Shown here: positions 1 through 64,000 of the stretch, one piece after another | Numbering within the stretch: the first letter of the stretch is position 1 | Layout: every line of letters starts with the position of its first letter | NCBI GenBank assembly: GCA_038496445.1 | Contig: JALMLS010000231.1 | Span: 154,393 to 218,392, forward strand | DNA from: Trichosphaerium sp. ATCC 40318 | Lineage: Eukaryota > Protista > Tubulinea | Length of the DNA: 64,000 nucleotides | Direction of reading: 5' to 3' | The notes under the pieces: model-generated | Told to the model about the DNA's origin: nothing | Seen by the model: only the letters and a program-made list of their open reading frames with translations | Databases searched by the model: none | Position numbers and translations under genes: made by a program

Positions 1-428
1 ATCGTTTACTGCAAGATTATTCATTTTTTGTCAACAAAAGTCCTTCTGGCCCAGTTGGGGCGCTGGAGATTAACAAAATAGTCTGAAATAAGAGACACAG
101 CCAGTGTTTCATAGTCGACCGTGTAATAATAGTTGGCCGAACCACGCACGACCAGAACTTGTGAATGCTGAATACTGCAAGAAAAAGCTATGCAGTCTTG
201 CTTAAAACCTCGTTTTGTTAAGCGCACATTTTTGGTGTTACAAGTCGTTCACGGTTAAAAATACGAGTGGTAAATAAACGCAGGGAATACCGAAAACGTA
301 TTAGTATAACAAAATAAAATGGTCATCAATTCTGTGTCAAAAAACTCCGTAGTTAAAAATTATTATAAAATTGTCACGGTTTTGTATTTATACCAAAAAA
401 ACATAACGTTGAGGGCGCTACGTCATAA

Positions 429-3400
429 ATGAACCTACACCTGTATATCTTCATAGGGTTATTATTTCTACGCGTTCATGCTAGCCAGCAGAATGCTCAA
501 CAGACTAAAACTATAACGCTTGTTGGGTCTTTAGACTTGAGGCCATTAACCACCACTTCTGATCTTTCTGCACGCTTTGAAAACGCTATTTACAAAAGCT
601 TCAAGTTCTTTGAGCATTGGTTTAATAACATCAGAAAAACTCATGGAATGACAAAATATGTTGTTCAGGTCAACTTTACAAGCACAGGGGACAATGTTAC
701 TGCTAAAATTAACGCACGTGATAAGTTTTAATTGCGCTAAAAAAAAAGGTTCCGAAAAATAGTTCCCTGACTATGGTCGTATGTAAATCTTGAAGCGCTA
801 AGCTTCTTTATAGGATTACAAATACTGGTGTAAGCAGATACAGAACAACGAAGCAGTATTCCTTTTTGGCGGATTTGAGTCATGGCTTGTTAATATATCA
901 CGTGAGATAGATGAATACAAAGAGTGCTTCAGGGTAAGCAAAAGCAACAGAAAATAATTCTTCTAGTTTGTGTGTTAATTTTATTGTGTTTCGCGTAGAT
1001 TGATACAGCCGCTGCGGATGAGAGTACTTGGAGAGACTTTAAAAATGTTCTACCAATGAGAGCCTCGTTAAAACAGTAAGCACATTTATTTTAACTGCAG
1101 AAACTGCGAAAAAATAACTACAGAAAAGTGTTCCACGTGTGACGTGGAGGTAGTTGTTCTTACTTATTTTTTTCACTAACTTTTCTTTAAATAGCTATTT
1201 CGAGAGCACGTACCCTTACTTGAGATTACATAAAGTCAAGAGAGTAATCGTTATTCGCCAACTACGACCAAACTTGGTGCCTTATGAGGAGGTACGAAAC
1301 CTAAAAAAACCCCAAAAATACTAACTTTCGTGGTGTCAGAACTTACTTGAAGGTCTGGATCTCAACGTTCGTATACAGCCAGAGGAAACATTCTATGTTA
1401 TGGATACAAATGTTACAATATTACAATTGCCATTGGAAGAAATGGTCGAGCAAAATGTAACTGCGACCATAACAGAAGCAGCGAAAGTAAGTTCAATGTG
1501 TTTTTTATGTTATTTTTATGTACCTTTTAAGAAATACCCCGATATCGATTGTGTGTACGTGCTCATATGGGAAAGAGTAAACCAAAAAGTTGTAGCTGTG
1601 ATGGATGATCTAGACTGGTAAGTAAACTTTCTTAGTGCCGATAAAATTAGTTTGACTTTTTTTTCACAGGGCGCCAAAAATGGTTATACACGTTCAGTCA
1701 GGTCGGTTCTTGCGTAGGCCTTCAGGTAAACGTTTTTACTCAATATGGTTTACTTATTCCTATCCCTAAAGGCAACATGCACTCTGGCATAAATGAACGG
1801 TCAGCGCGTACAGCTTTTAAAAGCGATGAGTTCACAGGTGGTAATTATACTACCTTTCTGACTCAACTGGCGGACTATTACAATACAACAACAAGTGCAG
1901 TTAATACACTGTTTTATTTGAACCCATTTATGGCTGGATCGCTACTGCTCCGAACAATAGAAGTGAGTTTTTTTATACAGAGCAATTCTTAAGTTAGTTA
2001 GTAATGCTATTTTAGGAACTTGATTCATTAAATCACAAGGATATCAGAGATAAATTATTTCGAAGCAAACACCCGTACGAACTATGAAAACACGTATTGC
2101 CATTGTTATATTAACTTTAAAAAAAATCACGTGGCACATTTTAGGAAAATAACAACTTTTGATTGCAAAACTGAGTTTCTGAGCCTCTTTGTTTTAGAAC
2201 TTTCAACGGTGATTATTCATGGGATATCACTCACGGACAAAAATGGAGACCTTACTTTCTACAAGTTCAAAATCGTGATGGGAATTATGACGGTGAAGAA
2301 TACCTTGAGATCCTTGGTCCTATAGAAGGTAGAGATTTTTTGTATTCTTCTACAAAGTGTGCTAATGTGTTGGTGATAGCGTCAACAGGAAAGATGGTAT
2401 ATCCTATGATACCTTTTAAAGACCGCTCAGCTAATCTCTCGTGGAATAAAAATCCCTTTGGAGAGATAGTGATTACTGTGATAGCTTGTCTGGTTATGCT
2501 ACTTTGGGTCATATTCACAGTATACGTCATTTACAACGAGAAGGTACTTTCTTGGTTTTTTAAGTCACGTGCCAATTTTTTTGGATTGTTGTTTGTTAAA
2601 TGTTGTTTGTTCACTGCAACCAGTCGAAACTACTTTTCTATTTCACCTTTGATGAACGCAAGACCGAGAGTCTGACGTCTTTTTTAGAGAGCGTCGAGGC
2701 AATTTCCTTGTTTCCATGTATTAGTTTCGCTTGGTGCTATCATAATCCTGTATGTAGTTTTTTACTTTACCTTAGAACAATGTTTAACATTGTTTTAAAA
2801 GGTTTACAACTATTTTTTGGGCACCCTCCATAGAAGTATCATCAATGTGTCATCTATCTCTATACCACTTCCATATTGGATTCACACTTTTGTTTGGGTA
2901 CAAACCGGTAAATCTGTACTACCTTTCGTTCACACTATTATAGAACGTTCTTGTCGAAAGCTTTATTGATAGTCATTGGTCACAAGGACCAAGAAAATAA
3001 AGTCAGAGTGCGGTACGGAAAAATAAAACAGTGCCGAACATACATTCAAGCGAATATTTATCTTCTAAGTTAAATGTCGTTTACTCAATTCATACTGATG
3101 TAGGCTTGATTTTTGTTTATTCAAAGAATTTTAGCTTAGTGGTTCACACATCCATTGCAACCACTAATTTTTTGTTTTAGACCATTGTCCGTTGCTGTTG
3201 TTGTTCTCGGACTTGTTGTGATAGATATTGTCATTCTGGTTTTATACTCGATAATATACAACCCAGTGGTAGTTAGAGTCTCACCAGATGAGTTTGACAT
3301 GTCCAAGTCATACATCATCTGCGATGGAAACGAAACAGCGGAAACAGTATTCGAGATTGTATTTGCAACAGAAAAGGTACTCGTTCACTGGCTTCTGTAA

Positions 3401-4168
3401 AAATTGTTCTTAACTCTTCCTACAGATCCTTATGGTTCTTATCGGATTTGTACTAGCGTACTTTGTTAAAGATATTGCTAGCTGCTGTCGTCATCATACA
3501 AAACTTATAGCCGTTTCGATTTACAATATTGGTATCTTCTTCATCGTCATTACAGCTGTCCGGATAAGTCTGGGTGATTTTGGTCGTGATGTGGTAACAC
3601 TAGTTTATGTCCTCTCTTCGATGGGTATCATATGTGCTGTGGGTACGAAAAATCACGTGACAAACAGATTAACCACTTGCTATTTTACTGTTTAATACCA
3701 TCAGAGTTTAACTTTGTTTTTACTTCTAGTGTTCACACTGCTCGGTTGCGCAGTCCAATATGTGTTTTGGGGAAACGATACAGAGATGGTGTCTAAAATG
3801 GATACAGTAGGTTTCAATTTAGAAGCCACAGCGATAGCAACACCAGTACGTACACCAGGTGTAAATACGAAGTCAACAGGAACTTCTGGGGGAACACTGG
3901 TCACAACAGGATCTAAAGCGACTTCGGATTTAATACAAAGAATAGAAGAGACAACAGCAAGACTTGAAGAGTATGTCATAAACTTCAAAGAAAAGTGTCA
4001 AATACGCATTGACTTTTTCCTTCTTTTTTTTTTGTCTCTTTGTTTCATTTAGTAACCATTCTTTTTAACAGGATCGAAGAAAGGATTTCAAATGCAAAGA
4101 ATGATAGAAATAAATGGAAGAAAAAGTTTGAGGATGAAGAACAGCGAATGACACTCATCGAAAAGTAA
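429..4168 (+). CDS. Family C (GABA-B/Grl-like) GPCR, multi-exon
   Basis: Signal peptide MNLHLYIFIGLLFLRVHA, long ectodomain, then hydrophobic exons with 7tm_3-like motifs (HIGFTLLFG; TKLIAVSIYN) and a Ser/Thr-rich, coiled-coil tail; stop at 4166-4168; GT-AG introns. Confidence 0.8.
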
Positions 4169-4400
4169 ACAAGACAATGAACTGTTTGTACAATAAGTGT
4201 AAAAAAAAAAAAATTCAAAAGAGTTTTTTACTCATTGACAGTAGCGTTTATAGTTCATTGTTTCTTCTCATTGATTTACCCAGCATTGCATTAAAAAACA
4301 GAAGTGTCTATGATATCACGTGTTAATGTGTACTGCTTGGGTATCTATGACAAGATAAACAATACATAAATATGCATACTAGTTTATTCAGTGTTAACAA

Positions 4401-5341
4401 CTATTCTTTCCAGTGTGAAGGAATATCATCTGATTGCAGAATCGACGCTGGCAAACACGCTGGTGCAAGCTTAGCAATATACTTGGTGATATCAACAGGC
4501 AAGGTAGGCAATGACTGGTGTTCACGTGCAAAAAAAAGCTGGAGAAGACGCTCTTGCATCTTGACTCTCCAAGATGTCGGGCATACTTCATTGAACTTTT
4601 CAGATATAGTGCAGTCACGCAATACCACACTAACTATCTTCTCGAACTGGTGATTAAACCTGTAAATATTGGTCAAACAAGCATGCTCTTTTACTTCTTC
4701 GTCAGAAGGAAAGTCATCAAAGTCTTGCCAAGCCTTGAAAACAGATGAATCAGAAACACCATAAATCACGTTTGTACAGTCACTCTGGTTATCGATAACC
4801 AAGCATACTAACTCTCTTGTTTGACGATGACGTATAGCTCCCCAGCAACCAGTATTACTATCAGCATGACCATCATTCATGTTAAACCGAAGAGGAAAGA
4901 CTTGACCGGCACCATCAATAATGTCAATGTCCGTCCATTGATATTGAAGGTATTCTTCCTTTTCATCTTCATCCCATTCCTCAATTTCTTCACCCAATAT
5001 GATTGCAGCGTCGCTTGGGTCAACGTTCTGGGTAATGTACCGTACAAGCGTGTAATGGAACTTTGCGTTGTGCTGAGGGTTTTTAACTGATTTAGCGTGT
5101 CTGTATTGATACCAGAGATCTTCTGAGAGCGTAAACTTTGGTTTAGAAGTTGTAGAGCGTTTCGCTTCGTTTATTATCGCGTTCGATACAAAATCAGGCC
5201 AAGAATACTATAGATATGTTAAATAGGCGGTTAATGCTATTATTAGCGTACTTCAGCTTTACGTTGCTTTTTTCCGCTTTCTAAAGCTTCTGAAACTGAG
5301 TCGTTGCACTCCATAAAGGCTTCACTGGCTTTTCGCTTCAT
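4401..5341 (-). CDS. Hypothetical protein with C-terminal F-box/SOCS-box-like motif, 2 exons
   Basis: ATG at 5341 (MKRKASEAF...); a 44-nt intron (5208-5251) joins in frame to ORF 4401..4997; C-terminal RLLQLFFAREHQSLPTLPVDITKYIAKL. Confidence 0.7.
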
Positions 5342-6117
5342 CTCACAAGTTGTCACGAAATAATACTTTTGTAGACTTTAACAAATCACAACAATTAAAT
5401 AAAACTGATTAAAATTCTTCAGTGAAACTTTTTGTCAGATACCATTCCCAGAATTCTTGACATCCTTTGCATCAAACCCTTACACGCATTAATGCAGTCA
5501 GCACCATAGGTTAAGACCTTACCTGAAGGTTATTAAAGACAGTTGTAAAGCGGTTTTTGAAGACCGAAAAGTGTCCTAATTTTCGGTCTTCGGTTTTTTG
5601 TAGGAGTACTTTCTGTTGGTGTTATTTTTGAAGTCGGCTGTCCAACTTCCTGAAGGTTTTCGAAATTCTCTCGTTTTGTATAAATTACGTACTGTCACAA
5701 AATTGTAGTAGTGCTGGAAATTATGTTGACACATTGTTCTTACGAAATTCGTAAATAAAAAAGTCAATCAACTGCCTTTTGTTTTGTGGCTCTAAGCCAA
5801 GCCAGCTGTTTCTTTTTATAATGCATAACTTGTACATTACCAATATGCTAAGAGTCACAAACCGCAGAGTTACTCACCCTACAACGAACATCGAGATTAT
5901 ACTTCAAGACAATTGCATGTAAGAGAAATAACTGACGAAATATCTAGCTGACAACCTTGACTGCAACACAATCGATAAAAATGATTGGTGCAAACTAACA
6001 CCAAGCCCTGCTGTATTGTAGCAGTTAATGTTAGCAGTAAAAAAGGCGAACGGGCTTAACTGTTTTGATTAAAAAGGAAGTGGCTCGTAAAAAAGACAAA
6101 GCAATCCGCTTGTTGAT

Positions 6118-8690
6118 ATGCGGATTAGAAGCGTGATTTTCGCAGTTCTGATACTTATCTTTACGAATGGTACACTTTACTGCTTTTTTGATTGTACAAT
6201 AAGCTAACTACCCACCAGTCGCCATGGCAGTGTTTAGAAACCCGCAATTCAATGTTTTTATGAACGCTGCAGAAATTAATGCTTTCGGTTCTCCAGCTGT
6301 AGCAATAGATGTGACATACGGCATTCCAGACGATGTACCATCGTATTTTTACGTTGTTGAATGTATACTACGTTTTTGCTTTGTATTTGTATTTGCTTAA
6401 ACTTCCCTTAGCATTGCCCGATACAGTATTAATACAATCAGCAATACCTGAGAGTACGTTAAAAACTATTTGTAGCACTTTTTCAACAGGTTTATTCTAT
6501 CCGCCTCACAAGACTTTCTCATGCGCTTGCAGCGCGCATAGTCACACCATACGACTATTTTTGCTTGTTTTTTTTCTGCACAATCAAACACTCTTTAAAA
6601 CACCTTTAACACATCGTAATAGGCTTCTTTGAGGGTGAAAGCACCCGTGATGATATTTTAATACACCATGCGACCGGTCCAATGGTACAATACGGAAAAA
6701 ACCAAGCCGTATTTTTGTTTGTTAATACAACAAGTGGAATGCTCGCTTACAGAATCCTGAGTCACCTGGGCGAAGATGTACGTGGATTTTTGAAAGCATT
6801 TGATATTTGTTTTTTGCAATGACACGTGACTATGTGTAGGCAATAAAAATGGAAGATGAAGTAGAGCTAATAGATTCCAGAAGTATTCCTGGAATTAAAT
6901 ACTTTGTTGAGTTTGACAAACATAAGTTTGAAGGTATGCTTAAAGACTTACACGAACAAAAAAACTTGTTTTCAAACGAAAAAAAAAGCACAGCCTCTAT
7001 TTTTGAGTACACGTGCTACTATCTATTTTGATCTTTCCAGAAAATATCACACTGCACAGTTCTTATTCTCTATAAAATGTTTTGGCCACGCAGGGTGTTC
7101 ATTCGCTCGAGTTTTGGACAAAAAAACTCTGTTTTGTGACTTCGATTTTTGTTTATCTGTGCATACAATGTCTCACCTTTCTTAGCTTCTGGAAAAGAAG
7201 AATTTCTGGTCAATATAGAGTCTCCTTCAAATACCTCTCATTTCTTTAAAATAAGCAATGATACTTCTCCTGTGGGTGTCATGTACAATGGAAGTAAGTT
7301 ACTCTTTCCAACAAAAAAAACATGTAACAAACTTTTTTTTGTCTTTTAGCTTACCCCGGTAATGACTTTGGTATTACTCATATGAATGAACCAGAATGCT
7401 TTGCAAAATTATTTGTTGCTGAAATAAATGGAGAATTTAGAGTGGAGTATTCTATTCCGTTCACATCAAATGTAAGTTGCTTGAAACAACTTTAGAGGTT
7501 TTTTTTTTTTCTAATCTAGTTAAGGTCTCTCAGTTGATTACTTCATCAGTTATGCCTTCTAAAATATCCACTGTATTCATTGAGCGCTCTTTGTATAGTG
7601 TGTTGCTGTTTGGGAATATAGTATTAGTGATCCAAAAAAATGTTGATTGCTCAGAGCCACAGCCATTTAACAAGGAGGTTGAATCTGATTTTACACAAGT
7701 GCCTAGCCCAGAAGCAGTTGATATTATTGTATTGACAAACACAACAGATGAGAATTTATTGATTGTCCACAATGATGCGGTCTCTGATATTACAATCCAT
7801 GCTTTTGATGTATGTTCAAAAAAAAAAGGAACAAATGCACACAAAAAAAATTAATGTTTGTTTAGCGGAATTCTCTAAATTTTCTTAGTCCAAGTTTCAC
7901 AACTACTCTACTAAGCAGTAGTGCCATAAAAAAATTAGAAGCTACATTTGATAGATCGGAATGTATAGTAACAGTATGTTTAGTTCAACTAGTGCAAAAA
8001 AAAAACCAGCTTATTAATTCAACAATTGGAACTCCAACCTTACTTTGTCTTTTGTTTTTATAGGTAGTTGCAGTGTTTGTTGATGGTACATCTAACATTA
8101 TATTTTATAATGAGTCCACTGGTGTTTTCTCTTGTGGTGCACCTCTGCCAACAACAGTGTCTCCACCAACACTTACACCAACCACAAGACCGCCTATAAT
8201 TCCTGAAGTGTCTCCAACTTTACCTCCTGTAATACGGAGGGTGTTTACCCTTATCATCAACGAAGATATTGTTGTACTTCCACTTAATGCAACCTTTGAT
8301 GACATAGAAGTCATCTTCACAAGAAACGCAAGACCAGTCAATGTAACACATTGCCCAAACATCTCAACTATTTCTGTATCATTTGAAAACAAGAGAGTAT
8401 TTGACTCAATAATTCAACAAGGTAACTTCACACTACTGACATTCTCAGAGTTGTGTGTAAATGATGGTACTGTTGATGTTAGGGTGGTTAGCCCTGATAA
8501 TGAACAATGTCAAACCGATACAATTGTTTCAAAATCAAGGTCTCTTGTGGTGTTAATATCTTCTTGTAGTCAAAGAGATAATCAACGTGATAATTCTCAA
8601 GTGATTTATTATGGAGTTGGTGTCTCTTTAGTAGCAATAATTGTTGCTGTATTAATTGTCATGTACTTGGCATATAGACGGAGACATTAA
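6118..8690 (+). CDS. Type I single-pass surface glycoprotein, multi-exon
   Basis: Signal peptide MRIRSVIFAVLILIFTN at 6118, successive exons, Pro/Thr stalk (PTTVSPPTLTPTTRPP), TM helix followed by RRRH-stop. Confidence 0.7.
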
Positions 8691-9289
8691 AATAAATACC
8701 ATGCATTATACAACTCTTGTATTTAAGTAGTACAAATCTACAATTATAGAAAAGAAATAAAAGTACAAAAATACATATTACAGTTATAGTACCTTAACAC
8801 TTTCCCGATGCAATAGCTTATTTGCAAAATGAGGATGTACACCCCACCTGGCTTCTGTGATAGTGCCAGTATGAGGTAACAGCATTGTTGTTAAAGCCTC
8901 ATTGATGCACGCATTGAGTCTACGCATAACTCTTCTGTATTGTTGGTCTTATTCTTGCAGCGTGCATTGTTGTTGTTTGAGTTGAGTGTATGTTTGGTGT
9001 TTGATTATAGTAGCGGTAATTGTGGTATTGCACCTTACGCTAGAGTCAAAGTTACATGTAAAACTGACGTACGGCAGCGGATGTCAGAAGTCATGACGAA
9101 TAATCACGTGACAAGTGGTGCCTTTCAGAGCCCAGTGTATATCGCAAATGTCTCCTCATGCTATCACACAGACAAAACTAGAAAATAGTACAATGACCAA
9201 ATTCATGCGACTTTTCTACTCTACACAAGAACAAGTACCTTTCATTGAATGGACTTAACAACAATGTTGAAGCGTTTATAGTATCCAAG

Positions 9290-10307
9290 ATGGCGTGTAA
9301 TAATCGAAGCACCATTTCTACGCACAGCGAAAGCCAATTGTATGTTTTGTTTGTCAAAATACCACACTCACGCGCAACCAAGGTCTACAACCCTACTAGA
9401 CTTGCCTATCGAGATTTTAACGCTTATTCTTACAAATACTGAACAAGCGCGTTTCTCAGCTGCCCAAAGCTGTCAACTCATTAGTTCTATAATCCATAAC
9501 ATCGTTGGGTATAACAGAGTGACAATAAGAACGTTTTCCCAAGCATACTTGTTTAACGAAGTGTTTCCTTACGAAACAGCAAGAAGGAACACACATATCG
9601 TCGTTAAAGTAAGTGGAACAATAGACAAGAACAACCCCGACGGAGACGACATTGTAACAATTCTGGGTGGCTTCAAGACATCAGGTATTGAAGGTCTCTT
9701 TGATGGTCGTCTATTGGCTCTGAACTCTAACTCTGAAGCTCTTGATAGTACTACTGAGTCTGGGTTACGTTCAATAGACCTAAGCAAAGCTTCAGCGTCT
9801 GATATGAGCATGAAAATGCTCTCTGGCATCCATACAATAAATCTAAGATCGTCATTCGTTACAGACGAGGGACTTCAAGCTCTTGCTGGTGTACATACTA
9901 TAGATTTAGCGCTTTGTAGGGAAATACTTGATAAGGGTGTAATGGCTTTAGCTGGTGTACATACTATCAACTTGGAAGGTTGTTACATCACAAATAAGGG
10001 TGTAAAGGCTTTGGCTGGTGTTCATAAGATAAACCTTTCAAGAACACATGTTACTGATGCATGTCTTAAATACTTAGTTGGAGTACATACCTTGGAGGCT
10101 GCTAATACTTGTATTAGTGATAAAGGTATTAAGGTATTAACAGGTATTCATACATTGATAGTTTACAAAACGTATGTCACTGGGAAAGTTACAATTCCTG
10201 GTATACAAGTATTTATTTATGAAGAACCAGTTAAGGAGTATATTCTTCCTTCAAGCTCTTCTTCGGATGATGAACTCTCATTTTTTGGTTCTTTTAATCA
10301 TGTTTAA
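9290..10307 (+). CDS. F-box-like + leucine-rich repeat protein
   Basis: ATG 9290, 43-nt phase-2 intron 9340-9382, then LLDLPIEILTLIL...QSCQ (F-box-like) and LAGVHTIxLxxxxVTDxGxxA repeats. Confidence 0.85.
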
Positions 10308-10637
10308 AAGTTGTATTAACATTAGAGGAAAGGTAAACCTTTTTCATCCTCTTAGTTTGCAAGATGGATGTTCTGTGGTAACTAAAACATGATGAAATAA
10401 AAAAGCGTGTTAAACTGTCAGAGGCTTCTAGAAGTAAATGCTACAAATCATTATATAGGCGTGTACTAACTTCTGATACTAATGACACTGACAGCGATTA
10501 CCCTGTAAGTCAGGAGGTAGTACTGAACTGATGTCTGTATTTGGGTTTTTTAAAATTTTTTTATTGCTGGTTTTTTTTTGTTTTTTCCAGAAGTAAAAAA
10601 TCAGCGTAAATATCTTCTTCTTGGTGTCATCTTTGGT

Positions 10638-12889
10638 CTATTGGTAAGTTACATTGCTTTCATAAGGCTCTGTTTTAATAAGTCCTGCATCTTCTAATTG
10701 GCCAACAATGGTATCAGGACTAATAAGCTAGAAAGAAGAACATAAGCGTTTGACAAAGCCAAAAAAAAAAAAAACAACTTTAACATTCTCCAGGTTCTTG
10801 TCTCTGCAAAAAAACTTGACGATGTGGAGATGATAATACAATGAAGTGATGAATTTACTATTTGTATTTGGGGGAAATAAGAGCGTACTTTGGTTACAAT
10901 GCATAATTGTTTTAAGCAGTTTTGAAGAGACTAAGTATGTATTAGCTAGAGTGGTTTTTTGGGTTTGTTTGAACGTACTGCTGGAGATCGTGGAGTGTTT
11001 GATGGGTTCATGACCCATACTCTACATCTATCATAGCATTCTTCTGCTTCAGTTTCATCATCGAATGGAGATGGAGGGCAATCGAATGCTTCACCTTTTT
11101 TTCGAAATAAGTAAAAAAAGAGAATAATTAATAAAAAGTTTCGTTTGGTACCTTTCATGAGGTATTGGACTTTCTGTTTCTCAGGGTTCTTCTCATCTTT
11201 AACGTACTTGATGAATTTTTCTTCAAGCTAAATTAAAAATCACGTGTCAATACAAACCAGCAAGAGAACAAAACAAGAGAGAAAATGAAAAAAAAATGGG
11301 TAAACAAAAACAATAGAAGAGTTTGCTTCATAACATCTAACGTACCAACCGGTTTAATATTTCATCTGCCTCAATTGGTACTGTTTTGACATGGCAAAAC
11401 GGTCTGATAGAGCTAGCAAGTGCTTTTGTTGTCTTAGGCAACTTATTGCGCTTACTTTGAGTGCGAAGCCATTTCCTCACACGTTTACGAACAAGAGCTT
11501 CTGGGCTAAGCTTACGCCTGTTCTTTTCTTCAGGGTCTACCTCATCAATCTTAAGAGCGGTTTGTTCAGGTTCTTCTACAAGAAACAAGAAGGTAAGAAG
11601 GTAAGAAACTCTGATTTAGAAATTTTTTTCTTTTTTTTTGTTTTCTGTAAAAGATACGTACTCTGGGCTTGCGCTTCGTTTCCCCATGCTGGTTCGCCCA
11701 ATGTACTAGTACTTGGACTGTTCCAATCGTTCGATCGTTGGCTTGCTCGCTTCTTAGATTCTTCTTCGAGGTTTCTGCCTTCATCGTAACTCAGGTCGAC
11801 ACTTTCTAACGATAAAGTAAGTAAGGATGAAGAAGGGTTCATTTTGTAACAATAACAGAAAATTAATAATTTAGAGTATAAGACATACCAATGATTTTAA
11901 ATGGGTTTATCCCTGAACGAGCAATAAGATGGATTTTATCAACAGTAAACTCGATTGGTTGCCATGTCCGGTTGAATTCAGCTTTTTTTCTGTCTAAAGC
12001 GGCCTACACGAAATTAGCACGTTTACGACTAGTTTCCGAAGTTGTTGTTGACAGAGTGCGTGTTTGGTATTTTTTGGATAAGAAAAGTTTTTGTTTTCAA
12101 AAAAAGTGTCAACGAAATGTTCGCTTGCAAGAAAAATCCATACCCGTCCTTGAAATTGTCCAAGAGTGAGATGTCCATGGAAAGTACCATTACCTCTTTC
12201 AGATAGATCCTTGCAGTTTGGAAATTCACCTTCCAACTCACGTTGAAGCCTAAAAAAAGACGAATCAATACAAGAGAGCACCAAATAGCAAAAGCCATCC
12301 AAAAAAAAATTCTCTGATTTCACAAAGCCGTTTAAACCACTTTAATAAATTAAATAAAGGTTGAAAATCTCTTTTCCATGCGTAGAATAGACGATTAGAT
12401 ACGTTTATTCTTATCCAAGAAATTTCGTTTAACGCAAAAGAATAAAATCAAATTTATCTGGTGTACAGCGAATAGTGCCTATTTTTACCTTGTGAGAATG
12501 TTTTTATCCTGAGGAAGGACTGGCTCCAGGAATAGAGTACAACTGCGCTTGCCATGCTCAAAAAAGCCAAATTCATTAAAAACGACCTTAAATTGAGGGA
12601 AATCGCCAAGTGCTGAGCGCAGTTTGGATGCAGCGTTAGGAAAATCTACACTAAGGTTAAAACAGTCTAGTAGAGTTAAAAGTACCTTTTTCAGGGAGGA
12701 ATGGGTACAAAAGATTGATATCTAGGCCGTTATTAGCGTTTACGTTTTGTAGGTAATCAATTAGCGTTAAAACATACGTGGCATCCATCTTCTAAACGAC
12801 TTATCGTGTCTTTGCCTGATAGCTTGAATTTTAGTCCAAACTTCTTGAGGAGGAATAATACAAACAGCAGAGGTGTGTACTTTTGACAT
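10638..12889 (-). CDS. LENG9-type 2H phosphoesterase (LigT-like) with C-terminal extension, multi-exon
   Basis: Spliced N-terminus MSKVHTSAVCIIPPQEVWTKIQAIRQRHDKSFRRWMPHINLLYPF and second 2H motif FHGHLTLGQF; stop at 10638. Confidence 0.85.
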
Positions 12890-13789
12890 TTAGCGTTTGT
12901 AACGGGAGTAGAGGCGGTTTGGTAGAACTGTGCTATGTTCTGTTCTTGTTCGTGTGGACGGAAATTTGACGTTTTTTCGAATGCTCAAGTCCGTTTTCAT
13001 GAAAGCCAGTTGTAGTTTTATTTGAAATCAATATATGCCTACCAATAAGCCGTAAGTCAATGGATTATGGCTTGATGTAGGCAACGTAGTGCCTAAGTTT
13101 TTGTCAGAGCGCTGTATTGAGAGTGGTAAAGTTCTTCACCAACAAATATATCCATCACTATTAGCTTGGCATATTTCTGTATAAAGTGTATGAGTATATG
13201 AGAAGTGTTATTAATAAAAAAATCAACCGTTGTGGGTTGTACCTTGTACTGTTTTTACCTAAGAATAACAAGTATCCTCCGTTTGATTCCCATAATATTC
13301 TCGTAAACATAGACTTGTGAAACAATTAATCCGGAAAAAGATGCCGGCCTAGTTAAACCAAGTAGCATGGACGTGAGCATCAACCTTTGATCTAACCAGT
13401 TTCTGGTACGAGCTGATGCTTAATCTTCAGCAATGAAACACTCAAAATCCTTCAGCGAGACTCGTTTTTCAGTTCTCCATATGGACTCTCTTTAGTTCCT
13501 AAGACAAGTACATGGGAGGACTTACGTACATACAAATCCTCATCGATGGTTTTTTGCATAGGAATACAATTAAATGGAAAATAAATAATCAAGCCTCAAT
13601 CTTCATGAAAGTCAACAGTATTCATTTTTCTTATTTTGTTTCTCGGTACGCATTTCATTATGAAATTTCCGCTAGCGGCTTTTACTTCCCTTTGTTGGAA
13701 TTAGAATAATACTGCAAGCATTTTGTTTTAACTTTAAACGCTTTTGTAATTGTTTTGTGTATTAACTTTCGTATTAAGGCCACAACACC

Positions 13790-14365
13790 ATGTCAGGACC
13801 TATTACGCTCATTCAGCTACCCGCAGAGCTCCAAGATTATATGACAAATTTGAGCCAAGACGCATGCAGATGTTGGCCCGCTTTATCAAAAAAAGCAGCT
13901 CTTCTAACGCGCTTCGATAACAATTTAAACCAAAAAGGCAAATGGGTAAAATGGCAAAACAACTCAAAGCTTCACGAGCAATACATGAGTAATAACCAAC
14001 TCAATGGCCAAACGAGAAGATATTATAAAAGTAACAACGTTCGTGGTCCTTCTCTTTACTTTGAATGCTATTACAAGGACGGTAAACGCGAAGGCGAGTA
14101 TACAAAATACTATGGAAGTGGTAAAGTACACGTTCACTGTTTCTACAAAAACAACAAAAGAGACGGCGCTTGTGAGATGTTTGACTTTAATGGAGCTTGC
14201 ACACAAAACTGTAATTACTCAGAAGGAAGACTACACGGAGAATGCAAAAGATGGCATTCAAACGGCGTATTACGTCAACATTGTTTTTATGAGGATGGTA
14301 ATATGAAAGGAGACTGTAAAACATGGAACGAAGAAGGGACACTATTGACACATTGCATGTACTAA
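13790..14365 (+). CDS. F-box-like + MORN-variant repeat protein, intronless
   Basis: LIQLPAELQDYM...WPALSK followed by Y(K/N)xGKxxGxxxxYYxxG repeats. Confidence 0.85.
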   Translation: MSGPITLIQLPAELQDYMTNLSQDACRCWPALSKKAALLTRFDNNLNQKGKWVKWQNNSKLHEQYMSNNQLNGQTRRYYKSNNVRGPSLYFECYYKDGKREGEYTKYYGSGKVHVHCFYKNNKRDGACEMFDFNGACTQNCNYSEGRLHGECKRWHSNGVLRQHCFYEDGNMKGDCKTWNEEGTLLTHCMY

Positions 14366-15870
14366 TCTGACACTTGTTTTTTGATCATTACACGTCATCG
14401 TATCAGAATGCGAACGGGAACACGTCTCACTTCCAAAAGAAATTTTTTTTATCAATAAAGTTTGTAGTTTAGTATCTCTTTCTTACGGTTTGTTTCAACT
14501 GATATAGCTTGCTAACGTTATATAAGGGGATCGTTTATTTTTCTGAGTAGTTTTAGTAGTATTGACGCGTTGTGACAGCGTAAACCATCGCAACAATCAA
14601 GACTTTTAATGATAAAACTTTTTGCTCAGAAAATCATTTTTTGGGCAGTTACTTCTTTGCGTATACTTCGGGTTTGAGCTCTCCTACGTAAGGAAGTGTA
14701 CGCAATTGCTCTGCATAATCGAGACTATAAGACAAAGTGTTAGAAGGCGAGGGAAATGTACAAAAAAATAAATTGTTTAAAAAAGAGGAGAAATCGTCAA
14801 AACAACGCCGTACCCGTATCCAACCAAGAAAGCATCAGCTGGGATTTCAAAACCAACGTATTTTACTTCAACAGCAACCTTTGGGCTTGGTTTGCGGGAG
14901 AGTACGCATACCTACAATCGATTTTTAGGAAAAAAAATCCAATAACAAAAAAACTACGACTGATCACACTGTACGAACCTCTAAACTTTTTGGGTTTCTA
15001 CCACCAAGTAATTCAAGCAAATACTTAAGTGTCAGACCTACAAATACCTTTTTAGTTTTCTGAAAAATACAAAACGTTTACGTAGTTGTTGCTGGATTTA
15101 AAACTAAGGCTAGAAACGCGTACCGGAATCAATAACGTCTTCAACAATCAACACGTGTTTGTTTTCAATGTTTGTTCTCAAATCCATTACAATTTTAACA
15201 ATACCCTACGTAACCCTGTCAGCTTTTGCTGGAAGCGACAAACTCCTTTTTTGGCCCGTTTGGAATAATTTTTATGTACCGAGGTTTTTGTTCCCTTGCC
15301 GTAGCTGGAAATGGACATAAAGTCTACGCTGTGAGGAATCTATGCTTGGTTAGTTTAAACTACAGCGATAAAAATGCGTACAGTTAGCTCTCGCGTTAGA
15401 TCCGCGCAAAAAATGAAAGCTCCCTTCAATATTGCTACTACTACAAGTGGTTCTCCATCAGTGTAGTCAGCATTAATGCGAGTGGCCAAGGATTTTACTT
15501 TTGCCTTAATTTCCTCCTCTAGCATTATTTCAGCTTAATAATGTGCTAAAACTTACCTGATAGCACTACTTTATCGATCCATTTGTGAATAACTCTTTTG
15601 TTTGATGTTTCTAGAAAATGTTACAATTGTGCGGACGTAGTCATAATACCTGTCATTTTTTGGTAGTCGCTGTTTACGTAGTGAGTCAAACACAAAAGAT
15701 TGGCGAGAAGTACTCTGACTTTTTCTAAACGTTCGAAAACGCTTGAAGCTACATCTCCTTGGTGCAGCAGACGCCCAGCAAAGGCACAAGAGAACGTTAG
15801 CTCTGCGGACGTTGAAAAGGCCGTAAAGCTCCAACTCATCACCCCTGGATGGGGTAGTAATAACAGTTGA

Positions 15871-18800
15871 ATGGTAAGCAGATTTGGATTTACGAAAAAT
15901 AATTACCGTTTATGAATTATCCTTACGATATATAGGGCGTGAAAGAGAGTAAAGAGAGTAAAGTCGACGCTAGTAACACAAAGAAACAAAATACTGCTTC
16001 TCCTTTAAAGAGAGTACTCAGCCCTCGCTCTCCACGCGTTGTACGATCTTATGGATCATATGTTTTAACTAACAAGGCACAGGAAGAAATTCAAGAACCG
16101 GAATCAAAGATACTAGACGCTTTACCCAAAGTACGCACAATGTAGTTGTTCTTGAGTCTAAATAATCATTCAAGGCTTTGCCTATTTATTACAACAAGAA
16201 AGTAGCAAAAGTACTTTGGTTGAATCGTCCAGATGTGGCTAAGATTAGAAAAACACAACAAAGTACGTACAAACAAAGCGAAATAAACGGAAAGAAAAAA
16301 CAAAAAAAAAAACCTTGTTTTCCCAAAGAGTTGATTTTCGTTTAAAACAAACGGAGCGAGTACAATGCGCTTGCATTGTTTTAAATAATGCGATATCAAT
16401 TCGCCTCTTCGCGTCACGATTGCGTGAGCTTTTTCTTTTTTGTTCCCTTTTTCTTCGATCTGCTTTCTACTACATTCACTAAATACTGCATTGTGTACTA
16501 CTTCATTTGATGGTATTTTGGAACCAAACGCCAAACACCAAAACGGAATTAAAACAAAACATCAAAATTGATCGTTTTCCTGTTGGTTATACTAATACTG
16601 AATAAGGTGTGGGTGAGTGTGATCCTGAAGCTCAACTTAAATTATTACGTCAACTTAAAGAAACAGTAAATGAGAGCAGCTTGCGTATAGATGCGAAGCA
16701 GGTAAGCTAAAAGACAAAGAAAAAATATGGAGAAAAAGATCTTTCTGATTCTTTGGTTTCTTGTTTTGTTCGTTTTTATTCATTTATTTCTTGTTTAGTC
16801 CAACATCAATGCAAAGATGACTACAGTAAGACCTACATTCTTGCGTGTATTTAGGTCATTGGGTCATTGGGGTTCGGAGATTGGAAAGTTTGAAGTTGAA
16901 ATGCTTCAAGGTATTTTTTTCTGTTTCTGTTCCAAAAAAAACCTCACCATCCAAACGTCGATGAACCTATGAATTGTAATTTTTTAGTGTTCATTTCACG
17001 TAACACTAGATTCATTGGGTTTATTTTATGGTCAAAAAACAATCTTTTTTTTTTTAATTTGATTTTTGTTTTGTTTTTCCTCTCTTCTTGCGTTTCTTTA
17101 ACTAGATAATTTAGTGCATGATATTGCTGAACAGATAAACAAGACTCGTCGTACTATGGCTGATATTGTTTTCTTTACAGAGAGACTATTATCCCAACTT
17201 CCAAGTGATTGCTTGGATGGTTTGGACTTTCCATTTCAAACAGGAGTTAATTCAAAGGTAGTGCTTAAATATTTCTTTATCCTCTTTGTTTATTCTCTAT
17301 GGTTGCTCACGTGATTTTTTAAGAGTATTATATTGAATTCAGAGTTACAACTCCTTGAACAAGAACGCGCTCAATTACGTGCAAAGACAAACCAGCTTGA
17401 GTCTTATAAGACAGTTGTACAAGAACTACAAGCTAAAATGCAAGATCTTACAGCTAAAGTTGCTAATACACGCACTGTGCGACGTAGAAAAAAGGTACTT
17501 AATTTGACATTTAATTAAATGACTTTCCGTAACGTCAACCTCCTTTCAATGTGATCATAGTTGCGTGGATATTAACTGTAATTTTTTCGTTAGGGAAGTG
17601 GTAATGAAGCAGCAGAAGAAGAATATGAAGAGGAAGAAGAAATTTATGAGCAAACGGATGAACAAAAAGAAAATGCAGAGGAAGCTAAAGCACTATTATG
17701 GAAGCCAGCTACACATTATATGCTACCTGATCCTTCAAAAGTTGTTGGTAAAGTACGTAACCACGCACCTAAAAAACTTCGTTTTGTTTGCCGATTACAG
17801 CCCACGTGTTAATTTTTTTTCGTTCGTTTTTTTAATACCTTAAATAGGGTGGTGCTTCTGGTGGTGCTATTGCTGAATTAAAAAAGAGGCAAGGTGCCGA
17901 TTTCTTTAAAGATCGTATTGAAGAAATGGATGAGCTTCTCCCTGTTTTTGAAAAGCTTTTAGCTGAAGCAGACAGTGCGTTTTAATATATTGTGACTAAC
18001 AGTTCTTATTATTAACAATACTTATAGAATTAAAGAAGCCTGATGTTCCTGTGTTCGACTTGAATAGGAGAGATCTTTCTCCAGGTGGTATAGGACCTGC
18101 AGGAGGACCACCACCACCACCACCACCTCCTCCAGGTATGGGCGGCCCTCCACCGCCTCCACCACCTCCAGGCATGGGTGGACCGCCTGGCCCTCCACCG
18201 CCTCCACCCCCACCCCCAGGTATGGGTGGGCCTCCACCGCTTCCACCACCTCCACCATTACCGGGTGGTGCTCCACCACCACCACCATTACCTGGTGGTG
18301 CTCCACCTCCTCCGCCACCTCCAGGCATGGCCGGTGTTGTTGGTGTACATTCATCTGGACCACACTCACCACCTGCTTTACGAGTTCGTGTATTGCCAGA
18401 AACTGTTAAAAAGAAGTTATCCAAAGAGGCGAAGCATGGATTAGCAGCAGCAGAACTAATGACTAAAGTCATTGCTACTGCTAAACTCGTTTCTGATATA
18501 ACGTTTCATCCTACAAATAAACCTCCACGGAAGCTTCAAGTTCATGAACTAGCTGAATGTGCGAGGCTATTCAAGGAGAGAGCACCAGTTCGTTTAAAAG
18601 AATTGAAGGCTGAGTTTGCTGAAGCTGACAAGAAGAAGAAATCAACACCAGCGCTCTTCACAAGGAAGAAAAAAGCTAATCCTTACATGGCACATATCAA
18701 GACGTATGAACGTTCAAAGGAGCTTGCAGATCGTCTTCATAGGCGTCTAAAGCGTAGTCATAAAGATCATAGCTTGGCTCAGGTTTTACATAACAGAGAG

Positions 18801-21800
18801 CTTAGTAAAGTTCAACTTGACATTGGCGATTTAGCTGCTATGGAAAAACATACTGAAGCTATTCAAACAAGTAAAGAAGAGCTTGATCGTAAGACACAGG
18901 CTATTGTTGATTATGAAAAGAAGATTAGAAAGACAGAGGAGAAGCTAAAAAAGAGTTATGAGGCATTAGTTAAATACTCTGGTATGCCTGAAGCAAGCTT
19001 CTCTCATATGAAAAAACGTGTTCTTGAGCTTGTTGAGATCGATAGAATAGCTGCTGAGAAGGCAGATGAGGAAAAGAAGAAGCAGATTGCTATAGATATA
19101 AAGGAGGGTAGACGTACTCCTGATGGTAAACTGATTCGTAAACATCATCGTATTGACGATGAAGATGGAAACCGTCTTGGTTCTAAATCAAGTTTATTCG
19201 GTTTCAAACAACGTAAAAGACGTAGTAATACTACCAATGATAGACCTAAGGAAGGCATGTTTGGTATTGATCTACGTAAAGTACTACGTCCTCGAAGAAA
19301 GGTACAAACCAGCTTTTTTTTCTCTTTTCTCTGAATCTATTTTTTTTTCCGTGTTGTTTGTTCGCTTTACTTACTTTTATCCCTTTTTAGACACCTCAAC
19401 AGAACGCTCTTAATAAAATCGGCGGTATTGTCAACTTTGCGAGAGGTAGAAAGAAGTCTCCAATTGATTTTGGTGCCTCCAAAATTCACCAAGCTGTTTT
19501 TGCTGCCAAGTCCGCAAGGATGACAGATGAAGAACGTGCAATTGCTGAAGAAGAGCGTAAGATTGCTGAACTTGAATCACGTTTATCCGCACGTGCTTCT
19601 GGTAAGCTTGGGGAGGATAGTGAACTACTTGATGAAGAGAGAGAAATAGCAGAAATGGAAGCCAAACTCAAAGCAATGATGGGTGGTGAGGATCCTGAAC
19701 TCGCTGCTGAAGAAGCTGAGATTGCTCGTATGGAAAAACAGCTTGCTCTCGAAGGTGGTACTATGACCGAAGAAGAGAAAGAAATTGCAAAAATGGAAGC
19801 TGAGATTGCAGCTGAAGAAGCTTTATTAGCAGAAGAGCTCGCTATTGCCAAGATGGAAGCTGAACTTAAAGAAGCACTATTGAAGGCTGAAGAAGAAGAA
19901 GTTGCCAAGATGGAGGCCGAACTTAAGCGCCAGATGCTCATTAGCGCTGGTGTTGATGTAGTTTCACTTGAAGAGGAAGAGAGACAAATAGCTGAACAAG
20001 AACGTATGATGGCATTAATGTCAGGTGCAACTATTGGTGACGATAGTGATGACGATGATGACGAAGATGAGCTTGAGATAGCAAGACTTGAAGCTGCTCT
20101 TATGGCTAGCGAAAATAGCTTATCATTAGATGACTTAGATGAAGCTGAAGCCTTACGTCTGCTCCAAGAACAAAGGTATTTTCTTTCTTCTTTTTTTCTT
20201 TTTCTTTCGAAGCTTGAGTTTTGGTTGTTAACTCCTTTTGTTAGTCGTCGTACACAGTCTGCTTTATTAGATGAAGTAGATGTAAATGATCCAGCGTATC
20301 TTGCTCTTAAAGAGGATGAGCGTAAACTTCAAGAAGAAGAGCGCATGTTTGAATTAATGCAAAGAAGACTTAACGGTGAAGACATTGATGATGAAGATGA
20401 TGATGAACTTGATGAAGATGAACGTGAAATCGCTGAAATGGAAGCTGCATTGGCTAAACTCGATAGCGGTGCTTTAGATGGTGCATCTTCAATAGAACAA
20501 GAGAAGCTAGAAATAGCGCGTATGGAAGAACAATTACGCCTTCTCTCTGCAGGTGATGATATCACAAAGGATCCTGAGGTTCTTGCTCTTGAGAAAGAAG
20601 AACGTGAGATTGCTTTAATGGAAGAACAACTTCGTATTGCATCTACAGGTGGATCCCTTAGTATTGGAGAGAAAACCGCAGAAATACTTGCACTTGAAGC
20701 TGAAGAAGCTGAGATTGCTCGTATGGAAAAACAACTTCTTCTTGCTTCTGCTGGAGAGAAAGATGCTGAGATACTTGCACTTGAAGCTGAAGAGGCTGAG
20801 ATCGCTCTTATGGAGAAACAGCTTCTTCTCGCTGCTGGTGGTAGTATTGAAAAAGATGCTGCTACTCTTGAACTTGAACGAGAAGAACAAGAGCTTGCAG
20901 AGATGGAAGCAGCTCTACTTCAGATGAATAGCAATGGATCACTTCCAATCATAGATAATGAAGAACGTGAACTTGCTGAAATGGAAGCCACCTTAGCTCG
21001 AATGTCTGGCGGTCCAGTACTACTACCTGAAGACTTGGCTCTTGCAGATGTACGTGAACTTCTTCTATTTTTAGGTTCTTCCTTGTTGAAAGCTTGGATT
21101 GACTTGAGTCTTTTAGGAAGAGCGAGAGATAGCTCGTATGGAAGCAGAGTTAAGACAAATGAGCGCTGATCAAGGTGTTCAGAAGTCTCTTCAAGAGTTA
21201 GAACTTGAAGCTGAGGAAGCAGAGATTGCACGCATGGAAGAACAACTGCGGCTTGCTGCTACTACTGCTACTGAAGAACAAAGTGCAGCAGCACTTGCAC
21301 TTGAAGCTGAAGAAGCAGAGATAGCTCTTATGGAACAGCAGCTTCTTCAAGCTTCTGGAAGCGGTAGTGTTGGGGAGAAAACTGCTGAAATGCTCGCACT
21401 TGAAGCTGAAGAGGCGGAGATTGCTCTTATGGAGAAACAACTTCTTCTAGGTGGTAATGTTGAAAAAGATGCTGCTACTCTTGAACTTGAACGAGAAGAA
21501 CGAGAGATTGCAGAGATGGAAGCAGCTCTGCTACTCCAGATGGGCGGTGGTAGTGCTAATGAAGAGGAAAATGGTGATACTACAGACACAGAGGGCGGTG
21601 AGATCCGCCATGCTTCTAGCGGTAGTATGACGCCTGATGATGTTGAAGCTGCTCTTGATCTTGAGAGAGAAGAACGTGAGATTGCTGAAATGGAGGCTCA
21701 GTTGCTACAGTTCAAGGATAGTACTATCACAAAAGAAGACGTTGAAGGGCTTGACTATGCAGAAGCTCTTGCTCTTGAAGCTGAGGAAGCAGAGATCGCT

Positions 21801-22899
21801 CGCATGGAAGAACAACTTCTTCTTGCTTCTGGTGGTATAGCCGCTGAAGAAAAAGATGAACAGACACTTGCTCTTGAAGCTGAAGAAGCTGAGATTGCTC
21901 GTATGGAGCAAGAACTTCTTCTAGCTGCTGCTGGCGCTGGTGAAGAAAAAACTGCAGAAATGCTTGTGCTTGAAGCCGAAGAAGCCGAGATTGCTCGTAT
22001 GGAACAAGAACTTCTCAGTGCTTCTACAACGGAATCTCCTGAGCTCTCAGCGTTAGAAGCAGAAGAAGCTGAGCTTAAGGCTATGGAAGCTCAAATGCTT
22101 TTAATGTCAAATGCTGGTACCAAAGATCCCTCAGACGTTACTTCTGAAACATACACGGAAGAAACTGATGGTATGTCAAAAAACCTTTAGTCAACATTGT
22201 TCTCTTCGTTTTTTTAGTACTAACTCCTCTTGTCTAGTTCATAAGCTACTGAAAGAACAAAGCGAATTGAATAAAGAAGAAAGTGATATTGCCGACATGG
22301 AGGCTCAATTGCTCGCCATGCAATCCGGTAATGTTAAGAAAGACGAAAACATTGTTACCATTCCTCAAGAAGGTAATGAACAAAGTGACGTCTCATTTGA
22401 TCATCTTGATGATCATGAAGATTCTTTACAGTCTGTAGATAGTCTTGACATACTATCTAAAGAAGAGGATATGCTTCAGATAGAACATGAGGCTGCCTTA
22501 GCTTCTGAAGAAGCTGAGATTGCAAGAATGGAAGCAATGTTAGCTAAAATGTCCGGATCATCCGACCTCCCAGTAACGTCTCCGTCTCCTGTGGTTGACT
22601 CACAGGACAATTTTATGGATGGTGACATAATAAATGAGGCATCTGATAATGATGCTTCTAAACTACATCACTCAGTACCTGAGGAAGCTTCTTTGGATCA
22701 AAAAGAAGATGATAGTGATGAAGAAAAAAATCCAGTTTTGGTTTTAGACAGATCGTCAGAAATGGACGCTGTTTTGAGCCATGCGATGTTAGGAGATTCT
22801 TCTGGTGTTAAGCGTCTGTTAAAAGATGATATACCAATTGAATCACGTGAAAGCGACACTGAGTTGTCGTCCCAAACGTCGACAAGTAATGAAGAGTGA
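15871..22899 (+). CDS. Large putatively myristoylated coiled-coil / polyproline / acidic tandem-repeat protein, multi-exon
   Basis: ATG at 15871 ends an exon and splices to GGC GTG at 15936 (MGVKESKESK); coiled-coil exons; FH1-like polyproline 18100-18325; about 28 EEAEIARME-type repeats; stop 22899. Confidence 0.75.
19520..22550 (+). repeat. Coding array of about 28 degenerate EE(A/R)EIAxMExxL units
   Basis: Visible in ORFs 19520..21169, 21138..22190 and 22111..22899; the nucleotide motif gcacttgaagctgaagaagc recurs. Confidence 0.9.
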
Positions 22900-23708
22900 G
22901 AGAAAAGGTAATTTTTTGTTTTCACTTTTTTTTTTCTTTCTTACGGCACAAAACAATCAAATAGTGTTTGATTTTGATCGTGTAATCTCTTTACAGTGTT
23001 TTTGCATACTTTTCAAAAATGTCTGTTTGTCAACAAGTCTAGAAATACTTGTTCTTTTTCGGTTTTCCTAATATATTCTTATTTTTCACAAATTCTTTTT
23101 ATCTTCGTTACCTCCCTTATGTACTCTCTAACTCTTTTTTCTCAGGTTCTTATTAAAACCTTGATATCAAATACTTCTTGTAATTAGTATAAGTGAAAAA
23201 AAAAATGTTGTAAATGATTAGAATCGTGAAATGTAATCTGTAAAAATAAATTTGTTTATTTCTTATTATCAAAAAAACCCTCCATTGGACAAGTCGTTTT
23301 AATAGTGTAGTATGACGATATTCAGTCAACGGGTTCTGTGAGTCCTGTAACGCCTTACGTATATATATACTAGTAGAGCTAACTCACACGTACCACTCCT
23401 CTTGTTATATCCTCTCCGTTACAAATAACTTAGTTTTACACTGGAGAGAACTAAATCTGATAGTCACGTGATGTAAATCGTTTAATGGCGTTTCATTTTT
23501 ACGAGATTTCAGATGATCTATCATAGACGCTACAAAAGACAGACGCAGTATGGCAGAGGTACTGGGTTTAGCTCGGTTTACATTTCACAGAAGCCGGAAT
23601 ATTCCCGACTAAAAGAGAAGAACCGTTCGGATTACCTTCCTTTTTTAGAAACTGTTCCGTCTTGCTGACTTGGCAAACACTTGATCATTATCTCAAACTA
23701 TACCTCCA

Positions 23709-24626
23709 ATGGCTACTATTCATTACCTGTTTCTATCCGCTCCATGTCGTATTGCTCACATTGGTGCTCTTGCTACTGGGACTGATGTAACTCTCAAGGT
23801 ACTCAGCGTCAAACAGTACCAACTTAGTTGCTAATACAGCATCCGTTAGCCTGTAGATTTGCTCAACGGTGAGCATAAACAAGATGCCTATTTAAAAATA
23901 AACCCAAAGCACCAAGTACCATCTGTGACTGAAGGAGATGTTGTAGTACGCGACTCAAGTGCTATTCTCAGGTACATTCAAAAACAACATTTTTTTCTCC
24001 GCAAATCCATAAAACAAATTAACCGCTTACACCCAAATAGGTATTTTAGCATTCAAAATCCATCGCCTGTTTACCCAATAAACAACGCAGTAGCACTCGC
24101 TCCAGTACGTTTACAACTTCATATGAAATCGAGTTGAAACGTAATATCACGTTTTTTTTGGAAACGACACCTAACGATTTGTTTTTTCCGTAGATTGACT
24201 CAGCGTATGAATCTATTCGTAGTGATATCTTCAACACTTGCAATATGTTTGCTGTTGAGAATTGCTTTGTTTCAAAGGTGTACAAGCAAAGAGATACATG
24301 TCCTAAAAAGCTGAAAGAGATCACCGACAAACTGCAAGCTGAGGTATTTTCAACACTTTTTTTTTTGGTATTCCTTGTATTTGCTTACCTTTGAATAGCT
24401 AGCATTCTATGAGAAGAACTACTTCAAGAACTCACGTTTCTTGGTTGGGTACTCTGTGTCCATGGCTGATTATGCACTATGTGTTTCTCTCGCTCAAGCT
24501 ACTGGTACTGGATACAAGGACGCTCTTCCTAAAAAGATTGCTTCGTTGTTCAAAAAAGTTAAGAAAGATCCTGTGTACAAGGAAGCACACAAAGCTTTCT
24601 TCGAGTTCGCCACCACTATGGAATAA
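23709..24626 (+). CDS. Soluble glutathione S-transferase (theta/delta-like)
   Basis: LSAPCR...VDLLNGEHKQDAYLKINPKHQVPSV...DSSAILRY; C-terminal VGYSVSMADY. Confidence 0.9.
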
Positions 24627-25000
24627 TCAAGCATCATAACTATGTACCTTGTTAATAAATCCACATCAAGAGCAGCAAGTTAGCTTCAAGTCTTCACTTT
24701 TCTTCTTGTCAATGCAAATGAAATTGTACTTGAACTCAATACTTGACACTTAATCGATAGTAAAATAATACGTGACTAGCATTCCACACTTGTTAGTTCT
24801 CAGTTGTTTTTAGTTTTGTATTTCTCGGTATTAACAGACAAATTAAAACCAAAGACTTCAAATCACTGCAGAGCATACTCATTTTTAATCACATGCAGCC
24901 ATAATCTTACCACTGTGGCACACTATTTTCTACTAAGGACGATAGTGCACGCTCTTAAAAGGCGCGTGCCATTTGCTAAAAAGTAAATAACCAACTTGGC

Positions 25001-25376
25001 ATGCAACAAAAACAACTCATTATTCTGCTCTGCTTGTATCTGTTGTGCATAGGTTCGACAGTAATCGTGTACTCGTGACAACTTTACTAAGAAATATACA
25101 ATAGATGTATCAACATCAACAGAATCTTCATCTGAACAAGAAACTGCAGCTAGAGATCTCCCTGTTACATTAGCTCCAACAAGAAATATTCCAGTCCCAC
25201 CAACCCCTCCTGTAGTTCGTATCAAAGTACCATGTCATAATAGTCATCAATGTTACCTCCTTGCTCAACAACATTTATGTATTTTTGGTGCTTTTTGTAA
25301 CAATGATGGGTTTTGCAGTACAGCTTGCTATGGTGATCCTATGTGTAAAAGTGACCCGTATTGTCCAGGCTATTAA
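25001..25376 (+). CDS. Small secreted Pro- and Cys-rich protein, 2 exons
   Basis: Signal peptide MQQKQLIILLCLYLLCI, phase-1 intron, then ...VPCHNSHQCYLLAQQHLCIFGAFCNNDGFCSTACYGDPMCKSDPYCPGY-stop. Confidence 0.7.
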
Positions 25377-25639
25377 CAACAAATAAATCTCTTTGTATTG
25401 TCATTGTATTCTCAGATTCACAATTTTGTTAGAGTAACAATTCACGTGGTTGCCACTACTATCACGTAGAGCCCACTTCATGATCTTGCTGCCGATTCAG
25501 GTTTTATAGTGTTTTTACGTCGTTCCTTGGTGTATGTTGTTTATTAGGTATGTTCTTCTGTGGTACACCAAAGGTATTTGCAAAAAAAATGACTATCATC
25601 AGATGTTGTTAAATTATTTGAAGATACACTCATTGTGAT

Positions 25640-25729
25640 TCAAAAATACAACACCCGATGCGCTTTCAATGCTTTGATACCTTCGTCAGTTACTAGAGTG
25701 TATCTAAGGTCAATAGTATGAACTCCAGC
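25640..25729 (-). pseudogene. Orphan single LRR unit of the local F-box-LRR family
   Basis: Reads AGVHTIDLRYTLVTDEGIKALKAHRVLYF-stop; in-frame stop 6 codons upstream; nucleotide sequence closely resembles units at 53640-54010. Confidence 0.8.
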
Positions 25730-25920
25730 CGTTAAGTTATGTTTTTAAGCAAACATATTTTGAGATCAGCGTCAACCAACGTTCTACAATTGGCGTACCA
25801 ACTAAGTTGGAAAGTGTCAGATTACACGTTATTTAACATCTAAGGAAACTCAGGTTGGCGATGGTGGTTCTTTATTCAGTGTAACATAAACAACATTACG
25901 ATGTGGCATGATAGGTCAAC

Positions 25921-26832
25921 TTACATAAATGAATTGGCAATCATAAAAGCAAGTGCTACTGGAAATGGAGCAGCATAAAGGTAGTTCATTGGTAGATCCT
26001 TCATGAGGCCTGTAGCCATAGTATACTTCAGTGCACCAAGGTAATACAGGTAGAAAGGTAGAAAAGTCGTTGGCACGTGATAGCAGAAAATACGTAATCC
26101 TACCAAAAGACCTCTCTTTGATGCATTCAAATATGAGTACACATATCCTATTAAAAAAAATTTGATATTAATCACGTGAATAGGTAAAAACTCGTCAAAA
26201 GTTTTAGTGCATTGATATTCTATATCAATTAAAGTAGGAGATAGTATTCTACCTCTTGCTGGAACAATTTTTTGATGTGGTTGTCGATGACGTTAAAAAA
26301 CGTTGAAGTTTTTTTTGGATTTGCTTTGGGAAATAAAAGGTCTAAACGGAGATTTGAGATGAAATGCCGTACCACAGCGACAAAGGAACATAAATAAGCT
26401 CGCATATTCCATGACGGTCTTGTCAACACCTACGGTCATGCAAACGATCGTACAAAGACCCCAATGTAACATTGCTATAGTACAAAGTTAAAATAACGTT
26501 GTTTTAGCGTGGGAAAAAGCGTTTTCCTTTGTGAAAAGTTTTTTGTGCTTTATATGGTGATAAAGCGTTTGCTTGCCTTCTCTGCTATTTTGCAAGCAAC
26601 TCTTAACGCGAACGAGAAAGTCTGACATTTCTTGGTTTCCTTTTCCTTCTTTTTCTATTATAGCATCTATCTCTGCGCGTGGGGAAACACCCTTGTAGTA
26701 CAATTAGCATTGCAGAATTAAAACCAAGCTTACTTTCATAATCTTTCTATTTCTCCCCAGATATTTGCTTAAAACGCCCCATGTTATCCAATGTAAGCCT
26801 TCTAGGCCAGCTAAACACAGTACAGGATTCAT
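25921..26832 (-). CDS. MAPEG-family membrane protein
   Basis: Spliced MNPVLCLAGLEGLHWITWGVL...SPRAE...LVRVKSCLQNSRE...LFMFLCR-GYVYSYL...GLRIFCY fits the MAPEG pattern (R-xxx-NxxE, R-xxY-xxY). Confidence 0.7.
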
Positions 26833-27036
26833 TGTCTTTCTTGGGCTTAGTGGTCCACTAATATGGAATGTTAAGTCGGATGAAGCTTAAGCTAAAATTG
26901 CAGTCAGGTGTCCAACAGTAGATCAAGGCAACTAGTGAAGCTCTCAAAGAATTCGTGGTACACGAACGACCACAGAAAGAGAACTTTTCTGAAAAAATAA
27001 TGTGTTTATTTTAAGAGTACAGAAATCACTTAATAT

Positions 27037-27420
27037 TTAGTCTAGTTCTATCAATTCTTCTACAAATGTCTTTCCAGATACCAGTTTTGTGGTAGCAATA
27101 ATAAACTTTCGATCTACATTAATCATTACCAATGGAAAAAGCAAGAAAAAAAAGAGAAAAAAAAAGCACCGTACGAACCTTCAAACTTTTGTGCTAAAAA
27201 CCGGACTGCTGATATTTCCGTAAACGTAACACCTAGACCTTACATTAATGTGACAAAACAAAAGTAGAATATCCTTACCTCCAACAAAGAAAACTAATGT
27301 CAATTTCGACTGCCCATTAGTACGAAGTACGGTTGTTTTCTGCACAGCCGAAAAGCTTGGTCCTGGTACTAGTTTTACGGCTTCATCCACTTTACTTCCT
27401 GCAAAGGACCAGTCTTGTTT
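27037..27420 (-). pseudogene. VPS33: 3' fragment (three exons) of a Vps33-like Sec1/Munc18 gene
   Basis: VDEAVKLVPGPSF...KLTLVFFVGGVTFTEISAVRFLAQKFEDRKFIIATTKLVSGKTFVEEL matches the Vps33 C-terminus; the body of the gene is absent. Confidence 0.75.
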
Positions 27421-27589
27421 CTGTAGCGAAAGATTAAACAAAACTGAGTAGAAAACAAAGGCAAGAAAGGGCTACCATTACTGCTTTCTGTTGGATTTTT
27501 TTTGAAGTCGGTATATCGCTGGTTTATAGTACTAGAACCTACTGAGGTGGTACTACCAAATTGTCTCAGTGTTCTATGTTTTATGTTAA

Positions 27590-28129
27590 GGGGGCACGCT
27601 GAGAATGAAATGACCTTAGCCCCACGGGCATCTTCGGGCTTTAAACCCATCTAAAATCGCGTAAAACGCTGAAAAAATAGGATAGCGAACTGTGTAGATT
27701 GATTACTTGAGTTCAAAGCCCGAAATGTCATTTTTTTTCTCAACTTTTTGACCTTAATTACACGGATTTGAAACAACTTTTAAAGCTATTCGTCCGCTAT
27801 TTCACCACTTGGAGACGCATTTTAGGTGGTGTAGAGCAAATTCGTTATTTTTTTTTGCTTTCAAATTGAGACTTTTTATTGAAAGTGTACCCATAGCATG
27901 TAATACGTGTGTAGATGCTATGGGTAACGTAGTTTTGAACAAATGTGCTTTTAAACAGAAAGATTGAAAAAATGCAGTCGTTTTTTGAAAAAAAAAACTT
28001 TTGCAACAAAAAAACGTCACAAAAAGGCACACGCTAAAAGTTGGGTTTTTCAAAAGCCCTCATGTCAAAGATATAGGCACGAAAATTTGAGCCGATTTGA
28101 ACAATTTCTGCACATCTCAGCGTGCCCCC
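27590..28129. mobile_element. 540-bp non-autonomous DNA transposon (MITE), Kolobok-like
   Basis: Perfect 15-bp TIRs GGGGGCACGCTGAGA (27590-27604) and TCTCAGCGTGCCCCC (28115-28129), flanked by TTAA on both sides (27586-27589, 28130-28133); no transposase ORF. Confidence 0.9.
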
Positions 28130-28768
28130 TTAAGCCTTAACCTCTCTAGGTCAATTTTGGCATTGTTCAGCAACGGTGTGCCTGTAGTGGTCATGTCTTT
28201 AGTATTGTAGAAAAGTAGATTGTTTAGCCGTATTAGCAGTGATTGTTCAGTGAAACAGACTCAATAATTGAAGAACAACAAAGCTTCTACAAGTCACTGT
28301 AATTGTTTGCAAATCATAGTATATGTTTACCCGCTTTAATACATTGTGGTGAGGAAGAAAAACTGGCAGTCATGCTTATCCAAAACAACTGAAGTCCAAA
28401 ACTACGTACTTTTTTTCCACTTTGACCAAAAGTAAAAACTCCGGATTTTGTTGGCATAGTCCTATAAGATCCATACCATGCTCTCAAAAGGATTATAGCA
28501 ATAATAAGTACAATTCACAACCACTAGCGGGTTGTTATCCTAACATGAAAGTGCGAATTGCCGGAAGACAATAACCTTTTATTCGTGTTGTTCCAGGACT
28601 ATTGCAAAGCGTTTTTTTCCCACTGTTAACAATAGTTGCTAGTTTCAGGTGCGTTTTCGGTTTTGATCTTTTGATGACCACAGTTGCCAATAGTAGAGTG
28701 ATTCGTTAAGAGAATACATGTCTGATTCTCATGAACATTTTTTCAACAATTATTCTTCATTCTACTAC

Positions 28769-29926
28769 ATGATGCATCTCTCCTTTGTTCTTCCTATATT
28801 TCTATGTATCGCCATCGTGGCAGGAAACCTACAACAATGCCTGAGCAACTTCAACGTCTATCCAACTGGTACAAAAAAAACCTCTTTTCAACTCTCGTTT
28901 GGCTCGCATTGACGCTGTCTTTGTAGGCGTTGATGATAACTACAACCTATTATCTCGTCAAGGAACACACTACGATACTCATTGGAGTATATGCGATAGT
29001 TCAAACTTACCTGCATTCAATACATGCTTTGGCGCTGGCAGTAGCCCAAATCCTTGTTGTCCTACAAAGATTACAAACTGGGCTCCAAATTCATGGGAAG
29101 ATCCTGTTGACAACGCAGGCATAACAAGCGTATGTACTACCACCTCTCCTTTTGAATTCTTATTCCAACGAAGGGTTTCTGGATTGAAGCTTCAAGCACC
29201 GATATTGAGACGTCAATGTTATTGTTCGCTCATACTTTCAATGTACCTGCAAGTACGCCAAAGTTCTGCAATGTAGATTATCAAGTAACCTTCCTTTAGA
29301 CTGCGCAACAGCTACTTTGAAAGGAAGGTGTTGGGCGGATAATATGGTTAACTGGGGTGGTTTGAATGGTGTTATACAACCACTTCCGTGCTCTCCTTAT
29401 GATGCTAGCTCAGACTATACCAATTCTCCTTCTTTTGAGTTGAACGCTTCTACAGGTCTTGTAGCTGGTGACAATACTCTTACGTTCTTTGTACGTAACT
29501 ACCAGGATAAAGAAGGTTTGTTAGTTATCTGGGACGAGTGTAACTGCGAAATTACGCCAACAGTAGCACCAACGCCTGAACCTGTTTGCGTACCTCATTT
29601 AACAGGAACATCAACAGTTAAGAGTTGCAATGAAACCTATGCTGTCGAAACTGCAACTCTTGAAGCACGTGACGATTGTGAAGCGTAAGTTTAATTTGTT
29701 TTAACGTATGCCCGTTCATACCTGACTTCATTGTAGGCAATGCTTTGCTCAAGGCAAGCATCTTAAAAGTATCGGAGGATGTGGTGTTGAGGATAAACAA
29801 CTTGGTCTTGATTGTTGCGATGATGGTCTTCTTGATATTGTGTCGGTTGAATGCGCCTGTTGTTGTGATTGTAATCCTACTCCAGCGCCTGCATACGCCA
29901 CTAGACCACCTGCTAGCCATGAATAA
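28769..29926 (+). CDS. Secreted Cys-rich protein with putative lectin-like beta-sandwich domain
   Basis: Signal MMHLSFVLPIFLCIAIVAG; FWIE...CWADN...LVAGDNTLTFFVRN...GLL pattern; PTVAPT linker; CACCCDC tail. Confidence 0.7.
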
Positions 29927-30365
29927 ACAAAAAAAAAAGCTGCTATTTGCAGCACAAGAATTGCCTTGTGAGAATTGTTCTAGTTACAAGTTTAATGTAA
30001 GTGTCAATACTAAAGTAATAGTGAGCGCTGATTATCAAGAACACTTTATTATCCTACACAACCAACAACCACAGTGTTTATCTACGAATACTACAACCAA
30101 TAAACCCTGCAGCTATATGGAAATGGAACTCAACACGCTATTCAGCCTTTAGCCCATGTAAACAGCATAGTCATAGCGCCATGGAACTTTGGTTTCAAGT
30201 GTAAAGTTGCTAATCTACAGAATAATGAGTCTTCTAGAACGTAAATAATAAATTATTGTTTATTACTTTGTTCTGACCGAGGCTGACTCTTACAGGTAAA
30301 TTCGCTCTCACATTACATTCAAAAATGTACACAACATTACTTGTCAGGCATTTAATAGCGTTTTT

Positions 30366-33300
30366 TTAAACCTTCAATGAGCTGCCTGAGCTATTGCTCT
30401 CTAGATATGCAATTCGGGCAAGTAGTTTGGCATTTTCTTTCTCCAGTTTAGTGATTCTGTAAAGGTGCTTTTTGTTTGCTTGTTTCAGTTCTTCCAATTC
30501 ATTTTTATGGTCTTGCTTTGGATTTGCAACTTCTTCATTGAAAGATGATTGATCAGTTTGATTTGGATTTGCAGATGCCCATAATTGTCTACATTTAAAA
30601 TCAGAGGCCGTTTATTTTGAGCAGTTGTACCGTTTGGTTTTGAAATCCTCATATTCATCAGACAACTCATCACACGACCCAAATGATTTTGAAAGCTCTT
30701 GGCTCTTTTTAGTAGTCGGTGGCTTTTTTGATGTCATCTTTGTTGTGTCACTTGATTTATTCAGTTGTTGTTTTTTGGGATTCTTGACAACCTTAATGAC
30801 ATAACGTGCAACAGCCTGAACATCTATAGTACTAATTAAAATGCATAGCTACAGATCTTTTGCTGTGTTACCTTGAGCCACAACTAATTCATCATGTTGC
30901 CGGTTATCAATATTATCTTTAACTGCTTCTCCCTTATTGTTTACCACAGCATAATGACTTTGATATCCTGGTTTTATAGGCTTACCCTTAAAGTTAATGT
31001 TGTCTCTTGGTTTTTCTACTACCTAATATTACTTAAGCAGTATTTATAAATGTTTTTACATACAGGATACACATTCCCTGGTGTAACTAAACTTAGAATA
31101 AGTGTTTTTTCAGGGTTTCCAGAAGTGTCATAAGAGCAAGCATAATTGATACTATTCTATTCAAAAACATGTTAACAAAATTGGAGATAGGGATAGTGAT
31201 AAACCATACTGTAAAGTAGATCCCTTGTCCATAAAATCCAGCATCTAGTGCACTTACTGTTCCAAAACCAGCTTTAACAATACTCTCGGCTGCCTCAGCA
31301 CTTGTTCCATGGACCATTAATACAACAGGTATCTGAACAATTGGTTATTAGGTAAGGCTTGTTTATGTTACAAGGTACCTGTTCTAAACTAATACAAGTC
31401 AAACTATTTTTAGAAATCAGGTGCAAAAACTTGTTGGCAATACTTGTCCGTTGGGTATGATAAGTATTGTGTTTCCAACTGTCCTTACAAAACAAAGTAG
31501 GTAGCTCTCTAAAATAAATCAGTACTATTGACAATACTTTTGTACATACTGGTGCCTGTGTTTCAGTATTTTATTGTACATCCCAAAGTTTTGAAGCAAC
31601 ACATCATTGCAAACAAGATGTGCTGATACAACAGTGACTTTATCATATCCATGCATTTTAGACAGCTGGTCATGAAGAAGCTGCAATTCACGTTTGGCCA
31701 CAGTATCAGTCTTGTCAAAAAGGTTCAAGCTTCTGTAATGTGTAGCTTTTTCAACAAAACCCCTTTTAAAGTATTAACAATAACATGAAGAAATGAAACA
31801 AACAAACTTGTTTTTTGATCTATCCCAGCCAGTTGCATACTCCAATCGTGGGTTTAAGTCCCATGATGTTTTGCTGTTTAATCCTTGTACTTGATAAGTC
31901 ACAAGGTCTAAAAACAAAGCTGGTGTGCCTGCTATGGTATCGCCTAATGCTTGATTTGGTACAATAGGCTGAATTGCATAAGCTCCGCATTTACACTTGA
32001 CGGTTCTGTCAGAAATCTACCAACGAAGTTTAACAATATATTGTTTGTATGTTGTGTACATTAGTTCCATCATGTGTTTGCTGGCTGCAGTAACTGCATA
32101 TGAAATGCTCCTTGAAGGCTGTACAAAAGTAAGCATTTGTATATTGTTTTGGGTCATACTTCGTTTATCTGGTTGAATGGAGTTTATACACCAACCTTCT
32201 TGTATACACTGTTGATAAATAGTACCAGTTTGTGTTCTTTTACTCCACATATCACGTGGCGTATCATACAAAATACCTTCCATCAGTTCTCCTTGCTGAA
32301 TCCAAAATGTCTAATAACAGAAGTTTTGCTCTTGAACCTTAAAAAAAAGACTATCACGTACTGATGATTGAACAAATATGCGGTTATAAGTGCAGATTAA
32401 ATAGCGTATACCTTTTTGCATCGCAAGTTTAAAGTAAGAGCGTGTGGGCTTGTGAGATTAGTTAAAGCAATTTGTACAGTATAATCTGTACCAAGTATTG
32501 TAGCCATCTCGCAAGATTGCATCTCCATTGTGGATAGCACTTGCCCATGTGCGCACAAGATAACCATAATAACTTACGTTGTTGTTTATTTGTTGGGAAA
32601 TGTGTCAACAGAGTTTCAAACACTTTGGTGTATGCAGGATCATTATCTACCACCTTTATCAAAATAGTTTTAAAACCAAACTTCTGTTTGCTCATTGTCT
32701 GTGAAAAAACGTCATTTGCGTTTGATAAAATGAGAAACACTGAAGTATCCTCCAATTGAGCTAGTGATCGTCAAATTCAAGGTATTATAAAGCTAGTATC
32801 ACCTGCATAAAGTAATGGCGTCCATCCCTTATTATCTATTGCTTCAGTGTTGGCTTGAGATTTCACTAGCTGCTCAGCAACTCTACGGTGTCCATGTTTG
32901 GCTAGTAATTGTTATTAATATAGTAGAGAGTAATTGCACCAGCGAAATGTAAAGCTGTATTGCCATCACAATCTGTAGCGTTGACATTTAAATTTGCATT
33001 GATCAGTATTTCAACGATGCTTGTATATCCCCGATAAGCTAATATCTATGATTAGTTTACATTGTGTGCAATAATGCCACCTGCAAGATGTAAAGTTGTC
33101 CGTTTTTTATCATCTATAGCATTGATGTTTGCTTGTTCATTGATCAATAGACTAACAATACTTGTATATCCACGATAAGCTGAAAAAGTGTTAGTAATGA
33201 TTAATTCACTTGAATGCTAATACCTGCATAATGTAAAGCTGTGCATCGTTCACAATCTGTAGCGTTGACATATGCGTTGGCTTTGATCAATAAGCTAACA

Positions 33301-34306
33301 ATATCAACATGTCCATAAGATGCTTAGAAAATGTGAGTAATTCACTCATTACCAAAATTACTATATACCTGCATAATGTAAGGCTGTACATCTTCTATCA
33401 TCTGTATCATTGATATTTGCATTTGCTTTTATCAATATTTCAATAATACTTGTGTATCCACGATATGCTAATAACTATTGGTAAAGTGGCGTTTAACAGT
33501 ATGACATACCTGCTTTGTGCAAAGCTGTCCATTCTTTATCATCTTTAGCGTTGATATCTGCTTTAGCCTTTATCAGTAAACCAATGATGGCAGTGTGCCC
33601 AGTAGATGCTAAGAAGCGTGAGCAATTCTAGTTTACAATGAACCTGCACCTGCATAATGTAAGGCGGTACATTTTCTATCATCTGTATCATTGATATTTG
33701 CATTTGCGTTGAGCAATAATTCAACAATACTAGCATGCCCATTTGATACTAGGAACTGTGAATACCGCTTTTATTTACAACGTCTTGTACCTGCAAGGTG
33801 TAAAGCTGTGCGGCCTTTGTCATCCGTGGCATTGGTATTTGCATTAGCATTTAGTAATATTTTAACAATCCTTTTGTATCCTTGATATGCTGAGGAAGAG
33901 CGTGAGCTCCCTACACACACTGCATTTATAACATACCAGCAATGCACAAAGATGGCCATCCTGAATTGTTAGTAGCTTCAATATATGCCCTTGAGCTCAA
34001 ACACACTGATACAATATTTGGCAAATCATGTTGTACTAAGTTGGGTAAATATTTAGCTAGTTTATACCCAAACCTGAATATAGAAGAATGTCATTGGCTG
34101 ACTCTAACTTCCATAGCTTCTTTCTTAGTGTATTAACTACAATTATTAAACTCTTATTGAGATTAACTGCATGCCTGTACTAATACTCTTGAAACCTTTT
34201 CGAAGCTGTTTCAGTTCGTCTAAGTTGATAAATTAAACAAGTGTATCAATACAACAGCTTGAATACCTTTAAATTCTTGTGTTTTTTGATCGCTTTGTTT
34301 CAACAT
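30366..34306 (-). CDS. Ankyrin-repeat + PARP-like ADP-ribosyltransferase protein, multi-exon
   Basis: Eight ankyrin exons (32803-33890); catalytic motifs VHGT, GFYGQGIYFT, HDELVV; coiled-coil tail; splicing of the middle region is uncertain. Confidence 0.8.
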
Positions 34307-34656
34307 GGGACGTCGTAGTACGTGAATTTTTTTCTCGGCTATGTGCTCTAAACCGTTGCTACAAATGACAATTCTTAGTTCGTTTTCATTCAGAATGCCA
34401 TCTAAGCAGTATTCTACTTGCCTTTTGGCGTTTTTGTATCCGACTTGTTCAAACTTTGTAGCGGATTACCCGCAAAAGGTGTATTTTAGTTTAAAGCTGG
34501 TACAGCACGTGCAGTTGTTGTTGCTAGAGACTGACTGACGTTGACGCTACTAGCAAAACGTGATTTGTTCGATAACTCAAACCCAATGTAAGATAATCAA
34601 AACAAAGAGACTTGTTGCGTATTGCCAAAAACAAGTATTTATTTACAAAAAGAACT

Positions 34657-36093
34657 TCAAGCAGCTGCTTTTACAAGACCAAGTTCGATCATTGCTTTTA
34701 CCATATCAGGCATAGTCTCTTTATAAGGTTTGAATACAACGCCAAGTTCCTTCTCAGCCTTTGTGTGGTTGCTTGAAGGAGCACAAGGATTGCTTTTTTC
34801 CAATTCTACCTTTGGTAGAGGAAACTTAGGGTACACTGCTCGTATAGCTTCAGAGAGATCAAACATAGAAACCTGAAAAAAGTAAGAAAAAATACCACGT
34901 GCAAAATGTTGAACATACTTGGTCTGTGTTGCTACATACGTAGCGTCCCTTGGCTGCGTCAACCTCAATAGCTTTAACATGAGCTTCACTGACAGTTCTA
35001 ACATCAACAACAGCAGGTGTACGCGCTGGGGCGCCTAAGAAGATTGTCAACCAATGATGTTCTTCCTTTATTTCTCTTACCATCTTTGTACTCTCCTTCA
35101 AGAAGTGACTTGATGTATTTCACAGATGTACCAGCACGTGGTAATAGTGGAGGTCCCATAACTTTATGAATACGTCGTTAGTATAACAACTACAGAAGAC
35201 TCTGAATAGTGGTACGTACCAAAAGATGGATTAATAGTAACAATTTCTAGCTCTGGTTTATCTTTAACAAAATCCCAAGCAGCTACATACTTGTTAAGCC
35301 ATCGTCTAATCGTGTGCAAAAGTACTAACCTTTTTCTGCAGCTGTTTTAGAATAAGAATATGCGTTTTCTTCAGGAGTAGCCTCGTTATTCCAATCAGCC
35401 TCTGACCAAACATGACTTGCGTTCTTTTTTCTATTTTTGGGAAATCAGCCACTTTATTCGCATGTATTAGGCAATCATGTGGTACCTTTGATCACCGCAA
35501 ACTGCAGCCATTGATGATGTGATAACAACACGCTTTACTTTTGCTTTATGTGCTGCACGTAAGACATTGACAGTACCGTTAACTGCTGGTCCTACAACCT
35601 ACCAAGAAGTCAGATGTTGTTAACGGCTAGTGATCGTTTTATTTATTTACCTGGTCGTGTTTACCGCTAGCAGGGAAGAAAAAAGGTGATGCAGTGTGAA
35701 TGACATACTTACAGCCTTCGAAAGCTTTTTCAAAGCTATCCTGTAAAAAAGTCAGTACTTTTGTGCTAAAGAAATACAATGCTGTAAGCATCTGTATTCG
35801 AGGAGTCGTACCGGTTTAAGTAAATCAGCCTCGAAAAGTGTCAAGTCTTTAGATAACGCTTGCAATGGATCCACAACTTCTTTTTTCGCTAGGGAGCGCA
35901 CTGTACCGCGTACCTAAAATACGTTAGAGGTTTCTCTTCGTAAGTGTTGTTTAACCGCTTTTTAGCGTAAATGATCTAAAGCACATTTCTACGCGTAACG
36001 TACTTCATATTTGCCTCTCTTAGCTAAATCGTTGACAACATGGGCGGCGATATAGCCAGAAGCTCCAGTTACGCATACAATTGCTCTACTCAT
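34657..36093 (-). CDS. NAD(P)-dependent epimerase/dehydratase-type SDR (cinnamoyl-CoA reductase/DFR-like)
   Basis: VCVTGASGYIAAHVV, VIHTASPFF, PAVNGTVNVL, RVVITSSMAAV, YSYSKTAAEK, VTINP, VDVRTVSEAH. Confidence 0.92.
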
Positions 36094-36556
36094 TGTTATT
36101 GTTATGTTGTTTTGATATTAATGTCTTTCGGAAGAAAGCTGTCACAAACGAATTCGTTGACTTTCCGTTCTCCGCAAATTTTTCCGCCAGCAAATAAAGT
36201 TTGCCCGGAAAACTTGTTTGAAACATTACCCTATCTAATGTACTGTATGTTTCATATCAACAAAAAGTACTGTTCACTTTGAAACGAATTCGTTTGCCAA
36301 GTCAAGTATGTCAATAACTTAAACACGTGCGAACTTGGTTTTTTCGGGTTTTTTTGTTTTCGCGATCGGATTTATTAATTGTAACGAAGGTTTTTAACAG
36401 GTATTACGTGTATGTATGGTACAGGTTCCATTTTACCGGTTAGAGGAAGATCAGGAAGTATTAGTAGCATTCTAGGTTTGTTCAGATCGGAATTACTTTT
36501 TACTCCGGTTTTCTCACTCTAAAGATTGTTTAGTTCCTTTGAACCTAAAGTGTACC

Positions 36557-37775
36557 ATGGCTAGTACAACACAAGGTAGGATTAATTAACATCTGTACTA
36601 GTTTTCTAAACTGACATACATTGTAGACAACGCTGACAAGATAAAGCAATTAGAGTATGTTGTGTAAATTCCTGAAGAGTTGCTGACTTTTGTAGAACGT
36701 ATTGGACAACTTTTGCAAGTGGATTTCACTCTATAGCTTCTAAACAAACCAGATCTACTGCCTTCCAGCTGTTTACACAATTGCAACTTGGTAACCTTCT
36801 ATATTACAAAAGCGTTCTGAATGTATGTAGATAAATGTAGCAATTTTCTTCAAATTGGTTGCGGAACAGGTCTTGAAACAGAATTGCTGCTGAGGTACAA
36901 ATCACAAGCCCGAAGTAATAAAACTGTTAACAGACAGTACAGCTTTCTTCCTACAACATCATCTCTTACTGTAACCGACCTGACGTCAGCTATGTTAGAT
37001 ATGACAAAAGAGCGAAACAAGGTAAAATTGTATTACTTAACTATGAAATCAAACACATCCTACTTACCACATATGTATCAGAATTCCAAAATAGACGTTA
37101 CATACGCAAAAGTGAACTCTGAGGACTTGAGCGCTTACTCCAACGAATCATTTGATAGGTGCAAACGGTAAAAAAAAGAAATACATTTGTAACAACCATT
37201 TAGGTATTGTGCAATCTCTGTTTTGCATCTTGTACCAAACCCAAAAAAAATGCTGGATGAGTGTTTTAGAGTTCTGAAGAAAGGCGGAATGGCTGCATTT
37301 TCTGTATGGGGAAGACCAGAGTATAGTCCTCAATTCACACTTCCTGGTTCGGTTTTTGTTTGCCAACAACACTACTTATTTTTTGTTCAGGTAAAGTATT
37401 AAAAGACATTGGTATTGAAAGTGGAAACCCTCCCGGTGCAGTAAACCCCAAATTCCATCTTTGTGACATCCAAAAAACAAGGCAGATGATTTTGAATGCT
37501 GGGTTCAAGTATGTATTTCCTTGGGCTGGGGTACGTTTTAAGTTCTTGAAACTTAGCGCAAACTCATATTTTAGGTAAATCCTGTTGTACTACTGGATGC
37601 CAAAGATATCATGCAAAACTTTGAGCACTCACCTAAACTTAAAGCAATGTATTCAAAGCTTGATGATATTCCTAAAGAAAAGTTCAAAAATGCTATGATT
37701 GCCTCTGTTGAGGAATTCCGTTCTACAGGAAAGGTGTATGGATATGAAATTAATTGTTTCATCGCAATAAAGTGA
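36557..37775 (+). CDS. Class I SAM-dependent methyltransferase
   Basis: FLQIGCGTG, VTDLTSAML, SFDRYCAISVLHLVPNPKKMLDECFRVLKKGGMAAFSVWG. Confidence 0.9.
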
Positions 37776-37992
37776 ATTTATGATGTTGAATCAAGTGGAT
37801 TTCTTTGTAACCACGAACTCACTATGTATCTCAAACCAGCCAGTTTACAAGTTGTAGTCACAAACTGTAGTTTAACACATTAAGTGTTTCAGCTAGCAAT
37901 CTTAGAAAATTCGGCGAATACTGTTGAACAACTGCTTAAGTAGTTTACTGACTTGTATCAAACCTAAACGTGCCAGAAAGAGCTGTACTGAG

Positions 37993-38703
37993 ATGGATTT
38001 AGCCTCTCGACAAAGCAACAGCGCTTATAGTTTGCTTACAATACCATTGGAGCTACAACACATGATATTTAACCTAGAATCTCGCGCATATAGTGTTTGG
38101 CCTATTCTTTGTAAACAAGCTGCTTTTACAAGCAGATATGACTTTAATCTTCAAAAACATGGCCTGTTTATCTCCAGGGATAGAAAACAATCCAATTACG
38201 CTCATGGCAAACTACACGGTGCCTTGCGGAAATATGTACTCGCAGACATAGTAAACTACAAGTACAGACTGTTATCTGAGGTTCATTATGTTCATGGTGT
38301 AAAAGAAGGTGTCTATGAGAGATATGGTCCACGTGGCTTAGTTGAGAAGTGTTATTACAACAAAGGAAAGCTTCATGGTGAGTACAAGCTAATAAGCCAT
38401 GGACGGCAAAGAAAAGATGAGATCCGTCATTACAAGAATGGAAAGCTTCATGGTGATAAAAAGATATACCTTGACGGTAAGCTTGTAGAACGACATCAAT
38501 GTGTAAAGGGTAAACTACATGGAATGAGTACATTTTGGTACAACAATGGTAATGTTAAAAGCGAGGTACCTTACAATCATGGAAAGATTCATGGCACACA
38601 TAAACGATTTCACATTGATGGCAGATTTAAAATCTCAGAACATTACATTAAAGGTGTACTGTATATTAATGGGCAACCACAAAGAAGTACCGTTGTGAAT
38701 TAG
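37993..38703 (+). CDS. F-box-like + MORN-variant repeat protein, intronless (copy A)
   Basis: MDLAS...SLLTIPLELQHMIF...WPILCK then YxxGKLHG repeats. Confidence 0.88.
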   Translation: MDLASRQSNSAYSLLTIPLELQHMIFNLESRAYSVWPILCKQAAFTSRYDFNLQKHGLFISRDRKQSNYAHGKLHGALRKYVLADIVNYKYRLLSEVHYVHGVKEGVYERYGPRGLVEKCYYNKGKLHGEYKLISHGRQRKDEIRHYKNGKLHGDKKIYLDGKLVERHQCVKGKLHGMSTFWYNNGNVKSEVPYNHGKIHGTHKRFHIDGRFKISEHYIKGVLYINGQPQRSTVVN

Positions 38704-40204
38704 CTGGTATAAAAAGACTAAAGCAAAGAGAATGTTTCTAAAGATAGCAGCCAGTACTAATCAACATGTCTGAAATCAAATATGGTTTTAGTTGATTTAC
38801 CTAGTACTTAGCACACTCAATGGTAAACCACTCGTGCTTTTCCGCGCCTTTGAAAGTTCTTATAAAGTCGTTTTTGAATCAACTTATCTACCAGTTAGCC
38901 AATGTGTTGAATGGCGTGGAATGTAATGTGAACACGTGATATAACTAGTCGGAAAAGCATACCACAAAATCATTTGTACATACAAAGCCTAGAAGTATTT
39001 TGCCACTTGTACTGAGAATTCCTTAAATAGATAGTACGGAAGTTGACAAAACCCCAAAACTTTAATGTACAGTCAGCTGATGACTAGATTTTGTATACCT
39101 TAATTAGTGTATGGCACAAGTCGCTCTTGATAAGCAAGTTGTGACTTAATAATAATGGCCGTTAATGTGTTTTAACATGGTGTTTTACGTGTAAATACAT
39201 CGCAAGTATTTTGGTTATTTTTGGTTTTGGCACAAGAGAAAAAAAAGTACACTCGTCCTGTTTAATGGCGCATTACATGCACTATGTGGTTTAAAGTATC
39301 TATGGGGAGCATGAGTGTTGTTTGTTCACAAACTCTGTTTTCATGCACAGCACACCCTTGATCTGCAAAAAAACACCATAAAGCACAACCTTATAATTGT
39401 GAGAAGCGTTGGTACAATATTATAGGCGCTGTGGCGCCTGTATAAGAAAAACAGCTTTTTCTGATTTTCTATACAACTAACACTCCCAAAAAGTGGTTAT
39501 TGTTGCTTTATACGCACCTAGAAATCCAAATAGTAGAAGTACACCTCTTATTTGCTGTTAAACCGTTACATTTTTGTAAAAAGCGCCCAGTGTATTGTAT
39601 GTATTTAATTTTCATCGTTTATAGCTATATGAAATTCAATAAAGTACTTTGGTGCACGACTTTCGCAATTTATTACCAAATTTAGTGAAAAACTTTTTTC
39701 AAATTGAAAATTAGTGCAATTTTCACTACTGTAGTTGATTTTTACAATCCCTACTGGTGAAATAAATTACCACAAGATGTAATACAATGCAACCACATAA
39801 TAAAAAAAAACAATGATGGAACACTAAAAAAGGGTAAATACAGCTTTTCTCCTCCCACACATGCAGGTCCACATTTTTTACGATGCCATACAGCCTGAAC
39901 AAGTTCGTGTTAATTTTCAAGCCACACAAGAGCACCAGCTGTTACTGGTGTGTATGTTTTTTCGCGATTTCTCAGTACTGTGTGTAGCAAAAAATTATTT
40001 GATACCACAAACACACGCACAAAATTTGGCTGAGTAAAACCAGTACAGCTAGAGCGCAGAATAATCGACTTTACAAAAGTACGCGCATATTTTCAAGACT
40101 GGGATTTGACCATATGCCCGAGACTGAATTATTAGACTATACCTTAATGTAGTGATCAATTAAGGTATTTTGAGTTCAGAACAAAACAAAAACAGCAACA
40201 AAGC

Positions 40205-41700
40205 ATGTCAACCGAAAAGTACGAGGCAACAGCAAAGAATCAGGTGAAGAGATTAAGAAAAAGAGCCGCTTATGACAAGAAAACAGTTCATGAAGTATTA
40301 GACGCTTCTACTATAGCTCACGTTGGTACTCATATTATAATATGTAATTAACGCGCGTGTTGACGTTTGTATTAGGTTTCACTTCTGAAGACGGATCTCC
40401 CTTCGTTATTCCAATGCTATACGCTCGTAAAGTACGTATATCATGCGTTGACACCCATTAACAGCCTAAAACCAAATCTGTCCTGAGCTTCTTTTTTGTT
40501 CCCAAAACCGTTCGCTCATGTCTTAAATACCCTGTGCGCTTACGGTTTTCTTGCTCCTTTTAATGTGATCATTTCGATAAAATCTTCAAAATCGTCCATT
40601 CGCGCACAAAAACGTACTTGCGCGTATTTCGTTGCTGTAGAAGGGCTCGGACAAATAATGTAAACTAGTCCGAGTATTTCGAACTTTTTTTTTTACCTTG
40701 CTGCCAAAGTTAGTGAAGCTGTGTAACCTCCAGGTTGTCAACTCACACGAGGGTACAACAAACGAGTTGCATTGAATTTTCTATCGAAGTTACGGACAGA
40801 GGACCAAATTAGTTTTTTTTCTTTTTCTGGGGAATTTGACTTTGCTGGACAAGGGTCATCAAAACCGAGACTATCAAAACATTGTTGACTCGCTTTTTAG
40901 GATGAAAAGATTTACTTGCATGGAAGTATTAGTAGTAGGCTTCTTAAATTCTTGGCAACAGGCGCACAGATTTGCATTACTGTAAGTAGAAATGCGATAA
41001 GATTTATTCATGTTTTTTTTTGAACTAGCTCTTTTTTCTTGTTTTTTTCTTTTATTTACTTTTCTCGATGTAGGTAACCGTTATGGATGGTTTAGTTGTT
41101 GCTAGATCCGTTTTCCATAATTCTGTCAACTATAGATCAGTTGTTGTGTTTGGAACAGGAAAGGAAGTTGTAGGAGATGAGAAACTTGGAGCACTAAAGT
41201 GCGTCGCTATCTTTTTTTTTTCTTCTTTTTTGATGTGATTGCACGGGCAACTAACTTGTTATGATAAAGGATAATAAACGATGTATTAATTCCAGGCCGC
41301 TGGGAAGATTCAAGACTTCCAAATCCAACTGAAATGAAAGCAACAAAGGTACAACTATAAAAAAAAAATTCAGTATTTTTAAACCATCTCCAATGTTTTG
41401 TTGTTCGCAAACAACTAACTGTTCTTATTTAGGTTATCGTGATCGACATTGAACATGCATCAGCAAAGATCAGAAATGAAGGTCCTCATGATGACAAAAA
41501 AGATATTAAAGGTACCACAAAGCAACACGATTAACTCATACTAATGTAACCTAGATCCAAACTTGGCACATCTTTGGACCGGCGTTATCCCTTTCAGTAC
41601 AACCACTGGAACACCTGTTGACTGTGAAGACTTGGCTGATGGAGTAGAGTGCCCTGATTACCTAAAGAATTACAAAGTGAAGTCCCAAAGGACAGAATAA
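40205..41700 (+). CDS. Pyridoxamine 5'-phosphate oxidase-like FMN-binding (NimA-like) protein
   Basis: KRAAYD...AHVGF...PFVIPMLYAR...IYLHGS...DGLVVARSVFHNSVNYRSVVVFG...PGRW...SAKIR...WTGVIP. Confidence 0.92.
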
Positions 41701-41918
41701 AGTTGTGACGTCAGATTTCCGGGGTTTTTTTTGTTCGACACGTGAATTTCCGATCATCCCTACAGAGTCAGGCAGTTTCACATAAGAATTGACCTCAGGA
41801 ACGAACACTTTGAAGTCATTTGATATTTTTGTGATCTCAAATGATACCTGGGCTGTTCTCGTACAGGATTTCAATGAACTCTTCTAACACGAGCACAAAT
41901 ATTGTATTAATATGTGTT

Positions 41919-44900
41919 TTACACTATTTGTTTTACAATGTTATCAATATCGATAGCAGTAGGTCCTGCGAAATCAGGTCTATAGTAAGGGTACATTGCG
42001 CTCTTAGTAGTAGAAGAATGGGATAGGTTGAAAATATGACCGATTTCATGAGCCTATAAGCTTGGTTAAACAAAAAATTTGACAAAAAAGTTTTTCAGTC
42101 AAAAAAACTGTTCACGTACAAGAACAGGTCCAACATGGAACCCTGTTCCATGTAGAGTCCATCTCTCCTGTTCGTCTAAGGTAATCTGGACTTGACCGTT
42201 ACTCTTCGATTTGACGTGGCCAAGAGTGAATCCTTGAAGATAAGTAAGTATCAAGATATTTTAAGGCACTTTTTCTTTATATTTTACCTGGTCCGTCTAG
42301 AGCGAGCCATGTTACTACAACATCAGCAGTTGCTACATCAATTGTACGGACAAATTTTACAGCACCAGGTATACCCTCACTTATCGCAGAAGACCAAGAG
42401 AGGAAGCATTTTTCTACAACTTCATTCAAATCTTCAATACTCTTATCTTTATCGTTAATGTCAATCAAGTCTTGATCCTACACGATCATTAAGTCAACAC
42501 ATTGAACAAACTGATAGCAGAGCATTATCACTATGATAAATAATCTCAAAAGAACTAAATAGCATACAACTCTTCCAATTGCATATCTGAACTTTCTTTG
42601 ACCTGTTTTGAGTTTGTTAATTATTTCCAAGATTGGGTTGGCGAGATCGTCTGGGTCAGCACTTCTAGGACCTGTGTTCAAAACATTAAATACCGAATGC
42701 GATATCCTAATAATTTCGTACGGTGAAGTAAGCTTTTGGTGTTTGGTCCTACAACTCCATCTACTTTAAGTCCCCATTTTTGTTGGAAGTCTTTGATTGC
42801 TTGGGAGAGTGGAACATCGGCCTTTAGGTATCCATAGAAAGCCAATACCTATTTACAACAGTAAGTTTAAACGATTACAACTGTAAAGGGGTACAACTAA
42901 GATACAAAAGAAACAGGGAAAAGGCGGAATTTTTTTTTGTGGATTAGCTTACTCTTTTAAGTGACGCTACATCCTGTTTCCTAGCTTTATCCAAATTGTC
43001 GCTATCAATATCGCTCAATGAGAAGAAGTCATTTTCATGCAATATAACAGGCTCTAAAGGGTAAAGCTTAGAAGGAGCAAGATCAAAAGGTTCGAAACAA
43101 GTCTTCTTTGGTACCTGGGATTACCATGTTTTGCATATCTTCGTCCTCACTATTTTTAGCTTGGATAGTAACAATGACTTCATCGCTGTTTTTAACACCG
43201 AGCTCTTGAAGCGCAGATGTAACATCAAGAGAATAAGAGAAAGGATCACGTTCCTCACACTTCTTACACTCGATATCAGCGTGGTAAGTATCAAGAGAAA
43301 AAACAGAAATAACACCAACACAGTCTGGTTCATCAATCTCTAAATAACAAAAAAAAAGTGAGCACGTGATTTACATATTGAGTTTTTTTTATGAGTTATT
43401 ATGTTTCAGCAAATTGTTGAAATATACGCACGTGGGCTTGCAATAACACTTGATATTTGAGGGAAGTCTACTTTAGCCTTTTCAGCACCTTCAGCAGATT
43501 TTACATCAGATTTACGTTGGATGTAAACGTAGAAAGAAACAGACTCTGGAGGTGTTTCTACGTCTCTTAGAACAACGTATTTTCTTGGTACACGCATTTG
43601 CGATGATCTAGGTGTTGGGCTAGGAAGCAAATACGAGAAAGTATAGTCAAGATTGGCTAAATCGAACCACTCTTCAACAGTGGTGTACTTCCTATTTTCA
43701 TAAAATAAGACGATAATTCTTGAGGTTTTTTTTCGAGGATGCTACTGTTCGTACCCTGTATCGTTTTGCCATCCCATTAGTTTTCCAAACTGAGCTTTTG
43801 GTGCGAAAGGACCCATTTCTTCTTGTGGGTTTGTTGGTTTCTCATTTGGATAATGTGTTTGCCATGCGTAATAAATACGTTCAACATTACAATGATGTAA
43901 CCAAAAGATAGGATCAAAAGCAGCTGTATCAACACCAGACATATCTCCGCCTATGTAAAATCAAATGTCAATAAATCTAAACCAACAACGAAGATATTCA
44001 TTTTTCATTTCATATCACGTGCCTACAGCGACATGAACATCATCGTGGGGTTCTTCCAAAGAAGTTGCCGAAAAATTTCTTGCTGACATTGAAAAGTGCT
44101 AGCAGGCTACTGTAAGCGTTGTTATGGTTGTTTAATACACGTACGTCATCCGTATTTATCGCATCAGTGGCTTCACTGCGTACAGCACGAAATTGAAGCT
44201 CCCTAGCGATAGAATCAGGCGTAGTACGTCTTCTTCTTGTTCTACCTAAATTGTGACTTGTAAGATATATTTATCTAACAGAACCGCTTTATTTACTGTC
44301 TTACGTCTTTGGAAGTGAGGTCCAGAAGCTAGAGGGTTTGTTACAGTCTTCCATTCGCCGTCTAAGTACAATCTAATAAAAAAATTAGTTCAAACAAATT
44401 TGTTCCCAAAAAAGATCGGAGTTGTTGTCAGTTTTTCTCTCGCTCGTCATTATTTACGTACCTAACGCTTGGCCATGTTACAAACTCAGGGTAACCTTCA
44501 GCAAATCTAGTACCGGACCAATCCCTAAAAAAACGTTATAAAGACTGTTGTCACGTGTAAACCCGAAAGTGTTGTTTTTTGGGTTTTCTGACGCGAAACC
44601 AAAAAAAAAAAAAGGTTCGTACCAAAACGGTAACATGATCCTGTTTGCTGTCATATGGTCTCCAGGATACCAAGGATCATGATTTTGAAGTACATACTCG
44701 AACTAAAGCAATTATTAGCGACAGAAGCGATAATCTCCGTTCACAACGAAAATACAGTTATGAGTTGTTAACAAAAGACACGCTGTGTACTTACCTCAGC
44801 TAAGTAAGCGCGATGCCTAACGGAAAAATAAGTTCGTTACGAAATAACACAGATACGCCTCACGACATAGATTTGAGTGAAGAAAATACGAGATGAACGT

Positions 44901-45233
44901 AGTAGGAAAGATATCTAGAGCTCTTTTGTACAAAAAAATTAAAAACGTACCATGGTGGAAACGTCTCGCTTCTATGGTGACAATAAACTCTATTACGCGC
45001 AATCTTGACGTCTTCAGAGTCAGGAAGACCGCCTCCATGCATACCGGCGAGTTTTGCCCAATCGTCTATAATATCACGTGTTACAAAACGACACGCTCTA
45101 AAACAACCGTGAAAAAGTGCGTACCGGTTTGTTGCATGTTATGGAACGCTACAAATAGTCGATGAAGCGCAGCACCATCAAGTTCTCTTAGTTCTTGTCT
45201 AGCAGCGCGAGCTGGTCTTGGATACGATGCCAT
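41919..45233 (-). CDS. Tyrosinase - CxxC C-terminal domain - PG-binding-like prodomain - matrixin (M10) metallopeptidase fusion, about 17 exons
   Basis: ATG 45233 MASYPRPAR; CuA MHGG/YCHH/WHR; CuB EEPHDDVH...FDPIFWLHH; ECKKC; FYGYL...AIKDFQQKWGLKVDGVVGPNT; PRSADPD; DGPG; HEIGHIFNLSH; AMYPYY; intron phases checked from CuB to the stop are consistent. Confidence 0.88.
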
Positions 45234-45607
45234 TGATTTGAAAAACTTTCGGAGTTGTTGTCACAGGTAACGGGAAGCCAAAAAAAGAGGTAAACGGTAC
45301 CAAAATCACATTTATGAAAGCGTGATCTTTTCTTGTGGATTTCGTTAGTTCTAACACATCAGCGCTGTTGATAATGTGTTGACTCATATAAACGAGCAGT
45401 GGAAACCGGTTACAGCTTTTTGTGGAGGTATTGGTTGAACCAACCGACATACTCTGTGTTTGGTTGTTATCAGCTTGATTCTTACCCAACAAAGAAGCGA
45501 GAAAAGAGTGAAACACTTAGGGTAAATGAAGGTCGGTTTTGGAATGCCGACTTCCAAAAAAAACAGTTCAAGACATTAAAATTGTTTTATTGTTGCTAAA
45601 ACTAACA

Positions 45608-47116
45608 TTATTTGTAGTACTCCGGAAACGACTTGGAGAGCTCTTCTAAAGTTCCTTGCGAAGCAACACTATCCAATGAATTCATTGAGTTAAGTTCTAT
45701 GCTTGAACCGGATGTTTCATCAGGGTCCTCTTCACGTATGAACATATCATCCAATCTTGTCGGCTTATTTTCTTTCTTTGTTTGTGGCACCAACTTAACG
45801 CCTATTTAAGTTGTTAAGGGTAACCTCCTACATGTATAAATATACTTACTTGATCCTTTTCGTTGTCTTTTTGGTGGAGAATAAATTGCAGGTTCTTGAA
45901 TATAGTCTTCTTCATCTAAACAAGATAAACTTGAGAGAATTGTTTGCGGTAAACAAAACAATTATGTCTTTGACTTTTTTTAACAAGACACTCCTTACCT
46001 TCTTCGCAGCACCTACAACATCTACAGAAACATATAATACCGGTGAGCGTGAGTATCAAACAAGCACCAAATAGTGTTAAAATTACAATGAATAATGTCA
46101 AGTTCAAGTGAAGGTATTTTTGAAGGCAAAACTCAAAGTCTTTAAAACTACAAGCTCTAGATTCATCTCCACTAATTGTTTCGTTTTTCGTTACAGGCGC
46201 TGAAGTATTTGTAGCGATAGTATCAATAAAGCAAAGACTAACTTCAATCAACAAAGAAACTTTGATGAGAGCTATTGAGTGTACCTTGAGCAACCATCTC
46301 CGTTTTGTTTGTTCCCGTCATCGCACTCCTCAAAAATCTCATGTACACCATCGCCACATATAGGCTCGTATTCTTAGTAGTGTTAACAAAAAAGTGAATA
46401 CGATTAATCATAAATCACGTGATTTATTGCGTACCAAGGAATAAATGGAATTGAAGTACGTAATGCTCAGTGAATATTATTTCTTCTGGGTTAGATGCAA
46501 GAACGAGGTTACTGTTAATCTCAAGTGACGTTATAGCTGACTTTGTTTCGTGGAATAAACCGTCATTGCATAGTGTACATGGCGTATGAGTTTCTGAGCA
46601 AAGAGTACCATTTGTAAGGCCACGCATCGTTATACTTAAATGTGTCCGAGGCATATCTGGAACAAGAAAGGTACGAATGCTGGAACGTGTTAGTTGCCTT
46701 TAAAAAAAAGCCAAACATGTCAACTATTGAGTACCTCACAGAAAGATCAAGCCCAGGATCGAAGAAAATCTTTGATGCTTGTGAGCTTTCAAGAAACAGA
46801 CCTTGCGAGCATCTACGCAGATGTGTAAAAAACCACGTTTTTTTTTTGTGATCACGTGCGTGGATATATTTTATTTAGTAACTCAAAGTTAGAAAACGTA
46901 CATTGAAGCATTGTCATGCGCCTCGGAGCCTTCAAGGGCTATGTTATATCCAATAATAAAGTCTAAAGGTCCTGCGCTTTCTATTCCATTGAAATATACT
47001 ATTCTTTCCACACGCACATCCACCTTGAGCTCTCCGGCGTATCCATATTGGATAAAGAAAGTGATTGTAACAATTAAGTTTATAAGTACATTGGTAAAGG
47101 TTCTTTTATGATACAT
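45608..47116 (-). CDS. Type I membrane protein with Myxococcus-type Cys-rich (DUF4215-like) repeat
   Basis: N-terminal hydrophobic signal; exon reading ICGDGVHEIFEECDDGNKQNGDGCS; TM helix followed by CFCRCCRCC; acidic cytoplasmic tail. Confidence 0.7.
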
Positions 47117-47562
47117 TGAAGTTTTGAGCGTCGTATGTTGCGTTGTGGTCAGTTATAACACAAAAACCTTTATTATTTCGCAGTTAAATAAGTCACTGGT
47201 TACTTGCGTTAAGCCTCACTTAGATTTCATCCTTTGGACTTATATTAATAGAAACCTGACTATCTTAAATAAGTGTGGGGAACACAATGTCGTAAGTGCA
47301 TTGGTAGTATGCGACGCAATTGAAAAACTGCTTTGTTTAACGTTGTTAATTACCATCAATGGTGCTAGAAGGCCAAAAATACAAAATATGTGAGAATCTT
47401 TTTGTTTGCTAGTAAGGTACATTCCACATGACTTCAATAAGGCTAGAAGCGCAGTAAGAGTTACGATCCCTTCGCTGAACAATAGCGACAAGCTGGCGAA
47501 GCACACCCGCTGTGCATGTCAATGATTGATTGATTTTTGATAGCCTCAATCTGCAGTGTTTG

Positions 47563-48321
47563 TTAGAACAAACCTTTCCTTTTCTTTAGCCTTTGTATAG
47601 CCAGTGTATTGCACAAAAGTATTCTTCTATTCTGTGGTTGCCCATCAATATACAGTACACCTTCAATATAATGCTCTGAGATTTCAAGTCTGCCATCAAT
47701 GTGAAATCGTTTATGTGTGCCATGAATCTTTCCATGATTGTAAGGTACCTCGCTTTTAACATTACCATTGTTGTACCAAAATGTACTCATTCCATGTAGT
47801 TTACCCTTTACACATTGATGTCGTTCTACAAGCTTACCGTCAAGGTATATCTTTTTATCACCATGAAGCTTTCCATTCTTGTAATGACGGATCTCATCTT
47901 TTCTTTGCCGTCCATGGCTTATTAGCTTGTACTCACCATGAAGCTTTCCTTTGTTGTAATAACACTTCTCAACTAAGCCACGTGGACCATATCTCTCATA
48001 GACACCTTCTTTTACACCATGAACATAATGAACCTCAGATAACAGTCTGTACTTGTAGTTTACTATGTCTGCGAGTACATATTTCCGCAAGGCACCGTGT
48101 AGTTTGCCATGAGCGTAATTGGATTGTTTTCTATCCCTGGAGATAAACAGGCCATGTTTTAGAAGATTAAAGTCATATCTGCTTGTAAAAGCAGCTTGTT
48201 TACAAAGAATAGGCCAAACACGATATGTGCGAGATTCTAGGTTAAATATCATGTGTTGTAGCTCCAATGGTATTGTAAGCAAACTATAAGCGCCGTTGCT
48301 TTGTGGAGAGGCTATATCCAT
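47563..48321 (-). CDS. F-box-like + MORN-variant repeat protein, intronless (copy B)
   Basis: Near-identical paralogue of 37993..38703. Confidence 0.88.
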   Translation of the reverse strand: MDIASPQSNGAYSLLTIPLELQHMIFNLESRTYRVWPILCKQAAFTSRYDFNLLKHGLFISRDRKQSNYAHGKLHGALRKYVLADIVNYKYRLLSEVHYVHGVKEGVYERYGPRGLVEKCYYNKGKLHGEYKLISHGRQRKDEIRHYKNGKLHGDKKIYLDGKLVERHQCVKGKLHGMSTFWYNNGNVKSEVPYNHGKIHGTHKRFHIDGRLEISEHYIEGVLYIDGQPQNRRILLCNTLAIQRLKKRKGLF

Positions 48322-48664
48322 CTTTGTAAGCTTTATTATGGTTATTTGGTATAACGTGGCATTTCTGCTGATTCAACAAAAGTCAGAAGCAAGAATTTTC
48401 TGGGAAGAATAGTGTTTCAAATTTCGATGCAACTTAAGGAGAATCCGCTGTAAAACGTCAGTTATTAAATATTGTGCCGAGTGAACTTTACCTGATACAA
48501 GTATATTATTTACAACGCAAATTTAATACTACTATCTATTAAGGTATCACAACAACTTTGCTTTACACTCTTTCCAATAATATTTAATGTCTACACAATG
48601 AACAAACTAACTAATATCTACTGAAGTAACGGAAATTTATCTTTACTCAGTTTGTTATTCATTT

Positions 48665-49650
48665 TCAGCCCAACATATCTTGTACCATAACGCCATCGTT
48701 ATATATTTTATGCTGAATAAGATTACCATCAATATCCCATTCTTTAAATTCGCCATCTCTCTTGTCATTACCTCCCATGCCATAAACTTCTTTTTTCTCA
48801 CCACTTCGAAACCATCTATTAAAAACTCCACCTTCAGCACCTGAATCGAACCTTACTTCAAGCTGACCGTTGTCATACCACTTTCTAACTTGTCCTCTTA
48901 TCTTTCCATCAATATAAGGAACACACGACTTTATATGACCATTACGATGCCATATTTTTAAGTCACCATGTTGAGTGGTTCCTTTTAAGTTAACTTCAAA
49001 CTGCCCGCCAAAAAGATCTGTTGTCATTTTTGTATATTCTCCTTTTGTTTCCTTCTTACACTGTACAATACCTTGTTGATTGTACATAAGTGATACCTTT
49101 ACACCATCTATTATTTCTATGGTACATTGGATTTACCACTCGGAAAAAAAGTCTTATGGAGGCCAACTTGAACACTGTCTTTTTGTGTGACAGTAACAAG
49201 CAAAACACCATTCTCAGAAAATTTTTCAAACAACCCGTTCTCCTTACCATTTTTCCAGTTCTCTCTTGAACAAAGAGTACCGTTTGAGTACCAAGTAAAA
49301 ATCTCACCATCTGGTATATCATCTACGTAGTTTCCCTTCATAATCATATTCCCTTCCTCGTCATAAACCGTCTGAAGTCCTTGCTTCTTTCCGCGTATTT
49401 TAAACGTTTCCGATAGAAGTCTACCGTTTTTATGGAAGGTACGGTGCTTGCCGTGCTCTACACCGTTTATAATCACTTGTGATGAGCCTATTTGTGATTT
49501 ATCGTCCTTCATGAAGCTAAGAAGCTCTCCGTGAAACTGGAGCTTTTCATTGTATCGAATGCTTAGTGCGAAATGTCTACAAACGATTGGAAGTTGAAGA
49601 TAGATGTCCATGTGTTTGGAAGCAATTAATTTGACTATATCGCATGACAT
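48665..49650 (-). pseudogene. F-box-like + MORN-variant repeat gene with a 1-nt frameshift
   Basis: ORFs 49117..49740 and 48665..49087 join if one A is added near 49132 (GGT AAA [A]TC CAA TGT = GKIQC); start uncertain. Confidence 0.7.
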
Positions 49651-50350
49651 TGTACCAAAGGATGCTCCTTGTTTGATTGACGTGCCTATCAGGAGTAAAA
49701 AATTTATTTTCGTTAAATTATGCAGAAAATGCCAAAACAACGCTTTAGGTAGCTATTCTACGCTATGTAAGGCTGTTTGAAAGCTAATAAATTAGATCAG
49801 CTGTTAACGCACCCTTTACTGATTCAGTCGCCATTTTAGTGAGACGCTACGTAGTTTGTTGCGATGAGATGGGATTTGAAACAAAATAACTGTCGGTTAA
49901 GCCAATTTATTAAAGTCAGCGCAAAATACACAATAATATGAATCTTGTGAGCCCACGGTAGGAAGGCTAGGTGAACAAACGTCATGAAATCATATGCCAA
50001 CGTCATCAAACTGTACGTGTTTTGTAGTACCACGAACTTACAGGAAAGCATAGATACACTAGAAGTTCACTGTATTTTCTCACGTGGCATTCTATGTATG
50101 ACGTCATTGTAGTTGATTTGAACCGTGAAAAAAAAGTAAAACAAAGACACGCTCACAGCTAGGCATGCGGTTGTAATTGCTCGAGAGCAGTATGAAAAAA
50201 CTTAGATATTATGCAAAGATGTGTAGTTTATACCTATATGATGCCCATAACGATTCACCTACTTTTTCAAGAACAATAAAGAGAAAATGGAACCTAGAAT
50301 TTTCTGAGAACACAATCCAATTTAAACTGCTTTTTATTGAAAAACTTTAT

Positions 50351-50905
50351 ATGATGACAACAAAAGAAATTCTTAACTACGATTGCTACTACATTATTCT
50401 CAATAGTCTTGAAAGAGACAGGAAGACATACAAAGTAATAGCAGAGGTGTGTAAGAACTGGAACAACATTGCGTCTTGTAGAAACTTTTTTCTACCTATT
50501 GTCAAAGCCTATTTACCCGATAACATTACACATGTGTATAGAGGATCCAAAGATTATACAATGTTTAGTGATGGTATAGATTGGCTGAGGCTTTGCAGGT
50601 CGTATTCTTCTTTAAAGGAATTGAACTGTGAATCTTGTAAAAGCTTTCTACATAATGATTTGGATAGAAAACCTGATGCAAACACATGTCCGTGTTGTAG
50701 GTGGTATGGATTTTGTAATGCATTATGCTTCTATAAATCTCGAATAGCACCCACCCATGGGTGTTCTTATAGTGTTACAGCAGTTTCAGCTGGAAAAAAA
50801 AAGTTTAAAGTATACTTTTATGAACATAAAAAGAGAATAGTACTTTGTGAAAGTGTAAGAGGTATTAAGAGAATTACATGGAAGGATTGTCATGGAGAAG
50901 AATAA
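50351..50905 (+). CDS. F-box-like protein with Cys-rich C-terminus, intronless
   Basis: MMTTKEILNYDCYYIIL...IAEVCKNWNNIA; CESC, CPCC. Confidence 0.65.
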   Translation: MMTTKEILNYDCYYIILNSLERDRKTYKVIAEVCKNWNNIASCRNFFLPIVKAYLPDNITHVYRGSKDYTMFSDGIDWLRLCRSYSSLKELNCESCKSFLHNDLDRKPDANTCPCCRWYGFCNALCFYKSRIAPTHGCSYSVTAVSAGKKKFKVYFYEHKKRIVLCESVRGIKRITWKDCHGEE

Positions 50906-51222
50906 AAACGATACTGTACTGTTTGTAATAGTGTACATGGTTGCTATGTAAGAGAATAAAAAATTCGTAGACACATCTATAAGTTTAAACCTAGAAAGAT
51001 AAATCATGAACATTTTACATTTAGATGCATGCACATGATAACGATTAACTCCAAAGTTACATGAACCTTGTCTACTAGATAAAAATAGTTTTTGAACACG
51101 GTTTGCACATAGTATTTGGTACCGACAACAGTGCTAATTTTTTACTAGTTTGGGCTAGTCCAAATGTGACAAAAAGATAGAAAATATGGAAAACTAAAAC
51201 TGTATAAGGTTTTTGATAAACG

Positions 51223-52815
51223 TTATAATATTAAAAAAACCATGAGTACAAGAAGAGCAGCACAAACGTTGAGCATGCTACCACTACACTTTACTACAAA
51301 GGCAACATTTAGGGACTGTGTTAGCCTAGTAGAAGACCTTGTTTGTTCAACACACTGGTTTTGACGCAAGATAATCATTGGGTTGATTTCTTGACAATTT
51401 CTGAATTGAGTTAGTAGGATTGATGATACCTACAATAAGACAACTGTTAGACATTGAACAGTAGTAGCTGATAGAAGTTTCTACCTCTGTTGTTGTTGCG
51501 TCAATAGTAAATTGACCATCGATACAACCAGTCACATCAAGTATTGTCTTTGGTTTAGTCAACTGAATTATTGTATCATTAAATCTAACCATGCCTGAGT
51601 TTAGGTTTAGCGAGGACAGCTTTCACAAGAAATGAGAGAAAAAACTACCCTCAACAAAAATATCATCATCTAATACAACAATGGTCTCAGTTGGTATAAA
51701 ATCCATTAATCCTTAAACAAAACAGTTAACTTGTATTGATTGAAACTTAAATAAAAGTAACAAAAATCTTGTAGCACGTGGCAAGACTTAAGTTTACAAA
51801 AAAAGTACTTGTAGGTGCAACTGGTGTTGCTGTCGGTGCTACCGTTGGTATGTCAGTAGGGACACAATCTGGAAGAGATGGATTGCAATAAAGGTTTGGC
51901 ATTAAGGCACCAGTCCACTTTGCTCTTAGCTCAACATTGCTGTTGCTGTTGATTATGTCTGTATCCCAAAAGCTAAATCCAAATTTTTCTCTTGTAAAAA
52001 ACGGTTGAACATTCGCTCCCCAAAATCCATCTCCATATAAACCAGAACATAGACCACGAGACCACTTTATGGACCAAGGAATATTTGATTTTGGCGTACG
52101 TAACACACTTTCAGAACCTGCAGATGTAAAACATGCATCATGATTATCAGGCAAGTAAAGTATTTGATCTAAATCATCAGGTATGAATGATCCCCCACAA
52201 TGGGCATCTGAGCTCCCTTGGCAAGGGCCATAAGTAGAAGATCCTGTGGCTGGGTATTTGGTATCCCACATTGTCGTATGTTTACGTTCAGCTGCCCATT
52301 GAGCTCTAGCAAATGTGCAAATGTCCTTCTTTACTTGCCTATCTGGGCTAGTGTATCCTAAAAAAGAAAGCTTGTATTAAAATCAAATTACACTGAAAAT
52401 TGAAGTTACAAAACCGTAAAAAAGATATTAATAAAGTAGCTACAACGTACCTATGAGGGCTCGCACGTGATTGATAGCTATACGGTGCCACTCGTCTACT
52501 TCCGACTTTGTTGGATTCGAATTGTTCGCAAAAGGATTGTGTTGGTAGAATACCTCTCTAATGCCTCTAATAACGTCCACTGCAGGGCAAATAGCCTCAG
52601 CAAACTCTTCCTTTGTCATTTTGGAAGGGTTGAATATTGTTCCATTCCATTTCGTTTCGTCCCACCGTTCTGGTGTTATCCAACTGATACCATCAGGATC
52701 ATGCGATGGGTTGACAGCAAGTGCTTTTGCATTGAATGTGGACCAATCTGCTTGATCTGGCGTATATTGCTGTGAAAATACTACACTCACACATAGCCAG
52801 AGTAGCAAGTGAGTC
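51223..52815 (-). CDS. Secreted, probably GPI-anchored surface protein (start codon not resolved)
   Basis: Signal-like LLLWLCVSVVFS, Trp/Cys-rich globular domain, PTVAPTATP stalk, hydrophobic C-terminus AALLVLMVFLIL-stop. Confidence 0.7.
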
Positions 52816-53538
52816 ACTAATGTTTTTTGGTCAATAAACGATGAGAACAACAAAAAGTTGAAGAAATGCTCTAACACGTGATAAAAAAGAAGAGGTAGTT
52901 AAAAAAAACAGTTTCGTATCTAATGTCACAAATAGCTTTAGCTTTTATGAACAACGTGCCTGAGACTACACTTGGCATTATAAGTTGCTAACAGAAAAAC
53001 CAAAATAGGTCGTATCAGAGTTTGTAAGGGTTTACAATTAACGAAGATTCTTACAATCGGAAAAAGTCAATGAACGCACAAGCGCTTCATTGATACCACG
53101 ATGGTTCATTGTGCGAAAGTTTGTATGACTATGCTTACTAGCGCTAAGCTAGCGCCTACCAACGCTAACAAAAGCACACTGGTAGCATCCAAACAGCAAT
53201 GCAGGTGCAATAACGTTGAAATTCCCCAAACCACCAACATTGCTGTAGCTTTGTAAACGCGCAGGGTGTCAAATGTGTATATTGTTTTGCTTTGGGTTTG
53301 AAACGGTTGGATCGCTGGACAAGTGGGTCACATTTAAAAAGTGAGATTTGCAAGACCTCTCGGAAGTGTCGATCTGTCAGACCTTAAAAAGTCTGTCTAT
53401 TGAGACAGATATTGATTGGTGACAATTAAAAAATGCAGTATACATATTCATCAGCTGATAGATGGGTAAAATGTACATGCAAAACAAATTAAAGGTTTCT
53501 TGGTATATGATGTTAAATCTTGATTTAGTGAGGTATCT

Positions 53539-54309
53539 TTATTTTGTCCTCAAGAGCACTCCACTCCCCTTCAATTGTTTAACCCCTTCTTCAGTAACAT
53601 AACTAGCAACAGCAGAAATATAGCATGCCCCATTCAGTGCTATTATGCCTTCATCAGTTACTTTCGTGAAGTCGATGTTAATAGTATGAACTCCAGCAAG
53701 TGCTTTGACTCCTTCATCAGTTACTAAAGTGCATCTGAGGTTAATAGTATGAACACCAGCAAGTGCTTTGACACCTTCATCTGTTACTGAGGTTCCTTCA
53801 AGGTTAATAGTATGTACTCCAGCAAGTGCTTTAATACCTTTATCTGTTACTTTAGTGTAACTGAGGCCAATAGTATGAACACCAACAAGTGATTTGACAC
53901 CTTCATCTGTTACTGAGGTTCCTTCAACGTCAATAGTATGTACTCCGGCAAGTGTTTTAATACCTTTATCAGTTACTGAAGTGTACTTGAGGTCAATAGT
54001 ATGCACTCCAGCAAATTGCTTGATAATGTTGTCATTAGCATCACAATATACACTAGCAATGATTTTTGTGTGTTTCAGAATACCGGGATGTTGTACAGCT
54101 GATTTTGCTTGGGCTAATGTTTTTATTTTAATGGCATGATATCCAATAATATCATGAACGATGGAAGCAAGGAAATGACAGGTTTGACAAGCTGCAAACC
54201 GTGATTTGGTTGTTTGACGCAAGATATGTGCTATAATCTCTGTAGGAAGCTCTAACAAACTTGTACTGGTTGTAGTGTCGACTTTACAACGCTTTGAGGT
54301 AGATAGCAT
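53539..54309 (-). CDS. F-box-like + LRR protein, intronless
   Basis: Start set at MLSTSKRCK by homology with the 55421 gene; SLLELPTEIIAHIL; 21-aa LAGVHTIxLxxTxVTDEGxKA repeats. Confidence 0.9.
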   Translation of the reverse strand: MLSTSKRCKVDTTTSTSLLELPTEIIAHILRQTTKSRFAACQTCHFLASIVHDIIGYHAIKIKTLAQAKSAVQHPGILKHTKIIASVYCDANDNIIKQFAGVHTIDLKYTSVTDKGIKTLAGVHTIDVEGTSVTDEGVKSLVGVHTIGLSYTKVTDKGIKALAGVHTINLEGTSVTDEGVKALAGVHTINLRCTLVTDEGVKALAGVHTINIDFTKVTDEGIIALNGACYISAVASYVTEEGVKQLKGSGVLLRTK

Positions 54310-55420
54310 AGGATTGTCACGTGGTGTCTGGGTACAATAATTACCCAGCAACAATGAGCCGTACTTGACCTTAAGTGACCTTAATTTAGGTAGTACAACC
54401 AAAATCCTTTGTGTAAAAAAAGTTTGGGTGAAGGCAGTGCCTTCTAAATTGTTTGCTAGGTTTGATCGTGATATAAATATAAAAGGTAAAGTTGTTTTCT
54501 TGGATGAACCTAAGCTGGTCTGGGTGCTGGAAACAGACAAGCTATGGTAAGTTATCAAAGTACTACGAATTGTAGTACAATTGAAACCACGTGTTATTTT
54601 TAGAACTTGTCTCTTCACATCAGTTTGTTACAATAACAATTCAGCATCTTTTGCTAGGCGATAAACAATATGGCCTTTAGCACATTTCTTATTATTGACT
54701 TTGTCGCCATATTTCTCATCAAAGAATCAAAGAGAAAAAGATATCATTCTCATGTTCTATTAATCTATGACCAGTGTACAACTCATACTCTTTTATTGAA
54801 ACTTAGGTATGAACATATATCCGTTGTAGTTCTGTAGCTGCAAGAAGATTTTCTTGTAGCCGAGGTAATACTTATCATAAAACTTGTCGGTTATGAATAA
54901 ATTGCAAGTAAGCAAGTGAGTGTGAAGCAGCATCAACGCAAGCACAGCGCATCAGTGAGTTTGACGGGAAAATACGGTTACCAAAATTGTGTTGTTAGAG
55001 TTCTCAGAACTGTCAAGTCTTGTAAGGTCTGAAAGAAGTTGTAAGTTTTTGCCAGAATAGAACCGGTTAGAGTTCTAACACTCTCAGTTGACTTTCTTCT
55101 ATCAACTAACAAAGGAACACTAACTAAGACGATTGGGAGGAAGACAAAATGTCTTGTGGCTCTAGCGCAGCGCCAAGCATTTGTTATATTATACAAGAAC
55201 ACTTGGAAAATAGAAAGGTTTTACAGTTGTTTAAAACAAATTGAAAAGGAAATTTTTGGGTGATTGCTGCTCGCCATGTTGTTTAAGCTTTGTCGGTTGT
55301 TGTTGTTGATTTATACGGAATCAACTCAAGTTTACCCAAACGTCTGTAACGGAGTAAAACACGTGTACAGCCAAGAAATCCGTGGACCGTTCCCTTAACA
55401 CGGTATCATACAGTATTAAT

Positions 55421-56389
55421 ATGCAATCCACATCAAAGCGTTGTAAAATCGACACTACAACCAGTACAAGTTTGTTAGAGCTTCCTACAGAGATTATAGC
55501 ACATATCTTGCGTCAAACAACCAAATCACGGTTTGCAGCTTGTCAAACCTGTCATTTCATTGCTTCCATCGTTCATGACATTATTGGATACCACGCTATA
55601 ACAATTAAAACATTAGCTCAAGCAAAATCAGCTGTACAACATCCCGGTATTCTGAAACACACAAAAATCAGCATCGACAAACATGGTTCTAATGATGATT
55701 TTATCAAACAATTTGCGGGAGTACAGACTATTTACATTTATAACTCTTCAGTTACTGACAAAGGTATTAAAGCACTAAAAGGAGTTCATGAGATATGCCT
55801 CTATGAGTGTGAGTATATAACAGACGAAGGTGTCAAAGCACTCAAAGGTGTTTATGATGTAGTCCTAAATCGATGCAATAATATAACAGATGAAGGCATC
55901 AAGGCACTTGCTGGAGTTCATACTATAGACATAAACTCCACTACAGTTACCGATGAAGGTATTAAAGCACTAAAAGGAGTTCATGAGATATGCCTCTATG
56001 AGTGTGAGTATATAACAGACGAAGGCATTAAAACACTTGCTGGAGTTCATACTATTAACCTTAATAACACTCCAGTAACTGATGAAGGTATTAAAGCACT
56101 TGCTGGAGTTCATACTATTAATCTGAGGGGCACTTTAGTAACTGATGAAGGCATCAAAGTACTTGCAGGAGTTCATACTATTAACCTCAGTTACACTTTA
56201 GTAACTGATGAAGGCATTAAAGCACTTGCTGGAGTACATACTATTAATCTGAGTGACACTTTAGTAACTGATGAAGGCATCAAAGTACTTGCAGGTGTTC
56301 ATAAAATTTACGTTTTTAATACTAAAGTAACAGAGCAAGGAGTCAAAGCATTGAAAGGTACTGATTTTGTAGCATTAAGTACTAACTAA
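55421..56389 (+). CDS. F-box-like + LRR protein, intronless
   Basis: MQSTSKRCK...SLLELPTEIIAHIL; about ten 21-22-aa LRR units. Confidence 0.9.
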   Translation: MQSTSKRCKIDTTTSTSLLELPTEIIAHILRQTTKSRFAACQTCHFIASIVHDIIGYHAITIKTLAQAKSAVQHPGILKHTKISIDKHGSNDDFIKQFAGVQTIYIYNSSVTDKGIKALKGVHEICLYECEYITDEGVKALKGVYDVVLNRCNNITDEGIKALAGVHTIDINSTTVTDEGIKALKGVHEICLYECEYITDEGIKTLAGVHTINLNNTPVTDEGIKALAGVHTINLRGTLVTDEGIKVLAGVHTINLSYTLVTDEGIKALAGVHTINLSDTLVTDEGIKVLAGVHKIYVFNTKVTEQGVKALKGTDFVALSTN

Positions 56390-56604
56390 ATATGTAGCTA
56401 TTTGAATCCTTTTTGCAATTACTTCCAAGTTCGTTAAATATTACTTACCACTTCTGCGATACCATATCCAAGCTGGAAAAGATGTTATACTAAAGGAATA
56501 AGTTGTATCCTTTGAAAAAAAAACAAACAACACAAGCAAAGTTAGAATAATAAACAAAGAGTATTTCAGTAATTGTTACTATTAATTGATGACAGTGGGT
56601 TTGT

Positions 56605-57359
56605 CTATTCTTTAAACTTAAGTTTGCATGTATCCAGTAGTCCGCTATTTGTAACACCTCCTTTTGCATCAGCATGTATACGTAAAGCTAGGCCCTAACA
56701 CAAAATAAGCTCATTGATTGTTGCTACTATCTGCTTTTTCTAGTATAACGTACTGGCAGTTGTGCACGAAAATGCTGTTTGGAGCAGTTGTAGCATATTC
56801 TCGCTTTTACCTTTGAAGTCATAGGACACCTATAAGTATGCTTGTAAGAAAATAAATAATTTGAGCACGTGTTACGCCACTATACTTACCAAAATAGGAA
56901 GATAATTTTAGTTCTTTCACCCAAACCAACATCGAAAGAGTAAGAAAATACACAAAACCTCGGTTCGTCTTCAGGTAGATTGCTCATCATTGTCTCCCAA
57001 TTATCTCCTGATGTACCCTTTGTGTCTATTGCTACCCGTTTGAACTTATCGACAAGTTTGTAAACAATGTAAGATGATCCTTTGCCATCTTTAAAACTAA
57101 AAAAAGTGTTAGAGCAGAAAATGACTTAGCATCATTAAACGAAAAAGTTCTATGACGGAACGGTCCCTGTCAAATAGTTAGTCAATCCTGACTAACTAGA
57201 TATTAGGGAATCCATTTTTCTAGAGTTTGTGTACAAAGACATAATAGCGTCCTAGAAAATGTGCAAAAGCAGTTTTTGGATTGTTTTTTTTTAAACATAC
57301 GCTTCGTATTCTTCTAAACAGTCTGGGTCAATGTCTGCTTTTATCTTTGCGCCTGCCAT
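56605..57359 (-). CDS. ADF/cofilin family protein
   Basis: MAGAKIKADIDPDCLEEYEAFK...YIVYKL...LPEDEPRFCVFSY...KIIFLFWCPMTSKVKARICY. Confidence 0.88.
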
Positions 57360-57973
57360 GTTGTTGTATGTTGTTGTGTTTAGATATTATGAATTCAAAA
57401 AAAGGCCTAAAGGAAGTACGTAAGGAGTCCTGTCAACTAATTTACAAAAAAAAATCTCATTTTCGTTGAATTCATTTGACACAGCGAAAATGAACGAAAG
57501 CGTTTATTTAAGCTCTAAAAAGGTTGTTTAATTCGTTTATTAATGATACGAGCAATAAAGCGGGTTTTTAAGCTTTTTTTATAAGAATATCGCTGAAAAC
57601 TGTTTGTGAACCCTTTTATACGCGTAAACACGCGAAACAGTGATGTAATTACAAAAATAGGTTTTAAAATTGGTAGTGTACTTGTAAGGCTCGGCTACTC
57701 TTTCAAAATACTCACGTTGCGTTGTTTACACCTCGCACTGTATTCGAACAATACTTGCTAAGCCTCATCACATTGACTTAACTTACTGCAACTTTGGCTA
57801 AACAGCTTTGGATCGTTTTGAGACTTCTATCTTAACCTCCATGGTTAAAAGGTATTCAGCAAACCACTAATGAGAGTCGCTGTAAATGAAGTGTTTGCTT
57901 GTTTTCTAGTGAGTGTTCGTAAAGTAAATAAATCACGTGATTTTTGGGAACGATATGCAATGCTTTATTACCT

Positions 57974-59318
57974 CTACATATTGTATTCCAAAAAGATATT
58001 TGGCTCTATTAGGTCGTAAACAGCCATCACGCTATATTCTGTATTCGTCGCATCTCCACAGTTTATTGCAAATACTTCAACACCCTGCTCTTTCAGTGGT
58101 AAAATACTTCCATTTGTTGCATTCATTCCAACAAGATGTAGTGTATTTACTTCAACAAGCGTCTCGATGCCTTTATCTGTAACTGAAAGTAACATACAAA
58201 GAATAAGTGTATGAACTTTACAAAGATGCTTGACGCCTTCATCTGTTACTCCATCACAGTGCGATAAACTTAAATAGTGGACTCCAGCAAGTGCTTTTAC
58301 ACCTTCATTTGTTAGTGCTGAGCTTCCGGATATACACATTGTATGGACACCAGAAAGAGCTGATACTGCAATATCAGATACATTTTTACCACAAAACGTA
58401 ATTGTATGTACACCTGCAAGTGCCACTATACCTTCATCAGTAATGTTTGTTAACGAACCACGCAACAATATAGTATGAACACCAGATAGAGTTTTAAGAC
58501 CTTTATCTGAAACAGCACAATCCCTAACATCAATTCTCTTTACTCCTTTGATAGCTTGCAAGCCGACATCAGTAATTTGAGTACCTTGAAGAAGAATTGT
58601 ACTTACGCCTTTGAGCCATTTTATACCTTCATCAGAACCTGTACTCAACGCTATACTATGAACACCAGCAAGCGCTTTAATGCCCTCATCTGTTACGTTT
58701 TTACAGCGACGTAAGTTTATTGTGTGTACTCCACCCACCAGCTTAACACTTTCATCTGTGATATGTATACAACCACTTAAATCAATCGTATGAACACCAG
58801 CTAAAGCTGATACACCAACATCTGAAATACTGTTGCAGTCACAAAGATTGATTTTATGAACACCAGAAAGTGCGCATAGTGAATCATCAGTTACTGTGAC
58901 TTTACTATCCGATAGATCAATAGATTTGACACCAGCAAGAACTGTTAAATCAGTGCTCTTTAGAGTGCAAGAAGGATCTTTTATAACTAATCGTTTGACT
59001 CCCTTCAAAAGAGTAAGCAATGTGCCAGTAGCATTTATTGCTGTAACCAACGAGTTACACAATACTCCTCTGTACGATGAAACTCTCTTATAACTCTCTT
59101 GGGTGGTCAAAATAACGGAAGAATATCCAGTGATATCGTGTATAACTGCAGCAAGCGCACAGCATGTCTGGGCTACACTAAACCGAGATTTATCTAAAAA
59201 CAACACCATGTTTGCTATTGTTTCGACTGGGAGTGCTAACAGCGACCTACAGAGTTGTTTAGTGATTTACTGTTTTCAAAGCACAGTACGCTGTTTCGTT
59301 TGATTCGCTTCCAGACAT
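57974..59318 (-). CDS. F-box-like + LRR protein
   Basis: ATG 59318, 43-nt phase-2 intron 59247-59289, SLLALPVETIANMV...AQTC; about 13 LxGVHTIxL repeats. Confidence 0.88.
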
Positions 59319-59627
59319 GCGCAGTTGTTGTTTGTTTGAACAAGGCCAGTTAAAATAAAGTCATTTCATTTCAATGATCATGCAGGTAACAACTTCAGGT
59401 GAAATCTATTTGGAAGTTCCAGCTACAATGAGTGTTGCTTTAACCGCTATTGCGAGAGATAGGTGTTCGTAAATGCAAGTGTCTTCGACTATTTATACGT
59501 TTGCATTTAAATTTCCTACGACTACACTAGTGTCACTACAAAGGTTTGACAGCGGTATGGTTTTTTTTCTCTGAATTTTATTTGTACAAACAACGTTTTA
59601 CAACACGTTTCGCAGATCCGTAAAAAC

Positions 59628-60520
59628 TTACATGAAATCATCATCACGTTTCTTACCGTGGAAGCAATGCAAGTAAGTCTAGAAACAACATAAGTCGGCT
59701 TTTCAAAAAACGGTGAAAACTTTCAAAAAAAAGCGTACTAGAATAGTCCCGTAAACGATCAAACCGCCTGCCAGACCGAGGAATAGAGCTGTTGTTTTAA
59801 TCTATAAGGTTGTAAACGACTTACATTCGGGTGAAAACAAATAATTCTATAAAGGGTTATAACGCCGATTTTCTAACGTACGATGGTCAAATGCGCGAGT
59901 ACACTTGGTAGAGCTACAGAAAAATGAGTTTAAAGGTGCGTCAGTTAAAGTTGAGTTTTGATTTCTCGCATGTTAATCGAAGTAAAAACGTGGTGAAATG
60001 CGCTGTCAATTCAAATGGCATGTATTTGAGGGCGTACCGAGACCGCTAACGACAAAAATGCCTGTCAAGAAGAATCCGGCGTCTTTAAATGCTCTATGCG
60101 TCGTAATGAGCGTGGGAAGTAATATTATGATTGTACCTTGCTTTATTATCTTCGTAGCCTCGACCACACTAAAAAACGTTGGTGATTACGTCGGAACATC
60201 TAAACTATTACGTACAGCAGCGCAGAGTAGGTTAGGAAGAGGTGCGAACAGGTACGCGACAACTACATAAATTTAACGATGAAAACGTTGAATGAAAGTC
60301 GTGGGTACCAACGAGAATAGGAAACCAGTTCTTGAAAAGGACACAGGCCATAATATTACATAGAACACCAATAGCTAGAACAAAAGATAGTCCTGCGATG
60401 CTATAATGTATTCTATTAGTACAATCATAACGTTACAAGCTGCGTACACTACATAGTTGGTTAGATAATAATTAAAAATTGACTTTACTTACTGAGAGCT
60501 TCACGAGAGATCTTTGCCAT
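59628..60520 (-). CDS. VPS55: Vps55/LEPROT family endosomal membrane protein
   Basis: GLSFVLAIGVLCNIMACVLFKNWFPILV...YLFAPLPNLLC...DAGFFLTGIFVVSG...LPSVLAH...GGLIVYGTIL. Confidence 0.9.
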
Positions 60521-60667
60521 GTTGTGATGAGCGTTATTATTTTGAAATCGTGAAATTTGGGAGCCGTTCAACGCGTGTCTTGTCGGACAAAAAAATCATA
60601 CCCTAAATGCCTCAACGGTGACGTTTGACACTTGAATTTCTCGTTGTGTAGCACTGTATACGGTAAA

Positions 60668-62394
60668 ATGAAACGCAAAAGGGGTAATCAAGATAACGGT
60701 ACTCCAAAGAATGTAGAAGGCGCTAGAAGACCAAAGAGTGCGTAGAGTTAAATAATCGCGCTTCTAAACTCGCATTTTAGAAGTAAAAGGTTTAAAAGAT
60801 TTCAGCACCCGATTGCACAACCTACTACGCGAAGAAATAAGGGATTTTGAAGCGATTGTAAGTAGAGAAACTAAACAGCTTGAAACAGAAAAAAAAGAGC
60901 TACAAGACGCAAAAGAGGTATACGCGGGTGCACTGTAAGGTCGTTTAACAGTTTGTAGTCTTTTGAAAAGGAACTACAATGGGTAGCCAACTCTGGAACG
61001 TATGACCCTGATGAACTTGTTGTCCTAAACGTTGGTGGTACGTTGATCAGTTTTTTTGGTTTGATAGTACCTTACACTTTAGAAGGAAAAACATTCGAGA
61101 CGCGTTTGAGCACATTTAGATCTGTGTGGGCTCAAGGTAAGCGCTTGCAATTTTTGTAGACGCTAGTTATATTTTTTTTTCCACTGTTTTACACGTAAGT
61201 AGGCTCAATGCTTGAGGCTATGTTCAGCGGAAGACATAAAATACAGAAAAATCCGAGAGGACAAGTACGATCGTTTTTACGGCTTATTGTAGTTTTTTAT
61301 TTTTAGTTTTGCTTACAAACACGTAAGGTATTCATTGATAGAGACGGAGGTTATTTTGCTTATATTTTAAATTATTTAAGAACAGGGAACATGTATTGGC
61401 CAGAATCAGCCTCTAAGCGTGTTGCACTTGTTACAGAACTTGATTACTACCAGATTCAGGATGTATCATACAAACGTGATGAACTTAGGTACAGCTTTTT
61501 ACCTAATAACTTTGCCACGTACTTGGCAAAACTTCCATTTTTAGCAAAAGTCTAAAAAGCGTGGAATTCCACCTTAGAAGTCACGAATTTTTTTTCGATT
61601 TTATTTTTCCTGTACTTAGTTTATACGTGGTTGGTTATTCTCTTATTAATTGTTCGTCTGTTTAGGTGGGTATCTCATACAGATATGACTACTTTTTTAG
61701 AAGGTAAAGTTGCCTTGTGTTCACCAGAAGTTGGAACTGAGGGTATGATTCTTCATGCTAATAAATGCTTCACTACTGGTCGTCATGAATGGTTTGTTCA
61801 ATTATTAATGGTTAAAGATGATTCTTACGAGCCTGCTATTGGTATTATGAAGAAACATGCTGAATTAACTAATTTCAGTTGGGGTGACTTCGAAATGAAT
61901 GGTTAGTTTTTTTTTTCTCTTGAAAACCAGTTTTGCTACATCCTGCTATACAAAGACAAGCGAATAATCTTGCACTTTATTATTCTCTTGTTCTGTACGC
62001 GCTTATTTTTTTTCAAAAACGTGGTGATCAGTACTCAAAAGAGAAAGTATTTTCTACTTTTAGTTTTTCTTTTTGTCGGTTTTTTAGCAACTTGTTAATA
62101 TTTTCTATAGCCATTGGTATAGCAAGTGATATCTATGATGAAGCGAACGATTATAAACCAGGTAGACATGAGAATGATTTGCTTGTATCAAGAGACTTTG
62201 TTGTTGGAGATATTGTGCGTATTACAGTTGATCTAGATAGGCGTACTTTAGATTTTGCTTGTAATGGATTAAGAACATTAAAAGCACCATTGAAGCTTGG
62301 TGATGAATTTTGTAAGCATGGTATTGTACCGGTAGCTTTTGGATGGGCTTTTGCTATTAGTTACAAGGATTCATCACGTTGTTGGCCTTCGTGA
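60668..62394 (+). CDS. KCTD-like BTB/POZ + SPRY domain protein
   Basis: VVLNVGGKTFETRLST...SMLEAMFSGRH...VFIDRDGGYFAYILNYLR; SPRY-like TTGRHEW...GDIVRITVDLDRRTLDF. Confidence 0.88.
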
Positions 62395-62750
62395 ATATGA
62401 GAAAAAAATGAGAAAAATTTGACCTCTTATTTGTGCTGAAAAAAAGTTTTTCACGCTTGTATTATTTACAGTTGTATTTTCAATATATGAATGCTTTTAT
62501 CACAATCCTGTAGTGTTATTTCATACAACGGTAGCAAAACAAGTTTGTTTGTTTCTTTTGAAGTGACAGTCCAAGTTTGACCTAATGTAGGCTAAAACGC
62601 TTTACGGATGGAGGTAGCATTCTTAGGAAATAACTGTTTGATTGTTGACTACGTCTGTGTATCTAAGTAGTTGAGTAGATCGAAAGTCAAAATAAGTTTC
62701 AGTGAAAGTTAAAAAAAAACAATCCAGTTTGCTTACAACAGCACCAAGCG

Positions 62751-63490
62751 ATGGCTGATTTCAAACTATTAGTGTTAGGGGATCACGGCGTTGGAAAAAC
62801 AACGGTCGTACTACGATTAGTACACGATCGTTTTATTGAGGACTACGACCCCACAATAGAAGATTCGTAAGCTTTTTGACAACGTTTACTTACTATTCGA
62901 CACCCGTCACGTGTTGACTGACTAATCCATCTCCAGATACCGTAAGCAAGTTATTATTGGCGGTCAAGAGGTATTGTTGAATGTTTGGGACAGACCAACC
63001 GTACATGACGAATTTTCTGAAGAACAGCTTGAGTAAGTGTAAAAGATGTTTGGTTTATGAAAATAGTTAACGGATTTTTTATGACAGCGCCCGTGTGAGA
63101 TGGAGTGAAGGATGTTTAATTGTTTATTCAGTTACAAGTCACGAGTCTTTTGCATCAGTTTCTAATTATGTTGACCGCATCAAAAGGTAAGTGCAAACTA
63201 AAAAAACAAAGCAAAGTTACTCATCAATAACTGTTTGAAGGGTCAAAGATGCTGAGAAAATTACTGGTGTATTGGTTGGTAATAAAGTTGATTTGAAGGA
63301 AGACATATCTGTAACTGCAACAGAAGGTCAACAACTTGCAAAAAGATATTGTATACCTTTCGTTGAGACATCAGCTAAGGCAAACATAAACATTGAAGAA
63401 GCTTTTCATCTGCTTGCAAAGGAGATAAGAAAACAGAAAGTATTAGATGACGGAAACACGGATTCTGTTAAAAGTTGTACAATAATGTAA
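62751..63490 (+). CDS. Ras-family small GTPase with atypical G1/G3 motifs
   Basis: GDHGVGKT, YDPTIEDSYRKQ, VGNKVDL, ETSAK, CAAX box CTIM; three introns. Confidence 0.93.
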
Positions 63491-64000
63491 GGCTAAAATA
63501 CAGGTCCGTTGAAATACCACTTACAGTCGCTATTGCTAGTCGCACACCAAATATTGCTAATAGTGCTCCTTGTATTACAAGGAAAGGGAACTCGTGGCTA
63601 GTTGTAACAACAGCGTTAAGTGGCAGCAGCGAGCCCACGCTTCATAAACAGGTCAAACAAACGTAATAACGAGTGTGTTATTACTTTATAATGTAGATGG
63701 TCATATTAGCTATCGTAGTTATTGGTTGGTTGACGGTGGACGTCTAGTTGGTTGGTCCTCTCTGTTCTAACGTCGTGAAATGTACATCATGTTCAGTAAT
63801 TAACAGAAAACAAAACTGTCGCACTGTCAACTTTGTTTACACTGCAAACAATACAAAATAGCAGTTCCTTTCCACCCAAGACTTAGTTGCTTATTGGTGG
63901 TCAGAGGACGGTCTAACATTGACTTTATTACGGCAATCGAGTAGGGTGGTTTATTATCGAGCAGTTACACAGTTTGGTTAGATTCCAGACATTGAATGGG

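Follow-up and report, generated by a model that had tools for sequence, protein, structure and literature searches.

Gene structure and expression

The window analysed here (the whole stretch of 64,000 nt from Trichosphaerium sp. ATCC 40318) contains a gene of 17 exons on the minus strand, the coding sequence of which (41919-45233) encodes a protein of 694 aa. Exons 1 to 9 (45233-45125, 45065-44951, 44816-44795, 44702-44623, 44524-44462, 44372-44305, 44245-44145, 44098-44023 and 43950-43755) and exons 10 to 17 (43691-43432, 43339-43115, 43053-42953, 42848-42722, 42671-42568, 42477-42288, 42232-42120 and 42053-41919) were assigned in a hand-built model that is backed by the splice joints and by an MMETSP transcript ORF marked 'complete' (P0004), which equals the modelled protein letter for letter. 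The donor GTATGC places the end of exon 14 at 42568 instead of 42571, and one valine is gained in this way. Intron 8 (43951-44022, minus strand) has GC-AG ends; its joint is ambiguous over five bases, within which GC..AG is the sole standard-like pair.

The transcribed region, from 5' UTR to 3' UTR, covers 41864-45295 on the minus strand, with the transcript contigs X1, X5 and X2 spanning 41864 to 45270-45279 and the JGI contig L001 reaching 45295. These three spliced contigs (sizes 2177, 2169 and 2083 nt), which stem from three studies, cover the gene from end to end with every intron removed, including the 61-nt intron at 43054-43114 on which the continuity of the frame depends. The proposal of the initial annotation that a single spliced frame leads from a tyrosinase into a matrixin is hence borne out by the gene model, these three contigs and the identical P0004. 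Transcripts that end before the matrixin exons, which it had also considered, are represented by one minor form only, as the three fully spliced contigs read through: the 90-nt intron 14 (42478-42567, minus strand), removed in X1, X2 and X5, is kept in L001 (ORF P0001), where an in-frame TAG at the intron end results in a 578-aa product lacking the catalytic domain. With such an isoform present, the tyrosinase part may also function on its own.

An in-frame stop codon is located 10 codons upstream of the ATG within the transcript. The polar N-terminus forms part of the folded copper domain, with pLDDT values above 90 from residue 11 onward in the AlphaFold model, and therefore neither the tyrosinase nor the protease attached to it is preceded by a secretion signal, in agreement with the first reading of the sequence. 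All 12 differences found in transcripts of other strains are synonymous, including the three in the pro-MMP part. The locus is one expressed gene with one transcript and one ORF, which places two zymogens on a single 694-aa chain without a signal peptide.

The latent tyrosinase half

Residues 1-296 (43634-45233, minus strand) constitute a type-3 copper tyrosinase core ending at the LDYTF tyrosine motif, as identified by Pfam, PDB profile and Foldseek matches. With the full protein as query, Pfam Tyrosinase (PF00264) matches residues 37-243 (2.7e-35, 123 bits versus a cut-off of 22.6), and PDB profiles match mollusc haemocyanin units, Agaricus bisporus PPO4 (abPPO4) and Aspergillus oryzae MelB. 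The six copper-binding histidines noted in the initial annotation are H46, H67 and H76 at CuA and H204, H208 and H231 at CuB, and the C-x-H motif, which resembles those forming thioether bonds, corresponds to C65-x-H67 at CuA inside YCHH (C65-H66-H67).

The core is followed by a linker predicted to be exposed (residues 297-313; 43583-43633, minus strand), which is a candidate activation cleavage site based on the model and its motif. Model confidence drops to a pLDDT of 57 at residues 301-310, and the linker contains Q308-M309-R310 (43600-43592). A Q-[M/I/L]-R motif at this place is common to the close fused relatives described below and to L064, where it was read from the ORF, and is absent from unfused relatives. 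The position of the linker is that of the cleavage loop in abPPO4 (PMC4157443).

Strands are predicted at residues 314-444, and residues 314-445 (43034-43582, minus strand) form a putative C-terminal beta-sandwich lid domain according to Foldseek, alignment to fungal pro-tyrosinases and a weak Haemocyan_bet_s match. The lid contains a candidate placeholder residue, F377 (43301-43299), followed by the CxxC motif C388/C391 (43268-43257), which align with the Phe and the CxxC of fungal pro-tyrosinases; the counterparts in abPPO4 are Phe454 and Cys462-Cys465 (PMC4157443). The CxxC-bearing C-terminal domain recognized at the outset can thus be specified as a lid of the fungal pro-tyrosinase type. 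The CxxC also aligns with that of unfused fern pro-tyrosinases and has no counterpart in the closest clade of unfused proteins.

The whole-protein AlphaFold model (pLDDT 81.8, pTM 0.73) has its best Foldseek matches in latent abPPO4, MelB pro-tyrosinase and haemocyanin functional units, over about 480-600 columns. In common with latent fungal pro-tyrosinases (abPPO4, PDB 4oua/5m6b; MelB, PDB 3w6w) and mollusc haemocyanin units, the protein has a six-His type-3 copper core with Cys-x-His, no signal peptide, an exposed loop past the core tyrosine motif and a beta-sandwich lid with a Phe and then a CxxC loop. Its core is more compact, at about 296 residues, and whereas those proteins terminate with the lid and require a separate protease, this chain continues into a pro-metalloprotease. 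These sequence and model comparisons support the assignment of the N-terminal half as a probable latent pro-tyrosinase of the fungal/mollusc type, in which the copper site would lie under a lid carrying Phe and CxxC.

The pro-matrixin half

The PG-binding-like helical prodomain of the initial annotation was recovered as a PG_binding_1 match at residues 464-512 (Pfam, 6e-9; 42729-42979, minus strand), a helical bundle that aligns to the prodomains of proMMP-3 and proMMP-1. Residues 516-522 (42649-42669, minus strand) read PRSADPD at the position of the cysteine switch PRCGxPD; HMMER alignment to PRCGVPD of proMMP-3 (PDB 1slm) and proMMP-1 (PDB 1su3), together with family alignments, places S518 at the position of the switch Cys, as had been proposed. 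The matrixin catalytic domain comprises residues 541-694 (41922-42594, minus strand), on the basis of a Pfam Peptidase_M10 match (PF00413, residues 557-677, 3.8e-16, 59.8 bits versus a cut-off of 24) and a pro-MMP fold match. HEIGHIFNLSH, which together with a Met-turn had first pointed to a matrixin, occupies residues 652-662 (42050-42018) and provides the three zinc histidines and the catalytic E653, and the Met-turn M670 (41996-41994) lies in SAMYPYY and is invariant in the family.

Several features of the domain are unusual. The Gly position of HExxHxxGxxH is Asn in this protein alone, with Gly in all relatives. The structural-zinc (His, Asp, His, His)/calcium loop with its HGD-type ligands is deleted, the last of these His positions is Thr, and the sole remaining structural-zinc histidine, H618, is not conserved in the family. 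Because the conserved Gly is replaced and the structural-zinc/calcium loop is missing, the protease could be weak or inactive.

Modelled separately, residues 440-694 reach a pLDDT of 91 and a pTM of 0.89, and the best structural matches are pro-enzymes (proMMP-10, -3, -1, -9 and -7; about 230-245 columns, TM 0.77-0.79, rmsd 2.6-3.7 A). The module shares with MMP zymogens (1slm, 1su3 and proMMP-10, PDB 9csx) the three-helix prodomain, HExxHxxxxxH, the Met-turn, the combined pro and catalytic fold and a switch segment at the same spacing ahead of strand 1. It differs from them by Ser for the zinc-binding Cys, Asn for the zinc-motif Gly, deletion of the structural-zinc/calcium loop, the lack of a signal peptide and of a haemopexin domain, and its placement C-terminal to another enzyme. 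Sequence and fold matches also include karilysin (PDB 2xs3/4r3v), a bacterial MMP-like protease and thus another non-animal protein with a minimal matrixin catalytic domain. Latency of the karilysin zymogen involves no cysteine and depends on an aspartate of its short propeptide; unlike the protein described here, karilysin is secreted, retains the structural metal sites and has no helical prodomain. Taken together, alignments and models support the C-terminal half as a complete pro-matrixin, in which the catalytic domain is preceded by a three-helix prodomain and by a switch segment that has Ser in place of the switch Cys.

Fused and unfused relatives

About eight diverged transcriptome and metagenome sequences contain the fusion as well, and none of the fused relatives found derives from NCBI or UniRef. 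The same architecture is present in P0002, P0008, P0003, P0009, P0020, L055 and L064 at identities of about 25-45%. When only the C-terminal half served as query, a word-based search, which has low sensitivity, recovered almost nothing, and a profile search did better. The CxxC, the HExxH...H motif with three zinc His and catalytic Glu, and the Met-turn are invariant in the six fused proteins aligned, and the same motifs were read from the ORFs of L064 and L055. Relatives with a complete N-terminus also lack a signal peptide. In P0009 (contig L002) and L064 the fusion is encoded by single intronless ORFs. One neighbour gene on the L002 contig has matches in the ESM Atlas that fit a eukaryote or a giant virus alike. 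Among 47 MMP-like loci on viral contigs, none had an adjoining or fused tyrosinase.

In the tree of the tyrosinase halves, all eight fused proteins fall to one side of a branch (SH-aLRT 91). The tree of the MMP halves resolves only a close clade of six (99) and is compatible with one origin or several, as long branches lead to the three distant fused members. The cysteine of the switch is kept in the distant fused members P0009 (PRC) and P0020 (PHC). The replacement of this Cys, correctly recognized in the initial annotation and taken there to imply a non-canonical latency mechanism, is therefore a derived loss in one clade and no property of the architecture. The structural-zinc/calcium loop has been lost in this close clade too.

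No M10 protease gene adjoins the unfused relatives in the three gene neighbourhoods examined; one unfused relative clusters with protease genes (S8, trypsin-like and C1) and with one gene that combines GH19 and PG_binding_1. A full-text literature search returned no paper describing a tyrosinase/pro-matrixin fusion, consistent with the initial remark that no characterized example was known. This suggests that the architecture is new and, as far as the literature search went, undescribed, with parts that are known.

A putative self-activating phenoloxidase

A fusion of this kind indicates functional coupling, and the direction in which one partner acts on the other is not given by the fusion. 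The fusion itself, its conservation and the exposed linker with its clade-specific motif form the basis of the self-activation reading. As a Rosetta-stone argument, they make it a reasonable inference, to which we attach slightly less than even odds, that the matrixin cuts the linker of its own chain and frees the tyrosinase. Upon folding and metal loading, the matrixin module would shed or displace its own prodomain and would then cut the core-lid linker (residues 297-313, possibly before M309) of its own chain or of neighbouring copies, releasing an active core phenoloxidase of approximately 35 kDa. Matrixins prefer a hydrophobic P1' residue, and the resemblance of the Q-M-R motif to a matrixin site is a loose one.

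With Ser in place of the switch Cys and without the structural-zinc loop, latency of the protease is probably weak and would be governed by zinc availability or release from the cell instead of a thiol switch. Changes in the PRCGVPDV segment have been found to favour the spontaneous activation of MMPs (Park et al. 1991, summarised in PMC9827992). Such a system would likely serve for hardening, sealing or defence through the fast production of quinones and melanin. Arthropods possess a comparable arrangement in prophenoloxidase, which is latent, has no signal peptide, is freed by cell rupture and is activated by proteolysis. The arthropod cascade differs in that the activator is a separate serine-protease cascade and the copper protein is grouped with the arthropod haemocyanins instead of the tyrosinase/mollusc type. 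In full, we propose a single-chain switch of two zymogens, in which an intracellular matrixin devoid of the Cys switch and structural metals would autoprocess and then cut the lid off its own tyrosinase, and we give this tentative reading a probability of roughly 0.35.

A possible though rather doubtful alternative is a bifunctional effector, in which protease and tyrosinase are delivered together to the same external target, for example to trim and then cross-link wall, matrix or prey proteins, and the lid is removed by another protease or a non-proteolytic trigger. Any functional coupling would be in line with the fusion and its conservation, latent tyrosinases can be opened without a protease of their own, as in abPPO4 by a separate protease (PMC4157443), and the unfused relative in the protease-containing cluster also agrees with this explanation. 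However, without a signal peptide a shared extracellular target would require cell lysis or unconventional export, and for two zymogens on one chain an internal order of activation is the simpler reading. It is improbable that the matrixin module is a degenerate pseudo-protease that provides the tyrosinase with a second domain for regulation or docking. The Asn in the zinc motif of this protein, the lost switch Cys, the loop deletion in the close clade and an intracellular location low in calcium would fit such degeneration, but the invariance of all three zinc histidines, of the catalytic Glu and of the Met-turn methionine across a family at 25-40% identity, the purely synonymous polymorphism in the pro-MMP part and the high-confidence predicted pro-MMP fold argue against it.

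The initial annotation had further speculated that the upstream CxxC serves as a ligand of the protease zinc, so that a lid thiol would block the protease in lieu of the switch Cys and couple copper loading to protease release. In favour of this idea, the aligned fused proteins all have the CxxC, which is missing from the nearest unfused clade. Yet the same CxxC occurs in unfused fungal and fern pro-tyrosinases, where in the fungal enzymes it is tied to copper loading and insertion (PMC4157443), and is thus not a feature of the fusion; P0009 and P0020 keep both the switch Cys and the CxxC, and the C-terminal half in isolation is modelled with high confidence as an ordinary pro-MMP in which the prodomain of the module itself occupies its usual place. 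We consider this role very unlikely and did not retain it. Transcript contigs can be chimeric, and a contig spanning two genes does not demonstrate a single transcript, so that two adjoining genes might have been wrongly joined by the annotation or by transcript assembly. This artefact was rejected as having a negligible probability, since spliced junctions (43115/43053, 42953/42848 and 42722/42671) link the halves in one frame in three studies, the MMETSP ORF is identical and the intronless relatives carry the fusion as single ORFs.

Implications

A self-activating single-chain latent phenoloxidase could serve as a triggerable cross-linking enzyme. A conserved fusion of a pro-tyrosinase with a protease zymogen provides a Rosetta-stone clue to the activation of lid-type pro-tyrosinases in vivo. 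If the proposed self-activation is true, it would be the first natural link of a defined protease family to the activation of a lid-type pro-tyrosinase, and would reveal a matrixin at work inside the cell. The protein furthermore represents a matrixin that lacks both structural metal sites and a secretion signal and, because one family holds relatives with and without the switch Cys, the fusion proteins may be used as a natural experiment on matrixin latency.

Gene structure and transcripts

Three-frame translation and reading of the DNA on the minus strand (41700-45600) yielded a model of 17 short exons, with intervening introns that measure 46-134 nt. Three public transcript contigs (2177, 2169 and 2083 nt), each from a separate study, cover 41864-45279 with all introns spliced out, including the 61-nt intron (43054-43114) highlighted in the initial annotation. 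From the transcript contigs, exon 14 extends to 42568 (donor GTATGC), and the product gains one Val relative to our first model. For intron 8 (43951-44022), GC-AG is the only possible reading; the remaining 15 introns are GT-AG, and 10 of the 16 donors start with GTAC. The corrected 694-aa product is identical to P0004, an MMETSP transcript ORF labelled 'complete', and an in-frame stop lies within the transcript ten codons 5' of the ATG, which together settle the gene along with its reading frame and both ends. Identity with P0004 and the three spliced contigs confirm the proposed one-gene fusion of tyrosinase and matrix metalloprotease (MMP) at 41919-45233. A single copy was detected in the window by tblastn, and all 12 single-base differences in transcripts of other strains are synonymous, three of them within the pro-MMP part. 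Neighbouring long ORFs in the window, none related to the fusion gene, encode MORN-repeat proteins that flank it at a distance (37924-38703, plus strand; 47563-48321, minus strand) and F-box/LRR proteins (53.5-59.2 kb).

In one JGI transcript contig (L001), introns 1-13 are spliced and the 90-nt intron 14 (42478-42567) is retained, the contig continuing through it and into exon 15. Its 578-aa product (P0001) terminates at the last codon of the intron, TAG, and would keep the tyrosinase, the C-terminal beta-sandwich domain (lid) and the prodomain while lacking the catalytic domain of the protease. The intron length is a multiple of three. Because intron 14 is spliced out in three other contigs, the retaining form is treated as minor or as unprocessed RNA.

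Domain organization of the fusion protein

The N-terminal 445 residues are predicted to constitute a latent pro-tyrosinase. The Pfam Tyrosinase domain was matched at residues 37-243 (E 2.7e-35, full protein), and the six copper-binding His reported earlier were recovered as H46/H67/H76 and H204/H208/H231, with C65-x-H67 contained in YCHH. Family profile matches include mollusc haemocyanin functional units, Agaricus PPO4 and Aspergillus MelB. An AlphaFold model of the whole protein (pLDDT 81.8, pTM 0.73) best matches haemocyanin units, latent abPPO4, the MelB pro-tyrosinase and a lid-bearing Burkholderia tyrosinase over 480-600 columns, a span that comprises core and lid. An alignment of 57 sequences places F377 and C388-x-x-C391 in the same columns as the fungal pro-tyrosinase Phe and CxxC; in abPPO4, Phe454, the equivalent of F377, acts as a placeholder for the substrate, and the conserved CxxC is formed by Cys462-Cys465 (PMC4157443).

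Residues 455-694 correspond to a complete pro-matrixin. The prodomain and matrixin domain recognized in the initial annotation were both matched by Pfam, as PG_binding_1 (residues 464-512, E 6e-9, full protein) and Peptidase_M10 (residues 557-677, E 3.8e-16, full protein). HMMER aligned this region with proMMP-3 and proMMP-1 from the prodomain through the Met-turn, with LLHRPRSADPD facing VMRKPRCGVPD, so that PRSADPD does occupy the place of the cysteine switch. A separate model of residues 440-694 (pLDDT 91, pTM 0.89) best matches the pro-enzymes proMMP-10, -3, -1, -9 and -7 (TM 0.77-0.79). In contrast to canonical MMPs, the protein carries Ser518 instead of the switch Cys and Asn659 instead of the Gly of HExxHxxGxxH, the loop of structural-zinc/calcium ligands is deleted, and both a haemopexin domain and, as stated previously, a signal peptide are absent.

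Fused and unfused relatives

The queries used to find relatives were exon 10 (exhaustive HMMER search), the whole protein (word-based search) and the C-terminal half (profile search), together with a metagenome scan. The architecture was found in seven further sequences with 25-45% identity to the window protein: P0002 (669 aa), P0008 and P0003 (both partial), P0009 (628 aa), P0020 (767 aa), L055 and L064 (753-aa ORF). P0056 is probably a fragment as well. All fused relatives are transcriptome or metagenome predictions, and none came from NCBI or UniRef. Since P0009 and L064 each consist of one unbroken ORF, the fusion is independent of any splicing model. The CuB His, CxxC, three zinc His, catalytic Glu and Met-turn Met are invariant in the six fused proteins aligned, and the same motifs were read in the L064 and L055 ORFs. 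The tyrosinase-half tree, which has long branches, contains a branch (SH-aLRT 91) that puts all eight fused proteins on the same side; in the MMP-half tree, the six close members are grouped in a clade (99) and the three distant members are unresolved. A single origin of the fusion is tentatively favoured.

Several relatives have additional features. P0020 (L003:212-2515), labelled a C2H2 Zn-finger protein in its source, is extended at its C-terminus by an additional tail in which one segment resembles a C2H2 zinc finger. L055, the closest fused relative, is a metagenome transcript-like contig with a lone in-frame TGA (1295-1297) in an otherwise open frame of ~760 codons. The TGA coincides exactly with C370 of the window protein, a site occupied by Cys, Phe or Tyr in relatives. 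Selenocysteine, a sequencing error or a variant genetic code could each account for it; a 3' UTR, where a SECIS element might lie, is missing from the contig. The distant, GC-rich L064 (27-2288) begins with MGCGAS followed by a Pro/Thr-rich spacer, which looks like a myristoylation and palmitoylation signal that would tether the protein to the cytosolic membrane face; with 26 nt of upstream sequence, its start codon is not certain. P0009 is an intronless ORF (6001-7887) on the 11-kb contig L002, where eight tightly packed genes on both strands (1-8924; LRR_5, RING finger, Lipase_3; GC 41-45%) form an arrangement like that of a giant virus or of a eukaryote with a very compact genome.

The nearest unfused tyrosinases (~390-450 aa) lie on gene-dense contigs, and 43% of the ESM Atlas cluster structurally closest to the tyrosinase half are giant-virus sequences. 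Unfused P0013, on an NCBI assembly contig (L099:1307-11257), directly follows a single gene combining GH19 and PG_binding_1, with S8, trypsin-like and C1 protease genes further upstream; this may be an unfused counterpart to a protease-tyrosinase pairing.

Latency and putative activation

PRSA[D/N] occurs at the switch position in the window protein, L055, P0002 and P0008, SRAG in P0003 and GLRG in L064. Because the distant fused P0009 (PRC) and P0020 (PHC) retain Cys, the Cys-less state is a derived loss in a family that began with an ordinary cysteine switch. Within the close clade this loss is accompanied by loss of the structural-metal loop; L064 retains an HxxG-type loop. Alteration of the PRCGVPDV segment is reported to leave MMPs liable to activate spontaneously (Park et al. 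1991, summarised in PMC9827992). The suggestion that CxxC serves as the protease zinc ligand found no support, as CxxC is also present in unfused pro-tyrosinases and in those fused members whose switch Cys is retained.

Each half comes from a well-known family, and their combination is provisionally considered undescribed: it was found neither in the literature searched nor among the named database proteins matched or large ESM Atlas clusters. That the matrixin module is a pseudo-protease is improbable given its invariant catalytic residues. The main rival, a bifunctional enzyme whose two activities converge on a shared outside target, appears somewhat less likely than cleavage of the exposed core-lid linker (residues 297-313, modelled with low confidence) by the protein's own protease module, to which we assign a probability of about 0.4. 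A Q-[M/I/L]-R motif in this linker is common to the close fused relatives and L064 (ORF read) and absent in unfused relatives. Matrixins generally prefer a hydrophobic residue after the cut, which the motif would fit. The window protein combines two zymogens on one chain, with both catalytic centres conserved and no secretion signal, in which the protease module may release the tyrosinase core from its lid by cutting the linker between core and lid.
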